Assembly: GCA_965229205.1 (NCBI GenBank)
Contig: CBDDIV010000003.1
Coordinates: 2,363,576-2,427,575, forward strand
Reading direction: 5' to 3'
DNA from: Rhodoglobus sp.
GTDB lineage: Bacteria > Actinomycetota > Actinomycetes > Actinomycetales > Microbacteriaceae
Length of the DNA stretch: 64,000 nt
In this document: piece after piece, positions 1-64,000 of the stretch
How the letters are laid out: each line of letters opens with the position of its first letter
Numbering within the stretch: position 1 is the first letter of the stretch
Notes under the pieces: generated by a model
Told to the model about the DNA's origin: nothing
Database searches by the model: none
Seen by the model: only the letters and a program-made list of their open reading frames with translations
Position numbers and translations under genes: made by a program

Positions 1-386
1 CCGCCCTGATCGATCGGTCGCACACCGAACGGTCCGAGTCCGGAGAACGACAGCCAAGCCACGGGAACGAACACCAGCACACTCCAGATCGCGGCGAACG
101 CAACCGACCCCGGCGCACCAGCACCGAACGCTCTCGGCACGATCGTGGCAAGCAGCGCAGCCAGACCACCGAGAGCGGCAATCGGCGCGACAAGCTCCGC
201 GGGAAGCGCGGGACGCAGGATGATCGTCACCGCGAGCCAGGTCACCGTGCCCACTGCGACGCACGCCAGTGAGACACCGATCGGAGCGCCCGCGGGCAGC
301 ATCCGGCTGTACACGACCATGATCGCCGCGATCATCACCGCGATGGCAATCACCGACAGCGCGGCGAGGCCCCACCCTTGCCCCAC
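1..386 (-). CDS. Ammonium-transporter-like membrane protein, degenerate Amt paralogue (runs off the window start)
   Basis: Hand translation from GTG at 386, preceded by SD-like AAAGGGGA: MGQGWGLAALSVIAIAVMIAAIMVVYSRML...GSVAFAAIWSVLVFVPVAWLSFSGLGPFGVRPIDQG. Hydrophobic. The FAAIWSVLVFVPVA...IDQG segment aligns with FAGIWATVVYFPVA...IDFAGG of the adjacent Amt. Absent from the ORF track. Confidence 0.75.
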   Translation of the reverse strand, partial: MGQGWGLAALSVIAIAVMIAAIMVVYSRMLPAGAPIGVSLACVAVGTVTWLAVTIILRPALPAELVAPIAALGGLAALLATIVPRAFGAGAPGSVAFAAIWSVLVFVPVAWLSFSGLGPFGVRPIDQG

Positions 387-429
387 GTGTTCCCCTTTCG
401 CCGAGAGCTTGGCTCTCGACAAACAGAGT

Positions 430-461
430 AAGGGGCGCCGCTCCTGCGAGCGACGCCCCTT
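430..461 (-). terminator. Intrinsic terminator-like hairpin downstream of amt
   Basis: AAGGGGCGCCGCTC-CTGC-GAGCGACGCCCCTT inverted repeat 20 bp after the amt stop, followed on the minus strand by a T-rich tail (TTACTCTGTTT). Confidence 0.7.
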
Positions 462-480
462 GCTTGAGTGTGTCGAATGA

Positions 481-1752
481 CTACTTGACGTCAGCCAGAA
501 CGTAGCCCTCTTCACCGTGCACGACCAGGTCCACACCGGCGATCTCGTCCTCGTTCTTGATGCGGAATCCGATGGTCTTCTCGATCACGAATCCGATGAT
601 GAAAGCAAGCACGAACGAATAGATCATCACGCTGAGCGCGGCGATCGCCTGCACCAGCAACTGGGTGAAGGTGCCGCTGTAGATCAGGCCAGTGCCGTTG
701 GCGAAGAAGCCCAGGAACAGCGTTCCCACGAGGCCACCGACGAGGTGGACACCCACGACGTCGAGCGAGTCGTCGAAACCGAGCTTGAACTTCAGGTCGA
801 TGGCGACCGCGCAGATGATTCCGGCAAGAGCGCCGAGCACGATGGCCCACCCGGGCGTGAGCGATCCACAGGCGGGGGTGATCGCAACCAGACCTGCAAC
901 GGCACCCGACGCTGCACCGATCGAAGTGGGCTTGCCGTCCTTGATTCTCTCGACCACGAGCCAGCCGAGCAGAGCGGCAGCGGGGGCGATGAGGGTGTTC
1001 ACGAAGGCGATTGCCGCAGTTCCGTCAGCCGCCAGTTCCGAACCGGCGTTGAAACCAAACCAACCGAACCACAGAAGACCGGCACCCAGCAGAACGAAGG
1101 GCGGGTTGTGAGGAACGTGGGCGCCCTTGGCGAAGCCGACACGACGTCCGAGAACGAGGGCGAGGGCGAGAGCGGCGGCACCAGCGTTGATGTGCACTGC
1201 GGTGCCACCGGCAAAGTCGATCAGGCCCGTGCCGAACGCGTCCTGCAGACCACGAGTCAGCCATCCACCGTAGGTGAAGGCGCCATCGGCGAGACCGAAG
1301 TTGAACACCCAGCTCGCGACCGGGAAGTAGACGACCGTCGCCCAGATTCCGGCGAAGATCATCCACGATCCGAACTTCGCACGGTCAGCGATAGCACCCG
1401 AGATCAGCGCAACAGTGATGATCGCGAAGGTCGCTTGGAACGCGACGAATGCGAGGGCCGGGTAACCGGCCGCGGGAGCGGCAGCATCCTCCAGCGCCGC
1501 GCCGAGGAGGAAGTTGCTGCTGTCGAACATCCACGGCGACGGTGCGAGCCCGTCGATCGTCGGGAACGCGATCGCGTATCCATAGATCGCCCACAGCACC
1601 GCGATGAGGCCGATTGCGCCGAAGCTCATCATCATCATGCTGATGACGCTCTTGGCCTTGACGAGGCCGCCGTAGAAGAATGCCAGTCCCGGCGTCATCA
1701 GCAGCACGAGCGCTGATGCCAGGAGAAGGAAGGCAGTGTTGCCCTGATCCAT
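481..1752 (-). CDS. amtB: Ammonium transporter (Amt family)
   Basis: LLMTPGLAFFYGG, FQATFA, DFAGGTAVH and DDSLDVVGVH (twin His) motifs. ATG at 1752 with SD GAGAGG. Confidence 0.96.
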   Translation of the reverse strand: MDQGNTAFLLLASALVLLMTPGLAFFYGGLVKAKSVISMMMMSFGAIGLIAVLWAIYGYAIAFPTIDGLAPSPWMFDSSNFLLGAALEDAAAPAAGYPALAFVAFQATFAIITVALISGAIADRAKFGSWMIFAGIWATVVYFPVASWVFNFGLADGAFTYGGWLTRGLQDAFGTGLIDFAGGTAVHINAGAAALALALVLGRRVGFAKGAHVPHNPPFVLLGAGLLWFGWFGFNAGSELAADGTAAIAFVNTLIAPAAALLGWLVVERIKDGKPTSIGAASGAVAGLVAITPACGSLTPGWAIVLGALAGIICAVAIDLKFKLGFDDSLDVVGVHLVGGLVGTLFLGFFANGTGLIYSGTFTQLLVQAIAALSVMIYSFVLAFIIGFVIEKTIGFRIKNEDEIAGVDLVVHGEEGYVLADVK

Positions 1753-1847
1753 TGTGTGTACCTCTCTTTGGTTCTGCGAAGGATGCACCGTTGGGTCCGC
1801 ACGGGGAGGATCACGCCTCGGGTACGGTCACATCCTGTCGAGGGGAG

Positions 1848-1917
1848 GTTTCGATCTGAGTGCCGGTCGTGTTTCAGTTCTGTTACACCGGGCACAGCCA
1901 CGTAAACATCGTGTTTC
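1848..1917 (-). promoter_or_regulatory. GlnR binding site upstream of amtB
   Basis: Minus strand reads GTAAC-n6-GAAAC (1886-1871), then n6-GGCAC-n7-GAAAC (to 1848), plus an upstream GAAAC-n6-TTTAC (1917-1902). Matches the actinobacterial GlnR a/b repeat GTnAC-n6-GAAAC. Confidence 0.75.
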
Positions 1918-1963
1918 GTCGTGCCACCGATCGCCTGCGGGGCCTTCTTCTACACTCGACTTC

Positions 1964-3124
1964 ATGTCATTGCTGCGCTCCGAGCGATTCTCGGCCATCC
2001 TTTTGGTCGCTGCCGCAGCAGTCGGACTGCTGCTGGCCAACACCGCAGCGGCACCAGCGGCCAAGGCCGTCGAGTCGTTCCACTTCGGCATTCCGGCCCT
2101 GGGGCTCGATCTGTCGGTCGGTCACTGGATCAAAGACGGACTGCTCGCGATCTTCTTCTTCATCGCGGCGATCGAGCTGAGGCACGAACTGCGCCACGGT
2201 GAGCTGGACTCGCCTCGCAAGGCCATAGTGCCCACGGTTGCAGCCATCGGCGGGGTGGTGGTTCCCGCCCTGATCTTCCTCGTGATCGTTCGCGATCCGG
2301 AACTGAGTCAGGGCTGGCCGATCCCGACGGCGACCGACATCGCCTTCGCGCTCGGCGTTCTCGCGATCGTCGGAAAGGGCCTTCCCCCGACGTTCCGGGC
2401 GCTCCTGCTTGCCCTCGCGGTGATCGACGACCTGATCGCGATCCTCATCATCGCCGCCTTCTTCACGAAGGACCTCGCACCCATCCCACTGCTGATCGCC
2501 CTGCCCGTCGTGCTGCTATTCGGTTGGCTGAGCTACAGGGTGACCAAGCGGCGTCGGGCATGGGTCATCCCGCTCATGATCCTCCTCGGCATCGCCGCGT
2601 GGGTGCTCGTGTACCTATCGGGCATCCACCCGACTATCGCGGGGGTTGCACTGGGCCTGATCATGGCGGATGCCACAGCCGGCCGAAGCCGGCACGCCAT
2701 CGAACCCTGGTCCAACGTCGTCATCCTCCCGTTGTTCGCCATTGTCGCGGCGCTGGTACCGATCCCCTCGACGAATCTGGCCGGACTCAGTCCCGCGTTC
2801 TGGGCGGTCATCATCGCGCTACCCTTCGGCAAGTTGGTCGGCATCACCGGCGGTGCCGCGATCGCGACGGCACTGGCGCGGCGCAGCACCGGCTCCACCG
2901 CGCACCTGCCGCTGCCGGACATCATCGCTGTCGCGGGCCTGGGCGGAATCGGCTTCACCGTTTCGCTGCTGATGAACGAGCTCGCCTTCGAGGGACAGGG
3001 TTCCGTGGCCGATGAGGTGACGCTGGCCGTGATTGTCGCCTCGGTGATTGCTGCGCTGGTGGGCGGCGTGCTCACGTCACTCCGAAGTCGGCACTACGCC
3101 CGCGCAGCTACCGCGGATCGGTGA
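1964..3124 (+). CDS. nhaA: Na+/H+ antiporter NhaA
   Basis: WIKDGLLAIFFF, ELRHELRHGEL, IPTATDIAF, AVIDDL (Asp-Asp) and GIGFTVS motifs. TACACT -10 lies 7 nt before the ATG. Confidence 0.95.
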   Translation: MSLLRSERFSAILLVAAAAVGLLLANTAAAPAAKAVESFHFGIPALGLDLSVGHWIKDGLLAIFFFIAAIELRHELRHGELDSPRKAIVPTVAAIGGVVVPALIFLVIVRDPELSQGWPIPTATDIAFALGVLAIVGKGLPPTFRALLLALAVIDDLIAILIIAAFFTKDLAPIPLLIALPVVLLFGWLSYRVTKRRRAWVIPLMILLGIAAWVLVYLSGIHPTIAGVALGLIMADATAGRSRHAIEPWSNVVILPLFAIVAALVPIPSTNLAGLSPAFWAVIIALPFGKLVGITGGAAIATALARRSTGSTAHLPLPDIIAVAGLGGIGFTVSLLMNELAFEGQGSVADEVTLAVIVASVIAALVGGVLTSLRSRHYARAATADR

Positions 3125-4121
3125 GGGCGATCATCCGGGAGACAGACCGCAGGTACTTCTTGCGATAGCCGCCGGAGAGCATGTCATCGGGGAAGATCGA
3201 ATCCAGCGGAACGCCGCTGGCGACGATGCGTACCTGCGCGTCATACAGTCGGTCGACGAAAGCCACGAGGCGCAGTGCGTCGGTCTGGTTGTGCAGCACG
3301 TGCACATCCGTCAGTCCGATCGCATCGAGCCCGTCCACGAGCTTCACGTAGCGCGACGGGTGCACGGTCGCCAGATGGGCGAGCGCAGCGTCGAATGAGT
3401 CAAGCGTGACGGCTCCACTGAACGCGGCGAGACCGAGCTCGACGTCATCCACGCTGTGGGCGTGCGCCTCGGTGTCGCGTCGCCGGTAGTCGAGCCCGTC
3501 GATGCGGATGGTGGTGAACTTCGCCGCGAGTGAATCGATCTCGCGCAGGAAGTCCTGAGCCGCGAACCGTCCCTCTCCCAGCGCATTGGGCGGGGTGTTG
3601 GAGGTCGCGGCAATGCGCGAGCCGGTCGCGACCAGCTCACCCAGCAGACGGGACATCAGGCGGGTGTCGCCGGGGTCATCCAGCTCGAACTCGTCGATGC
3701 ACAGGAGCGAGGCGCCGGTGAGGAGCTTGACGGTCGGGGCATAACCGAGGGCGCCCACGAGCGCGGTGTACTCGATGAAGGTGCCGAAGTACTTGCGCCC
3801 GGGAGCAACGTGCCACAGGGCCGCGAGCAGATGGGTCTTGCCCACCCCGAAGCCGCCGTCGAGATAGACACCCGGCAGGGCGGGCGCCACCTTCTTGCGG
3901 GAGAAGAGTCCGCCACCCCCGGACTGCCAGCCCCCGACGAAGTTGCGGATCGCGGCTACCGCGGCACCCTGTGACGGATAGTCCCGGTCAGGTCGGTAGG
4001 AATCGAGGGTCGCCGTCGCGAACTGGCGCGGTGGCACCAGCTGTGCCAGCATCTCCTCGCCGCTGAGCGTGGGCACGCGGTCAGCAAGATGCCCGGGTGA
4101 GACGGGCGCTTCGGCACTCAT
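3108..4121 (-). CDS. zapE: Cell division ATPase ZapE (AFG1 family)
   Basis: Walker A YLDGGFGVGKT, Walker B CIDEFE, ATSNTPP, and RFxAQDFLRE motifs. Confidence 0.9.
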   Translation of the reverse strand: MSAEAPVSPGHLADRVPTLSGEEMLAQLVPPRQFATATLDSYRPDRDYPSQGAAVAAIRNFVGGWQSGGGGLFSRKKVAPALPGVYLDGGFGVGKTHLLAALWHVAPGRKYFGTFIEYTALVGALGYAPTVKLLTGASLLCIDEFELDDPGDTRLMSRLLGELVATGSRIAATSNTPPNALGEGRFAAQDFLREIDSLAAKFTTIRIDGLDYRRRDTEAHAHSVDDVELGLAAFSGAVTLDSFDAALAHLATVHPSRYVKLVDGLDAIGLTDVHVLHNQTDALRLVAFVDRLYDAQVRIVASGVPLDSIFPDDMLSGGYRKKYLRSVSRMIALTDPR

Positions 4122-4259
4122 GGATCAGCCTCGGAAATTTGTGTCGAAGTCTTACGGTGCCCCGGTGCGGATGCACGCGGACTCTCGTAGATTCGTGAGC
4201 AAGGGGATTCCAGCCTAGCCTTGGCAGCCCTGCACACGATCCACAAGCTCGGAGGAACC

Positions 4260-5159
4260 ATGACCGTCGAAGTCGATACCGCACCCCAGTTCTCGGCCTT
4301 CGCCCACCCCGAGCGACTCGTCTCCGGGGACTGGCTCGAGGCGCACCTCGGCACTCCCGGCCTCGTCGTTGTCGAATCCGACGAAGACGTGCTGCTGTAC
4401 GAGACGGGCCACATCGAGGGCGCCGTGAAGATCGACTGGCACACCGACCTCAACGACCCGGTCGAGCGCGACTATATCGACGGAGCCGCCTTCGCGAAGC
4501 TCGTCGGAGCCAAGGGCATCGGTCGCGACACGACAGTGGTCATCTACGGCGACAAGAACAACTGGTGGGCCGCGTACGCCCTCTGGGTCTTCACCCTGTT
4601 CGGCCACGAGGATGTCCGCCTCCTCGATGGCGGCCGCGCCAAGTGGGAGGCTGACGGACGCGCCTACACCACGGCCGAGCCGGAGATCACGCCCGTCGAC
4701 TACCCCGTCGTGGAACGGAATGACGCGGCCATCCGCGCATTCAAGGAGGACGTGATCGCCCACCTCGGCAACCCGCTCATCGACGTGCGCTCCCCCGAGG
4801 AGTACAGCGGCGAGCGCACCCACATGCCCGCCTACCCCGAAGAGGGCGCGCTGCGCGGCGGTCACATCCCCAGCGCACAGAGTGTGCCGTGGGCAAGAGC
4901 CGTTGCCGAGGACGGGACCTTCAAGTCGCTCCCCGAGCTCGACGCAATCTACCGCGAGGGTGCTGGGCTCAAGGACGGCGACAGCATCGTCGCCTACTGC
5001 CGCATCGGCGAGCGTTCGAGCCACACCTGGTTCGTGCTGACGCACCTGCTGGGCTTCGAGGGCGTGCGCAACTACGACGGCTCCTGGACCGAGTGGGGAT
5101 CGGCAGTGCGCGTGCCGATCGCCAAAGGCACCGAGCCGGGCGCTGTACCGGCCAAGTAG
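4260..5159 (+). CDS. sseA: Thiosulfate/3-mercaptopyruvate sulfurtransferase (tandem rhodanese, SseA-like)
   Basis: GHIEGA, GHIPSA, active-site YCRIGERS and NYDGSWTEW motifs. SD GGAGG before ATG 4260. Confidence 0.93.
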
Positions 5160-5186
5160 ATCTCCCTCCACACCTAGAATCGTCAG

Positions 5187-5639
5187 GTGACCACCGAGGA
5201 CAGCGCGGCAGAACTCCCGGAGCAACTCACTCAGATCCGTGAGGACTTCCTCGCGCTCGCGGTGCGGGAGCGTCTCCAGTTGCTCCTCGAGTTCTCGAAC
5301 GAGCTGCCGGAGTTACCCGAGCGCTACCTCGACCACCCCGACCTGCTCGAGCGTGTCGAGGAGTGCCAGTCGCCCGTCTTCATCTTCGTCGAGGTGGATG
5401 ACGCGAGCATCGTGCACCTCTACGCCACCGCACCGAAGGAGGCGCCGACGACTCGGGGCTTCGCATCGATCCTCGCGCAGGGACTGGCCGGCCTCACCGC
5501 CGAGCAGGTTCTCGCGGTGCCCGACGACTACCCCAACACCATCGGCCTGACTGAGGCAGTGAGCCCGCTGCGCATCCGCGGGATGACCGCGCTGCTGGGT
5601 CGCACGAAGCGGCAGGTGCGGGAGAAGCTCGTCGCGTGA
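5187..5639 (+). CDS. sufE: SufE-family sulfur acceptor protein
   Basis: VEECQSPV Cys motif, PTTRGFASIL and RxRG motifs. Adjacent to sseA, as is usual in Actinobacteria. Confidence 0.9.
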   Translation: MTTEDSAAELPEQLTQIREDFLALAVRERLQLLLEFSNELPELPERYLDHPDLLERVEECQSPVFIFVEVDDASIVHLYATAPKEAPTTRGFASILAQGLAGLTAEQVLAVPDDYPNTIGLTEAVSPLRIRGMTALLGRTKRQVREKLVA

Positions 5640-6346
5640 TACTCACGCGGGTGCATCCGGGGCCGCCCGAGTCCCTGGAACTGGATGCCGCATCCACGAG
5701 AGACCGTCTGCTCGACCTCTACCGTCCCGCGCCGTCGCCCACCCTGCGCCTCAACCTGGTGGCGAGCATCTCGGGGAGCGCAGCGGGGTCGGACGGCACC
5801 TCCGATACGCTGACCAGCCGGGTCGATCGGCGCATCCTGGGCGTCATCCGGGAACTCAGTGACGTCGTGCTGGTCGGCGCCGCCTCGGTCAGGGCCGAGG
5901 GCTATCAGGTGCCCCAGCGTGCCCGCCTTGCGGTGCTGACCGCGAGTGGCGACCTTGCGGGACATCGCATACGTCCCGACCAACGCGAGAGTGTGATCGT
6001 CCTCGCCCCCGCCGAAGCGCGCGAACGAGTGCTCGAATCGCTTCCCGGGGCCGAACTCATCATCGTGCCCACGACTGGGCCGACGGTTGCGATGAACGAT
6101 GTTGTCGACGCGCTGCACTCCGCCGGCTTCGACTCGATTGTCTGCGAAGGCGGCCCGGGGCTGGCCGGTCAGCTCATCGCCGCGGGACTGGTCGACGAAC
6201 TCTGCCTCACCACGAGCCCTCAGCTCGGCGGCGTCACCCTCCCGCTGCTCGCTACAGCCTCGGCGTCTCGCGCCGCTAGTCTGACGCAGCTGATCGTCGA
6301 CGAGCAGGGCTACCTGTTCGCCCGGTGGGCGCTCCGAGCGCCCTGA
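5636..6346 (+). CDS. RibD C-terminal / dihydrofolate-reductase-like protein
   Basis: NLVASISG, VLVGAASVRAEGY, CEGGPGL and LVDELCLT motifs. GTGA overlap with sufE. Confidence 0.85.
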   Translation: MILTRVHPGPPESLELDAASTRDRLLDLYRPAPSPTLRLNLVASISGSAAGSDGTSDTLTSRVDRRILGVIRELSDVVLVGAASVRAEGYQVPQRARLAVLTASGDLAGHRIRPDQRESVIVLAPAEARERVLESLPGAELIIVPTTGPTVAMNDVVDALHSAGFDSIVCEGGPGLAGQLIAAGLVDELCLTTSPQLGGVTLPLLATASASRAASLTQLIVDEQGYLFARWALRAP

Positions 6347-7508
6347 GCCACGTTGTGATCGCCGAGTTCCAGCGCGCCGCGTCGTAGTTCCACAACCGCA
6401 CATGCCGAGCGGTCATGAAGTGCTCGAAGCTGACAATGTCGGGGCGAGCCCGGGCGAGAGCCGTTGACGCGGTCGCGGGCACGTAGCCGTCATCTTCGCT
6501 ATGGAAGAGCAGGATCGGCTTGTGCAGCTCGTCGGCGCGCGCGACGAGGTCGAGCCGACGAAGGTCGATCGGCTCACTCTGACCGGTGAGACGACCCGCC
6601 CAGCGGTGTGACAGCAACTGGAGCACGCCCCAGCGCAGCGCGGACGGCAGGCGATTGACCTTGCCTTGAAAGTCAAGCGCCGTCACCCAGTCGACGACCG
6701 GCGATTCAAGGATGACGCCGCTCACCCGATCCGCCGAGGACGACCTCGTGAGTGCCTGAAGCACCGTCGCTCCCCCCATCGACCATCCCATCAGCACCAG
6801 GTTCCGAGCACCGTGCTCGATCGCGTACCGCATGGCCGCGTCGACATCCCGCCACTCGGTGTCACCGAGCCCGTAGCGGTAGTCGCCGGTGCGCGGCGCG
6901 TCGCCGTCGTTGCGGTACGAGATGAGCAGCGAGGTGTACCCGGCGTCGTGGAACACCGGAACGGCACGCAGCGTCTCGGGTCGGCTCACCGCGCGACCAT
7001 GCACCTGGATGACCCACCGATCGGTGGGAGCCGCCGAGGGAATGAGCCACGCTGGCGCCGGCCCCAGCTCGGTCGGCACCGCTACGTCGGAACAAAGCAG
7101 ACCCAGCTCGTCAGGCGACAGGTAGAACCAACTCCCGAGCCTTCCCCGCGTCGCTGACGCGAGGTCGCCGAAGTCGACCTGGAGCAGCTGACGGGTGACG
7201 GTGTCGGTCGTGAACGACACGATCTCGCCGACCCGAGCATGGCCGGTGTCCTCGGAGAACCACAGACCGTATCGGCCGGGTGTCATCGAGTCGATAGTGG
7301 CGGAGAGGGTCACCGTGGAGTCGTCGACGGCGCGGATGCGGACGTCTTGCGCCCTCTTGGTGGGCGGGGTCAGGACTGTGCGGGCGAAGATCACGGCGAC
7401 TGCCGCCGACGCGATGGCGCCCAGCGCGATGAGTCCCCCGGCACCGATGGCGATGCCTGCGGCAACCCGTGCGGCGACGGCATCCGGTTGCTGGCGACTG
7501 GACAACAC
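6276..7508 (-). CDS. Membrane-anchored alpha/beta hydrolase
   Basis: N-terminal hydrophobic helix, VHG oxyanion motif, GWSMG nucleophile elbow, DDxxVP and a C-terminal His. Confidence 0.85.
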   Translation of the reverse strand: MLSSRQQPDAVAARVAAGIAIGAGGLIALGAIASAAVAVIFARTVLTPPTKRAQDVRIRAVDDSTVTLSATIDSMTPGRYGLWFSEDTGHARVGEIVSFTTDTVTRQLLQVDFGDLASATRGRLGSWFYLSPDELGLLCSDVAVPTELGPAPAWLIPSAAPTDRWVIQVHGRAVSRPETLRAVPVFHDAGYTSLLISYRNDGDAPRTGDYRYGLGDTEWRDVDAAMRYAIEHGARNLVLMGWSMGGATVLQALTRSSSADRVSGVILESPVVDWVTALDFQGKVNRLPSALRWGVLQLLSHRWAGRLTGQSEPIDLRRLDLVARADELHKPILLFHSEDDGYVPATASTALARARPDIVSFEHFMTARHVRLWNYDAARWNSAITTWLRALGAPTGRTGSPARRRSAASD

Positions 7509-7582
7509 GAACCCCCTCTGCTCGCCGCATCCAGCGGCGTGCCTCTGTGGAGAAACCCCGCGGTCAGCCTAGTGTTTGGGAC

Positions 7583-8179
7583 GTGCCCGACACACCCGCA
7601 GGCCCCACCCCTCCAGCGGTATTCACCTCCGCCGTTGAGTCACTTCGCAGCGCCACCCTGCGCCCGGAGTTGACAGTCACCGAGATTCCCGCGCCCGGAA
7701 CCCTCGCACCGTGGTCGTTCGCCCTCGCAGCGGATGTCACGCCCGCCCGCCACGGCCGAGACTCCGATCTGGGAACCGGGCGATTCGTTCTCCTGTACGA
7801 CGCCAGTTCCCCCGACGCCTGGGGCGGTCCGTTCCGGGTCATCTGCTTCGCGCAGGCTCCGCTGGAGACCGAGATGGGCGTCGATCCCTTCATCGCCGAA
7901 GTGGCGTGGTCGTGGCTCGTTGACGCACTCGCCGACCGTGGCGCCGTCTGCACCGCAGCGTCGGGAACGGCGACGCGAATTCTCTCGACCGGCTTCGGCG
8001 AGCTGGAGGCACAGGGACAGGGCGCTCAGATAGAACTCCGGGCATCCTGGAGCCCCTACGATCACGACCTCGCCGCACATGTGGAAGGCTGGAGCGAACT
8101 GTTGTGCATGCTTGCCGGCCTTCCGCCGGCAGTCGAGGGAGTGAGCCTGTTGTCAGCTCGCCGAGTGGGACGTGAATAG
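7583..8179 (+). CDS. DUF3000-family protein
   Basis: EIPAPxxLAPWSFAL, GTGRFVLLYD, VAWSWL, ELRASWSP motifs, and its usual position upstream of RNase D. Confidence 0.85.
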   Translation: MPDTPAGPTPPAVFTSAVESLRSATLRPELTVTEIPAPGTLAPWSFALAADVTPARHGRDSDLGTGRFVLLYDASSPDAWGGPFRVICFAQAPLETEMGVDPFIAEVAWSWLVDALADRGAVCTAASGTATRILSTGFGELEAQGQGAQIELRASWSPYDHDLAAHVEGWSELLCMLAGLPPAVEGVSLLSARRVGRE

Positions 8180-9425
8180 CCCCGACGAGGATGCCGCGCC
8201 CGAGCCGTCGGCGCCGCAGCAGGCCGAGCACGCGCAGGTGGACGTCATCGCCACCCGAGATGAGTACCTTGAGGCGGTGCGAACCATCGCGGGGGGCACC
8301 GGACCGATCGCGATCGACGCCGAGAGGGCATCCGGCTATCGCTACTCGCAGCGCGCCTATCTGATCCAGATCTTCCGGAGGGATGCCGGCACGTTCCTCT
8401 TCGATCCACCGGCGATCGGCGGGTTCACTGAGCTCAACGACGTGATCGCGCACGAGGAGTGGATCCTGCACGCGGCGAGCCAGGATCTCACCTGTCTGCG
8501 TGAGGTCGGACTGAACCCGACCAGGCTGTTCGACACGGAGCTGGCGGCCCGGCTGGCGGGCCTGGCGCGGGTGGGGCTCGGTGCCGTCGTCGAGGACCTC
8601 CTCGGCATCCACCTCGCCAAGGAGCACTCCGCGGCTGACTGGTCGACGAGACCGCTTCCCCAGGCATGGCTGGTCTATGCCGCACTCGACGTCGAGCTGC
8701 TCGTCGACCTGCGCGAGGCTCTTGCCCGTGTGCTTGACGACGCGGGCAAGACCGACATCGCGGCGCAGGAGTTCTCGGCGGTGCTGGCAAAGGACTTCGT
8801 CATCGTGCGTTCGGAGCCGTGGCGACGGCTCGGGGGTGTTCACTCGATCCGGGGTGCCCGCAACCTTGCGGTGGCCCGCGAGTTGTGGCTCGCCCGGGAT
8901 GCCTACGCCCGCGAGATCGACACCGCTCCGGGCCGTCTGGTGCCCGACTCCGCCCTGGTCGCCGCCGCGCGCACGCTGCCGGAGACGAAGCGGGACCTCG
9001 CCGCGCTCAAGGAGTTCACAGGCAGGGCGAGCCGGTCACAGATCGATCGCTGGTGGGCGGCGATCCAGGCAGGCATGACCACCGATGACCTTCCCGCGCT
9101 GCGCGTGCCCGGGGAAACGGTTCCGCCACCCAGAGTCTGGTCGGACAAGAACCCCGAGGCCGACAAGCGACTCAAACGTGCCCGCGCCGCGGTCACCGAA
9201 GTGGGGACGACGCTGTCCATCCCCGTCGAGAATCTGCTCACACCCGAGCTGCTGCGACGCGTCGCGTGGACGCCCCCCGACCCCATCGACGCCCAGACGA
9301 TCGGCGCCGCCCTCGAGGAATCCGGTGCGCGCCCCTGGCAGATTGACGCAACGGCACAGGTGATTGCGAAAGCCTTTGTAGAGGCGGCCCAATCCCCCGA
9401 GGAGCCTCAGGACTCCCCTTCGTAG
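8172..9425 (+). CDS. rnd: Ribonuclease D (3'-5' exonuclease plus HRDC domain)
   Basis: DEDD residues in IDAERASG, HAASQDL and YAALDVE, followed by an HRDC region. Confidence 0.92.
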   Translation: MNSPDEDAAPEPSAPQQAEHAQVDVIATRDEYLEAVRTIAGGTGPIAIDAERASGYRYSQRAYLIQIFRRDAGTFLFDPPAIGGFTELNDVIAHEEWILHAASQDLTCLREVGLNPTRLFDTELAARLAGLARVGLGAVVEDLLGIHLAKEHSAADWSTRPLPQAWLVYAALDVELLVDLREALARVLDDAGKTDIAAQEFSAVLAKDFVIVRSEPWRRLGGVHSIRGARNLAVARELWLARDAYAREIDTAPGRLVPDSALVAAARTLPETKRDLAALKEFTGRASRSQIDRWWAAIQAGMTTDDLPALRVPGETVPPPRVWSDKNPEADKRLKRARAAVTEVGTTLSIPVENLLTPELLRRVAWTPPDPIDAQTIGAALEESGARPWQIDATAQVIAKAFVEAAQSPEEPQDSPS

Positions 9426-9498
9426 GAACAGTCAAAGGATTCACCGCCGTCTTTTGCCGCGCCTAGGATCGAGAACGAACCTAGAAAATGGAGGCACT

Positions 9499-10698
9499 GT
9501 GGCCGAGAGAGCTGAAGTCGTGTTCGTCGATGGCGTGCGAACCCCGTTCGGTCGGGCCGGCGAGAAGGGGATGTTCTGGAACACCCGCGCCGATGATCTC
9601 GTCGTCAAGGCGATGATCGGGCTCCTCGAGCGCAACCCGCAGATTCCACAGGACCGCTATGACGATGTCGCCATCGCTGCGACCACCCAGCAGGGCGACC
9701 AGGGACTGACCCTCGGCCGCACGGCGGCGCTCCTCGCCGGTCTGCCCAAGTCCGTTCCCGGTTACGCGATCGACCGGATGTGCGCGGGAGCCATGACCTC
9801 GGTGACGACAATCGCGGGCGCAATCGCTTTCGGCGCCTACGACATCGGCATCGCCGGTGGAGTCGAGCACATGGGTCGCCACCCGATGGGCTTCGGAGCC
9901 GACCCGAACCCCCGCTTCCTCGCCGAGAAGCTCGTGAGCGCCGACGCGCTCAACATGGGCAACACCGCCGAACGAATCCACGACCGGTTTCCCCAGCTGA
10001 CCAAGGAGCGCGCCGACCGGTTCGCTCTCGCCAGCCAGCAGAAGGCAGCCGCCGCCTACGACAACGGCAAGATCCAGCCCGACCTCATTCCGGTCGCGAT
10101 CCGGAGTGAAGCTGGGTGGGGGCTCGCCACCCGTGACGAGGCCCTGCGCCCCGAGACCACGATGGAGGGGCTCGCAGGCCTGAAGACGCCGTTCCGCCCG
10201 CACGGTCGCGTCACCGCGGGCAACGCATCCGGCCTCAACGATGGCGCGACAGCGAGCATCCTCGCCAGCGCGGATGCCGCCAAGGAGTTCGGCCTGACCC
10301 CGAAGATGCGCATGGTGAGTTTCGCTTTCGCCGGGGTGGAACCCGAGATCATGGGCATCGGTCCGGTTCCCTCGACCGAGAAGGCCCTGCGCAAGGCGGG
10401 CCTGTCGATCGACGACATCGGCCTGTTCGAACTCAACGAGGCGTTCGCCGTGCAGGTGCTCTCACTACTCGACCACTTCGGTATCGCCGACGACGACCCC
10501 CGGGTGAACCAGTGGGGCGGCGCGATCGCGATGGGGCACCCCCTCGCGTCATCCGGTGTGCGACTCATGATCCAGCTCGCGGCCCAGTTCGCCGAGCGTC
10601 CCGACGTGCGCTACGGCCTCACGGCCATGTGCATCGGCCTCGGCCAGGGTGGCTCGGTCATCTGGGAGAACCCTCACTACACCGGAAAGAAGAAGTAG
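9499..10698 (+). CDS. fadA: Acetyl-CoA C-acyltransferase (thiolase)
   Basis: DRMCAG, ELNEAFA, GHPL and MCIGLGQG motifs. SD GGAGG before GTG 9499. Confidence 0.95.
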   Translation: MAERAEVVFVDGVRTPFGRAGEKGMFWNTRADDLVVKAMIGLLERNPQIPQDRYDDVAIAATTQQGDQGLTLGRTAALLAGLPKSVPGYAIDRMCAGAMTSVTTIAGAIAFGAYDIGIAGGVEHMGRHPMGFGADPNPRFLAEKLVSADALNMGNTAERIHDRFPQLTKERADRFALASQQKAAAAYDNGKIQPDLIPVAIRSEAGWGLATRDEALRPETTMEGLAGLKTPFRPHGRVTAGNASGLNDGATASILASADAAKEFGLTPKMRMVSFAFAGVEPEIMGIGPVPSTEKALRKAGLSIDDIGLFELNEAFAVQVLSLLDHFGIADDDPRVNQWGGAIAMGHPLASSGVRLMIQLAAQFAERPDVRYGLTAMCIGLGQGGSVIWENPHYTGKKK

Positions 10699-10700
10699 TC

Positions 10701-12839
10701 ATGGCGGCAGTCACTCCCGCGGAAAGGTTCGCGAAGCTCGCGGCTCTCGACCCCGACGAGGTCATCACGCACTCCTTCGTGCGGGACATTCCGATCTCCG
10801 GCGGCAAGACCCTCGCCCTCATCACGCTCGACAACGGCAAGGACCACACCCGGCCCAACACGCTGGGCCCGAACACCCTGCTGCGTTTCGCCGAGGTTCT
10901 CGACGAGCAGGCGGCGCGCGCGAAGAAGGGCGAGATCCACGGCGTCGCCGTCACGGGCAAGCCGTTCATCTTCGCGGCCGGGGCCGATCTCTCGAAGGTC
11001 AACGACATCCCGGACTATGAAACCGGCAAGCAGATGGCCCAGCTGGGGCACTGGTCGCTGGGCAAGCTCGCAGAGCTCGGCGTGCCCTCGTTCGTCTTCA
11101 CCAACGGGCTCGCGCTCGGTGGTGGCGTGGAGGTCGGCCTCAACGCCGACTACCGCACGATCGACAGCTCCGCGGCGGCGTTCGCGCTGCCCGAGGTGTT
11201 CCTCGGACTGATCCCGGGTTGGGGCGGCGCGTGGCTGCTGCCCAACCTCATCGGTATCGAGAACGCCCTCGAGGTCATCATCTCGAACCCGCTCAAGAAC
11301 AACCGGATGCTCAGCGCCCAGCAGGCCTTCGACCTCGGCATCGCCGACGCGATCTTCCCGCCAGCCAACTTCCTCGAGGATTCGATCACGTGGGCAGACT
11401 CCGTGATCTCGGGCAAGACCAAGGTCAAGCGCAAGAATGAGCCGGGCAAGCTCGAGCGCCTGGCCAAGTGGGACATCGCCATCGGCATCGCGGAGAAGAC
11501 CCTCGCGAGCCGCATCGGACGCGTCGCCCACTCCCCCTACAAGGCCCTCGAGCTCATCAAGGCCGCCAAGAACACCGACAAGAAGACGGGCTTCGCCGCC
11601 GAGGATGACGCCCTGGCCGACCTCGTCGCGGGTGACCAGTTCCGCGCCAGCATCTACGCCTTCAACCTGGTGCAGAAGCGCGCCAAGCGTCCTGCCGGGG
11701 CTCCCGACAAGGCTCTCGCGCGCCCGGTGACCAAGGTCGGCGTGATCGGCGCAGGCCTCATGGCCCGCCAGTTCGCGCTGCTCTTCGTGCGCCGCCTGCA
11801 GGTGCCGGTGGTCATCACCGACCTCGATCAGACGCGCGTCGACGAGGGCGTCGCCTACATCCACAAGGAGATCGACGACCTGCTCGGCAAGGGTCGTATC
11901 TCCGGCGACGAATCCAACCGCCTCAAGGCGCTCGTCAGTGGAACCACCGACAAGTCCGACTTCGCCGACTGCGACTGGGTCATCGAGGCCATCTTCGAGG
12001 AGCTCGAGGCCAAGCAGGCTGTCTTCGCGGAGGTGGAGAAGTTCATCACGCCCGAGGCGATCCTCGCGACCAACACGTCGTCGCTGTCGGTCGAGCAGAT
12101 CGGCGCGAAGCTGAAGAACCCCGAGCGGGTGGTGGGTTTCCACTTCTTCAACCCGGTCGCCGTGATGCCGCTCATCGAGGTCGTGCGCACCCCGCACACC
12201 ACGGATGAGACGCTCGCCACCGCGATGGCGACGGCGGCGAAGCTGCGCAAGAACGCGGTCATCACGAAGGACACCCCCGGGTTCGTCGTCAACCGCATCC
12301 TCGCCAAGGTGCTGGGCGAGGCCATGCACGCCGTCGACACCGGCACGCCGTTCGAGGTCGTCGAGGAGTCGACGCGGCCGTTCGGTCTTCCGATGACCCC
12401 GTTCGAGCTGCTCGAACTCGTGGGTCTCAAGGTCGGCGCGCACGTGCTCGACACCCACCACAAGGCGTTCCCCGATCGCTTCTTCGAGAGCGAGAACCTG
12501 CACAAGCTCGCCGAACTGGGGCACATCTTCGAGCGCGACGCCAAGGGCAAGGTCAAGGGCATCGACAAGAAGGCTCTCGACATCGTCAAGGGCGGAACCA
12601 CCCCGATGACAGCCCAGGAGCTCCAGACCCGGATCGAGGATGGCCTGGCCGACGAGATCCACCGCATGCTCGAGGATAAGGTCGTGGAGGCTGCCGAGGA
12701 CATCGACCTCTGCCTCATCCTCGGCGCGGGCTACCCGTTCCAGATGGGTGGCGCGACCCCGTACCTCGATCGCTCGGGAGCGTCCGAGCGGGCATTCGGC
12801 GACACGTTCCACCACCCGCCGATCCGCGGGGTCAAGTAG
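10701..12839 (+). CDS. fadB: Fatty-acid oxidation multifunctional enzyme (enoyl-CoA hydratase / 3-hydroxyacyl-CoA dehydrogenase)
   Basis: Crotonase domain (AGADL, GGGVE, LPEV), Rossmann GAGLMA, NTSSL and HFFNP motifs. Confidence 0.93.
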   Translation: MAAVTPAERFAKLAALDPDEVITHSFVRDIPISGGKTLALITLDNGKDHTRPNTLGPNTLLRFAEVLDEQAARAKKGEIHGVAVTGKPFIFAAGADLSKVNDIPDYETGKQMAQLGHWSLGKLAELGVPSFVFTNGLALGGGVEVGLNADYRTIDSSAAAFALPEVFLGLIPGWGGAWLLPNLIGIENALEVIISNPLKNNRMLSAQQAFDLGIADAIFPPANFLEDSITWADSVISGKTKVKRKNEPGKLERLAKWDIAIGIAEKTLASRIGRVAHSPYKALELIKAAKNTDKKTGFAAEDDALADLVAGDQFRASIYAFNLVQKRAKRPAGAPDKALARPVTKVGVIGAGLMARQFALLFVRRLQVPVVITDLDQTRVDEGVAYIHKEIDDLLGKGRISGDESNRLKALVSGTTDKSDFADCDWVIEAIFEELEAKQAVFAEVEKFITPEAILATNTSSLSVEQIGAKLKNPERVVGFHFFNPVAVMPLIEVVRTPHTTDETLATAMATAAKLRKNAVITKDTPGFVVNRILAKVLGEAMHAVDTGTPFEVVEESTRPFGLPMTPFELLELVGLKVGAHVLDTHHKAFPDRFFESENLHKLAELGHIFERDAKGKVKGIDKKALDIVKGGTTPMTAQELQTRIEDGLADEIHRMLEDKVVEAAEDIDLCLILGAGYPFQMGGATPYLDRSGASERAFGDTFHHPPIRGVK

Positions 12840-12844
12840 AACAA

Positions 12845-12926
12845 GCGCTGGTTGAGTAGCACCAGAGGCGCGTATCGAAACCGCACGAGGGATTTCGATA
12901 CGCGCTTCGCGCTACTCAATCAGCGC
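12845..12926. repeat. REP-like long imperfect palindrome
   Basis: GCGCTGGTTGAGTAGC..GCGCGTATCGAAAC / GATTTCGATACGCGC..GCTACTCAATCAGCGC form two nested inverted arm pairs between convergent fadB and the decarboxylase gene. Confidence 0.8.
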
Positions 12927-14596
12927 GAGGTACGAGCGTTCGCCGCTGCTGCGGCTTCGGCCACCTTCGTGAGCAGCGGTGGCACGTCGAGCGGGTCGAC
13001 GACCGCCTCGATGAAGGTCAGGATGCCCGGCTCACCCTCGGCCGCCGCCAGCGCACCCGACAGCTCAGCCGCCGTCTCCACCCGCACCGACCGCACGGCG
13101 TCGGGGCTCGCGCCGAACGCCCACGGCAGGTCCGCCCAGCGCCAGCGAGCGATGTCGTTGTAGCGGCGACCGGGGCCGTGGATGGCACGCTCGACCGTGT
13201 AGCCGTCGTTGTTGACCACGAGGATGATGCCGGGGATGCGCATCCGGATGATCGAACCCAGCTCGGCAATGCTTAACTGAGCCGCCCCGTCACCGATCAC
13301 GAGCACCGGCCGCCGCTCCGGCGCGGCGAGTGCGCCGCCCAGTACCGCGGGCAGGGTGTAGCCGATGGATGCCCAGAGCGGCTGCCCGATGAACAGCACG
13401 TCGTGAGGCATCCGGTGCGCTCCCAGCCCGTAGAACGCGGTTCCCTGGTCGGCGAAGACCAGATCCCCGGGCCGCAGCGCGTCGGTCACCACGTGCCAGA
13501 GGTCCGCCTGCGTGAGCGGCTCGTGGGTGGGCACTGGCTCGACCGCGGGAGCGACTCCGGGTCCGCCGTGCCGCCGATGCCCTGCCCCGAGGATCCGGGT
13601 GAGCACGGCGAGGCCGTCCCGCATCTCGATACCCGGGAAGGTCTGCCCCGCGACGGTCGCCGTGTGGGGAAGCAGATCCACCCGGTGCGCGTCATCCAGA
13701 TGCTGGGTGAAGAAGCCGCTCGTCAGATCGGTGAAGTGCACGCCGACGGTGATGAGTCGCGCCGCCGACTCGACCGCGCGCCGCACTCCGGGCTCGCTCG
13801 CTGCGCCGATGTAGGTGCCGAGGAACCTCTCGTCGCTCTCGTCGATCACGCGTCGACCCCACAGGAGGCAGGCGAAGTCCAGATCGGCCGAACCGAGAAG
13901 CTCGTGCAGCTGCGACTCGGCGTGGCAGCGGTCCACGAGGATGTCCGCCAGCACGATCGGCCTCGGTGCGTCGGCGAGCAGTGCCCGTGCGGCGGCCTCG
14001 AAGGCGCTCAGGGAAGCGGCATCCGAGTCGGGAGGATCGATCGCGAGGGCTCTGCTCGGCGGCGAGGAGGGCGCCTCGCCGACGTCGGTGGGCAGGGAGA
14101 GGTACCCCGGCTGAGAGGACTGCACGATAGCGGTGAGTACACGGTCGATCTCGGCCTCGGCGCCGACGAGCGGCACCATGGACTGCGCGACGGTCACCTC
14201 CCCGGTCATGCGCAGGGTGTGGCCGAAGTCCCCGTCGCCCAGGCTGTGGTGAGTGGCCCGCCCCGCCGACTGCACGAGCGTCGAGGGAGAGCCCACCAAG
14301 TGCAGCAGTGGCACGTGCTCCGCGTAGGCGCCGGCGACCGCGTTGGTGGCGCTCAGCTCCCCCACGCCGAAGGTCGTGCAGACCACGCCGAGCCCCCGCA
14401 GGCGGGCGTATCCGTCGGCGGCATACCCCGCACCCAGCTCGTTGGCCATGCCGACCCACTCGATTCGGTCATCGTCATCGACGTGGTCGAGGAGAGCTAG
14501 CGTGAAGTCGCCGGGGACTCCGAAGATGCGGTCGACGCCGAGCTCGGCGAGCCGGTCGAGCAGGTAGTCGCTGACCGTGTACCGCTCGGCGGTCAT
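12920..14596 (-). CDS. TPP-dependent alpha-keto acid decarboxylase (pyruvate/indolepyruvate decarboxylase family)
   Basis: FGVPGDF, NELGAGYAADGYAR, HHSLG, WASIGY, GDGAAQL...NNDGYTVER motifs. ATGA overlap with the dxs stop. Confidence 0.92.
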   Translation of the reverse strand: MTAERYTVSDYLLDRLAELGVDRIFGVPGDFTLALLDHVDDDDRIEWVGMANELGAGYAADGYARLRGLGVVCTTFGVGELSATNAVAGAYAEHVPLLHLVGSPSTLVQSAGRATHHSLGDGDFGHTLRMTGEVTVAQSMVPLVGAEAEIDRVLTAIVQSSQPGYLSLPTDVGEAPSSPPSRALAIDPPDSDAASLSAFEAAARALLADAPRPIVLADILVDRCHAESQLHELLGSADLDFACLLWGRRVIDESDERFLGTYIGAASEPGVRRAVESAARLITVGVHFTDLTSGFFTQHLDDAHRVDLLPHTATVAGQTFPGIEMRDGLAVLTRILGAGHRRHGGPGVAPAVEPVPTHEPLTQADLWHVVTDALRPGDLVFADQGTAFYGLGAHRMPHDVLFIGQPLWASIGYTLPAVLGGALAAPERRPVLVIGDGAAQLSIAELGSIIRMRIPGIILVVNNDGYTVERAIHGPGRRYNDIARWRWADLPWAFGASPDAVRSVRVETAAELSGALAAAEGEPGILTFIEAVVDPLDVPPLLTKVAEAAAAANARTSR

Positions 14597-16533
14597 TTCT
14601 CGGGAACGCGCTCGGATGCGGTGAGCTCGGCCGGAAGCGGACGCGCCACCGGGATCTTGCTGCCCAGCACCTGGGCGACGACGTCGCGAGCGATCGCCTG
14701 CGGTGTGAGCCCGACCTGCTCGAGCAGGTACTCCCGACTACCGTGCTCGAGGAACTGGTCGGGCAGGCCGAGCTCGTTGACGGCCGTGTCCACGCCCGCG
14801 GCCCTCATGTCCTGCCGGATGCGGGTGCCGATGCCGCCCACGCGAACGCCGTCCTCGATCGTGATGACGAGCCGGTGCTCGGCCGCGAAGGTGATGACGC
14901 TCGCCGGCACGGGCACGACCCAGCGCGGGTCGATGACCGTCGCGCCGATCCCCTGCGCGGCCAGGCGCTCGGCAACCTGGAGGCCGATCTTCGCCATCGG
15001 GCCGACGGTCACGATGAGGACATCCTTGTGGGGCGCCTCGCGGAGAACATCCACACCGTCGTCGGTGCGACGGATGGTCTCGTACTCGATGCCGACACTG
15101 CCCTTGGAGAAGCGCACGACGGTGGGCGCGTCATCCACGGCGACCGCCTCGCCCAGCTCTTCACGAAGTCGCGTCGCGTCACGGGGGGCCGCGATACGGA
15201 TGTCCGGCACGACCTGCAGGATCGCAAGATCCCACATGCCGTGGTGGCTCGCCCCGTCGGGGCCGGTGACTCCGGCGCGATCGAGCACGAAGGTGACGCC
15301 GGCCTTGTGCAGCGCGACATCCATCAGCACCTGATCGAAGGCGCGGTTGACGAACGTCGCGTACAGCGCCACCACCGGGTGCAGGCCGCCGAAGGCGAGA
15401 CCTGCAGCGGATGTCACGGCGTGCTGCTCCGCGATGCCGACGTCGAGCACGCGGTCCGGGTACTTCTCCGCGAACTTGTGGAGGCCCGTGGGACGCAGCA
15501 TCGCGGCGGTGATTCCCACCAGGCGCGGGTTGCGATCGGCGAGTTGGACGATCTCGTCGGCGAACACGTTGGTCCACGAGGGCTTGCTGGCGACCTCGAT
15601 CGGCTCCCCCGTCTCGGGATCGATCTGGCCGACCGCGTGGAACTGGTCGGCCGTATCGAGCAGGGCTGGCTGGTAGCCGCGGCCCTTCTCGGTGATCGCA
15701 TGCACGATCACCGGCGCCCCGTAGTTCTTCGCTTGTTGGAGAACTTCGACGAGGGCGTTCAGGTCGTGACCGTGAACCGGACCGAGGTACTTGATGTCGA
15801 GGTTGGAGTACAGGGCCTCGTTGTTGCTGAAGCGCGACAGGAACCCGTGCAGGCCACCACGCAGACCGCGGTACAGAGCGCGACCCGGCCCACCGAACTT
15901 GTCGAACACCTTGCGGCTGGTCGAGTACAGGCTGCGGTAGGAGCGCCGAGTGCGCACATCGTTGAGGAAGTGCGCCATGCCACCGATCGTGGGCGCGTAG
16001 GAGCGCCCGTTGTCGTTGACGACGATCACCAGGTTGCGACTGTTGTCGTCGCTGATGTTGTTCAGGGCCTCCCAGGTCATGCCGCCCGTGAGAGCACCGT
16101 CGCCGACCACAGCCACAACGTGGCGGTCGGTCTGGCCGGTCATCGTGAAAGCACGGGAGATTCCATCCGCCCACGACAACGAACTCGACGCGTGCGAACT
16201 CTCCACGATGTCGTGGGGAGACTCGGAGCGCTGGGGGTAGCCGGCGAGACCGCCCTCCTGGCGGAGTCGGCTGAAGTCCTGACGGCCGGTGAGCAGCTTG
16301 TGCACGTAGCTCTGGTGGCCGGTGTCGAACACGATCGAATCCTTGGGTGAGTCGAACACCTTGTGGATCGCGATAGTGAGCTCGACAACACCCAGGTTGG
16401 GACCGAGGTGCCCCCCGGTCTTCGAGACCTCGCGCACGAGGAACTCACGCACCTCCGCAGCCAGCTCGACCAACTGGGCGGGCGTGAGCTCGTCGAGGTC
16501 GCGAGGACCGTGGATACGCTCCAGCAGAGTCAT
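14593..16533 (-). CDS. dxs: 1-deoxy-D-xylulose-5-phosphate synthase
   Basis: GGHLGPNLG, DTGHQ, GDGALTGG..N, DVGIAEQH and DGASHHG motifs. Confidence 0.97.
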   Translation of the reverse strand: MTLLERIHGPRDLDELTPAQLVELAAEVREFLVREVSKTGGHLGPNLGVVELTIAIHKVFDSPKDSIVFDTGHQSYVHKLLTGRQDFSRLRQEGGLAGYPQRSESPHDIVESSHASSSLSWADGISRAFTMTGQTDRHVVAVVGDGALTGGMTWEALNNISDDNSRNLVIVVNDNGRSYAPTIGGMAHFLNDVRTRRSYRSLYSTSRKVFDKFGGPGRALYRGLRGGLHGFLSRFSNNEALYSNLDIKYLGPVHGHDLNALVEVLQQAKNYGAPVIVHAITEKGRGYQPALLDTADQFHAVGQIDPETGEPIEVASKPSWTNVFADEIVQLADRNPRLVGITAAMLRPTGLHKFAEKYPDRVLDVGIAEQHAVTSAAGLAFGGLHPVVALYATFVNRAFDQVLMDVALHKAGVTFVLDRAGVTGPDGASHHGMWDLAILQVVPDIRIAAPRDATRLREELGEAVAVDDAPTVVRFSKGSVGIEYETIRRTDDGVDVLREAPHKDVLIVTVGPMAKIGLQVAERLAAQGIGATVIDPRWVVPVPASVITFAAEHRLVITIEDGVRVGGIGTRIRQDMRAAGVDTAVNELGLPDQFLEHGSREYLLEQVGLTPQAIARDVVAQVLGSKIPVARPLPAELTASERVPEK

Positions 16534-16542
16534 GGTCTCAGC

Positions 16543-19359
<2,817 letters not shown>

Positions 19360-19424
19360 TGTCGTCTCCCTTGCTGACCTTGCGACAATCCTTGCACGGA
19401 TGCCCCGCACCGTTCCGCCGAAAC

Positions 19425-19442
19425 TATCTTGACGTCAAGATA
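19425..19442. promoter_or_regulatory. Perfect 18-bp palindromic operator in the acnA promoter
   Basis: TATCTTGAC|GTCAAGATA is a perfect inverted repeat, directly downstream of a minus-strand TAGATT -10 (19448-19443). Confidence 0.75.
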
Positions 19443-19451
19443 AATCTAGCA

Positions 19452-21800
19452 TCACTCCCGGTCGAAGATCAGACCGCGCGAACGGGCGACGCGGTAGGTC
19501 AATTCGATTCCCGCCGCACCCAGACAGCCGAGCGCGATGCCGACAGCGAGAGGTGCGTCGAACTGCTGGTGCATGGCGAAGAAGTCGCGCGCGAACGGGA
19601 CGGTGTTGGCGAGAACGAACAGCAGGAGCATCGCCGACAGCAACAGGGAACGCCAGCGGTCGAGTGGCCTCGACAGCACGCAGAGTATCCAGAAGGCGAC
19701 GATCCACAGCGCGATTGTAGTGATCGATCGAGCCTCATCCTGCGGCACCCACTGGCGCACGATCGCGTTCGTCGCGAACGCGATGCCGGCGGCAATCGTG
19801 CCCGTGGGCACGGCGTAGCGCAGAAGCCGTGACAGGATGCCCGGATGGTAGATCCGACGGTTCGGAGCCAGCGCGAGGAAGAACGCGGGAATGCCGATGG
19901 TGAGCGTCGAGACCAGGGTGAGCTGACGGGGCAGGAAGGGGAATTCCCACAGCAGAACCGCGAACACGAGGGCGAACAGGATGCCGTAGGTCGTCTTCGC
20001 GAGGAACAGATTCGCGACGCGCTCCACGTTCGCGATCACCTGCCGCCCGTACAGCAGCACATTGGGGAGCCGACCGAACTCGTTGTCGAGGAGTACCACC
20101 CTGGCGACAGCCTTCGATGCCGACGTGCCCGAGCCCATCGCGATGCCGAGATCGGCGTCCTTGATCGCCATTGCGTCGTTCACACCGTCGCCGGTCATCG
20201 CGACGGTGTGGCCGTCCTCCTGCAGCACGCGCACCATGGCCCGCTTCTGGTCAGGGGTGACACGGCCGAAGATGCTGTGCTCGGCCAGTGCCGAGCGCAG
20301 TGCGGCGTCATCCGTCAGGGTGCGCGCATCGACCGAGCTCGACCCGACCCCCAGGCCGTCGGCGAGGGCGGCGACGGTCGTCGGGTTGTCGCCGGAGATG
20401 ATCACGCAGCGCACGCCCTGCTCGGCGAAGTAGCCGAGGGTGGCGGCGGCGTCCGGTCGAACTGTCTCGCCGAAGAGCAGCAGCGCGACGGGGTGCAGCG
20501 TGAGATCGTCGAGCACGAGGTCATCGGCCTCGGGGAGATGGCCCTCGACCCGCACGACCGCGAGTGTGCGAGTTCCCTCGCCGGCGTGAACGGCGGCGCG
20601 GGCCTGATGCTCACCCGACAGCAATCGCTCGGGCGCCCCCAGCAGCCAGCGTGATTCCTCACCGTCGAGCGCGAGCTCGAGTGCGCTGAAGGCGCGCGAG
20701 CTTGCGAACGGTATGCGTCGAATGGCTGTGGCCGCCGTAGGAGGGAAGTGGGTCGTCAGAGCTCGCGCCGTCGCGTTGGCGGCGTCGTCGTGGCCGAACA
20801 GTCCGAGGGCGGCCTCGAGGCGCGGATCGTCCGAGAAGAGCTCGAAGGTGCGGTACGCGACATCCCCGCTGGTCAACGTTCCGGTCTTGTCGAGGCACAG
20901 CACATCGACGCGGGCGAGAATCTCTACCGCCGCCAGTTCCTGAATCAGCACACGCTGACGGGCAAGACGGATGGCCGCGACCCCGAAGGTCAGGCTGATG
21001 AGCAGAACGAGACCCTCGGGGATCATTCCCACCACGCTCGCAACGACATCGAGCAGTGCCGTACGCCAGCGACCGTCGCCGAGCGCGGCGAGACTGAATC
21101 CGTTGCCGTAGGTGAGCATCCGGCTGCCGACGACCACGAGCACGATCGGACCGAGAATCCACGAAATGTAGACGAGGATGCGATTGGTCGCCGCGCGCAG
21201 CTCCGAATGCGCGAGCGAGTGTCGCCGAATCTCGGAGGTCAGCCGGTTGGCGTACGAGTCAGCACCCACCGCCGTGACCAGCACCAGCGCGGTTCCGCTG
21301 GACACTAGGGCGCCCGACATGACCGTGTCGCCCACGGACTTCGCGATGGGCTCCGACTCACCGGTCAGCAGCGACTCGTTCACCGTCAGGTCGGTGCCCT
21401 CCAGCACCCTGCCGTCGGCGACGATCTGATCGCCAGCGCGCAAAACCACGATGTCGTCGAGCACCACCTGCGCCGGTGACAGGATGACGGTTTCGCCGTC
21501 ACGCCTGACCGCGACGGTCGGCGACGCGAGAAGTGCGAGCCGGTCGAGGGAGATCTTGGCCCGCAGCTCCTGAACGATTCCGATCAACGAGTTGGCGACG
21601 ACAATCCCGTAGAACAGACCGTCCCTCAGATCACCGAACAGGATGATCGCGAGAAAGCAGGCGGTCAGGATCGCATTGAACAGCGTGAATACGTTGTCCC
21701 GGATGATGAACCAGAGGGGTCGGGAGGTCGTCTGTCGCGTCGCATTGCTCTGGCCGCGCGCGACGCGCTCGGCTACCTCACTCGGGCTCAGGCCGCGCAT
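19452..21800 (-). CDS. Cation-transporting P-type ATPase (CtpE-like)
   Basis: TGES, PEGL, DKTGTLT, SGDNP and TGDGVND motifs with multiple C-terminal TM helices. Substrate cannot be assigned from sequence. Confidence 0.92.
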   Translation of the reverse strand: MRGLSPSEVAERVARGQSNATRQTTSRPLWFIIRDNVFTLFNAILTACFLAIILFGDLRDGLFYGIVVANSLIGIVQELRAKISLDRLALLASPTVAVRRDGETVILSPAQVVLDDIVVLRAGDQIVADGRVLEGTDLTVNESLLTGESEPIAKSVGDTVMSGALVSSGTALVLVTAVGADSYANRLTSEIRRHSLAHSELRAATNRILVYISWILGPIVLVVVGSRMLTYGNGFSLAALGDGRWRTALLDVVASVVGMIPEGLVLLISLTFGVAAIRLARQRVLIQELAAVEILARVDVLCLDKTGTLTSGDVAYRTFELFSDDPRLEAALGLFGHDDAANATARALTTHFPPTAATAIRRIPFASSRAFSALELALDGEESRWLLGAPERLLSGEHQARAAVHAGEGTRTLAVVRVEGHLPEADDLVLDDLTLHPVALLLFGETVRPDAAATLGYFAEQGVRCVIISGDNPTTVAALADGLGVGSSSVDARTLTDDAALRSALAEHSIFGRVTPDQKRAMVRVLQEDGHTVAMTGDGVNDAMAIKDADLGIAMGSGTSASKAVARVVLLDNEFGRLPNVLLYGRQVIANVERVANLFLAKTTYGILFALVFAVLLWEFPFLPRQLTLVSTLTIGIPAFFLALAPNRRIYHPGILSRLLRYAVPTGTIAAGIAFATNAIVRQWVPQDEARSITTIALWIVAFWILCVLSRPLDRWRSLLLSAMLLLFVLANTVPFARDFFAMHQQFDAPLAVGIALGCLGAAGIELTYRVARSRGLIFDRE

Positions 21801-22479
21801 AAGCCGTTCGAACGAGCAGCCACGTGACCCACAGCAGCGCGGCATACAGCGGCACGCCGAGAATGAGCTTGAGAGTCGCGAGCGCCTGGGTGTTGCCAGC
21901 GAAATAGAGCGGCAGCTCCACGGCGAGCCTCAGCCCGAACAGCCCGCACCAGAGCACTGTGGCGATGACGGCGACCTTCACCTTCGCGCGATCCTGCCTC
22001 CAGGTCGAACCCTCCCCCGTGATGAGCGAGGCGATGACGCCGATCAGCGGCCAGCGGGCGGCCAGGCTGATGAGCAGCGCGAGGAGGAAGGCGGCGTTGA
22101 TCAGGAACCCGAAGACGAAGTTGTCCTCGGCGCGCCCCGTGAGAAGAGCGAGTCCCGCAGACAGGGCGATTCCCACAACGCCAGCGACAGCGGATGTCCA
22201 GGGTTGACGGGCAACGACTCGCACGAGCACGAAGATCACCGCGAGCCCCAGAGGAAACAGCACAGAAGGCAGAAGCTGCTGGGTGATCGTGTAGACCACG
22301 AGGAAGCCGAGGCCGGGCAGGATCGACTCGACGAGGCCACGAACCCCGCCCATCGCCGCGAGGAGGGCCGACCCGCTCGGGTTCTCGCCCGGCGCGACCT
22401 TGCCGAGACCTGAGCGTCGCGCCGCTGCGGCGAAGCTGTCGCGAATCGAGGGCGGGGTCGACTCCTGCTCGTCCGTCAT
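21778..22479 (-). CDS. DUF3159-family membrane protein
   Basis: GGVRGLVES..P, RAEDNF and RWPLIG motifs, with its usual position beside DUF3710 and dut. Confidence 0.85.
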   Translation of the reverse strand: MTDEQESTPPSIRDSFAAAARRSGLGKVAPGENPSGSALLAAMGGVRGLVESILPGLGFLVVYTITQQLLPSVLFPLGLAVIFVLVRVVARQPWTSAVAGVVGIALSAGLALLTGRAEDNFVFGFLINAAFLLALLISLAARWPLIGVIASLITGEGSTWRQDRAKVKVAVIATVLWCGLFGLRLAVELPLYFAGNTQALATLKLILGVPLYAALLWVTWLLVRTAYARPEPE

Positions 22480-23066
22480 GCCTGCTGACCTGTGGCGGGC
22501 ATGTGGAGCGGGATGAGGTCACGGGGAGGCATCGGGGTCGTGCCGCGCACGACAACGATCGAACGGTAGATCTCCTCGATCTGCTCCGCGGCCGCGGGAT
22601 CAGCCACGCCCTGGCCGGAGATCACACCGCGCAGGAACCAGCGGGGGCCATCAACACCGATGAAGCGCGCGAGGCGGGGCTGGCCGCCGGCGACAGGGAT
22701 CTCCGCAATCAACTCGGGGCCGAACACACCGTCGCGAGTCGAGATGCGTCCGCCCTGCTTGCTGATCTGGTCGACGATCTGCTCCCGGATCTCGTGCCAG
22801 AGCCCGCTCGAACGTGGAGCGGCGAATGGCTGCACCTGCAACGACGAACCGGCGTAGTCGAGACCGACTGCGACGACCCGTTTGGTGCTCTCCTCCACCT
22901 CGAGGCGCAGCGCAAGGTCGGTGCGCGGCAGGATCTTGACCCCACCGAGATCGACGTAGGGACGAACCGCGTTGGCTTCGCTCTCGTCGAGCGGCCCGGC
23001 CGTATCCCGGTCAGCGGGAGCCGACTTGGGATGCTCGACTGGCTGTAGATCAGATGCGTCGGTCAC
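22476..23066 (-). CDS. DUF3710-family protein
   Basis: YVDLGG, LQVQPFAAPRSSGLW and RFIGVDGPRWFLRG motifs. Confidence 0.88.
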   Translation of the reverse strand: MTDASDLQPVEHPKSAPADRDTAGPLDESEANAVRPYVDLGGVKILPRTDLALRLEVEESTKRVVAVGLDYAGSSLQVQPFAAPRSSGLWHEIREQIVDQISKQGGRISTRDGVFGPELIAEIPVAGGQPRLARFIGVDGPRWFLRGVISGQGVADPAAAEQIEEIYRSIVVVRGTTPMPPRDLIPLHMPATGQQA

Positions 23067-23530
23067 GACGTGACTCCTTCATTCGTGCTGTCAGCGGATC
23101 GCAAGCCGGTCGAGCCGAAGCCCGACTCCCCGCGATGACTTCCGGGCAGGGTGGTCACCGGGACGAAGCGCGCACGCGCCACCGGCATGATGATGAGTTG
23201 GGCGATCCGGTCCCCGACCTCGATGGAGAACGGCTGCTCGGCATCGGTGTTCAGCACGGTCACGCGAATCTCGCCGCGGTAGCCGGCATCCACTGTGCCT
23301 GGGCTGTTGACGATCGTGATGCCGTGCTTGGCCGCCAGCCCGCTTCGGGGAACGACGAACGCGACATAGCCGTCGGGAAGGGCGATCGACACCCCGGTCG
23401 GTACCGTCGCGCGCGCACCGGGAGTCAGAACGAAGGCCTCGGCCGCCATCAGGTCAGCGCCGGCATCCCCGGGATGAGCGTAGACGGGTACGACGGGGGA
23501 AGAAATCAGCACCTCGACGTTGTCGCTCAC
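23063..23530 (-). CDS. dut: dUTP diphosphatase
   Basis: GDAGADL, PRSGLA, GTVDAGYRGE, GDRIAQL and RGESGFGSTG motifs. Confidence 0.97.
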   Translation of the reverse strand: MSDNVEVLISSPVVPVYAHPGDAGADLMAAEAFVLTPGARATVPTGVSIALPDGYVAFVVPRSGLAAKHGITIVNSPGTVDAGYRGEIRVTVLNTDAEQPFSIEVGDRIAQLIIMPVARARFVPVTTLPGSHRGESGFGSTGLRSADSTNEGVTS

Positions 23531-23584
23531 GTGATGAGGGTAGTGCAGAACTCTGAACGGTCAGAAGTCTGGTCGAATAGTGTC

Positions 23585-24040
23585 ATGACGATCTATCGCG
23601 AGAAGCTCTGGCCCGCCCCGTGGCTGTTCATCAGCACCGCCCTGGTGATCCCGGCGAGCCTGCTCGTCTTTCTGCCTATCAATCAACTCGCCGGCATCAT
23701 CGTGGCCGCCGTGCTCTATCTGGCGATCATCGCGCTGCTCGTCATGGCGTCTCCCGTGATCGAGGTTACGGACACCCAATTCATCGCTGGTAAGGCCCGT
23801 CTGCCGATCGCCGTGATCGGCGGCTTGACCCCCCACCGAGGGGATGACGCACGCGCAGAGCGTGGACCGCGTCTCGATGCACGAGCCTGGCTGCTCATCC
23901 GCGGGTGGGTCGACCCCGTCCTGAGGGTGCAACTCATCGACGAGAAGGACCCGACGCCCTACTGGATCGTGTCCACCCGACACCCGGAGGCGATCATCGC
24001 CGCGGTCGATGAGGTCAGGCCGCGCACTCCTGGCAGATAG
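23585..24040 (+). CDS. DUF3093-family membrane protein
   Basis: YREKLWPAPW, two TM helices, GPxLDARAW and DPTPYWIVSTRHP motifs. Confidence 0.87.
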   Translation: MTIYREKLWPAPWLFISTALVIPASLLVFLPINQLAGIIVAAVLYLAIIALLVMASPVIEVTDTQFIAGKARLPIAVIGGLTPHRGDDARAERGPRLDARAWLLIRGWVDPVLRVQLIDEKDPTPYWIVSTRHPEAIIAAVDEVRPRTPGR

Positions 24041-24308
24041 GCCCCAGCTTCGTCTCGTGATCGATCTGCGAGCGGTGCTTCACCAGGAAGCAGTTGACGC
24101 AGGTGAACTCGTCGGCCTGAGGAGGCAGCACAACCACGTCGAGGTCGAGGTCGGAGAGATCCGCCCCCGCCAATTCGAAACTTCCCGGGTTGTCAGCGTC
24201 ATCCGCGTCGATTGAACCCGAGGTCTTGTCCGGGACGCGCTCCTTGAGGGCCTCGATCGACTCGGAGTCGTCGTCGGTCTTACGGGGTGCGTCGTAGTCG
24301 GTTGCCAT
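24015..24308 (-). CDS. DUF4193-family acidic Zn-finger protein
   Basis: MATDYDAPRK N-terminus, and C-terminal ADEFTCVNCFLVKHRSQ...CQEC (CxxC..H..CxxC). Confidence 0.9.
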   Translation of the reverse strand: MATDYDAPRKTDDDSESIEALKERVPDKTSGSIDADDADNPGSFELAGADLSDLDLDVVVLPPQADEFTCVNCFLVKHRSQIDHETKLGPICQECAA

Positions 24309-24430
24309 GCCCATCCACTTCTGTATGCGTCGTTTCTCAGTGCTGCGTAACGAAATCGGCGGGGACAGTGTGCATCATCCCAAGGGGAATAGCAAACCGC
24401 TGAACGACCGTCGCGTTGACGCTAGACGAA

Positions 24431-24458
24431 CAACTTGCGGCACGCCTGTTCTATTCCC
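24431..24458 (-). promoter_or_regulatory. SigH/SigR-type ECF promoter (GGAAT-N18-GTT) facing the DUF4193 gene
   Basis: Minus strand reads GGGAAT-agaacaggcgtgccgcaa(18 nt)-GTTG. Confidence 0.65.
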
Positions 24459-24519
24459 GGGAAACGCTGGTCAGTCGTGTCATCCTTGTGGCAATCGTGA
24501 CGGCTGGAGGGCATTCAGC

Positions 24520-25554
24520 ATGCAGGACCTGCAGGTAATCGGAGTGGAGAACGGCGCACTCGTCGTCGCCTCCGACGACGGTACGCGCTTCCGTCTCCCC
24601 ATCGATGATGTGCTCCAGTCGAAGGTTCGACAGAGCATTCCCGACACCGGGGAGGGGCGCAAGCTCGCGCCCAAGGAGATCCAGGCCCACATTCGCTCGG
24701 GCATGTCTGCGCAGGATGTCGCCTCGATCACCGGCGCCCCGCTCGACTACATCCAGCGCTTCGAGGGGCCTGTGATCGCCGAGCGCGAGTTCGTGGTCAC
24801 CTCCGCGCTTGCGGTCGCGGTGCACACGGCGGCGGACACCGACCCGCTACGGCAGGGCAAGACCTTCGGAACGGCCATCCGCGAGCGGCTGCACGACCTG
24901 GGCGGAACCAATGAGCGCTGGGCCAGCTGGAAGGATGCCGCGAGCGGCTGGGTCGTCAAGCTCTCGTTCACCGCCAACCAGATCGATCACGATGCCCGAT
25001 GGCAGTTCGATCCCAAGAAGCACACGCTGAGCCCTCTCAACAACGAGGCAATCACCCTCTCCCAGCAGGGCGAGGCGGCGGGCACCCTGGTTCCTCGGCT
25101 GCGGGCAGTGTCGACCGACGAGCCGACAATCGATGCCTCACGGTTCGACAGCGGAGCCTTCGCGATTGCCGACTCCGACCTGGCTGGCCCAGATCTTCCC
25201 ATGGATGCGACGGCGCCCGTATCGCTCGCTCCGGCGTCGATCAGCCCGGCGAACGCCCCCGCGGCCAGCGACGACGAGCCGGTGCACGGCAATCAGACCG
25301 CCGACCTCCTCGAGGCCCTGCGCCGCCGGCGTGGGGAGCGGGAGTCAGCACCGTTCGAGGACGACGAGCGCGCCTCGCATCCGTCGACCGGCGGCATTCG
25401 CATAGTGGACGTGCCGACGGACGGCCCCGGCGATGAAGGGCCGTCCCCTCGCCGCACGGCGCCGCAGCCGACGGTTCGCAAGAAGGGCCGCGCGACGATG
25501 CCGAGCTGGGACGAGATCGTCTTCGGCGCGCGCCCCGACGACGACCTGGCCTAG
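24520..25554 (+). CDS. sepH: Septation protein SepH (DUF3071)
   Basis: N-terminal DUF3071 (LAPKEIQAHIRSG, RFEGPVIAER), a disordered middle region, and C-terminal RATMPSWDEIVFG. Confidence 0.9.
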   Translation: MQDLQVIGVENGALVVASDDGTRFRLPIDDVLQSKVRQSIPDTGEGRKLAPKEIQAHIRSGMSAQDVASITGAPLDYIQRFEGPVIAEREFVVTSALAVAVHTAADTDPLRQGKTFGTAIRERLHDLGGTNERWASWKDAASGWVVKLSFTANQIDHDARWQFDPKKHTLSPLNNEAITLSQQGEAAGTLVPRLRAVSTDEPTIDASRFDSGAFAIADSDLAGPDLPMDATAPVSLAPASISPANAPAASDDEPVHGNQTADLLEALRRRRGERESAPFEDDERASHPSTGGIRIVDVPTDGPGDEGPSPRRTAPQPTVRKKGRATMPSWDEIVFGARPDDDLA

Positions 25555-26690
25555 GCCGCGAAAGCCCCGAAACGCAGCAGCGGGACGCGCAGCTCGGGCT
25601 GCGTCGCGGAGCCGTGCTGACCGATCATCGCTCGGGCGTGCGGGCTTGCGGTGCGGGGGTCGTAGTAGGCGATCGACTTGCGGGCGGCGACGATGATGTC
25701 TCCGATCCTTGGCGCGACGTCGGGTCGCACCGCTCCCAGCCAGCCGGACTGCACGAACTCGTCGCGAGTCAGCACCCAGGAGCGGTCGGACTCGGCCGCG
25801 CGCCACTGGTCGACCAGGGCCGCCCGCAGCGTCGCAGAGAGGTCGGGTTCGAAATGCAGTTGCAGGCACCGCGGTTCCCCCGCCACGAACCGAATACCGT
25901 CGAGCAGGGCCGGGGCAGAGTCGATGAGCACATGAGATCGGGTGGGAACGTCGATGATCCCGTGATCGGCGGTGACGAGCAGACCCGCACGTGGGCCCAG
26001 CGCCGCCACCAAGTCGCGCACGGCCGAGTCAGTCGCCTCCAAGGCGGCCGTCCACTCGCGCGACTCCCAGCCGTGGGCGTGGGCGGCCATGTCTAGCTCG
26101 GGTACGTACACGTAGATGAGGCCGGGGGGACCCGGCTGTGCTGCGAGTTCGGCGGCACGCTGCATCCGTGCGGAGATGGATGACCCACTCACGTACTGCG
26201 CGCCCCGCAGGACCGCGCGCGTGAAGCCGGAGTCGCGGTACCTCTCTGTTCCGACGGCGGCCGCACCCAAGCCCGCCGCGGAAGCCCGCTCGAAGACGGT
26301 GGGTTGGAGTTGCCAGGTTGCGGGATCGAGATTGTCATCCCACCCCGAGAGCTGATTGACGACTCGGTCATGGGCGCTGTCGAGCACGCTGTAGCCGACG
26401 AGTCCGTGCTGGCCGGGCAGCTGGCCGGTGGTGAGCGAAGCAAGGGCCGCCGCGGTGGTGGTCGGGAACCCCGCCTCGATCACCGACTTGGTCGTGAGGG
26501 CACCGCACAGCGTGCGAGCGTGACCCGCCGTCGCCTTCAGGGCCTCGGCGCCGAGACCATCCACGAGCAGCACCACGGCGCGTTCGATGGGCGGCAAACC
26601 GAGCCGATTGCCCTGTCCCTGAATCGCGCTGAGACAACTTTCCAGCACATCGGCAAGGCTCAACCCGTCTGGTTTGGGCGCCGGTAACAT
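25551..26690 (-). CDS. Alkaline phosphatase / nucleotide pyrophosphatase family protein
   Basis: LVDGLG, FPTTTA (Thr nucleophile), DxxxH, TADHG and GQHG motifs. Confidence 0.9.
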   Translation of the reverse strand: MLPAPKPDGLSLADVLESCLSAIQGQGNRLGLPPIERAVVLLVDGLGAEALKATAGHARTLCGALTTKSVIEAGFPTTTAAALASLTTGQLPGQHGLVGYSVLDSAHDRVVNQLSGWDDNLDPATWQLQPTVFERASAAGLGAAAVGTERYRDSGFTRAVLRGAQYVSGSSISARMQRAAELAAQPGPPGLIYVYVPELDMAAHAHGWESREWTAALEATDSAVRDLVAALGPRAGLLVTADHGIIDVPTRSHVLIDSAPALLDGIRFVAGEPRCLQLHFEPDLSATLRAALVDQWRAAESDRSWVLTRDEFVQSGWLGAVRPDVAPRIGDIIVAARKSIAYYDPRTASPHARAMIGQHGSATQPELRVPLLRFGAFAA

Positions 26691-26702
26691 GGGGGCAATC
26701 CT

Positions 26703-29171
26703 ATGGCTACCCCAGAAAATCCCTCCGCCGTCACGCCCTCCGCCGACTCCAGAACTGGCGAACGCATCGAGGACGTCGATGTGTCAGCCGAGATGCAGGG
26801 CTCGTTCCTCGAGTACGCCTACTCGGTCATCTACTCCCGTGCACTGCCCGACGCCCGCGACGGGCTCAAGCCGGTGCAGCGTCGCATCCTGTACCAGATG
26901 ACCGAGATGGGCCTTCGGCCCGACCGGGGCCACGTGAAGTCCTCGCGGGTTGTCGGCGACGTCATGGGCAAGCTGCACCCGCACGGCGACGCCTCGATCT
27001 ATGACGCACTCGTGCGGCTCACCCAGGACTTCGTGCTGCGCGTTCCGCTCATCGATGGCCACGGCAACTTCGGAACCCTCGACGATGGACCGGCCGCACC
27101 GCGCTACACCGAGGCCCGCCTGCAGGCCGCAGCACTCGCGATGACCGACGGTCTCGACGAAGACGTCGTCGACTTCGTGCCGAACTACGACAACTCACTG
27201 ACGCAGCCCGAGGTGTTGCCGTCGGCCTTCCCCAATCTGCTCGTCAACGGAGCGAGTGGCATCGCCGTCGGCATGGCCACGAACATGGCACCCCACAACC
27301 TCATCGAGGTCGTGGGAGCGGCGCGACACCTCCTGGACCACCCCGACGCGAGTCTCGAAGACCTCATGTCGTTCGTACCGGGACCGGACCTGCCGACCGG
27401 TGGCACGATCATCGGTCTCGAGGGAATCCGGGATGCCTACGCGACCGGCCGCGGAGCGTTCAAGACGCGCGCAAAGGTGTCGGTGGAGGCGATCACGGCC
27501 CGCAAGACCGGGCTCGTCGTCACCGAGCTGCCCTACCTCATCGGCACCGAGCGGGTGATCGAGAAGATCAAGGACGGCGTCAACTCCAAGCGCATCAACG
27601 GCATCTCCGATGTCACCGACCTCACCGATCGCAAGCACGGCATGCGACTCGTGATCGGCATCAAGACCGGCTTCAGCCCGGATGCCGTGCTCGAGCAGCT
27701 CTACCGTCTCACCCCCCTCGAAGACAGCTTCTCGATCAACAACGTCGCCCTCGTCGGCGGCGGACCGCGCACGCTGGGCCTCAAGGAACTGCTTCAGGTC
27801 TACCTCGACCATCGTCTGGCGGTCGTCCGTCGCCGCAGCGAGTACCGGCTCGCGCGCCGACGAGAACGGCTTCACCTCGTCGAGGGTCTGCTGATCGCGA
27901 TCCTGGATATTGACGAGGTCATTCAGGTCATTCGCCAGAGCGACGACAGCGATCAGGCCCGTGCGAGGCTCATCGATGTCTTCGACCTGAGCGAGCTGCA
28001 GGCCGAGTACATCCTGGAGCTGCGGCTGCGCCGACTGACCAAGTTCAGCCGGATCGAGCTGGAGGCTGAAGCCGACAAGCTGCGCGCCGAGATCGCCTAC
28101 CTCGAGGGCGTTCTGGCCGATCCCGCCCGCATCCGTCAGCTCGTCTCCGAGGAGCTCGAGCAGGTCGCTGAGCGATTCGGCACACCGCGACGCACCCTGC
28201 TCACCGAGGCGCGCGCATCCGTCGCCACCACCTCGGCGGCCCGCAAGGCGGCGCCGGTGCTGGAGATCGCGGATGCACCCTGTGAGGTGCTGCTGTCGAC
28301 CACCGGCCGCGCCATCCGAATCGATCTGCCCGAGGACGGCAGCCCGCTCGCGGCCGCCCGGCGTCGCAGCAGGCACGATGCGATCAGGTCCCGCGTGACC
28401 ACGACGAGTCGTACCGAGATCGGGGCCGTCACCAGTACCGGGCGCCTCATCCGTCTCACCGCCGTCGACCTGCCGAGCGTTCCCGCGAATTCGATCCAGC
28501 TCGCGGCCGGCGCCAAGATCACGGAATACTTGGCGATCGGATCCAAGGAGCGGGTGCTCGGTCTCGTGACGCTCGACGGCGAGCCGATCGCGCTCGGAAC
28601 CCGCCAGGGAACCGTCAAACGTGTCGCGCCCGGCTCGTGGCCGAGCAAGCCCGAGTTCGAGATCATCTCGCTCAAGCCGGGCGACGAGGTCGTCGGAGTG
28701 TCGCAGGGAGGCGACGGCGATGAGCTCGTCTTCGTGACCTCGGATGCGCAGCTGCTGCACTTCGGTGCGTCCGCCGTGCGGCCGCAGGGACCATCAGCCG
28801 GCGGAATGGCGGGTATCAACCTGAGCGCGAAGGCGACGGTCACCTACTTCGGCTCCGTCGACCCGGCCGCCGACAATGTCGTGGTGACGCTCTCGACATC
28901 GGTGGCCACGATCGCCGGCGCCGACCCCGGGCGCGGCAAGGTGTCGCCGCTGTCCGAGTTCCCCGGAAAGGGGCGCGCGACCGGCGGTGTGCGAGCGCAC
29001 AGTTTCCTGAAGGGTGAGGACGTTCTCGCGCTGGCGTGGGTCGGGGCGGCCCCAGCGAATGCTGTGGGAACCGACGGGTCGATCAGGACGCTGCCCGAGA
29101 CGGGCGCCAAGCGGGACGCCTCCGGCACTCCGCTCGACGGCGTAGTGGGCTCGGTCGGGTCATCCGTCTAG
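26703..29171 (+). CDS. parC: DNA topoisomerase IV subunit A (GyrA/ParC family)
   Basis: RDGLKPVQRR, HPHGD and AAPRYTEARL motifs with a C-terminal pinwheel. Lies near sigA/parE rather than at oriC. Confidence 0.92.
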   Translation: MATPENPSAVTPSADSRTGERIEDVDVSAEMQGSFLEYAYSVIYSRALPDARDGLKPVQRRILYQMTEMGLRPDRGHVKSSRVVGDVMGKLHPHGDASIYDALVRLTQDFVLRVPLIDGHGNFGTLDDGPAAPRYTEARLQAAALAMTDGLDEDVVDFVPNYDNSLTQPEVLPSAFPNLLVNGASGIAVGMATNMAPHNLIEVVGAARHLLDHPDASLEDLMSFVPGPDLPTGGTIIGLEGIRDAYATGRGAFKTRAKVSVEAITARKTGLVVTELPYLIGTERVIEKIKDGVNSKRINGISDVTDLTDRKHGMRLVIGIKTGFSPDAVLEQLYRLTPLEDSFSINNVALVGGGPRTLGLKELLQVYLDHRLAVVRRRSEYRLARRRERLHLVEGLLIAILDIDEVIQVIRQSDDSDQARARLIDVFDLSELQAEYILELRLRRLTKFSRIELEAEADKLRAEIAYLEGVLADPARIRQLVSEELEQVAERFGTPRRTLLTEARASVATTSAARKAAPVLEIADAPCEVLLSTTGRAIRIDLPEDGSPLAAARRRSRHDAIRSRVTTTSRTEIGAVTSTGRLIRLTAVDLPSVPANSIQLAAGAKITEYLAIGSKERVLGLVTLDGEPIALGTRQGTVKRVAPGSWPSKPEFEIISLKPGDEVVGVSQGGDGDELVFVTSDAQLLHFGASAVRPQGPSAGGMAGINLSAKATVTYFGSVDPAADNVVVTLSTSVATIAGADPGRGKVSPLSEFPGKGRATGGVRAHSFLKGEDVLALAWVGAAPANAVGTDGSIRTLPETGAKRDASGTPLDGVVGSVGSSV

Positions 29172-29178
29172 CAGACCG

Positions 29179-30696
29179 CTAGATGTGGGGCACGAACTCC
29201 TGCCAGGCGACTCGTCGCGCCCGGCGCGGGTCTTCCTCCACGCGATCGGTTCGGTCGATGATCAGCGTGCGCCGCTTCTTGGCGGTGTAGCGCGGCCAAT
29301 CGGATCCCACCTCCCCGGTGCGGGCGAAACTCAGCCAGTGCCGCTGCATGCGCACCCCCGCGCGTTTGAAAGCCGCGCGTCCACCTGCGGCCCCGATGCC
29401 GCGACCGAAGAGGCCGTCCATCCGGTCGAAGAGAGCGAAGAGCTCGAGCCCGTGCGTGGCGTCCAGACCCGCCCAGCGCAGCAGGCGGGGCGCGATGTCA
29501 AACCGGTAGAAGTACACGGGGGCGAATCGCGCGTGCCGCTCGGCCACCTTCACCGAGGGGTACCAGAACGAGTAGTCGCCAGCGAAGTCGGCCGCCGGTC
29601 GGGGCGCGGGCAAGCCCGGGTATTGGGCCTTGACCGCCTTGCGCGAGCGTTTGCGGGTCTTCGCGAAGATCGCACGGATGCGCGGCGGCGTGGTCGCGAG
29701 GATGTCCAGTCGTCCGCGGAACAGCGATCCCTCCCGATCGTTGGTGCCGATGATCAGGGGAACGCGGTGGGCGCGCCCGGCCTTGAAGGCGTCGAGGGGA
29801 CGCTCCGGCACGAACTCGCCGTCGATCACCGGCGCGAGCGCGATGGTTCCCGGGGTCTCGTCAGGCGCGCGCAGCTGCATCTTCGTCGTTGCTGCGACCA
29901 GTTGATCGACCGGCGCGGCCATCAGCAGCTGGCCAGCATCCTCCGGGCTCGTGCTCTCGGTGCTCGTGTTGTCGACGGCGGCACTCAGTAGCTCGACGTA
30001 CTCGCGGGCCCACCCGGCAGTGATCTCAGCGGGATAGATCGCGTTCGGCGGTGCACTCTGGGCGATGGCGCGAGCGAAGAGTCCCTCCGCGCGGGGCACG
30101 GTCATGAGGGTCGTCACGGCGTTCCCACCGGCGGACTCGCCGAAGAGAGTCACGTTGGCGGGATCACCGCCGAACGCGGCGATGTTGTCGCGCACCCACT
30201 CAAGTGCTGCGACCTGGTCGCGCAGGCCGAGGTTGTTGTCGAAGCGGTGCGAGCGTGTCGAGAAGGAGCTGAAGTCCAGGTAGCCGAGCGCACCCAACCG
30301 GTAGTTGAAGTTCACGAAGATGACACCACCCGAGCGCACGAGCCCTTCGCCCTGCTTGTGGATCTCGCGAGCGGATCCCACGCTGTAGGCGCCGCCGTGC
30401 ACGAACACCATCACGGGCATCCGCTCGCCCGGCTCGGCCGGCGCGATCACGTTGAGGGTGAGGCAGTCCTCGGACATGGGGGCATTGGTGCGCACCCGGA
30501 ACTGTCCGTTGCGGTCCTGTGGTGCGATCGGCCCGAACTCCGAGGCGTCCCGGATGCCCGCCCACGGCGTAACAGCGGCGGGTGCCCTGAACCGCAGCTC
30601 GCCGACGGGCGCCGCCGCATAGGGGATGCCCCGCCACATCCGCAGGCCGCGCCGGACGGTGCCCTCAAGTACTCCCCCGGTCACCTCAACTCTCAC
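29179..30696 (-). CDS. Type-B carboxylesterase/lipase
   Basis: GIPYAAAPVGELRF, SEDCLTLN, HGGAY, FGESAG, GTNDREG and ATHGLE motifs. Confidence 0.92.
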   Translation of the reverse strand: MRVEVTGGVLEGTVRRGLRMWRGIPYAAAPVGELRFRAPAAVTPWAGIRDASEFGPIAPQDRNGQFRVRTNAPMSEDCLTLNVIAPAEPGERMPVMVFVHGGAYSVGSAREIHKQGEGLVRSGGVIFVNFNYRLGALGYLDFSSFSTRSHRFDNNLGLRDQVAALEWVRDNIAAFGGDPANVTLFGESAGGNAVTTLMTVPRAEGLFARAIAQSAPPNAIYPAEITAGWAREYVELLSAAVDNTSTESTSPEDAGQLLMAAPVDQLVAATTKMQLRAPDETPGTIALAPVIDGEFVPERPLDAFKAGRAHRVPLIIGTNDREGSLFRGRLDILATTPPRIRAIFAKTRKRSRKAVKAQYPGLPAPRPAADFAGDYSFWYPSVKVAERHARFAPVYFYRFDIAPRLLRWAGLDATHGLELFALFDRMDGLFGRGIGAAGGRAAFKRAGVRMQRHWLSFARTGEVGSDWPRYTAKKRRTLIIDRTDRVEEDPRRARRVAWQEFVPHI

Positions 30697-30725
30697 GCCC
30701 GCATTCTAGGCAGTGCGAGTGACCG

Positions 30726-32804
30726 TCAGACGTCGATGCGGTCGCGGTCGAGTCCGTGGCCCGCGATGATGAACTCCTTGCGGGGCGCGACATCGTTGCC
30801 CATGAGCAGCTCGAACACCTTCGCCGCCATCTCCGCGTCGCCGACGTTGACCCGCCTGAGGGTGCGGTGGGCGCGGTCCATCGTCGTCGTGGCGAGCTGG
30901 TCGGCATCCATCTCACCGAGACCCTTGTAGCGCTGGATCGGGTCCTGATACTTCTTGCCGCTCTTCTTGAGCCCGGCCAGCACCGCGTTCAACTCCGCCT
31001 CGGAGTAGGTGTAGATCGTCTCGTTCGGCTTCGAGCCCGGATTGAGAACGACCACCCGGTGCAGCGGCGGCACCGCGGCGTAGACCCGGCCATCCCGGAT
31101 CATCTCGGGCATGTACCGGAAGAACAGCGTCAGCAGCAGCGTGCGGATGTGTGCGCCATCGACATCGGCGTCGGCCATGATGATGACCTTGCCGTACCGG
31201 GCGGACTCGAGATCGAAGCTACGACCCGACCCGGCGCCGATGACCTGAATGATCGAGGCGCACTCGGCGTTGGAGAGCATGTCGCTGACCGAGGCCTTCT
31301 GCACGTTGAGGATCTTGCCGCGAATCGGCAGCAACGCCTGGTACTCACTGTCGCGCCCGAGCTTGGCGGTACCGAGGGCGGAGTCACCCTCGACGATGAA
31401 GAGCTCGCTGTTGGCGACGTCGTTCGAGCGGCAGTCCACGAGCTTCGCCGGCAGCGAGGAGCTCTCCAGCGCGTTCTTGCGCCGCTGGGTCTCCTTGTGG
31501 GCGCGCGCCGAGATGCGTGACTTCATCTCCGACACGATCTTGTCGAGCACGAGGGCACTCTGCGCCTTGTCGTCGCGCTTGGACGAGGCGTACTTCTCCG
31601 CCAGCTGCTTCGCGATGACGGATGACACGATCGAGCGCACAGCGGGCGTGCCGAGTATCTCCTTGGTCTGGCCTTCGAACTGGGGTTCTGGCAGCCGTAC
31701 CGTGAGCACCGCGGTCAGCCCGGCGAGCACGTCGTCCTTCTCCAGCTTGTCGGATCCCACCTTGAGTCGGCGCGCATTCTTCTCGACCTCGGCACGGAGG
31801 AACTTGAGCATCCCCTGCTCGAAACCGGCCTGATGCGTTCCGCCCTTCGGGGTGGCGATGATGTTCACGAAGCTCTTGAACACGGTGTCGTACCCGGTGC
31901 CCCACCGCAGTGCCACGTCGACCTGGCACTCGCGGGTGAGCTCGGTCGGGGTCATGTGCCCGTTGTCCTGAAGCACCGGCACGGTTTCGGTGAAGGTGCC
32001 GGACCCGAGCATGCGCCAGGTGTCGGTGATCGGCGCATCCGGAGCCAGGTGATCGACGAACTCGCCGATGCCGCCCTCGAAGTGGAAGGTCTCGCGTCGC
32101 GGCTCGGGCCCGCGCGAGTCGGTGAGGTCGAGGGTCAGCGATGGCACGAGGAAGGCCGTCTGGCGCAGGCGATCCAGGAGCTCATCGGTCTGGAACGTCG
32201 CCCCCTTGGTGAAGATCTGGCGGTCGGCCCAGTACCGGATGCGCGTGCCGGTGACGCCCTTGGCGACCTTGCCGACGAGCCGCAGCTCGCTGCCGGACAC
32301 GAACGGCGTGAACGTGGCGTCGGGCGTGGGCTCGCCGGAGTCGGCGAAGATGCCGGGCTCACCGCGGTGGAACGACATCGCCCAGGTCTTGCCGTCGCGG
32401 TCGACCTCGACGTCGAGCCGCTCCGAGAGCGCATTGACCACCGAAGCGCCGACGCCGTGCAGTCCACCGGATGCCGCGTACGATCCGCCGCCGAACTTGC
32501 CGCCGGCGTGGAGCTTGGTGAACACGACCTCGACGCCCGAGAGACCCGTCTTGGGCTCGATGTCGACGGGGATGCCGCGGGCAGTGTCGCGCACCTCGAC
32601 GCTCTCGTCGGGGTGCAGGATCACCGCGATCTCGGTACCGTGACCGCCCAGCGCCTCGTCGACAGAGTTGTCGATGATCTCCCAGAGGCAATGCATGAGG
32701 CCACGGGAGTCGGTGGAACCGATGTACATACCGGGACGCTTGCGAACTGCCTCGAGCCCCTCGAGCACGGACAGATGACGGGCCGAGTAGTCAGCGCTCG
32801 ACAT
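30726..32804 (-). CDS. parE: DNA topoisomerase IV subunit B (GyrB/ParE family)
   Basis: LEGLEAVRKRPGMYIGST, EIIDNSVDE, GLHGVG, VEGDSA, PIRGK, DADVDG and RYKGLGEM motifs. Confidence 0.93.
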   Translation of the reverse strand: MSSADYSARHLSVLEGLEAVRKRPGMYIGSTDSRGLMHCLWEIIDNSVDEALGGHGTEIAVILHPDESVEVRDTARGIPVDIEPKTGLSGVEVVFTKLHAGGKFGGGSYAASGGLHGVGASVVNALSERLDVEVDRDGKTWAMSFHRGEPGIFADSGEPTPDATFTPFVSGSELRLVGKVAKGVTGTRIRYWADRQIFTKGATFQTDELLDRLRQTAFLVPSLTLDLTDSRGPEPRRETFHFEGGIGEFVDHLAPDAPITDTWRMLGSGTFTETVPVLQDNGHMTPTELTRECQVDVALRWGTGYDTVFKSFVNIIATPKGGTHQAGFEQGMLKFLRAEVEKNARRLKVGSDKLEKDDVLAGLTAVLTVRLPEPQFEGQTKEILGTPAVRSIVSSVIAKQLAEKYASSKRDDKAQSALVLDKIVSEMKSRISARAHKETQRRKNALESSSLPAKLVDCRSNDVANSELFIVEGDSALGTAKLGRDSEYQALLPIRGKILNVQKASVSDMLSNAECASIIQVIGAGSGRSFDLESARYGKVIIMADADVDGAHIRTLLLTLFFRYMPEMIRDGRVYAAVPPLHRVVVLNPGSKPNETIYTYSEAELNAVLAGLKKSGKKYQDPIQRYKGLGEMDADQLATTTMDRAHRTLRRVNVGDAEMAAKVFELLMGNDVAPRKEFIIAGHGLDRDRIDV

Positions 32805-32979
32805 AGATGGATCTCCTTGGGTCGCCTTCAAGACTAGGGTCCTCGAGGCCACCGACCCTGTTGCCACACCACCGCTGTACGCGTTCAGCGAAATACCCGG
32901 CAAATGTCGCACCGCTGTAACAACCGCGTGCTTGTATTGAGTCACGGGAACTTCACCCGCCAGCCGTAAGGAGCAGGAC

Positions 32980-33210
32980 ATGTCTCAGATCGCCACCGAG
33001 AACACCGCCGTCGACGAACTGGACTACTCCCTCTCCGCGCTCGACCGTTGCGACAGCTGCGGAGCGCAGGCCTACATTCGAGTCACCCTCGCCAGCGGCG
33101 ACCTTCTCTTCTGCGCGCACCACGGCGCCAAGTTCAAGGAGAAGCTGTTCCCGACCGCACTCAACTGGCACGACGAGTCGGCGCGCCTGCTGGAGTCCGT
33201 CGCCGACTAG
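32980..33210 (+). CDS. Small conserved Zn-binding protein (DRCDxCGAQA...FCxHH)
   Basis: 76 aa with SD AAGGAG and CxxC plus CxHH motifs. Divergent from parE. Confidence 0.8.
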   Translation: MSQIATENTAVDELDYSLSALDRCDSCGAQAYIRVTLASGDLLFCAHHGAKFKEKLFPTALNWHDESARLLESVAD

Positions 33211-33228
33211 GCGACCGGCCCCTTCGCG

Positions 33229-33957
33229 CTACTCGGCGGCCAGACCGAGCCGCACGGCGATCTGGTTTCGTGCTGCTTGGGCTGAGGCATCCACTCGTTC
33301 AGCTGTGGCGTCGTTCGCTTCGTAGCGACCATCCGTGATGAGGCCCAGCAGATAGTCCGCCAGGCCGGGATTCTTGGCGAGCACCGGGCCGTGCAGGTGG
33401 GTTCCGATGCTGGTGCCGACAACCTCACCCTCAAGTCGGGGCTCGGCGGCGAGTGAGTTGCCGACGCCGTAGACAACGGTGCCGAGCGCCCGCGCACCGG
33501 CGACAGCGCGGTACTCCCGGGCGTGGTTCTCGAATCCGATGAGGCGGCCGAAGTCGCTGTCGACGACGAGATCATCGCTGACCCGCGCGCGGGCCACCGA
33601 GCGACCGGAGAAGATGCCCAGCCCCTCAAGCACGTCGCCGTTCGACAGCTCGACTGACTGGGAGAGAAGCTCCCACCCGGTTCCCACGGCGAGCAGCGGG
33701 ATGCCGTCGGCACTCCATGCGCGCAGGCTCCCCTCCAGCGCACGAAGGCCCTCCAGTACCCGTGGCGCGCTCGACTCGGCACCGGACCCCACGATCACCG
33801 CCTGCGGCGCCTCGCCCTCAAGTGAGTCGCCGAGCGCGAGGTTGTGCACTCGAGCGTCCCAGCCCGCCCAGCGGGCACGCTGAGCCAGAACGAGCGCGTT
33901 CTGCGCGTCGCCGTTGAGGTCGAGGAGTTCGGGAAACACAGACAGGATGGTGATCAC
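33229..33957 (-). CDS. gatD: GatD-like type 1 glutamine amidotransferase domain lacking the catalytic Cys
   Basis: FPELLDLNGD..N, GFENH, GxGN and GTHLHGPVLAKNP signatures. The nucleophile elbow reads AVGTGWE instead of xxCGGYQ. Confidence 0.88.
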   Translation of the reverse strand: MITILSVFPELLDLNGDAQNALVLAQRARWAGWDARVHNLALGDSLEGEAPQAVIVGSGAESSAPRVLEGLRALEGSLRAWSADGIPLLAVGTGWELLSQSVELSNGDVLEGLGIFSGRSVARARVSDDLVVDSDFGRLIGFENHAREYRAVAGARALGTVVYGVGNSLAAEPRLEGEVVGTSIGTHLHGPVLAKNPGLADYLLGLITDGRYEANDATAERVDASAQAARNQIAVRLGLAAE

Positions 33958-33958
33958 A

Positions 33959-35203
33959 TCAGGCCAATCCGAGGTGGGTTCGCGTGCGGCGCATCGAATC
34001 CGCGCTGAAGATCACCGTCTTGATTCCGTGCTGTGGGGTTGGCAGCGCGAAGAAGGCGTCGATCGCCGTTGCCAGGTCCGGCTCCAGTGCACCCACCGCA
34101 ACGCCCTGGTACTCCAGCTGCAGGGCGAGCTCGTGAGCCTTGGAACCGGTCACCACGGTGACGGGCGGCATTGCGGAGAGGTCGACCGGCCAGAAGTACG
34201 ACGGGTCGCGCACGTCCGATCCGATCGCCATCAGCACCTGATCGAGCTCGGGGTCGAGCTCATCCACATTCAGTTGGAAGCTGGCGGGGTTCTGCACGAG
34301 AACGAACTCGACGGGCATCCCCCTGACCCTGGTGACCTCACCCCGGGCGAAGACCGGTTCGAGCGTCGAGATCGCATCGACAGCGATCGTGGCGTCGAAG
34401 TCCGGTCCGAGCACCTCGCTCGCTCCGCAGACGGCGGCGGCGGCATCCACCGCATAGTGGATGCCCCTGGCCGGCAGTTCCACGGCCATGCTGACGCCAT
34501 CCCAGTCGAGCGTTGCCGCGCGACCGTGGACGGCCGTGACCTCCACCGTTGCGCGCGGCCGACTCTGCACCTGCCGGGCATACCCGAGACCCCGCGGGGC
34601 GGCAGCGAGCACGTCAGGGGCTGCCCCGAATCCCACCGCCGCAACCTTCAGCCGGGCCGCCAATTCCGCCAGCAGTGCGTCGTCAGCGTTGTAGACGACA
34701 GTTCCGGTCGCCCGCTCGGCGATCCGCTCGAGGAGCTCGGCCACCTGCTCGGACTCGAAGAAGCGATCGATCTGGTCGGTCATGACATTGGTCAGGATCA
34801 CCGTTCGCGGGTCGAGGTCGCGGGCGACCAGCGCGCCGTGTCCCTCGTCCATCTCCAGCACGGCCATGCGATCGCTCAGGCGGCCCGTGACCGAGGCCTT
34901 CTCCAGCAGAGCCGATGTGAGGCCCTGGCTGATGTTCGCGGTCGAGGGGTTCGTGAAGACAGTCCGCCCGTGCGCGCGCAGAATCGCCACGATCATCTTC
35001 GTCGTCGTCGACTTACCGCTCGAGCCACTGACGATCACCAGTCCGTCGGGGAACGAGTTCAGCGCGTGCGGGAGAAAACCGGGCGCGATCCTGTTGACCA
35101 CCAGGCCGGGAATTGCCGAGCCACCATCTCGCTTACGCAGACGTGCAATGAAGCGTACGGCGCGTCCGACCAGAATCGCCGGCACGTAGCGCGTCGACGC
35201 CAT
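33959..35203 (-). CDS. murT: MurT-like Mur-ligase-family protein
   Basis: GGSAIPG, SGSSGKSTT, LEMDE, DQIDRF, NADD, RGE, QNPASF and DVRDPSYFWPVD (DUF1727-like C-terminus) motifs. Confidence 0.88.
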   Translation of the reverse strand: MASTRYVPAILVGRAVRFIARLRKRDGGSAIPGLVVNRIAPGFLPHALNSFPDGLVIVSGSSGKSTTTKMIVAILRAHGRTVFTNPSTANISQGLTSALLEKASVTGRLSDRMAVLEMDEGHGALVARDLDPRTVILTNVMTDQIDRFFESEQVAELLERIAERATGTVVYNADDALLAELAARLKVAAVGFGAAPDVLAAAPRGLGYARQVQSRPRATVEVTAVHGRAATLDWDGVSMAVELPARGIHYAVDAAAAVCGASEVLGPDFDATIAVDAISTLEPVFARGEVTRVRGMPVEFVLVQNPASFQLNVDELDPELDQVLMAIGSDVRDPSYFWPVDLSAMPPVTVVTGSKAHELALQLEYQGVAVGALEPDLATAIDAFFALPTPQHGIKTVIFSADSMRRTRTHLGLA

Positions 35204-36618
35204 TACTCGAGGTAGTCGCGCAGGGACTGCGAGCGTGACGGATGACGCAACTTGGCCATCGTCTTCGACTCGATCTGGCGGATGCGCTCCCGCGTCACAC
35301 CGAACGTGTCACCGATCTGGTCGAGAGTCTTGGGCATCCCGTCGCCGAGTCCGAAGCGCATCCGGATGACGCCCGCCTCGCGTTCCGACAGGGAGTCGAG
35401 GAGGCTCTCCAGCTGCTTCTGCAGCATGGTGAAACCGACGGCATCCGCCGGAACCACGGCCTCGGTGTCCTCGATGAGGTCGCCGAACTCGCTGTCGCCG
35501 TCCTCGCCGAGCGGTGTGTGCAGGGAGATCGGCTCGCGGCCGTACTTCTGCACCTCGATGACCTTCTCCGGAGTCATGTCGAGCTCGCGGCTCAACTCCT
35601 CGGGCGTGGGTTCGCGGCCGAGGTCCTGAAGCATCTGGCGCTGCACGCGCGCAAGCTTGTTGATGACCTCGACCATGTGCACGGGGATGCGGATGGTGCG
35701 GGCCTGGTCGGCCATGGCGCGAGTGATGGCCTGACGGATCCACCACGTTGCGTAAGTGGAGAACTTGAAGCCCTTGGTGTAGTCGAACTTCTCGACGGCA
35801 CGGATGAGACCGAGGTTGCCCTCCTGGATCAGGTCGAGGAACTGCATGCCGCGGCCGGTGTAGCGCTTCGCAAGCGAGACGACGAGGCGCAGGTTGGCGC
35901 CGAGCAGGTGGCTCTTCGCCCGCTGCCCGTCCTTGGCGACCCAGAGCAGTTCGCGTCCGAGTTGCGACTTCTGCTCGGCCGCTGACATGTGCGAGAGCTT
36001 GTCCTCGGCAAAGAGGCCCGCCTCGATGCGCATGGCGAGCTCGACCTCCTCGGCAGCATTGAGCAGTGCGACCTTGCCGATCTGCTTCAGGTAGTCCTTG
36101 ACGGGGTCTGCCGTAGCGCCGGTGATCGCCGACGAATAGACGGGGACCTCGTCCTCGTCGTCGACCAGCGACAGCACCAGGGCGCCGGTCGGCAGTTCCT
36201 CGTCCTTGCCCGTCGACTTCTCGTCGTCGTCATCGTCGTCGTCCTTGGCGTCATCCGAGTCCGCGTCGACATCTACCTCGACTTCGACCACGGCGACAAC
36301 GACATCGATCTCCTCGGGGTCGATCGCGTCGTCGTCAACATCGATCTCCACGACCTCATCGACGTCGTCATTGCCGTCTTCGGGGTCTGCGGGGGCCGTT
36401 GCCTTCGAGCCACGCTTGGTCGCCGGAGCCTTCACGGGGGCGGCCGATGCCCCCGCGGCCTTCGCCGCCTTCGTGGCAGCGGCCTTCTCAGCGCGGGTGA
36501 GCTCGGGTGCGTCGACGGCGGTGGACGCCTTCGCGGCGGAAGCCTTCGTGGGTGCGGCCTTCGCCGCAGGGGCCTTGACGCTCGCAGCTGCGGCGGGGGC
36601 CTTGGTTCGGGTTGCCAT
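35203..36618 (-). CDS. sigA: Principal RNA polymerase sigma factor SigA (RpoD/HrdB)
   Basis: [36 protein letters not shown] and [10 protein letters not shown] motifs, with an Ala/Lys-rich then acidic N-terminus. Confidence 0.97.
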
Positions 36619-36804
36619 GTTTCGAATGCCTTTCGATCGGGCAGCACTGTTTTTGGGCAGTACTAAGACCCATGTCAAGTCGTGATTCGTTGCGCTCGAC
36701 GAGCTTGAACATCCAGGGATGCCACGAATCCCGAAACTAGACCGGGTCTCGAATCAATTATTGCACGGTTTGATTGGACCAACCGCCAGAGTCCGGGAGG
36801 GCCT

Positions 36805-38130
36805 TCAGCGGAACCGGTGCCGCCACGCCCTCATGAGTGAAACCCAGATCGGTGCCACTTCTATTCCCTCCTCGGCGTGCAGCCGACGTCGGGTGCGTCG
36901 GCGGGCGACGAGCATGAAGCCGACTCCGGCGCCGATGACCGCGTACTGGGCGAGGAAGGCGAGCCGGAAGGATTCCAGCGAATAGAGCTCGGCCGGGATC
37001 CCTGATCCGCCGCGGGTCCGATCCATCGCGTCGAGCAGGATTCCGACGATGAGCATCAGAACGAAACCGGAGGTGAATCCGCCCACGTTGACCACTCCAC
37101 TGGCAGAGCCGTGAGCCCGTTGAGGATTGAACGTGCGTGCGAAGTCGAAGCCGATCAGTGATCCGGGGCCGCTCGCCGCGATGAACACCAGCAGGAGCAC
37201 GATCAGCCAGAGCGGAGGGGTTGCCGGCCAGGCGAGAGTCGCTCCCCACAGCGCTGCGAGCATGGTCACGATCCCCAGGACGATGTTGCTTCGCCGCAGG
37301 GGGAATCGTGCCGAGAGCAGCCCGAGTATCGGCCCCGATACGGCCGCGCTCGCGATCATGATCGTCAGAAGCCCCGCCGCTCCGGTCGGCCCGTAGCCCA
37401 GCGCGATCGAGAGGAACGGAAACCCCCAGAGCAGCGAGAACATGGTCACGGATCCGCCGGCGACGAAGTGCGTCCAGAACCCCAGCTGCGTGCCCGGTCT
37501 GCGCAGACTCTCCCGCAGTTGATGACCGGATGCCGCCCAACTCTGCTGCACGAGTGGCAGCTCATTCGGACCTCGGCCGCGGGCCAAGACCCCGAGCACG
37601 ATGACCACGATCACTGACAGAGCGGCGGCGCTCAGGTAGGTCGGGGTCCATCCCCACGCGTGCAGTGCCAATGCCAGGGGAAGTGCCGACAGCACCTGGC
37701 CGAGCTGTCCAGCGGTGCCCAGCAACTGGGTCACGATCGGAATGGTCTTGCCGTCGAACCAGTTGGTGAGAAACCGCACGGCGGAGATGAAGGTCATGGC
37801 GTCCCCGGCACCCACCAGGATGCGGCCGATGAGCGCAACGCCGAGAGTGGGCGCCACCGCGAGAGTGCTCTGCCCCAGCGCCATCAACGCGGCCCCGAGC
37901 GTGAGCAGCACGCGCGGCCCGACCCTGTCGAGCATGACTCCCACCGGAATCTGAAGAGCCGCGTAGACCACGATCTGCACCACAGCGAGCGTCGAGAGCG
38001 CGGCGGCGTTCACGCTGAAGCGATCGGTTGCCTCGACCGCGGCCACACCCAGCGATGATCGCTGCAGAACGGCAACCATGTATGCGGCGATGGCGATGGA
38101 GAACATCAGCCACGCGCGACGGGAGTTCAT
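36805..38130 (-). CDS. MFS transporter
   Basis: About 12 TM segments, with the MFS signature GVMLDRVGPR and GRILVGAGDA. Confidence 0.9.
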   Translation of the reverse strand: MNSRRAWLMFSIAIAAYMVAVLQRSSLGVAAVEATDRFSVNAAALSTLAVVQIVVYAALQIPVGVMLDRVGPRVLLTLGAALMALGQSTLAVAPTLGVALIGRILVGAGDAMTFISAVRFLTNWFDGKTIPIVTQLLGTAGQLGQVLSALPLALALHAWGWTPTYLSAAALSVIVVIVLGVLARGRGPNELPLVQQSWAASGHQLRESLRRPGTQLGFWTHFVAGGSVTMFSLLWGFPFLSIALGYGPTGAAGLLTIMIASAAVSGPILGLLSARFPLRRSNIVLGIVTMLAALWGATLAWPATPPLWLIVLLLVFIAASGPGSLIGFDFARTFNPQRAHGSASGVVNVGGFTSGFVLMLIVGILLDAMDRTRGGSGIPAELYSLESFRLAFLAQYAVIGAGVGFMLVARRRTRRRLHAEEGIEVAPIWVSLMRAWRHRFR

Positions 38131-38148
38131 CGCTCCCATGCTACGGGC

Positions 38149-39075
38149 CTACTGGAGCGGGGTGTCGTCGTCTCCGTTGCGCCGCGCAGCGAGGAAGTTC
38201 TGTAGCTCGGCGGCGATCTCATCCGCAGTGGGCAGCTCGCCGTCGACGTCGGTCAGCGGGGATCGCAGCGGGTTGTCCTGCATGTAGCTGTCGTGACGCT
38301 CCTCGAGCGTGCCGACGAGCTTCGCGAGCTCCTGGTTGTTCTCCACCTGGGCGTCGATCTTCGCGAGGAAGTCGCGCCCCTCTTCGCGCAGGCGATCCGT
38401 CGGGAAGATCAGTCCGGTTGCCGCACTGACGCTCTCCAACGCGGCGACCGCCGCGAGGGGGAACTCGGTGTCGGCGAGGTAGTGCGGAATAAGGAGCACG
38501 AAGCCGGTCGTCGGGTGGGCCAACTCCCGGAGTCGGAACTCGATCAGGTGCAACGCGGTCGCCGGCACTTGCGTGCGCGGCTTCCACACCGACATCGCAT
38601 CGGTGAGCTCGGAACGGTTGCCGCTCACCGTGACACCGATGGAGCGCGTGTGCGGAACAGGCATGGGAATCGAGTTGATCCACGTGGTCGTGCTGACCCC
38701 GTAGCGCTGCACGATATCCAGCACGGCAGCAGTGAATCGCTCCCACTGGAAGTCGGGCTCGTAGCCGGTCAGCAGCAGGAACTGCTGCCCGAGCTCGTCG
38801 CGCGCCAAGTAGAGCTTCAGAGCCGCGGGCTGGTAGTCGCTCAGATGATCCTGATCGAAGTACATCGTGGGGCGCCGCGCCCGGTAGTCGAGCAGTTCGT
38901 CGTTGTCGAAGGTCAGCACAGTGCTGTGCTCGAGGGTGTCGAGCAGGTACTCGCTGACCTGGCTCACAGCGCTTCCCGCATCCGCAAAACCGGTGAGACC
39001 CGCGACGAGATGCAACCCCGATGGCACCTCGATGACATCTGTCGAGATGTCGTACAGGCCGCCCGGATCGCGCAT
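38149..39075 (-). CDS. PAC2-family (proteasome assembly chaperone-like) protein
   Basis: GFADAG, LLDYRARRP, EPDFQWE, PMPVPHTR, PHYL and C-terminal DEIAAELQNFL motifs. Confidence 0.88.
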   Translation of the reverse strand: MRDPGGLYDISTDVIEVPSGLHLVAGLTGFADAGSAVSQVSEYLLDTLEHSTVLTFDNDELLDYRARRPTMYFDQDHLSDYQPAALKLYLARDELGQQFLLLTGYEPDFQWERFTAAVLDIVQRYGVSTTTWINSIPMPVPHTRSIGVTVSGNRSELTDAMSVWKPRTQVPATALHLIEFRLRELAHPTTGFVLLIPHYLADTEFPLAAVAALESVSAATGLIFPTDRLREEGRDFLAKIDAQVENNQELAKLVGTLEERHDSYMQDNPLRSPLTDVDGELPTADEIAAELQNFLAARRNGDDDTPLQ

Positions 39076-39165
39076 GCAACAACTCTAATCTCGGCGACGC
39101 ACGGCATGCTCCGCGCGCGTGATGCCCTGAGCGAACAGCACAGGCGGCCTCGCTACGATGGGGCC

Positions 39166-40656
39166 ATGACCGTGCCCGCTCTGTCTGTGAGCCCAGAACC
39201 GCCCCTGACCATTGCCGCCGACGTGCTCGTGCTCGGAGTGAGCAAGACCGACGACGGACCCCGACTCCTGAGCGATGCCGCCGAGCTCGCCGAGCTCCAG
39301 CTGGTGCTCGCGTCGATCGGCGTGACCGGCGCGCAGGACGAGCTCAGGCGCATCCCGGGCAGCTACGGAGCCACCGAGAGCATCGCGCTCATCGGCGTCG
39401 GCAGCGGCGAGGTCACCGTCGACGACCTGCGGTATGCCGCAGGATCAGCAGCCCGGCAGCTGCGCGGAGTCGAGTCGATCGTGTTCGCGCTGCCTGTGAA
39501 GGATGACGCCGACACCCTCGCCGTGCTCGAGGGGGCTGCGATCGGCGCCTACGCGTACACCGAGTACCGCTCCAGCTCGCTCGAGTCGACCAAGCTGCCG
39601 GCAACCACGGTGATCGTGGCGGCCGCCGGCTCCGACGCTCTGGTATCGAAGGCATCGATCATCGCCGAGGCGGTGCACACCGTGCGGGACCTCGTCAACA
39701 TGCCTCCGTCCGACCTCTATCCCGAGTCGTTCGCGGCCGCGGCCCGGGCGCTGGCCGAGCCCACGGTCGTCACTGTCGACGTCCTGGACGAGAAGCAACT
39801 CGCCGCGGGTGGATTCGGCGGGATTCTCGGCGTCGGCCAGGGCTCGACTCGCCCGCCACGACTCGTGAAGGCGGTCTACGCACCGAAGGGCGCGACCCGC
39901 CACCTGGCTCTCGTGGGCAAGGGAATCACGTTCGACTCGGGCGGGCTCTCGCTGAAGCCCCCGGCATCCATGATCGGCATGAAGTACGACATGACTGGAG
40001 CGGCAACAGTGCTCGCGGTCGTTCTTGCCGCGGCCAAGCTGGAGCTCGACGTCAAGGTCACGGCGTGGCTCTGCATCGCGGAGAACATGCCTTCGGGTTC
40101 GGCGCTGCGCCCCAATGACGTCATCCGCATCCGTGGGGGCAAGACCGTCGAGGTGCTCAACACTGACGCGGAAGGCCGGCTCGTGCTCGCTGACGGCCTT
40201 GTCGCCGCGAGCGAGGAGGAGCCCGATGCGATCATCGACGTCGCGACTCTCACCGGTGCGGCACTCATCGCCCTGGGCAACCGCTACGTCGGCACCATGG
40301 GCGACTCGCAGCTCGTCGCCGATGTGGTCGCTGCCGGCAATCGGGTCGGCGAGACCCTGTGGCCGATGCCGATCCCCAGCGATGTGAGACCCATGCTCGC
40401 GTCGGACATCGCCGACATCGCCAACATCAAGCCCGGCAACACCGCAGCCGGAATGCTGATCGCCGCCGCCTTCCTCCGCGACTTCGTCGGCAGCGTCGGC
40501 GAGGGCGAGGCCAAGACCGTGATCCCGTGGGCGCACCTCGACATCGCCGGTCCGGCGAACAACGGCGCCGGCGGTTGGGGCTTCACGGGCAAGGGCCCGA
40601 CCGGCGTCTCCGTACGGGCTCTGATCGAGTTCGCGACCGGCCTCGGTGCCAAGTAG
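39166..40656 (+). CDS. pepA: Leucyl aminopeptidase (M17)
   Basis: VGKGITFDSGG, MKYDM, NTDAEGRLVL, DVATLTGA and WAHLDIAG motifs. Confidence 0.95.
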   Translation: MTVPALSVSPEPPLTIAADVLVLGVSKTDDGPRLLSDAAELAELQLVLASIGVTGAQDELRRIPGSYGATESIALIGVGSGEVTVDDLRYAAGSAARQLRGVESIVFALPVKDDADTLAVLEGAAIGAYAYTEYRSSSLESTKLPATTVIVAAAGSDALVSKASIIAEAVHTVRDLVNMPPSDLYPESFAAAARALAEPTVVTVDVLDEKQLAAGGFGGILGVGQGSTRPPRLVKAVYAPKGATRHLALVGKGITFDSGGLSLKPPASMIGMKYDMTGAATVLAVVLAAAKLELDVKVTAWLCIAENMPSGSALRPNDVIRIRGGKTVEVLNTDAEGRLVLADGLVAASEEEPDAIIDVATLTGAALIALGNRYVGTMGDSQLVADVVAAGNRVGETLWPMPIPSDVRPMLASDIADIANIKPGNTAAGMLIAAAFLRDFVGSVGEGEAKTVIPWAHLDIAGPANNGAGGWGFTGKGPTGVSVRALIEFATGLGAK

Positions 40657-40759
40657 GAAGTAGTAGGGTTTTCGAGGCGGGATCTCACCGCCCCAGCCGG
40701 TCGTCCACCACACCATCAGGCGCCGGTGCTTGAAGATCCTTACAGAGGAGTTGCTGGTT

Positions 40760-42133
40760 TTGGCTGAGCACAATTTTGACCTCGTAGTTCTCGGTGGCGG
40801 AAGTGGTGGCTACGCCGCCGCCCTGCGCGCAAGCCAGCTCGGAATGAGCGTTGGTCTCATCGAGAAGAACAAGGTGGGGGGCACCTGCCTGCACGTCGGA
40901 TGCATTCCGACCAAGGCGCTGCTGCACTCCGCCGAGGTCGCCGACGTCACGCGCGAGTCCGCGAAGTACGGTGTCTCATCCACCTTCAACGGCGTCGACA
41001 TCGCCGCGGTGACCGGCTACCGCCAGGAGGTTGTCGCCAGCAAGTACAAGGGACTGCAGGGCCTCATCAAGGCTCGCGGCATCATCACGATCGAGGGCGA
41101 GGGACGTCTGATCTCCCCCACCACCGTGCAGGTCGGGGATGACACGGTCACCGGCAAGAACGTCGTGCTCGCGACCGGCAGCTACTCCCGCTCGCTCCCC
41201 GGTCTCGAGATCGGCGGACGGGTCATCACCTCCGAGCAGGCACTCGAGCTCGACTTCATCCCGAAGAAGGTCGCCGTTCTCGGCGGCGGTGTCATCGGCG
41301 TCGAGTTCTCGTCCGTCTGGCGCAGCTGGGGTTCCGAGGTCACGATCATCGAGGCGCTCCCCCACCTCGTGCCCAACGAGGACGAGGCGATCTCGAAGCA
41401 GTTCGAGCGTGCGTTCCGCAAGCGCGGAATCGACTTCAAGCTGGGAGTTCGCTTCCAAGGCGTGACCCAGAACGACCAGGGCGTCGTCGTCACCCTGGAG
41501 AACGGCGAGACCATCGAGGCCGAGCTCCTGCTCGTGGCCGTCGGTCGCGGCCCGCTCACCGCCGGACTCGGCTACGAGGAGGTCGGCATCACCATCGACC
41601 GCGGCTTCGTCATCACCAACGAACGCCTCGCCACCAACATCCCCGGTGTCTACGCCGTGGGCGACATCGTGCCCGGCCTGCAGCTGGCCCACCGCGGATT
41701 CCAGCACGGGATCTTCGTGGCTGAGGAGATCGCCGGACTCAACCCGATCGTCATCGACGACCTCAACATTCCGAAGGTCACCTACAGCGACCCGGAGGTC
41801 GCATCCGTCGGTCTCTCCGAGGCCAAGGCTGCAGAGAAGTACGGCGCCGACAAGATCACGAGCTACGACTACAACCTCGCGGGCAACGGCAAGAGCCACA
41901 TCATCGGAACCTCCGGATCCGTCAAGGTCGTGCGGGTCAACGAGGGACCGGTCGTCGGAGTTCACATGATCGGCGCTCGAGTGGGCGAACTGATCGGCGA
42001 GGCTCAGCTCGCGGTCAACTGGGAGGCCTACCCGGAGGACATCGCGCCGCTTCTTCACGCGCACCCGACCCAGAACGAGGCGCTCGGCGAGGCGTTCCTG
42101 GCTCTCGCGGGCAAGCCGCTTCACGGCATCTGA
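40760..42133 (+). CDS. lpdA: Dihydrolipoyl dehydrogenase
   Basis: GGGSGG, GGTCLHVGCIPTK, GGGVIG and HAHPT motifs. TTG start with SD GAGGAG. Confidence 0.96.
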   Translation: MAEHNFDLVVLGGGSGGYAAALRASQLGMSVGLIEKNKVGGTCLHVGCIPTKALLHSAEVADVTRESAKYGVSSTFNGVDIAAVTGYRQEVVASKYKGLQGLIKARGIITIEGEGRLISPTTVQVGDDTVTGKNVVLATGSYSRSLPGLEIGGRVITSEQALELDFIPKKVAVLGGGVIGVEFSSVWRSWGSEVTIIEALPHLVPNEDEAISKQFERAFRKRGIDFKLGVRFQGVTQNDQGVVVTLENGETIEAELLLVAVGRGPLTAGLGYEEVGITIDRGFVITNERLATNIPGVYAVGDIVPGLQLAHRGFQHGIFVAEEIAGLNPIVIDDLNIPKVTYSDPEVASVGLSEAKAAEKYGADKITSYDYNLAGNGKSHIIGTSGSVKVVRVNEGPVVGVHMIGARVGELIGEAQLAVNWEAYPEDIAPLLHAHPTQNEALGEAFLALAGKPLHGI

Positions 42134-42193
42134 CCCCGGCGCGAAACCCCTTTACTAAACTAAGTACGTACGCGGCACTAAGGAGCATCACTG

Positions 42194-43606
42194 ATGAGCG
42201 AATCCGTCAACCTTCCGGCACTCGGAGAGAGTGTCACCGAGGGCACGGTGACACGCTGGCTCAAGAAGGTCGGCGACCGGGTCGAGGTCGACGAGCCGCT
42301 GCTCGAAGTCTCGACCGACAAGGTCGACACGGAGATCCCGTCGCCTGTCGCCGGAGTGATCGAAGCCATCCTCGTCGCCGAGGACGAGACGGTCGAGGTC
42401 GGTACCACCCTCGTCACCATCGGTGACGGATCGGGCGCCACGGAGGCGCCCGCCGCTCCGGCACCCGTCGCAGAGGCTCCGGCCCCCGCACCGGAGCCCG
42501 TGGCTGAGGCACCCGCACCAGTCGTCGAGGCGCCCGCACCCGCACCCGTCGTTGAGCCCCAGGCACCCGCACCAGTCGTCGAGGCACCTGCGCCGGCACC
42601 CGTTGTCGAAGCGCCGGCACCCGTCGCAGAGGCTCCCGCACCCGCACCCGCACCCGCTCCCGCCCCCGCTGCGCCCGCCGCCGCCCCGAGCGCTCCCTCG
42701 GCTGACGCAGCAGGCTACGTGACCCCGCTCGTGCGCAAGCTCGCACACGAGAGCGGCGTCGACCTGTCCGCCGTGACCGGAACCGGAGTGGGTGGACGCA
42801 TCCGCAAGCAGGACGTCCTGGCCGCGACATCCGCGTCCGTCTCGACCGCAGCGCCCGTCGCCGCACCCGCGAAGGCTCTCGAGGTCTCGCCGCTGCGCGG
42901 CACGACCGTCGCGATGTCGCGCCTGCGCAAGGTCATCGCCGAGCGCGCCGTCATCTCGATGCAGAGCTCAGCGCAGCTGACGTCCGTCGTCGAGGTGGAT
43001 GTCACGCTCGTGGCGCACTACCGCGATCAGGTCAAGGCTGCGTTCCAGCAGAAGACCGGCGTCAAGCTGAGCTTCCTGCCGTTCTTCGCTCTCGCAGCGG
43101 CCGAAGCACTGACGGCGTACCCCATCATCAACGCGACGATCGACGGCGACTCGATCGTCTACCCGGCGCAGGAGAACATCTCCATCGCCGTCGATACCGA
43201 GCGCGGTCTTCTGACTCCCGTGATCCGTGATGCTGCGAAGCTCGACCTCGCTGGATTCGCTGCGCAGATCGCCGACCTCGCCGAGCGCACGCGCGACAAC
43301 AAGCTGAAGCCCGACGAGCTGGCCGGGGGCACGTTCACCCTGACCAACACCGGATCGCGCGGCGCGCTCTTCGACACGCCCATCGTGTTCCTGCCGCAGT
43401 CGGCGATTCTCGGCACCGGAATCGTCACGAAGAAGCCGGTCGTGGTGAGCGATGCGGGTGGCGACGCGATCGCTATCCGCTCCATGGTGTACCTGGCACT
43501 GTCCTACGATCACCGCATCGTCGACGGCGCCGACGCCGCCCGGTTCCTGGTGGCTGTCAAGGATCGCCTCGAGGGCGGCGACTTCGCCGCCAAGCTGGGC
43601 ATCTGA
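42194..43606 (+). CDS. sucB: 2-oxo acid dehydrogenase E2 component (DlaT/SucB)
   Basis: One lipoyl domain (STDKVD), an Ala/Pro linker, a binding domain ([10 protein letters not shown]) and the catalytic DHRIVDG motif. Confidence 0.94.
42445..42700 (+). repeat. Imperfect coding tandem repeats (APVVEAP-type) forming the E2 hinge
   Basis: Repeated GCACC(C/A)GTCGTCGAGGC-like units encoding PAPVVEAPA. Boundaries are approximate. Confidence 0.7.
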
Positions 43607-43615
43607 GCACGCGTT

Positions 43616-44959
43616 CTAACGCTCCAGGTAGTCCCTGATCCGCCAACCGGCCTCGCTCTTCATCATGAGGAGCGAGGCCGGTTCGCTGTCCGTTACGTCA
43701 CCCAGCGACACCAGTGCTGAGTCGCCGAGTCGCTCCTCCAGGGTCAAATCCGATGCCGAGACACGCAGGGTGTCGGGCTGCTCCGACCCCTGCTGCAGTG
43801 ACCTGACGAGCAGCTGGTCCTCAGCCAGCGCCGCGGAACCCGGCTGGTCGACATCATCCAGGCACAGCACCGACAGATCACGGATGCACCGCTCCCGCAG
43901 CGCGAGAAGCTCGGGCAGTGCGGCCAGCGGGTCGTCCCCCGCCACGACGTCGTCGCCCCCAGCGTTGCTCGCCGTCGGGGTCGGGCTGAGGCTCGGGTGC
44001 GGAGCGGGTCCCGCAGTCGCGCCAGGCGGCGATGAGGGAATCAGGACCGCAGCCAGCACCAAGGCCCCTGCCACCGCCCCAAGTGCGATCCAGGCGCGTG
44101 CGCGAACCGCGAGCACCGCGCGGCGAGCCCGGCTCGCCCACCGATGCACCGACACCGCCAGGCCGGCACCGTCGAGCCAGTCGGGTAGCACCAGGCTCAA
44201 CAGGCCACCCCTCCCTCCGACCTCCGGCTCAGGCGGCACCGGGGGCGCGGTCAGGATTCGGGCGGGCGGCGCGAGTTCCGCCGGGCCATCGGGCCGAAGC
44301 TTCACCGCCTCGGGCGCCCCGAGATCGAAGAGCACCTGCTCGACCCGCTCCAGCCAGTCCTGGCCGGGATCCGGCAGACTGACCGGCAGTGGAAGCCGGT
44401 CGAGCACCGCCCTCGCGACGCGAGCGAAGTCATCCAGATCGCGGATGACGCCCTGCTCCTGCTCCAGTCGGGCCGGCGGCATCCGTGGCTCGATCAGGCT
44501 GGCAGACCCGAAGCACGAGAGCACCGGTGCGCCGGTTCCATCGAAGGCGACTGCCTCCAGCCTGAGACCTCCATGCACAACGCCGTTGTCGTGGAGGCGT
44601 CTCAGGGTTCTCGCGAGGGGAACGAGGATCGTGATCGCCTCTCCCTGACGCAGGGACGCCCGGTCCCGCAGGAGCCTGCCGAGGCTGCCGCCGGCCACAC
44701 GCTCAAGTATCAGCGCGGGGGCGCCATCAGGTCCGCCGGCCAGGTCGATCAGCGTGACCACATGATCGCCCGCAGCCCTCGACAGCGCCTCGATCTCGGT
44801 GATGGCGGCCGTATCGCCCACAGTCGGCCGGAACACCTTGATGGCGACGGCTCGAGCATCATCGCTGTCGCTGCGCGGGTAGGCGAGGTGAACTTCGGCA
44901 CGCGGCCCCTCGCCGAGTTTGCGAACGAGTCGATAGCCGCCGAGGGTGTCGCCAGTCAT
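43616..44959 (-). CDS. Membrane-anchored Ser/Thr kinase-like protein, probable pseudokinase
   Basis: YRLVRKLGEG, VAIK and LERVAGGSL are kept, but the catalytic loop reads HGGLRLEA and DFG reads CFG. A single TM helix is followed by an external domain with two Cys. Confidence 0.8.
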   Translation of the reverse strand: MTGDTLGGYRLVRKLGEGPRAEVHLAYPRSDSDDARAVAIKVFRPTVGDTAAITEIEALSRAAGDHVVTLIDLAGGPDGAPALILERVAGGSLGRLLRDRASLRQGEAITILVPLARTLRRLHDNGVVHGGLRLEAVAFDGTGAPVLSCFGSASLIEPRMPPARLEQEQGVIRDLDDFARVARAVLDRLPLPVSLPDPGQDWLERVEQVLFDLGAPEAVKLRPDGPAELAPPARILTAPPVPPEPEVGGRGGLLSLVLPDWLDGAGLAVSVHRWASRARRAVLAVRARAWIALGAVAGALVLAAVLIPSSPPGATAGPAPHPSLSPTPTASNAGGDDVVAGDDPLAALPELLALRERCIRDLSVLCLDDVDQPGSAALAEDQLLVRSLQQGSEQPDTLRVSASDLTLEERLGDSALVSLGDVTDSEPASLLMMKSEAGWRIRDYLER

Positions 44960-45069
44960 GCCACCACCGTGCCTCGGATTGCGGTCGACCCTGACGCACC
45001 CGCGACTTCCGTCGCGAAACAGTGCCTGGAGGGGATGGGGAGGACCGGAACGCGCATAGACTCGGATGC

Positions 45070-45714
45070 GTGATCGACTTTGTCGTCGCGGGGCTAAGCG
45101 CCAACTCCGTGCCGTACATCGAAGCTCTTGAGCTTCAACGCGCAACCCATCGTGCCGTCGTGAGCGGAACCCGCCCCGACACCGTCATCCTCCTCGAGCA
45201 TCCGTCGGTCTACACCGCCGGTAAGCGCACGGAGGACTTCGAACGCCCCACCGACGGCACGCCCGTCATCGATGTCGACCGGGGTGGCAAGATCACCTGG
45301 CACGGCCCGGGGCAGCTCGTCGGCTACCCGATCGTGCGTCTCGCCGAACCCATCGACGTGGTGGGCTATGTGCGCCGCATCGAGGGCGTGCTCATCGAGG
45401 TACTCGCCGAGCTCGGGCTCGATGCCGGCCGCGTTGCCGGCCGCTCGGGCGTCTGGATGCGCTACGACGAACCGGTGGGCGCGGAGAAGATCGCGGCAAT
45501 CGGCATCCGCGTCGCCGAGGGAGTGACGATGCATGGCTTCTCACTCAACTGCGACAACAGCTTCGACGCCTACTCCAAGATCGTCGCGTGCGGCATTCTC
45601 GACGCCGGAATCACGTCAGTCTCGCGCGAGTTGGGCCGAGACGTCTCCCCCGAGGATGTGCTGCCCCTCGTGCAGAAGCACCTCGAATCCGCCCTCACAG
45701 GAGCCAACGCATGA
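45070..45714 (+). CDS. lipB: Lipoyl(octanoyl) transferase
   Basis: [35 protein letters not shown] and IVACG motifs. Confidence 0.96.
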
Positions 45715-46718
45715 GCACGAGCCACCACCCCGAAGCCAACCAGGTGGAGGGCCGCAAGCTGCTGCGCCTCGAGGTGCGCAACGCCGAGACCCCGATCGAG
45801 CGCAAGCCCGAGTGGATCAGGACCGTCGCGAAGATGGGGCCGGAGTACCGACAGCTGCAGGAGCTCGTCAAGGGCGAGAGCCTGCACACGGTGTGCCAGG
45901 AAGCGGGATGCCCGAACATATTCGAGTGCTGGGAGGACCGTGAGGCGACCTTCCTCATCGGTGGCAGCCAGTGCACGCGGCGGTGCGACTTCTGCCAGAT
46001 CGACACCGGCAAGCCCGCCGACTACGACAAGGACGAGCCACGTCGGGTTGCCGAGTCCGTCACCAAGATGAACCTGCGCTATGCCACCGTCACCGGCGTC
46101 GCGCGCGACGACCTTCCCGATGAGGGTGCGTGGCTGCACGCCGAGACCGTGCGCCAGATCCACGCGCAGAACCCCGGCACCGGCGTCGAGATTCTCGCGA
46201 CCGACTTCTCGGGAAACCCCGACCTGCTGGGCGAGGTGTTCTCGTCGCGCCCCGAAGTCTTCGCCCACAACGTGGAGACGGTGCCGCGCATCTTCAAGCG
46301 CATCCGCCCGGCGTTCCGCTACGAGCGTTCACTTGACGTGCTCACCAAGGCCCGGGCGGCCGGCCTCATCACCAAGTCCAACCTCATCCTCGGCATGGGC
46401 GAGGAGCCCGCCGAGGTGCTGCAGGCACTGCAGGACCTGCACGATGCCGGCACCGACATCATCACGATCACGCAGTACCTTCGCCCGACCCCGCGCCACC
46501 TGCCGGTCGCCCGCTGGGTCAAGCCGCAGGAGTTCGTCGAGTTCTCGGAGGCCGCCGAGGAGATCGGATTCCTCGGAGTGCTCGCGGGGCCGCTCGTGCG
46601 CTCGAGCTACCGTGCCGGGCGCCTGTGGGCGCGCTCCATGGTGGCGAAGGGCCGCGACATCCCGGAGCACCTGACTCACCTCGCAGACGCGAACCTCGGC
46701 TTCGCGCAAGCAGTCTGA
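45711..46718 (+). CDS. lipA: Lipoyl synthase
   Basis: CX4CX5C ([12 protein letters not shown]), CX3CX2C (CTRRCDFC) and RSSY motifs. Confidence 0.97.
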
Positions 46719-46760
46719 GCCGAGCGCTGAGCCGCCTCGCCGAACCCGTATCCTAGACAC

Positions 46761-47474
46761 ATGGCACGAACCACCACGACGGCGCCGAAGGCTCCCAAGG
46801 AGCCCGGTCGACTGAAGCAGATGTACCAGGTCTTCCAGATGACCCGGCGCTACGACAAGCTCGCGATCTGGTACCTGCTGCTGGCCTTCCTGCTGCCGGT
46901 GCTCGCGGGAATCATCCTCGCGATCGCTCTGGGTGGCGACAGCATTCTCGCCGTCGTCCTGTACGTGATTGCCGGCGTGCTCGGTGGCGTACTGCTGTTC
47001 CTCATCGTGCTCGGCCGTCGCGCCGAGAAGGCCGCGTACTCGCAGATCGAGGGCCAGCCGGGCGCAGTGGGTGCGGTGCTGAAGAGTTCGCTTCGTCGCG
47101 GCTGGACGGCGAGCGAGATGCCCGTCTCGGTCAGCCCCAAGACTCAGGATGCCGTGTACCGCGCCGTCGGGCGTGGCGGTGTCGCCCTCATCGGCGAGGG
47201 CCCCCGCAGCCGCACGCAGCGCATGCTCGAGGATGAGCGCAAGAGCATCGTGCGCATCCTGCCGAACGTGCCGGTGTCGTTCATCTACGTGGGACCGGAC
47301 GCCGAGTCGGTGCCGCTGTACAAGCTGCCCACGAAATTGCGCCAGTTGAAGCCGGTGCTGCGCAAGCCGGAGATCCTCGCGGTTTCCAACCGTCTCAACT
47401 CGCTGGGCAAGAACGGCCTGCCGATTCCCAAGGGCATCGACCCGATGCGAGTGCGTTCGCAGCGTCCGCGCTAA
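46761..47474 (+). CDS. DUF4191-family membrane protein
   Basis: Two TM helices, GQPGAVGAV, VGRGGVALIGEG and PIPKGIDP motifs, in its usual position after lipA. Confidence 0.9.
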   Translation: MARTTTTAPKAPKEPGRLKQMYQVFQMTRRYDKLAIWYLLLAFLLPVLAGIILAIALGGDSILAVVLYVIAGVLGGVLLFLIVLGRRAEKAAYSQIEGQPGAVGAVLKSSLRRGWTASEMPVSVSPKTQDAVYRAVGRGGVALIGEGPRSRTQRMLEDERKSIVRILPNVPVSFIYVGPDAESVPLYKLPTKLRQLKPVLRKPEILAVSNRLNSLGKNGLPIPKGIDPMRVRSQRPR

Positions 47475-47476
47475 GG

Positions 47477-47881
47477 TCAGCGCCTGACGAGCACCGTGCC
47501 GACCAGTCGATCATGCATGCCGCGCTGGTCGAGATCCCAGATGAGTGCGGGAATCACCAGGCACAACAGCAGTGTGCGCGCGAACGGTCGCCAGAGTCCC
47601 AGGTAGCCGCCGGCGATCGGAACCACGCGCATCCCGAGCAGAAGGTGCCCGGGACTCGCATTGATCGTGAGCAGGAAGAGCACCTGCACGCCGGCGAAGA
47701 TCGCCAGGGTTGCCCACGCCTGATACTGGAAGAACGCCACTGACACCAGCACAGCGGTCCCCCAGTCGATCACGAGGGCCGCGATCCGGCGGCCCAACCG
47801 GCCCACTGAGCGCGGTCCGGAGGCGGGAAGACCGAGGCGCCGCCCCGGCCAGTCGGACGCGGCTGACGAGGGGTCGGGCAT
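47477..47881 (-). CDS. RDD-family membrane protein
   Basis: [20 protein letters not shown] and QRGMHDRL motifs. Divergent from glnA. Confidence 0.9.
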
Positions 47882-47909
47882 CCCCCAATTCTACGCGTGG
47901 GGTGCGCCC

Positions 47910-47947
47910 GTAACATGCGCGAAACAATTGCGTGATGCTGGCGAAAC
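47910..47947 (+). promoter_or_regulatory. GlnR box upstream of glnA1
   Basis: GTAAC-n6-GAAAC-n6-GTGAT-n6-GAAAC, exact 11-bp phasing. Confidence 0.85.
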
Positions 47948-48017
47948 CGCCTACCCATACCCTCATGAGTGGCGGCGTTTGCTGCCGATCAGCACCAAGC
48001 TCATTGGAGTTCCTCAC

Positions 48018-49442
48018 ATGTTCAGTGATTCTTCCGAAGTGCTCAAGTTCATCAAGGACACCGACGTCAAGTTCCTTGATATTCGCTTCACCGACCTCCC
48101 CGGTGTTCAGCAGCATTTCAACATTCCGGCGTCCACTGTCGACGAGGAGTTCTTCTCCGTCGGTCAGCTCTTCGACGGCTCGTCGATTCGCGGTTTCGCG
48201 AACATCCACGAGTCAGACATGCAGCTGATTCCGGATGTCACGACCGCTTACGTTGACCCGTTCCGCACCGAGCGCACGCTCATCATGGTCTTCGACATCT
48301 ACAACCCGCGCAACGGCGAGATCTACGCCAAGGACCCGCGTCAGGTCGCCAAGAAGGCCGAGAAGTACCTCGCGTCGACCGGCATCGCAGACACCGCATT
48401 CTTCGCTCCCGAGGCTGAGTTCTACATCTTCGACGATGTGCGCTACTCGGTGACCCAGAACCAGAGCTTCTACTCGGTCGACTCCGAGGAGGGCGCCTGG
48501 AACACGGGTCGCGTCGAGGAGGGCGGCAACCTCGCCAACAAGACGCCTTTCAAGGGTGGCTACTTCCCCGTGAGCCCCGTCGACAAGCAGGCCGACCTGC
48601 GCGATGACATCAGCCTCAAGCTGATCGACGCTGGCCTCATCCTCGAGCGCGCCCACCACGAGGTCGGCACCGGCGGACAGGCGGAGATCAACTACCGCTT
48701 CGACACGATGGTGCACGCGGCCGACGACATCCTGAAGTTCAAGTACATCGTCAAGAACACCGCCCTCGAGTGGGGCAAGGTCGCGACCTTCATGCCGAAG
48801 CCGCTGTTCGGCGACAACGGCTCGGGCATGCACACCCACCAGTCGCTGTGGAACGACGGCAAGCCGCTGTTCTACGACGAGAAGGGCTACGGCGGCCTGA
48901 GCGACATCGCGCGCTGGTACATCGGCGGCCTGCTCAAGCACGCTCCGGCGGTCCTTGCGTTCACCAACCCGACGCTCAACTCCTACCGTCGCCTCGTGCC
49001 CGGTTTCGAGGCGCCCGTCAACCTGGTGTACTCGGCCGGTAACCGCTCGGCGTCGATCCGCATCCCGATCACGGGTACCAACCCCAAGGCGAAGCGCATC
49101 GAGTTCCGTGCACCGGATGCCTCGGGCAACCCGTACCTCGCATTCGCGGCCCAGCTCATGGCTGGCCTCGACGGCATCAAGAACAAGATCGAGCCGCACG
49201 AGCCCGTGGACAAGGACCTGTACGAGCTGCCGCCCGAGGAGGCCAAGCTCATTCCCCAGGTTCCCGGTTCGCTGGCCGAGGCGCTCGACGCGCTCGAGGC
49301 CGACCACGAGTTCCTCACCGAAGGAAACGTCTTCACGCAGGACCTCATCGACACCTGGATCAGCTACAAGCGCACCGCGGAGATCACTCCGATGGCGCAG
49401 CGTCCGCACCCGTTCGAGTACGAGCTGTACTTCTCGGTGTAG
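48018..49442 (+). CDS. glnA: Glutamine synthetase type I-beta
   Basis: [36 protein letters not shown] and the adenylylation site DLYELPPEE. Confidence 0.97.
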
Positions 49443-49459
49443 TCGCTACCCAGCACACG

Positions 49460-49491
49460 GCGGCCGTCCCTTCGGGGGCGGCCGCTTTGTT
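49460..49491 (+). terminator. Intrinsic terminator of glnA
   Basis: GCGGCCGTCCC-TTCG-GGGGCGGCCGC followed by TTTGTT. Confidence 0.85.
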
Positions 49492-49514
49492 GTGCGGAGG
49501 GAGGATTGCGCTCC

Positions 49515-49577
49515 CGCGCGGTCCTAATGGACAACCGCGGTCGTTGTGGCGGGCCCCAGCGTCCATAACACCCGCGC
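49515..49577. repeat. Degenerate palindromic element (TAATGGAC...GTCCATAA)
   Basis: Imperfect inverted arms GCGCGG..TAATGGAC / GTCCATAA..CCGCGC in the glnA-glnE convergent gap, separate from the terminator. Confidence 0.45.
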
Positions 49578-49591
49578 AAGAGGGCGTGAGG

Positions 49592-52540
49592 TCACCCCGT
49601 GGTGGCTGACCCCAGCCGCGCCCCGTAGAACAGCCTCTCGAACACCTGGCGGGCCAACCGCGTCGTCCGCAGATAGTCCTCTTCGAACACCGTCGCCGAG
49701 CCCGGGGGGTACTCCACCAGACGTGCGACGCCTTCGAGCGCCATGCGGTCGGTCGGGAGTACGTCAGAAGTCTTGGCGGTCCACAGCGTCATGCCGGACC
49801 GGGCTCGGGAGGCGAGCATCCACGCATTGTGAAGACGCGCTGCGTCCGCGGTCGTCACGAGGCCCTCGCGCTCGGCGGCCGCCAGCGCGCCCAGAGTCGA
49901 CGTCGTGCGCAGACCCTCCACCTTCGCACCGTGCTCGAGCTGCAGCAGCTGCACGAACCACTCGACATCGCTGAGCGAACCACGGCCGAGCTTCAGGTGT
50001 CGAGCAGGATCGGCGGCCTGCGGCAGACGCTCCGCCTCCACCCGCGCCTTGATGCGCTTGATCTCGCGGATGTCCTGCTCGGCGATCGTCTCGGGGTAGC
50101 GCACATCGTTGACGAGCTCCTCCCACGCCGCCAGGACCGAGCGGTCCCCCACGACGATGCGGGCACGCAGCAGTGCCTGGGCCTCCCACGTGAGCGACCA
50201 GCGCTCGTAGTAGGCCCGGTAGCTCTCCAGTGAGCGCACGATCGCGCCGTTGCGACCCTCCGGGCGCAGCCCTAGGTCGAGGTCCAGCGGCACGCGCATG
50301 TCCTCGGTGAGGCGGCTGATCGTGCGCACGATCGCCTCGGCCCGCTGCTGCGCCTCCTCATCGGATGCCCCCGCCGCCCGATAGACGTACATCACGTCGG
50401 CATCCGAGCCGAAGCCCAGCTCCGCTCCCCCGTAGCGCCCCATAGCGATGATGCCGAACTCGATCCCGTCGCCGTAGCGGTGAGCGAGGGACAGAGCGCC
50501 GCTGAGGATCACGGTCGTGATGTCGGAAAGCCCCTTGCCGAGGTCCTCGATGGTGACGACGCCGAGAATCGCGCCGAGGGCCAGCCGCAGTATCTCGCGG
50601 CGGCGGGCGGTGCGCAGGGCGAGAGCCGCGGCATCCACGTCACCCTCGTGGCGGGCGACGGCGGCGACCGACTCCTCAAGCAGTACCGCGTACGGGCGCG
50701 GGCGCAGCTCGTCGTCGTTCTCGAGCCACGCGGCGGCCTCGGGGATGCGCTCGAAGATGGCACCCACGAACTTGGAGCCCGACAGCACCTGCGTCAGCCG
50801 CTGGGCGGCGGCGCTGGAGTCGCGCAGCATGCGCAGGAACCAGTACGCCTCGCCGAGGTCCTCACTGAGCCTGCGGAACGCGAGCAGTCCGTAGTCGGGG
50901 TCTGCGCCATCGGCGAACCACTGCAGCATCACGGGCAGGAGGTTGCGCTGGATCGTCGCCCTGCGCGACACGCCCCCCGTGAGCGCCGCGATGTGGCTGA
51001 GAGCACCACGCGGGTCGCGGAATCCGATGGCCGCCAGTCGCGCCTCTGCCTGTTCGCTCGACAGCGTCAGGCCGTCCTCCGGAAGGGCGGCGACCGCTGA
51101 CAGCAGCGGGCGGTAGAACAGACGCTCGTGCAAGCTGCGTACGGCCTGCTTGGTGCGCTGCCACTGCTCGACGAGGTCGTCGGCGTTGGCGGCGATTCCC
51201 GACGCCCGCGCGAGGATTCGCAGGGCATCCGGATCGGTGGGCATGAGGTGCGTGCGCCGCAGCCTGCTGAGCTGAAGACGATGCTCGAGCAGGCGCAGGA
51301 ACCGATAGTCACCGGAGAACTCTGCGGCCTCCACCCGACCGATGTAGCCGTGCTCGGCGAGGGCGATCAGTGCGGGCAGCGTGGCGATCTGGCGCACGTT
51401 GGGGTCGCTCTGTCCGTGCACCAGCTGCAGCAGCTGGATCGTGAACTCGACGTCGCGCAGGCCGCCGGGGCCGAGCTTGAGCTGCACGTCCAGCTCGTCG
51501 GCGGGGATATTGTCGGTGACCCGCTCGCGCATCCGCTGCACCGAGTCGACGAAGTTCTCCCGCGACGCGCTCGACCACACCTTCGGCGACACCGCCTCCA
51601 CGTACTGCCGACCGAGTTCGAGATCGCCGGCGAGCGGGCGGGCCTTGAGCAGCGCCTGGAACTCCCAGCTCTTGGCCCACCGCTCGTAGTACGCGACGTG
51701 CGACTCGAGGGTGCGCACGAGCGCCCCGTCCTTGCCCTCCGGTCGCAGGTTCGCGTCGACCTCCCATAGGCCGGGCTCGGTCGCCAGATCGTGGATGCCG
51801 CGCATCGTCTGCATCGCCAGTTGCGTTGCGATCGTCACGGCCCTGTCGTCTGCGAGAGTGGACTCACCGTCGAGCCCACCCGCCTCGCCCACGAAGATGA
51901 CGTCAACGTCTGACACGTAGTTGAGTTCGCGCGCTCCGGCCTTGCCCATTCCGATGATGGCCAGCCGGGTCGCGGCGACCTCCTCGGCGGGAAACTTCAC
52001 ATCGCGGCGCGCCACGGCGAGGGAGGCGTCGAGGGCGGCACCGGACAGATCGGCCAGAGCCGCGGCAACGATCGAGACGGCGGCGATCGGGTCGGCGTGC
52101 TCCAGGTCCCACGCAGCGAGCTGCACGAGGTGCCTGCGGTACCGCACTCGCAGGGCGACCCACGCGGCGTCCCCCTTCAGGCCGTCGACTGCCGCGACGA
52201 GGTCGGCTCCGTACTCGGTGGGGGGAGCCGCGATCGGCGTCGCCAATGCCTGCAACTCGCGCGGGTGGCGCGCGAGGAAGTCAGCCAGGCCCGAGGAGGC
52301 CCCGAGCACACGGATGAGGCGGGCCGCGGCATCCGGGTCGGCGATCAGGGCCGCAAGCTCGACCGGTGCGCTCTCGCGCAGCCCCAGAAGGTAGCGCAGC
52401 GCCTGATCTGGGTCTGCGGCCCGCGCGAAGTGCGCAACCAGCTCGGGCGCCCCGAGCAGGTCCAGGCGCCGCGACGTCTCGTCGAGCTCGGTGAAGCCGA
52501 GTCGAGCGAGTTCGGTCAGCGTCGTCGGTGGCCGGGACAT
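49592..52540 (-). CDS. glnE: Bifunctional glutamine synthetase adenylyltransferase/deadenylase
   Basis: Two nucleotidyltransferase domains (GKAGARELNYVSDVD; GRYGGAELGFGSDAD), LRPEG, and KLGxGGLRD motifs. Confidence 0.96.
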   Translation of the reverse strand: MSRPPTTLTELARLGFTELDETSRRLDLLGAPELVAHFARAADPDQALRYLLGLRESAPVELAALIADPDAAARLIRVLGASSGLADFLARHPRELQALATPIAAPPTEYGADLVAAVDGLKGDAAWVALRVRYRRHLVQLAAWDLEHADPIAAVSIVAAALADLSGAALDASLAVARRDVKFPAEEVAATRLAIIGMGKAGARELNYVSDVDVIFVGEAGGLDGESTLADDRAVTIATQLAMQTMRGIHDLATEPGLWEVDANLRPEGKDGALVRTLESHVAYYERWAKSWEFQALLKARPLAGDLELGRQYVEAVSPKVWSSASRENFVDSVQRMRERVTDNIPADELDVQLKLGPGGLRDVEFTIQLLQLVHGQSDPNVRQIATLPALIALAEHGYIGRVEAAEFSGDYRFLRLLEHRLQLSRLRRTHLMPTDPDALRILARASGIAANADDLVEQWQRTKQAVRSLHERLFYRPLLSAVAALPEDGLTLSSEQAEARLAAIGFRDPRGALSHIAALTGGVSRRATIQRNLLPVMLQWFADGADPDYGLLAFRRLSEDLGEAYWFLRMLRDSSAAAQRLTQVLSGSKFVGAIFERIPEAAAWLENDDELRPRPYAVLLEESVAAVARHEGDVDAAALALRTARRREILRLALGAILGVVTIEDLGKGLSDITTVILSGALSLAHRYGDGIEFGIIAMGRYGGAELGFGSDADVMYVYRAAGASDEEAQQRAEAIVRTISRLTEDMRVPLDLDLGLRPEGRNGAIVRSLESYRAYYERWSLTWEAQALLRARIVVGDRSVLAAWEELVNDVRYPETIAEQDIREIKRIKARVEAERLPQAADPARHLKLGRGSLSDVEWFVQLLQLEHGAKVEGLRTTSTLGALAAAEREGLVTTADAARLHNAWMLASRARSGMTLWTAKTSDVLPTDRMALEGVARLVEYPPGSATVFEEDYLRTTRLARQVFERLFYGARLGSATTG

Positions 52541-52558
52541 GGCGGGTGAATCCACGAG

Positions 52559-53896
52559 CTAGAGAATCTCGAGGTTGCTCTCCAGCTCGTACGGGGTGAC
52601 CTGCGCACGGTACTGGCTCCACTCGCGGCGCTTGTTGAGCAGCACGTAGCTGAAGACCTGCTCCCCCAGCGTCTCAGCGACGAGCTCGGAGTCCTCCATG
52701 AGCGACACTGCGTGGTCAAGACTCGCGGGAAGCTGGTTGTACCCCAGCGCGCGACGCTCGGCGTCGGAGAGCTCCCAGACGTTGTCCTCGGCCTCGGGAG
52801 GCAGCTCGTAGCCCTCCTCGATGCCCTTGAGGCCGGCCGCGAGCAGAAGCGAGAACGTCAGGTAGGGGTTGGCCGCGGAGTCGATCGCTCGGTACTCAAC
52901 GCGCGCACTCTGACCCTTGTTGGGCTTGTACAGCGGTACACGCACGAGGGCAGACCGGTTGTTGTGGCCCCAGGTCACGAAGCTCGGTGCCTCGTCACCT
53001 CCCCAGAGACGCTTGTAGGAGTTGACGAACTGGTTGGTGACGGCCGTGATCTCGGGCGCGTGACGCAGCAGGCCCGCGACGAACTGCCGGCCGATCTTCG
53101 ACAGCTGGTAGTGGCCAGCTGCGTCGTAGAACGCGTTCGAGTCGCCCTCGAACAACGACAGGTGGGTGTGCATGCCCGATCCCGGATGCCCGGACAGCGG
53201 CTTCGGCATGAACGTCGCGTACACGCCCTGCTCGATGGCCACCTCCTTGATCACCGTGCGGAAGGTCATGATGTTGTCGGCGGTCGTGAGTGCGTCCGCA
53301 TAGCGAAGGTCGATCTCGTTCTGGCCCGGACCCGACTCGTGGTGGCTGAACTCCACCGAGATGCCGAGATCCTCGAGCATGCGCACCGACCGGCGACGGA
53401 AGTCGTGGGCCGTACCACCGGGCACGTTGTCGAAGAATCCGGCCGAATCCACCGGCTCCGGCTTGCCGTCGACAAGCCGGGATGACTTCAGAAGGTAGAA
53501 CTCGATCTCGGGATGTGTGTAGAACGAGAACCCACGGTCCGCGGCCTTGGCAAGCGCACGCTTGAGCACGTAGCGGGGATCGGCGATCGCGGGCTGGCCG
53601 TCGGGCGTGGTGATGTCGCAGAACATCCGGGCGGTCGGATCGACCTCACCGCGCCACGGGAGGATCTGGAATGTCGCGGGGTCGGGGTGGGCGAGCATGT
53701 CCGCCTCGTAGGCCCGGGTGAACCCCTCGATGGCCGAGCCATCGAAGCCGAGACCCTCCGCGAAAGCGCCCTCAACCTCGGCCGGCGTGATCGCGACCAT
53801 CTTCAGTGCGCCCACCACATCGGTGAACCACAGGCGGATGAACTTGACCCCTCGCTCTTCGATCGTCCGAAGAACGAAGTCACGCTGCTTGTCCAT
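52559..53896 (-). CDS. glnA2: Glutamine synthetase-family protein (GlnA2 type)
   Basis: MDKQRDFVLRTIEER, FDGSAIEG, HHESGPGQNE, GSGMHTH and NRSALVRVP motifs. Confidence 0.92.
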   Translation of the reverse strand: MDKQRDFVLRTIEERGVKFIRLWFTDVVGALKMVAITPAEVEGAFAEGLGFDGSAIEGFTRAYEADMLAHPDPATFQILPWRGEVDPTARMFCDITTPDGQPAIADPRYVLKRALAKAADRGFSFYTHPEIEFYLLKSSRLVDGKPEPVDSAGFFDNVPGGTAHDFRRRSVRMLEDLGISVEFSHHESGPGQNEIDLRYADALTTADNIMTFRTVIKEVAIEQGVYATFMPKPLSGHPGSGMHTHLSLFEGDSNAFYDAAGHYQLSKIGRQFVAGLLRHAPEITAVTNQFVNSYKRLWGGDEAPSFVTWGHNNRSALVRVPLYKPNKGQSARVEYRAIDSAANPYLTFSLLLAAGLKGIEEGYELPPEAEDNVWELSDAERRALGYNQLPASLDHAVSLMEDSELVAETLGEQVFSYVLLNKRREWSQYRAQVTPYELESNLEIL

Positions 53897-53999
53897 CAAG
53901 CTCCTCACGAATCACGCCTGTCGCCACGCCGAAGGGCGCCTCGGGCACCGGTCTAAGGCTACTGGTTTGCGCCTTCGGACACGTCACTAGACTCGATCC

Positions 54000-54815
54000 A
54001 TGGCAGAGCAGGCAGTCAAGCGCGTTCGCACCAGGCACTTCCAGAGTGCCAAGGAGAACGGCATCAAGATCACCGGTCTCACCAGCTATGACCAGTTGAC
54101 GGCCGGAATCTTCGACGAAGCCGGGATCGACTTCCTGCTCGTCGGCGACTCGGCCGGAAACAACGTGTACGGCTACGACACGACCCTGCCGGTGTCGATC
54201 GACGACCTGATCCCCCTGGCCCGGGCGGTCGCCGGGGCAGTGCAGCGCGCATTCGTCGTGGCGGACATGCCCTTCGGCTCCTATGAGACGGGTCCGGATG
54301 AGGCGCTGCACACGGCATTCCGCTTCATGAAGGAGACCGGTTCCCACGCCGTGAAGCTCGAGGGCGGGGTGCGCAGTGCCGAGCAGATCCGCCGGATCGT
54401 GAGCGCGGGCATCCCGGTGATGGCCCACATCGGCTTCACCCCGCAGAGCGAGCACGGACTCGGCGGTCACGTCATCCAGGGGCGGGGCGATCAGGTGAAG
54501 CAGCTTCTCGCCGACGCCCACGCCGTCGAGGATGCCGGCGCATTCGCCGTCGTACTCGAGATGGTGCCGAGCGAAGCCGCGGCACGGGTCACCCAGGAGT
54601 TGCGGATCCCCACGATCGGTGTCGGCGCAGGGCCCCACGTCGACGGCCAGCTGTTGGTGTGGACCGACTGGGCGGGCTTCACGAAGGGTCGCATCCCGAA
54701 GTTCGTGAAGCAGTACGCGAACTTGCGCAAGAACCTCACGGATGCCGTCACCGCCTATCGCGCTGACGTCGAGGGCGGCAGCTACCCTGGCCCCGAGCAC
54801 TCCTACGACGACTGA
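54000..54815 (+). CDS. panB: 3-methyl-2-oxobutanoate hydroxymethyltransferase
   Basis: [34 protein letters not shown]-like TIGVGAG and DGQLLV motifs. Confidence 0.96.
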
Positions 54816-54828
54816 CGCGACGACACAC

Positions 54829-55668
54829 ATGACGCGCGGCCAGGTTCGCATCGGCATGGCCGGGTGGGTCTACCCGGACTGGCGCGGCGGCTTCTACCCC
54901 ACAGGGCTGACGCAGAAGAACGAGCTCGCGTACGCCTCGAGCCAGGTGACATCCATCGAGCTCAACGGCTCGTTCTACTCCTTGCAGAAGCCGTCGAGTT
55001 GGAAGAGCTGGCGCGACGCGACCCCCGACGACTTCGTGTTCTCCGTGAAGGCACCGAGGTTCATCACGCACATCAGGCGCCTCGACGACGTGCACGAGCC
55101 GCTCGCGAACTTCTTCGCGTCGGGCATCCTCGCGCTCGGTCCGAAGCTCGGGGCGATCCTCTGGCAACTGCCGCCGAGCCTGGAGTTCGAGCCCTACCTG
55201 CTGGAACGGTTCCTCGAACAACTGCCGCACTCGACCACCGACGCTCTCGCGCTTGCGCAGCAGCGTGGCGCCCGGATGACCGGCAAGGAGCATCTCGAGA
55301 TCGATGCCGACCGTCCCGTGCGTCACGCCCTCGAGGTGCGCCACTCAACTTTCGCGGCGAGCGACTTCGTCGAGCTACTCGCGAAGTACCGTATCGCGGC
55401 CGTGTACGGCGACTCCGCGGGCAAGTGGCCGGTGATCGACGAGCCGACGACCGACTTCCGCTACGCGCGCCTGCACGCCGACAAGGCCCTGTACCCCGAT
55501 GGCTGGTACGAACCAAGCGAGATCGACCGCTGGGCGCAGACGATCGACGGTTGGCTCGAAGCCGGCCAGGACGCCTACGTGTACTTCGACAACGACAGCA
55601 AGGTGCGCGCGCCGATCGACGCGATGAGCCTCATCGCGCGGATGGGCTCAGCTACTCGACCGGCCTAG
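54829..55668 (+). CDS. DUF72-family protein
   Basis: GWVYPDWRG, IELNGSFY, KAPRFITH, LWQLPP, YARLHA and YVYFDND motifs. Confidence 0.9.
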   Translation: MTRGQVRIGMAGWVYPDWRGGFYPTGLTQKNELAYASSQVTSIELNGSFYSLQKPSSWKSWRDATPDDFVFSVKAPRFITHIRRLDDVHEPLANFFASGILALGPKLGAILWQLPPSLEFEPYLLERFLEQLPHSTTDALALAQQRGARMTGKEHLEIDADRPVRHALEVRHSTFAASDFVELLAKYRIAAVYGDSAGKWPVIDEPTTDFRYARLHADKALYPDGWYEPSEIDRWAQTIDGWLEAGQDAYVYFDNDSKVRAPIDAMSLIARMGSATRPA

Positions 55669-55832
55669 TCGTCAGCGTCTTCCGCGGCCCACTTGCGGGC
55701 GCGCTCCGCGATGATCTCGGGTGCTCGCGCAGCCTCTTCGCGCGTGGCGAACGGCCCGTCGCGATCGGAGGACAGCGACTGGGCTCCCTCTTCGACCTCG
55801 CCGGTCTTGTGGTTGTACCACCAGTCGGTCAT
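55665..55832 (-). CDS. Small 55-aa protein
   Basis: [67 protein letters not shown]3-rich codons. Below the ORF-track cutoff. Confidence 0.8.
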
Positions 55833-55866
55833 CCAGTGCCTCCCTCACGAAACTAGACTCAACACT

Positions 55867-56751
55867 ATGCCTCGGGACGCACAGGGACACCTCCTTCCCG
55901 GAGTGATTTCACCGAGACGCCCTGTGCACGCCTCCATTCCCCGCCCGGAGTACGTCGATCGCCGCGAACCGGCCCGATACACCGGCACCAACATCTACAC
56001 CCCCGACGAGATCGAGCGCATCCGCAACTCGGGACGCATCGCCGCGCAGGCGGTCGAGGCCGTCGGCGCCGCCATCGCACCCGGCGTGACCACCGAGCAA
56101 CTGGATGCGATCGCGCACGACTTCCTGATCGCCCACGACGCGTATCCGTCGACTCTGGGGTATCGGGGCTTCCCGAAGTCCAGCTGCACGAGCATCAACG
56201 AGGTCGTCTGTCATGGGATACCCGACGACACCGTTCTGGTCGACGGCGACATCGTCAACATCGACATCACCGCCTACGTGGACGGAATGCACGGCGATCT
56301 CAACAAGACCTTCACCGTGGGCACCGTGACCCCCGAGGTCGCAGCACTGGTCGAGGGAACCCGCGAGGCCCTCAACCGTGGCATCAAGGCGGTCGCCCCC
56401 GGACGTGAGGTCAACGTGATCGGTCGCGCGATCGAGTCCTATGCTCGCCGGTTCGGCTACGGGGTCGTGCGCGACTTCACCGGACACGGCGTCGGCTCTG
56501 CCTTCCACACCGGGCTGATCATCCCCCACTACGACTCTGCTCCCGCCTTCACCGACGTCATGGCGGTCGGGATGGTGTTCACCATCGAGCCGATGTTGAC
56601 ACTCGGCACCCCCGAGTCACCCGGCACGATCGCCTGGGATCAGTGGCCCGACGACTGGACCGTCACCACGCGCGACAAGTCGGTCACCGCACAGTTCGAG
56701 CACACGCTCGTCGTGACCGAGCGCGGCGCCGACATCCTCACCCTCCCCTAA
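55867..56751 (+). CDS. map: Methionine aminopeptidase type I
   Basis: [34 protein letters not shown] and AQFEHT motifs. Confidence 0.96.
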
Positions 56752-56765
56752 GGAAGAATCAGCAC

Positions 56766-57527
56766 ATGGCGAAGGCGCTCGGAATCGACATCGGTGGCAC
56801 GGGAATCAAGGGTGCCCTCGTGGACACCGATACCGGCGAGCTGCTCAGCGACAGAATCAAGCTCCCGACTCCTTCCGGCGGGCTGCCCGAGGACATCATC
56901 ACGACAGTTGTCGAGTTGATTGACAAGCTGGGCGGCGCGGACAAGAGCGTGCCTGTCGGCGTCTGCTTCCCCGCGATCATCAAGAATGGCCGCACCATGT
57001 CGGCGGCGAACGTGTCCAAGAAGTGGATCGGGCTCGAGGCGGAAAAGCTGTTCGAGAAGGCCCTCGGTCGCGACATCCACTTCGTCAACGATGCGGATGC
57101 CGCGGGCTACGCCGAGACGCGCTACGGCGCGGCCAAGGGCGTTGACGGCCTCGTCATCCTCACGACCCTCGGCACGGGGATCGGAAGTGCGCTGATCTAC
57201 AACGGGGTGCTCATCCCCAATGCCGAGCTGGGTCACATCGAGATCAACGGGCGGGACGCTGAAAGTCGTGCCGCCTACTCCGCGAAGGAACGCAGCCGGC
57301 TCAGCTGGAAGCGCTGGGCCGCTCGGCTGCAGCTGTACTACAGCCGGCTGGAGGCCCTGTTCACGCCCGACCTGTTCATCGTCGGGGGCGGTGTCTCCAA
57401 GAGCTACGAGGAGTTCCTTCCCCTGCTCTCGCTGAACACGCCGATTGTGCCCGCGGTGCATCGCAACAACGCAGGCATTCTGGGGGCGGCGGCGCTGGCA
57501 GCGCCAGCGACACCGCCCACCATGTAG
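56766..57527 (+). CDS. ppgK: Polyphosphate glucokinase (ROK family)
   Basis: GIDIGGTGIKG, NDADAAG, LGTGIGSA, NAELGH and NNAGILGAA motifs. Confidence 0.94.
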   Translation: MAKALGIDIGGTGIKGALVDTDTGELLSDRIKLPTPSGGLPEDIITTVVELIDKLGGADKSVPVGVCFPAIIKNGRTMSAANVSKKWIGLEAEKLFEKALGRDIHFVNDADAAGYAETRYGAAKGVDGLVILTTLGTGIGSALIYNGVLIPNAELGHIEINGRDAESRAAYSAKERSRLSWKRWAARLQLYYSRLEALFTPDLFIVGGGVSKSYEEFLPLLSLNTPIVPAVHRNNAGILGAAALAAPATPPTM

Positions 57528-57530
57528 CGG

Positions 57531-57932
57531 TTACTGCTTGGTGAGGGTCAGCGTCCACGAGGCGTCGCCCTGCACGCCATCGAGGTCGATGGTGCTCGAC
57601 CCATCGGTGTACGGACCCGTCATGGTCGCCGTGCCATCCGAGAACGCGATCGTGATCGCGAGCTGACCCCCGGCCAGCACCCAGGTGTCGGTCGCGTCAT
57701 CGAACGCGTTGCCGTCGTAGGTGAATCCGACCGTGTTGTCGGACTGGAATTCGATCAACCAGGTGTCGCCGTCGGAGTCAGTACCCGACCAGGATGTGCC
57801 GACGAGAGAGCTGTCGGTGGTGGTCGTCGTGCCACCACCGCCCGTGATGGACGGGAGGCCGAAGCATCCACTGAGGCTCACAATCAGAGTCAGGATGACG
57901 GCGGCGATGGCTGCGGGGCGAATGGTTTTCAT
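57531..57932 (-). CDS. Hypothetical lipoprotein
   Basis: Signal peptide with lipobox LSG-C23, a Gly/Thr linker and a beta-strand-rich acidic mature domain. Confidence 0.8.
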   Translation of the reverse strand: MKTIRPAAIAAVILTLIVSLSGCFGLPSITGGGGTTTTTDSSLVGTSWSGTDSDGDTWLIEFQSDNTVGFTYDGNAFDDATDTWVLAGGQLAITIAFSDGTATMTGPYTDGSSTIDLDGVQGDASWTLTLTKQ

Positions 57933-58013
57933 ATGGGCACAGTAACGAGGGCCGGGATGCCCCGCAATGCCGAAACACCACCGTAGGCGAGCCGCATGGA
58001 TCGAAGCCAGGAG

Positions 58014-58031
58014 CGTTGAGATTCCGTTAGG
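58014..58031 (+). promoter_or_regulatory. Candidate KdpE binding site (11-bp-phased direct repeat)
   Basis: CGTTGAG-attc-CGTTAGG upstream of the kdp operon. OmpR-type spacing. Confidence 0.4.
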
Positions 58032-58108
58032 ACTGCCCATGCGAGGCGTGGGCGGGTATTGACTCGGAGTCGACGGCAGCCGGTGCCGTGGTTTCGGAGG
58101 AGATTGAC

Positions 58109-58192
58109 GTGCTCGACGTGGTTTTCATTGTCGGCATTCTGGCGCTCGTCGCGCTGGTTGCCCTGATCGGCAAGGCGGTGGAGCGCCTGTGA
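58109..58192 (+). CDS. 27-aa single-TM peptide leading the kdp operon
   Basis: [36 protein letters not shown], and a GTGA overlap into kdpF. Confidence 0.75.
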   Translation: MLDVVFIVGILALVALVALIGKAVERL

Positions 58193-58278
58193 TCGTCTTT
58201 GAGGTCATCGCAGCGCTGCTGGGACTCGCTGCGATCGGCTACCTGGTCGTCGCTCTCGTGAAGCCGGAGCGTTTCTGA
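58189..58278 (+). CDS. kdpF: K+-transporting ATPase subunit F
   Basis: [29 protein letters not shown] with the YL..AL..PERF signature. TGATG overlap with kdpA. Confidence 0.9.
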
Positions 58279-59969
58279 TGGATGCCGCAACAGCAGCTCC
58301 CACCATCTGGTTGTTCCTCGCCCAGCTCGGCACCGTGGTGCTGGTGCTCGCACTGCTCTACCGCCCCCTCGGGGACTACATCGCTGCGACCTATACGAGC
58401 ACCCGTGACCTGCGGGCGGAGAAGGGCTTCTACCGACTGATCGGTGCCGACTCGGCCTCCCAGCAGAGTTGGCCGGCATACCTTCGGTCGGTGCTTGCGT
58501 TCTCCGCCGTCGGCGTGCTCGCGGTCTATGCGCTGCAACGACTCCAGGCGGTGCTTCCCTACTCGCTGGGACTGCCGCCGACCAGCGAGCCCCTCGCCTT
58601 CAATACGGCCATCTCATTCGTCACGAACACGAACTGGCAGAGCTACTCTCCCGAGTTGACTCTCGGCTACACCGTGCAGCTGGTCGGCTTGGCCGTGCAG
58701 AACTTCCTGTCGGCGGCGGTCGGGATCGCTGTGGCGGTCGCCCTCATCCGTGGCTTCGCGTATCGCTCCTCGGGCACCATCGGCAACTTCTGGGTGGACC
58801 TCACCCGGGGCACGCTACGCATCTTGCTCCCGCTGTCGATCGTGGGCGCGGTCGTGCTGCTCGCCGGGGGCGTCATCCAGAACTTCGCGGGATTCCAGGA
58901 GGTCACCACGCTCACCGGCGGCACCGCGGTGGTTCCGGGCGGGCCGGTTGCCTCACAGGAGGCGATCAAGCTTCTCGGCACCAACGGTGGCGGATTCTTC
59001 AACGCCAACTCGGCGCATCCGTTCGAGAACCCCACGCCCTGGACGAGCATCATCGAGGTGCTGATGTTCTTGGTCATCCCCTTCGCCATGCCTCGCGCGT
59101 TCGGCCGCATGGTCGGCGACAACCGACAGGGCGTCGCCATCGTGGGAACGATGGCCGTGCTGTTCGTCGTGTCGCTGTCGCTCATGACCTGGGCCGAGCT
59201 TGCTGGCTCGGGCACGGCACCGCAGCTGGCGGGCGGCGCGATGGAGGGCAAGGAGACGCGGTTCGGGATTCTCGGCTCGACTCTGTATGCGACGTCCACG
59301 ACCCTGACGTCGACCGGATCGGTCAACTCGATGCACGACAGCTACACGAGTCTTGGTGGTGGCGTCGCGCTCGTGAACATGATGCTCGGCGAGGTGGCAC
59401 CCGGCGGTGTGGGGGCGGGTCTCTACGGAATTCTCGTGGTCGCGATCATCGCCGTCTTCATCGCCGGGCTCATGGTCGGCCGCACTCCGGAGTACCTCGG
59501 CAAGCGGCTGGGCGCTCGGGAGATCAAGCTGGCGAGCCTGTACATCCTGACGACGCCGACCCTCGTGCTCGTGGGCACAGCCCTCAGCTTTGCGATTCCT
59601 GCCGTGCGGCAGGACGTCGAGGGCACCTCGATCTGGAATCCCGGACTGCACGGCTTCAGCGAGGTGCTGTACGCCTTCACCTCGGCCGCCAACAACAACG
59701 GTTCGGCCTTCGCGGGTCTCACCGCCAACACCCCGTGGTTCAACACAGCGCTGGGTGTGGCGATGTTCCTCGGCCGGTTCCTGCCGATCGTCTTCGTGCT
59801 CGCGCTGGCCGGTTCGCTGGCCGCTCAGGACAAGATCCCCGTGACCCCCGGCACCCTGCCCACCTATCGACCCCAGTTCGTCGGCCTGCTCATCGGCACC
59901 GTCCTGCTGGTGTCGGCTCTCACCTACTTCCCCGTTCTCGCGCTGGGTCCCCTGGCGGAAGGTCTGTAA
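58278..59969 (+). CDS. kdpA: K+-transporting ATPase subunit A
   Basis: Filter loops TNTNWQ, GTNGGG, STGSVN and NNNGSAF, plus GRTPEYLGK. Confidence 0.97.
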
Positions 59970-59977
59970 CGACAACC

Positions 59978-62038
59978 ATGAACACGTATCTCACTGCGCT
60001 CCCCGGAGCGTTCCGCAAGCTCGACCCTCGCCTCATGTGGCGCAACCCCGTGATGTTCGTCGTCGAGGTGGGCGCCGTGCTCACCACGGCGCTGGCAGTC
60101 GCCCAGCCTCTGATGGGTGTCGAAGACATCGCACCCGGCTTCACCGCCGGAATCACCGCGTGGCTCTGGGTCACCGTGATCTTCGCGAACCTCGCGGAGT
60201 CGGTGGCGGAGGGTCGGGGAAAGGCCCAGGCCGCCAGCCTCCGCCAGACCCGCACCTCGACAACAGCTCACGTCGTGGCTGCATCCGCAATCGAGCAGAT
60301 GAGCCCGACAGCTCCACTCGAGACCCTCGATCACCGTGATGTCTCCTCGGCAGACCTGGTGCTCGGCGATCACGTCGTCGTGTCGGCCGGCGAGGTCATT
60401 CCCGGCGACGGCGACATCGTGTGGGGAATCGCCTCCGTCGATGAGTCGGCCATCACCGGCGAGTCGGCCCCGGTCATCCGGGAGCACGGTGGAGACCGCA
60501 GTGCCGTCACCGGTGGCACCAGGGTGCTCAGCGACAGCATCGTGGTCGCCATCACCTCCAAGCCGGGCGAGACTTTCGTCGACCGGATGATCCGGCTCGT
60601 CGAGGGCGCCTCGCGCCAGAAGACGCCCAACGAGATCGCCCTCAACATCCTGCTCGCCACTCTGTCGATCGTTTTCGTGGTGGTAGTGCTCACTCTCAAC
60701 CCGATCGCGAGCTACGCGGGAGCCGCGGTGAGCATCACGGTGCTCGTCGCCCTGCTCGTCACGCTCATCCCCACCACGATCGGTGCCCTTCTGAGCGCCA
60801 TCGGAATCGCGGGAATGGACCGACTCGTACAGCGCAACGTGCTCGCGATGTCGGGGCGCGCCGTCGAGGCGGCGGGAGACGTGACGACCCTGCTGCTCGA
60901 CAAGACCGGAACCATCACCTACGGCAATCGTCAGGCGAGCGAGTTCCTGCCCGTCGGTGGCGCGTCACTTCGCGCACTCACCGAAGCGGCGAGTCTCTCC
61001 TCGCTCAGCGACCCGACGCCCGAGGGCAGCTCGGTCGTCGCGCTTGCAGCCGAGAAGGGCTTCGAAGCGCACGCCGTGGCGGATGCCGTGATCGTGCCGT
61101 TCACCGCCCAGACCCGCATGAGCGGACTCGACCTGCCGGACGGCAGCCAGGTGCGCAAGGGGGCGGGATCGATGATCGCCCAGTGGGTCGGCACCGTTCC
61201 GGAGGCAACCCAGAAGGAGCTCGGCGCGGTAGTGACCCGGGTGAGCGAGTCCGGCGGCACGCCCCTGGTCGTGGCCACCCGCGACGCTTCGGGTGCCGCG
61301 TCCGTTCTCGGCGTGATTCATCTCAAGGATGTCGTCAAGACCGGTCTTCGCGAGCGCTTCGCCGAGCTGCGTGCGATGGGCATCCGCACCATCATGATCA
61401 CTGGGGACAACCCGTTGACCGCGAAGGCGATCGCGGCCGAGGCTGGTGTCGACGACTTCCTCGCCGAGGCCACGCCCGAGGACAAGATGGCCCTGATCCG
61501 CAAGGAGCAGCAGGGCGGCAACCTGGTTGCGATGACCGGCGACGGCACCAACGACGCCCCCGCGCTCGCGCAGGCCGACGTGGGCGTCGCCATGAACACG
61601 GGCACGTCGGCGGCGAAGGAAGCCGGCAACATGGTCGACCTCGACTCCGACCCGACCAAGCTCATCGACATCGTGCGGATCGGCAAGCAACTGCTGATCA
61701 CCCGCGGCTCGCTCACGACGTTCTCGATCGCGAACGACGTCGCCAAGTACTTCGCGATCATCCCCGCGATGTTCACGGCCGTGTTCCCGGGGCTGGCGGT
61801 TCTCAACATCATGGGACTGCACTCGCCGGCATCGGCGATCCTCAGCGCGATCATCTTCAACGCTCTCGTCATCGTCGCCCTCATCCCGCTGGCGCTGCGA
61901 GGCGTCACCTACCGTCCCGTCTCGGCGAGCAAGCTGCTCTCACGCAACCTCGCCATCTACGGCCTCGGCGGAATCATTGCTCCATTCATCGGCATCAAGC
62001 TCATCGACCTCGTCGTGAGCCTTCTGCCCGGCTTCTAG
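59978..62038 (+). CDS. kdpB: K+-transporting ATPase subunit B
   Basis: [35 protein letters not shown] and RGSLTTFS motifs. Confidence 0.97.
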
Positions 62039-62052
62039 AAGGAGAAGCAGTC

Positions 62053-62643
62053 ATGAGAATGAAACAGACCTGGACGGCGCTCCGCGCGCTGCTGATCTTC
62101 ACCGTGGTGCTCGGCGTGGGCTATCCGTTGCTCATCACCGGCGTCGGCCAACTCGCCCTGCCCTCGCAGGCGAACGGGTCACTCGTGCGCTCCGACGGCG
62201 CCGTCGTCGGGTCGGCCCTGATCGGTCAATCGTTCACCGATGCCGACGGCACCGCACTGCCCGAGTGGTTCCATTCCCGGCCGTCGGCCGCCGGCGCCGG
62301 CTACGACGGCGGTGCGTCGAGCGGGTCCAACTACGGGCCCGAGAATCCCGACCTGATCTCGGCCATCCAGGACCGCAAGTCGGCGATCGAGTCGCTGGAT
62401 TCCGTCACGGCCTCCGAGATTCCCGCGGATGCGCTCACGGCGTCAGGGTCCGGGCTCGACCCGCACATCAGCCCGGCGTATGCGCTGCTGCAGGTGCCGC
62501 GGGTTGCCGAGGCCCGCGGCATCCCCGAGGCGCAGGTGCGCGCGCTCGTCGAGGCATTCATCCAGGGCCGGGATCTGGGCTACCTCGGGGAGCCCACGGT
62601 CAACGTGCTGCAACTGAACATCGCGCTCGCGAAGCTGGGATGA
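62053..62643 (+). CDS. kdpC: K+-transporting ATPase subunit C
   Basis: YPLLITG, GSALIGQ, HSRPS, SGSNYGP, SGSGLDPHIS and VNVLQLN motifs. Confidence 0.96.
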   Translation: MRMKQTWTALRALLIFTVVLGVGYPLLITGVGQLALPSQANGSLVRSDGAVVGSALIGQSFTDADGTALPEWFHSRPSAAGAGYDGGASSGSNYGPENPDLISAIQDRKSAIESLDSVTASEIPADALTASGSGLDPHISPAYALLQVPRVAEARGIPEAQVRALVEAFIQGRDLGYLGEPTVNVLQLNIALAKLG

Positions 62644-62650
62644 TGAGGCC

Positions 62651-64000
62651 ATGACCAGGGGCAGGCTCCGCGTGATGCTCGGGGCCGCCCCCGGCGTGGG
62701 CAAGACCTACGCCATGCTCGAGGAGGGGCGCCGCCTGGCCGCTGCGGGCAAGGATGTCGTGCTCGCCGTCGTGGAGACCCACGGCCGCGCCGCCACATCC
62801 GCTCTGGTCGAGGGGCTGGAGCTCATCCCCCGGCAGTCCGTCGAGCACCGGGGCGTTGTGCTGCAGGAGATGGATCTCGAGGCCGTGCTGGCGCGCAAGC
62901 CCGAACTCGCCCTCGTCGACGAACTCGCCCACACCAACGCGCCTGGCTCCCCGCACGACAAACGCTGGCAGGACGTCGAGGCGATCCTCGGTGCCGGCAT
63001 CGACGTGATCTCGACAGTGAACATCCAGCACATCGAGTCCCTCAACGACGTCGTGCGCCAGATCACCGGGGTCGTGCAGCGCGAGACGATCCCCGACGCG
63101 GTCCTGCGCAGCGCCGACCAGATCGAACTGGTCGACCTCGCGCCCCAGGCCCTGCGTGACAGGCTCAGCGAGGGCGTGGTCTACCCCGCCGGTCGAGTGG
63201 ATGCCGCCCTCAGCAACTACTTTCGTCTGGGCAACCTCACCGCGCTGCGCGAGCTGGCCCTGCTCTGGCTCGCCGATGAGGTGGACTCGGCGTTGCGGCG
63301 GTACCGGGCGGAGAAGGGCATCGACAGCGCCTGGAATGCCCGCGAACGGGTAGTCGTCGCCCTCACCGGCGGTCGTGAGGGCGAGACCCTGCTGCGCCGG
63401 GGGGCACGCATCGCCAGCCGTTCGAGCGGCGGAGAGTTGTTCGCCGTGCATGTCACCACGTCGGATGGTCTCGCAGAAAGTGACCCCGGCATTCTCGAGG
63501 CGCAGAAGAAGCTCGCCGAGACTCTGGGTGGCACCTACCACCAGGTTGTGGGCGAGCAAATCCCGCGGGCTCTTGTCGAGTTCGCGAGGAGCGTCGACGC
63601 GACCCAACTCGTCATCGGGGTGAGCCGCCGAGGAGTTCTGGCGCGCCTCTTCGGTGGTCCGGGTACGGCTGCCACGGTGATCAGGGACTCGGGTGACATC
63701 GACGTTCACGTCGTCACCCACTCGGAGGCCGGCTCCAGGGCGCTGCCCACCTTGGGCGGCGCCCTGTCGGTGCGGCGACGGGTCGCGGGCTTCCTGCTCG
63801 CCCTCGGAGGTCTCCCGCTGCTCACTTGGGTGCTGTCGCTCTTCCGAAGCGACGAGTCGCTCGCGAGCGATGTCCTGGCGTTCCAGCTCTTCATTGTCAT
63901 CGTTGCGCTGGTCGGCGGCATCTGGCCAGCTGTAGCGACGGCCGTCATCGCGGGTCTCGTGCTCGACTTCTTCTTCGTCGCGCCGCTGTACACGGTGACC
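62651..64000 (+). CDS. kdpD: Sensor histidine kinase KdpD (truncated by the window end)
   Basis: GAAPGVGKTYAM, VDELAHTN, STVNIQH and NYF..GNL motifs, then a USP-like domain and DUF4118-type TM helices. Confidence 0.95.
   Translation, partial: MTRGRLRVMLGAAPGVGKTYAMLEEGRRLAAAGKDVVLAVVETHGRAATSALVEGLELIPRQSVEHRGVVLQEMDLEAVLARKPELALVDELAHTNAPGSPHDKRWQDVEAILGAGIDVISTVNIQHIESLNDVVRQITGVVQRETIPDAVLRSADQIELVDLAPQALRDRLSEGVVYPAGRVDAALSNYFRLGNLTALRELALLWLADEVDSALRRYRAEKGIDSAWNARERVVVALTGGREGETLLRRGARIASRSSGGELFAVHVTTSDGLAESDPGILEAQKKLAETLGGTYHQVVGEQIPRALVEFARSVDATQLVIGVSRRGVLARLFGGPGTAATVIRDSGDIDVHVVTHSEAGSRALPTLGGALSVRRRVAGFLLALGGLPLLTWVLSLFRSDESLASDVLAFQLFIVIVALVGGIWPAVATAVIAGLVLDFFFVAPLYTVT

What the first reader, a model, noticed from the sequence alone, without database searches (positions are those of the whole stretch)
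33229..35203. Cysteine-free GatD plus remodelled MurT: candidate ligase for the group B peptidoglycan bridge
Seen: the GatD nucleophile elbow is L-A-V-G92-T-G-W-E (GGA codon at 33684-33682) instead of C-G-G-Y-Q, and the 242-aa protein has no cysteine at all. The glutamine-pocket motifs are also changed (YGDxGN to NGDAQN; GGGxDxxQ to GSGAESSA), yet GFENH and HLHGPVLAKNP are kept and the frame is intact. MurT keeps the P-loop (GSSGKST), E-x-DE, DQxDRF and the catalytic D-x-x-D-x-S motif. Established: MurT/GatD phosphorylates the alpha-carboxyl of D-Glu2 in lipid II and amidates it with ammonia released from Gln by GatD's Cys. Microbacteriaceae have group B peptidoglycan, in which that same alpha-carboxyl carries an amino-acid bridge (diamino acid or Gly-containing). 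Inference: the complex is repurposed so that MurT activates D-Glu and the dead GatD binds or positions an amino-acid nucleophile, i.e. the bridge-forming enzyme. I am not aware of that enzyme having been assigned. Alternative: amidation with free NH3.
Basis: partly seen in the sequence, partly recalled or inferred. Interest (0 to 1): 0.88.

Follow-up and report, generated by a model that had tools for sequence, protein, structure and literature searches.

The report
Glutaminase-dead MurT/GatD cell-wall ligase pair
This bacterium, from the one actinobacterial family whose cell walls are cross-linked through D-glutamate, has a copy of the cell-wall amidating enzyme MurT/GatD whose glutamine-splitting half is dead while its ATP-ligase half is intact, which makes it a strong but untested candidate for the unassigned enzyme that attaches the cross-bridge amino acid.

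Summary
GatD* (33229-33957, minus strand) has no cysteine. Gly92 replaces the nucleophile and all glutaminase-specific residues are replaced, yet the fold is an intact GatD fold. MurT* (33959-35203) keeps every ligase motif.

- **Not decay.** The MurT partners of 96 Cys-less GatDs form one clade on the MurT tree.
- **Restricted to one family.** 107 of 124 Microbacteriaceae GatDs lack Cys. All 36 from ten sister families keep it, as do the 27 best non-family hits in a phylum-wide sample.
- **Fixed position.** The pair sits in a slot between rpoD and parE. Cys-containing pairs are never found there.
- **Replaced in place.** In 21 of 151 genomes the slot holds a CofE-like ligase plus an ATP-grasp ligase. 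These never co-occur with any MurT/GatD (p = 1.6e-19).
- **Linked to a racemase.** 36 Cys-less loci carry a two-gene alanine-racemase-family pair next to the ligase genes; none of about 53 Cys-containing loci does.

These results support an ATP-dependent ligase that adds an amine other than glutamine-derived ammonia to the peptidoglycan precursor, most likely the bridge amino acid on D-Glu.

Caveats: about 14% of family genomes have an empty slot. This genome lacks the racemase pair. There is no biochemistry. Free-ammonia amidation is not excluded.

The parts
33959..35203 (-). murT*: a MurT-like ATP-dependent Mur-family ligase of 414 aa. It has no Zn ribbon and its ligase motifs are intact.
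   Evidence: Pfam gives Mur_ligase_M plus MurT_C. The best PDB sequence hits are MurT of S. pneumoniae and S. aureus. The motifs were located. 35 columns are invariant in both Cys+ and Cys-less MurT sets, including G60, G63, K64, T66, E117, D119, E120, N139, D143, Q144, R147, D175, R287, E289, N305 and D333.
35006..35026 (-). P-loop GSSGKST (MurT* residues 60-66)
   Evidence: The Cys+ lineage has GTNGKT here. The switch to S61/S65 is class-specific: 100% T in Cys+ against 93-97% S in Cys-less.
34205..34207 (-). Codon of MurT* Asp333, the equivalent of S. aureus MurT D349 and S. pneumoniae D355. In canonical enzymes this Asp is the third member of the glutaminase triad.
   Evidence: The alignment to 6fqb_A pairs ADGIDTSW with SDVRDPSY. 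Asp333 is at least 95% conserved in both classes even though the triad is defunct in the Cys-less class.
33229..33957 (-). gatD*: a GatD-fold protein of 242 aa that has no cysteine and lacks every glutaminase-specific residue.
   Evidence: The AlphaFold2 model has pLDDT 96.8. The Foldseek top hits are GatD chains 6gs2_A, 5n9m, 9sq9 and 6fqb_E, with TM 0.79-0.86.
33682..33684 (-). GGA codon for Gly92, at the position of the nucleophile Cys94 of S. aureus GatD
33583..33585 (-). Codon of GatD* Arg125, the equivalent of S. aureus R128 (glutamine-sequestering Arg). It is retained.
   Evidence: Arg is kept in 103 of 107 Cys-less sequences and in 53 of 53 Cys+ sequences. The role of R128 is described in PMC5871853.
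33391..33393 (-). Codon of GatD* His189, the equivalent of catalytic H189. It is retained here but dispensable across the clade.
   Evidence: His is found in 68 of 107 Cys-less sequences; the others have Q, G, L, K or I.
35203..36678 (-). rpoD (principal sigma factor), directly upstream. Its stop codon overlaps the murT* start (TAATG).
   Evidence: A homologue of this ORF in locus L278 has Pfam Sigma70 regions 1.2 to 4. RpoD and ParE flank the pair in 55 of 61 wide Cys-less loci.
30726..32981 (-). parE/gyrB-type topoisomerase B subunit, the downstream border of the slot
   Evidence: A homologue in L278 has Pfam DNA_gyraseB, Toprim and HATPase_c. Synteny is shown.

Best explanation
MurT*/GatD* is a two-subunit ATP-dependent amide ligase derived from lipid II isoglutaminyl synthase.

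Proposed mechanism:
- MurT* still activates a carboxylate of the peptidoglycan precursor as an acyl phosphate. By homology this is the alpha-carboxyl of D-Glu at position 2.
- GatD* no longer makes ammonia from glutamine. It is kept as the obligatory structural partner, and possibly as the site that binds the amine.
- The nucleophile is therefore an externally supplied amine. The most likely candidate is the first residue of the group B interpeptide bridge: a D- or L-diamino acid, or glycine, depending on the lineage.

What is shown:
- All glutaminase residues are lost while the fold and the ligase motifs are intact.
- The Cys-less clade has a single origin and is confined to Microbacteriaceae.
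- The pair occupies a fixed slot coupled to rpoD.
- The slot is filled in other genomes by other amide ligases, and often carries a racemase pair.

What is inferred: the acceptor carboxylate, the identity of the amine, and any binding role for GatD*.
For: 1. Glutaminase residues. Y17, G60, D63, Q66, C94, Q98 and Y187 are 100% conserved in 53 Cys+ actinobacterial GatDs and replaced in all or nearly all of 107 Cys-less ones. D19, N22, R128, G141 and G190 are kept. The fold is unchanged.
2. Ligase machinery. It is conserved in MurT*. Ten class-specific switches include R142 to V/T in the FRDQLDR motif, N253 to D, R93 to Q and D329 to E/S.
3. Single origin. The MurT partners of 96 Cys-less GatDs form one clade with support 100. 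The pair is kept in a 0.93-Mb genome (G012) and in 1.2-1.7-Mb genomes.
4. Family restriction. See; p = 4e-23.
5. Non-redundancy. Three genomes carry both a Cys-less pair in the slot and a Cys+ pair elsewhere.
6. Replacement in place. 21 genomes have rpoD, then a CofE-like ligase (PF01996) and an ATP-grasp ligase (PF14397), then parE. These never co-occur with any MurT/GatD (p = 1.6e-19).
7. Racemase link. A tandem Alr-family racemase pair lies next to 36 Cys-less loci and to most CofE/ATP-grasp loci, but next to 0 of about 53 Cys+ loci (p = 4e-8).
8. Experimental precedent. S. aureus MurT with GatD-C94G loses glutamine use but still ligates free NH3, and MurT alone is inactive (PMC3266927).
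9. Chemistry. From established knowledge (Schleifer and Kandler classification), group B peptidoglycan needs an amine ligated to exactly the carboxyl that MurT activates. Microbacteriaceae genera are listed with B-type walls in PMC7033078.
Against: - About 21 of 151 family genomes have an empty rpoD-parE slot. Fourteen of these have only a Cys+ pair elsewhere (for example a Leucobacter and Aurantimicrobium). Another 7-8 have no MurT, CofE-like or ATP-grasp homologue at all, for example Klugiella and Humidisolicoccus. If these organisms also have group B walls, another enzyme must be able to build the bridge.
- The window's own genome has no racA/racB, CofE-like or ATP-grasp gene and only the housekeeping Alr. 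The D-amino-acid link is therefore indirect for this subtype.
- GatD* subtypes follow phylogeny. As far as I could map them from memory, they do not follow the bridge amino acid.
- Dead-GatD pairs also occur in Oscillospiraceae, which are not known for group B walls.
- There is no biochemical or genetic evidence. No paper on the topic was found, and absence from the searched library does not prove that none exists.
Confidence: 0.5

Rival explanations
1. Ammonia-dependent isoglutamine synthase. MurT*/GatD* still amidates D-Glu but uses free NH3 instead of glutamine, and GatD* is only a scaffold.
For: S. aureus MurT with GatD-C94G amidates lipid II with NH3 or NH4Cl at pH 8.5, and needs GatD to be present (PMC3266927). 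This is the smallest change from the ancestor. The window genome has no racemase or second ligase near the pair.
Against: - In group B walls the D-Glu alpha-carboxyl carries the bridge, so amidating it would block cross-linking (established knowledge).
- Three genomes keep a glutamine-dependent Cys+ pair as well as the Cys-less one.
- Adjacency to a racemase pair and replacement in place by CofE-like plus ATP-grasp ligases have no obvious meaning for an ammonia ligase.
- Former pocket residues are invariant within subtypes, for example N15, G16, D17, N20, G57, S58, G92, T93, G94, E96 and R125 across 55 type-1 sequences. That is more constraint than a scaffold needs.
- The S. aureus enzyme did not use NH3 at neutral pH.
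Confidence: 0.15
2. A ligase for a different step or acceptor. MurT*/GatD* adds an amino acid, possibly a D-amino acid, to another carboxylate. Candidates are the second bridge residue, the free carboxyl of the bridge diamino acid, the stem C-terminus, or a secondary wall polymer. The first bridge bond would then be made by an enzyme not yet identified.
For: - Genomes with an empty slot exist. If they are group B, some other enzyme can build the bridge.
- An ATP-grasp ligase accompanies the pair in at least 7 loci and always accompanies the CofE-like gene, which suggests two successive ligations in some lineages.
- MurT* shows class-specific switches near the substrate-facing motifs.
Against: - MurT homology points to the D-Glu alpha-carboxyl of lipid II.
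- The MurT_C region and Asp333 are conserved.
- Restriction of the Cys-less form to the group B family is most simply explained by the defining chemistry of that family.
Confidence: 0.2
3. A non-catalytic remnant. The pair is a pseudoenzyme complex with a regulatory or scaffolding role, or is drifting toward loss.
For: GatD* evolves faster than MurT*: 42-58% against 55-67% identity to the window proteins over the same genomes. The catalytic His is lost in 36% of Cys-less GatDs. The pair has been lost or replaced in about a quarter of family genomes.
Against: - ATP-binding and catalytic residues of MurT* are at least 95% conserved over 96 sequences.
- The clade is ancient, has a single origin, and is kept in the most reduced genomes.
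- The gene is translationally coupled to rpoD.
- Where the pair is absent from the slot, it is replaced by other ligases, not by nothing, in 21 genomes.
Confidence: 0.05

Closest known systems
Lipid II isoglutaminyl synthase MurT/GatD (EC 6.3.5.13) of S. aureus (6GS2, 6H5E), S. pneumoniae (6FQB), S. pyogenes (9SQ9) and M. tuberculosis
   Same: - Two adjacent genes in the order murT then gatD.
- A MurT central Mur-ligase domain with P-loop, Mg-binding Glu and DQxDR, plus a MurT_C domain carrying the interface Asp.
- A GatD fold including the extra C-terminal helix (TM 0.83-0.86).
- Arg128 equivalent retained.
   Different: - No nucleophile Cys.
- No Y17, no G60 oxyanion glycine and no Q98; His is dispensable across the clade.
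- Scores are one fifth to one tenth of the NCBIfam equivalog cut-offs.
- A different, fixed chromosomal slot.
- Ten class-specific substitutions in MurT.
- It therefore cannot be glutamine-hydrolysing.
S. aureus MurT with the GatD-C94G laboratory mutant (Munch et al. 2012, PMC3266927)
   Same: It has the same residue change as the window protein (Cys to Gly). It shows what such a complex can do: no glutamine use, an external amine (NH3) still ligated, and GatD still required.
   Different: The mutant is a single substitution in an otherwise canonical pocket. Here the whole pocket is remodelled and then conserved over a family-wide radiation.
The Cys-containing MurT/GatD lineage without a Zn ribbon (GatD elbow M-I/V-C-G-L/M-Y-Q-L-F), found in sister families of the order and in 17 Microbacteriaceae genomes
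   Same: It is the closest sequence relative of MurT*, at 315-364 bits to the MurT* profile. It also lacks the Zn ribbon.
   Different: It keeps the full glutaminase site. It is never in the rpoD-parE slot and never next to the racemase pair.
Other enzymes that add peptidoglycan branch or bridge residues: the ATP-grasp D-aspartate ligase Aslfm of Enterococcus faecium, and Fem/MurM aminoacyl-tRNA transferases (recalled from the literature, not tested here)
   Same: They add the first bridge residue to the precursor before transpeptidation. Aslfm shows that ATP-grasp ligases do such work, as the ATP-grasp that replaces the pair may also do.
   Different: Those enzymes acylate the side-chain amine of residue 3. 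Group B walls need activation of the D-Glu alpha-carboxyl, which is MurT-type chemistry.
Dead-GatD/MurT pairs of Oscillospiraceae and other gut Firmicutes
   Same: A MurT-like ligase is paired with a GatD that lacks both Cys and His.
   Different: It is a separate, distant lineage. The query P0240 is about 33% identical to the window GatD*. Among Microbacteriaceae types it most resembles the separate 'LFTHNALEVL' group, whose MurT keeps the Zn ribbon. No link to group B walls is known.

Membership tests
MurT/GatD lipid II isoglutaminyl synthase (glutamine-hydrolysing) | GatD nucleophile Cys in the G/T-x-C-x-G elbow | tested here: not met
   Gly92 occupies the position and the protein has 0 Cys. 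The position is G, A, S, N, T or H in 107 family sequences.
MurT/GatD lipid II isoglutaminyl synthase (glutamine-hydrolysing) | Catalytic His189 and the glutamine-handling residues Y17, G60/G95 (oxyanion hole) and R128 | tested here: not met
   His189 and Arg125 are present in the window protein. However Y17 is Asn, G60 is Ser and G95 is Thr. Across the clade His is kept in only 64% of sequences.
MurT/GatD lipid II isoglutaminyl synthase (glutamine-hydrolysing) | GatD fold: a class I amidotransferase fold with the extra C-terminal helix | tested here: met
   The AF2 model has pLDDT 96.8 and pTM 0.93. The top nine Foldseek hits are all GatD chains, with TM 0.79-0.86.
MurT/GatD lipid II isoglutaminyl synthase (glutamine-hydrolysing) | MurT: a Mur-ligase middle domain with P-loop and Mg-binding Glu, plus a MurT_C domain with the interface Asp (D349) | tested here: met
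   Mur_ligase_M scores 57 bits. MurT_C scores 23.6 to 26.5 bits, which is borderline. GSSGKST, E117 and D333 are present.
MurT/GatD lipid II isoglutaminyl synthase (glutamine-hydrolysing) | Score above the curated equivalog cut-off (NCBIfam NF052463/NF045636 and NF052464/NF045635) | tested here: not met
   95.7 against 450 for GatD and 81.5 against 800 for MurT.
MurT/GatD lipid II isoglutaminyl synthase (glutamine-hydrolysing) | Glutamine- and ATP-dependent amidation of the D-Glu alpha-carboxyl of lipid II | not testable with these tools
   This needs an enzyme assay. The sequence predicts that glutamine cannot be used.
Mur ligase superfamily (ATP-dependent, acyl-phosphate-forming amide ligases) | Central nucleotide-binding domain with P-loop, Mg-binding acidic residues and a conserved C-terminal-domain Arg/Glu | tested here: met
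   Pfam PF08245. There are hits to MurC, MurD, MurE, MurF and cyanophycin synthetase models. G60, K64, E117, D119, E120, N139, D143, R147, R287 and E289 are invariant.
Group B peptidoglycan bridge ligase (a proposed function, not a described family) | Present in organisms with group B walls and absent elsewhere | tested here: inconclusive
   Within Actinomycetota the Cys-less form is confined to Microbacteriaceae. Inside the family it is present in 108 of 151 genomes. 21 more have an alternative ligase module in the same slot, and about 21 have an empty slot. Firmicutes with group B walls could not be identified with these tools.
Group B peptidoglycan bridge ligase (a proposed function, not a described family) | Ligates the bridge amino acid to the D-Glu alpha-carboxyl | not testable with these tools
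   The only support is indirect: adjacency to a racemase pair in 36 loci, and replacement in place by other amide ligases.

The most novel reading that the evidence does not exclude
The rpoD-parE slot of Microbacteriaceae is the long-missing genetic locus for the group B peptidoglycan cross-bridge. It holds interchangeable carboxylate-activating ligase modules: either glutaminase-dead MurT*/GatD*, or a CofE-like ligase plus an ATP-grasp ligase. It often also holds a heterodimeric racemase, racA plus the lysine-less racB, that would supply the D-diamino acid. In this reading the window's pair ligates the bridge residue to the D-Glu alpha-carboxyl, and the former glutamine pocket of GatD* has been turned into the amino-acid site.
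Probability: 0.4. Interest if true: 0.9.

Novelty: new variant of a known kind. Interest (0 to 1): 0.8.

Why it matters
Group B peptidoglycan, cross-linked through the alpha-carboxyl of D-Glu, has been a taxonomic hallmark for over fifty years. I found no enzyme assigned to the bridge-forming step in the literature I could search.

- **A testable candidate.** This locus gives a concrete two-gene candidate, with an alternative module and a candidate racemase in relatives. An ordinary enzyme assay and muropeptide analysis can test it.
- **An example of enzyme evolution.** If confirmed, it would show an amidotransferase turned into an amino-acid ligase by killing its glutaminase subunit while keeping it as a partner.
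- **A genomic marker.** It would let wall chemotype be predicted from genomes.
- **A lineage-specific target.** The family includes several plant pathogens and Tropheryma whipplei.
- **Annotation.** Records that name these proteins 'lipid II isoglutaminyl synthase (glutamine-hydrolysing) subunit GatD' or 'cobyric acid synthase' are almost certainly wrong about the reaction.

Tried and rejected
- **Strain-specific decay: rejected.** All 120 closest homologues and 107 family sequences lack Cys, and the clade has a single origin.
- **A second functional GatD/MurT in this genome: rejected.** There is one MurT_C hit. The other three GATase_3 hits are PdxT, PurQ and HisH by their motifs.
- **Zn-ribbon loss as part of the remodelling: rejected.** The ribbon is also absent from the nearest Cys+ lineage.
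- **Naming distant Cys-less representatives by cluster look-up: failed.** All ten were unnamed metagenome proteins. Twenty genomes were later named through exact EF-Tu look-ups.
- **Testing group B Firmicutes: not possible.** Erysipelothrix, Acetobacterium and Eubacterium limosum could not be reached. The single genome-contig scan, using a low-GC dead GatD, returned only Oscillospiraceae MAGs, which say nothing about group B walls.
- **Mapping GatD* subtypes to bridge amino acids: not possible.** It could only be attempted from memory for a few genera and showed no one-to-one pattern. No claim is made.
- **An extra Mur ligase in genomes without MurT:** only the two Gulosibacter-genus genomes have extra MurE-like paralogues. 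The others have the usual five.
- **Literature searches:** searches for any link between MurT/GatD and group B walls found nothing.
- **Promoter and terminator scan of the locus:** nothing above the shuffled expectation.
- **dN/dS: not attempted.** The nearest genome with DNA in hand is only 59% identical at the protein level.
Full report
**1. What is in the window**

Two minus-strand ORFs abut each other. murT* is at 33959-35203 (414 aa). gatD* is at 33229-33957 (242 aa, GTG start one base after the murT* stop). The stop of the upstream principal sigma gene rpoD (35203-36678) overlaps the murT* ATG (TAATG). A parE/gyrB-type gene (30726-32981) follows downstream. No promoter- or terminator-like site above expectation lies between them.

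- Pfam assigns GATase_3 to GatD*, and Mur_ligase_M plus a borderline MurT_C to MurT*.
- The NCBIfam GatD and MurT equivalogs are the best models. They score only 95.7 against a cut-off of 450, and 81.5 against 800.
- The PDB alignment places Gly92 (GGA, 33684-33682) on Cys94 of S. aureus GatD.
- An AlphaFold2 model is very confident (pLDDT 96.8). Its nine best PDB matches are all GatD chains, with TM 0.79-0.86.
- The genome (3.09 Mb, 98.5% complete) has a single MurT_C hit. Its other three GATase_3 hits carry the motifs of PdxT, PurQ and HisH. There is therefore no second, functional pair.

**2. The dead glutaminase is a conserved state, not decay**

- All 120 closest database homologues, down to 50% identity, carry G-T-G-x-E or near variants. 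Their names place them in Rhodoglobus, Cryobacterium, Glaciihabitans, Luethyella and Galbitalea, that is, in Microbacteriaceae.
- In a search of 1.84 billion representatives, the 47 best hits all lack Cys. The first Cys-bearing one appears at E = 2e-30.
- I fetched the GatD homologues of 151 species genomes of the family (101 genera) and of ten sister families, and built a residue table.
  - In 53 Cys-bearing sequences, Y17, G60, G61, D63, Q66, C94, Q98, R128, E143, N144, H145, Y187 and H189 (S. aureus numbering) are invariant.
  - In 107 Cys-less sequences, Y17 is never Tyr and G60 is Gly in only 3. C94 is G (69), A (20), H (9), S (6), N (2) or T (1). Y187 is never Tyr, and H189 is kept in only 64%.
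  - D19, N22, G59, R128, G141 and G190-P191 are retained.
- The glutaminase was therefore dismantled as a whole while the fold, the MurT interface and one substrate-contacting Arg were kept.
- Within the window's own subtype, the remodelled pocket is itself invariant over 55 sequences: N15, G16, D17, N20, G57, S58, G92, T93, G94, E96 and R125.

**3. MurT* is an intact ligase with class-specific changes**

- Across 96 partners of Cys-less GatDs and 36 partners of the nearest Cys-bearing lineage, 35 columns are at least 95% identical in both. They include the P-loop, E117, D119, E120, N139, D143, Q144, R147, D175, R287, E289, N305 and D333, the equivalent of S. aureus D349.
- Ten columns are fixed differently in the two classes. 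Examples are R to V/T in FRDQLDR, N253 to D, R93 to Q, and D329 to E/S next to D333.
- The missing Zn ribbon is not one of these changes, because the nearest Cys-bearing lineage lacks it too.
- On a MurT tree the 96 Cys-less partners form one clade (support 100). A separate small group, with GatD reading LFTHNALEVL and MurT keeping the Zn ribbon, forms another. Two changes of state explain the whole distribution.

**4. Distribution**

- In the order, GatD homologues occur in eleven of 24 sampled families. All 36 examined outside Microbacteriaceae keep Cys and the full motif set.
- In a 401-genome sample of the phylum, I searched with a profile built only from Cys-less sequences. The 27 best non-family hits, from 17 families, all keep Cys.
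- Inside the family:

| State | Genomes (of 151) |
|---|---|
| Only a Cys-less pair | 105 |
| Both a Cys-less and a Cys+ pair | 3 |
| Only a Cys+ pair | 14 |
| No GatD at all | 29 |

- The pair is present in a 927,303-bp genome and in several genomes of 1.2-1.7 Mb.
- Twenty genomes were named by exact EF-Tu look-up.
  - Cys-less: Clavibacter nebraskensis, a Leifsonia/Diaminobutyricibacter, Plantibacter, Okibacterium, Mycetocola, Frondihabitans, Labedella, Cnuibacter, a Salinibacterium and Schumannella.
  - Cys+ only: a Leucobacter and Aurantimicrobium minutum.
  - No pair: Paramicrobacterium humi, Gulosibacter sediminis, Humidisolicoccus flavus, Klugiella xanthotipulae, a Humibacter and another Salinibacterium.

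**5. The slot**

- In 55 of 61 Cys-less loci with wide flanks the order is PAC2, MFS, rpoD, murT*, gatD*, parE, as in the window. No Cys-bearing pair, inside or outside the family, lies there.
- In Paramicrobacterium humi the same slot holds a 233-aa F420-ligase-family (CofE-like) protein and a 339-aa ATP-grasp protein, followed by two racemase genes.
- Family-wide searches find the CofE-like gene in 21 genomes, and none of them has any MurT/GatD (Fisher p = 1.6e-19). They find the ATP-grasp in 27 genomes.
- In 16 of the 17 ATP-grasp-bearing, pair-less genomes whose ATP-grasp locus was fetched, the module lies between rpoD and parE.
- The ATP-grasp also sits next to murT*/gatD* in at least 7 loci.
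- In the 14 Cys+-only genomes and in 7 of the 8 that have neither module, the slot region was fetched. In all 17 where both genes were on the stretch, rpoD lies directly beside parE.
- The slot thus has three states: the pair, another pair of amide ligases, or empty.

**6. The racemase pair**

- Directly after the ligase module, 36 Cys-less loci and most CofE/ATP-grasp loci carry two tandem alanine-racemase-family genes. They are on the same strand in some loci and convergent in others. Pfam confirms Ala_racemase_N and Ala_racemase_C.
- They are extra copies beside the housekeeping Alr.
- racA keeps the PLP lysine (K-x-D/N-A-Y-G-H-G) but lacks the SYGY motif. racB has R, S, T or G at the lysine position but keeps SYGY. 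This suggests a heterodimer with one composite active site.
- None of about 53 Cys-bearing loci has them (p = 4e-8).
- The window's genome has neither racA nor racB, and no CofE-like or ATP-grasp gene. The other genome sampled from the same GTDB genus has the Ala-type pair with the racemases.

**7. Interpretation**

- Published experiments show that GatD C94G or C94S abolishes glutamine-dependent amidation. MurT with GatD-C94G still ligates free NH3 at pH 8.5, and MurT alone is inactive (PMC3266927 and PMC6113224). R128 contacts the substrate glutamine (PMC5871853).
- A natural C94G complex with an intact ligase should therefore still activate its carboxylate and accept an external amine.
- The following all point to an amino-acid nucleophile and to the bridge-attaching step:
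  - restriction to the one family whose walls use the D-Glu alpha-carboxyl for the bridge;
  - the separate chromosomal slot;
  - coexistence with a canonical pair in three genomes;
  - interchange with other carboxylate-activating ligases;
  - the link to a dedicated racemase.
- I put this reading at 0.5. The rivals are free-ammonia amidation at 0.15, a different acceptor or step at 0.2, and a non-catalytic role at 0.05.
- The main counter-evidence is the empty-slot group and the absence of racemase genes in this genome.
- Whether GatD* binds the amine is an inference from the retained Arg125 and from pocket conservation within subtypes.

**8. Comparison with what is known, and novelty**

- By homology and architecture this is a member of the MurT/GatD superfamily.
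- It fails the defining tests of the glutamine-hydrolysing enzyme: no Cys, no oxyanion glycine, and scores below the equivalog cut-offs.
- It should not be annotated as EC 6.3.5.13.
- I found no paper linking MurT/GatD to group B walls in the searchable library.
- Earlier notes of this scan flag similar pairs in other genomes. Their racemase observation was re-derived here independently.
- I rate it a new variant of a known kind, with high interest because it makes an old open question directly testable.

Noticed in passing
Related loci, e.g. L066 3177-5110, L087 5584-7526, L278 6727-8396. Not present in the window.: A tandem pair of alanine-racemase-family genes follows the ligase module. racA keeps the PLP-binding Lys but lacks the SYGY motif. 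racB has R, S, T or G at the Lys position but keeps SYGY. This looks like an obligate heterodimeric racemase with one composite active site. The genes are extra copies beside the housekeeping Alr.
   Followed up: partly
L278 4861-6644 (Paramicrobacterium humi) and the same slot in loci L285-L300: A CofE-like protein (F420-0:gamma-glutamyl ligase family, PF01996) plus an ATP-grasp protein (PF14397) occupy the rpoD-parE slot in 21 Microbacteriaceae genomes. They are strictly exclusive with MurT/GatD. The CofE-like protein is unusually well conserved (56-83% identity in 20 of the 21 genomes).
   Followed up: partly
window 35201-35205: The stop codon of the principal sigma factor gene overlaps the murT* start codon (TAATG). 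The cell-wall ligase pair is therefore probably co-transcribed and translationally coupled with rpoD.
   Followed up: no
window about 32980-33210, plus strand: A small ORF of about 76 aa, convergent with gatD*, lies between gatD* and parE. It reads MSQIATENTAVDELDYSLSALDRCDSCGAQAY...FCAHHG, with a CxxC...CxHH pattern, so it may bind zinc. I read it from the sequence and did not check it with any tool.
   Followed up: no
L036-L044 (e.g. Schumannella soli, G143:C1:2776844-2779975): A second, independent dead-GatD lineage occurs in the same slot. Its GatD reads LFTHNALEVL, GYKSQF and SLLGP, with no Cys, no His and no GFENH. Its MurT keeps the CPxC...CPxC Zn ribbon. In 4 of 9 cases it has an adjacent ATP-grasp. 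It resembles the Oscillospiraceae type, which may mean horizontal transfer.
   Followed up: partly
G114:C1:910224-910841 (L280 6661-8340); G017 contigs C32 and C34: The two genomes of the Gulosibacter genus carry one or two extra full-length MurE-like Mur ligases outside the dcw cluster, while the dcw-cluster MurE is divergent. In G114 the extra copy lies next to an MFS transporter gene.
   Followed up: no
L198-L277 (genome-contig scan): A large family of dead-GatD proteins is present in Oscillibacter, Dysosmobacter and other Oscillospiraceae MAGs from gut and rumen. They have no Cys, and GFINK and LIGP replace GFENH and LHGP.
   Followed up: no
G000:C3:1703126-1703629 (own genome, outside the window): The Mur_ligase_M scan of this genome found only three hits in the dcw cluster, plus one isolated hit at 1.70 Mb. 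murD may lie away from the dcw cluster in this organism, or it may score poorly.
   Followed up: no
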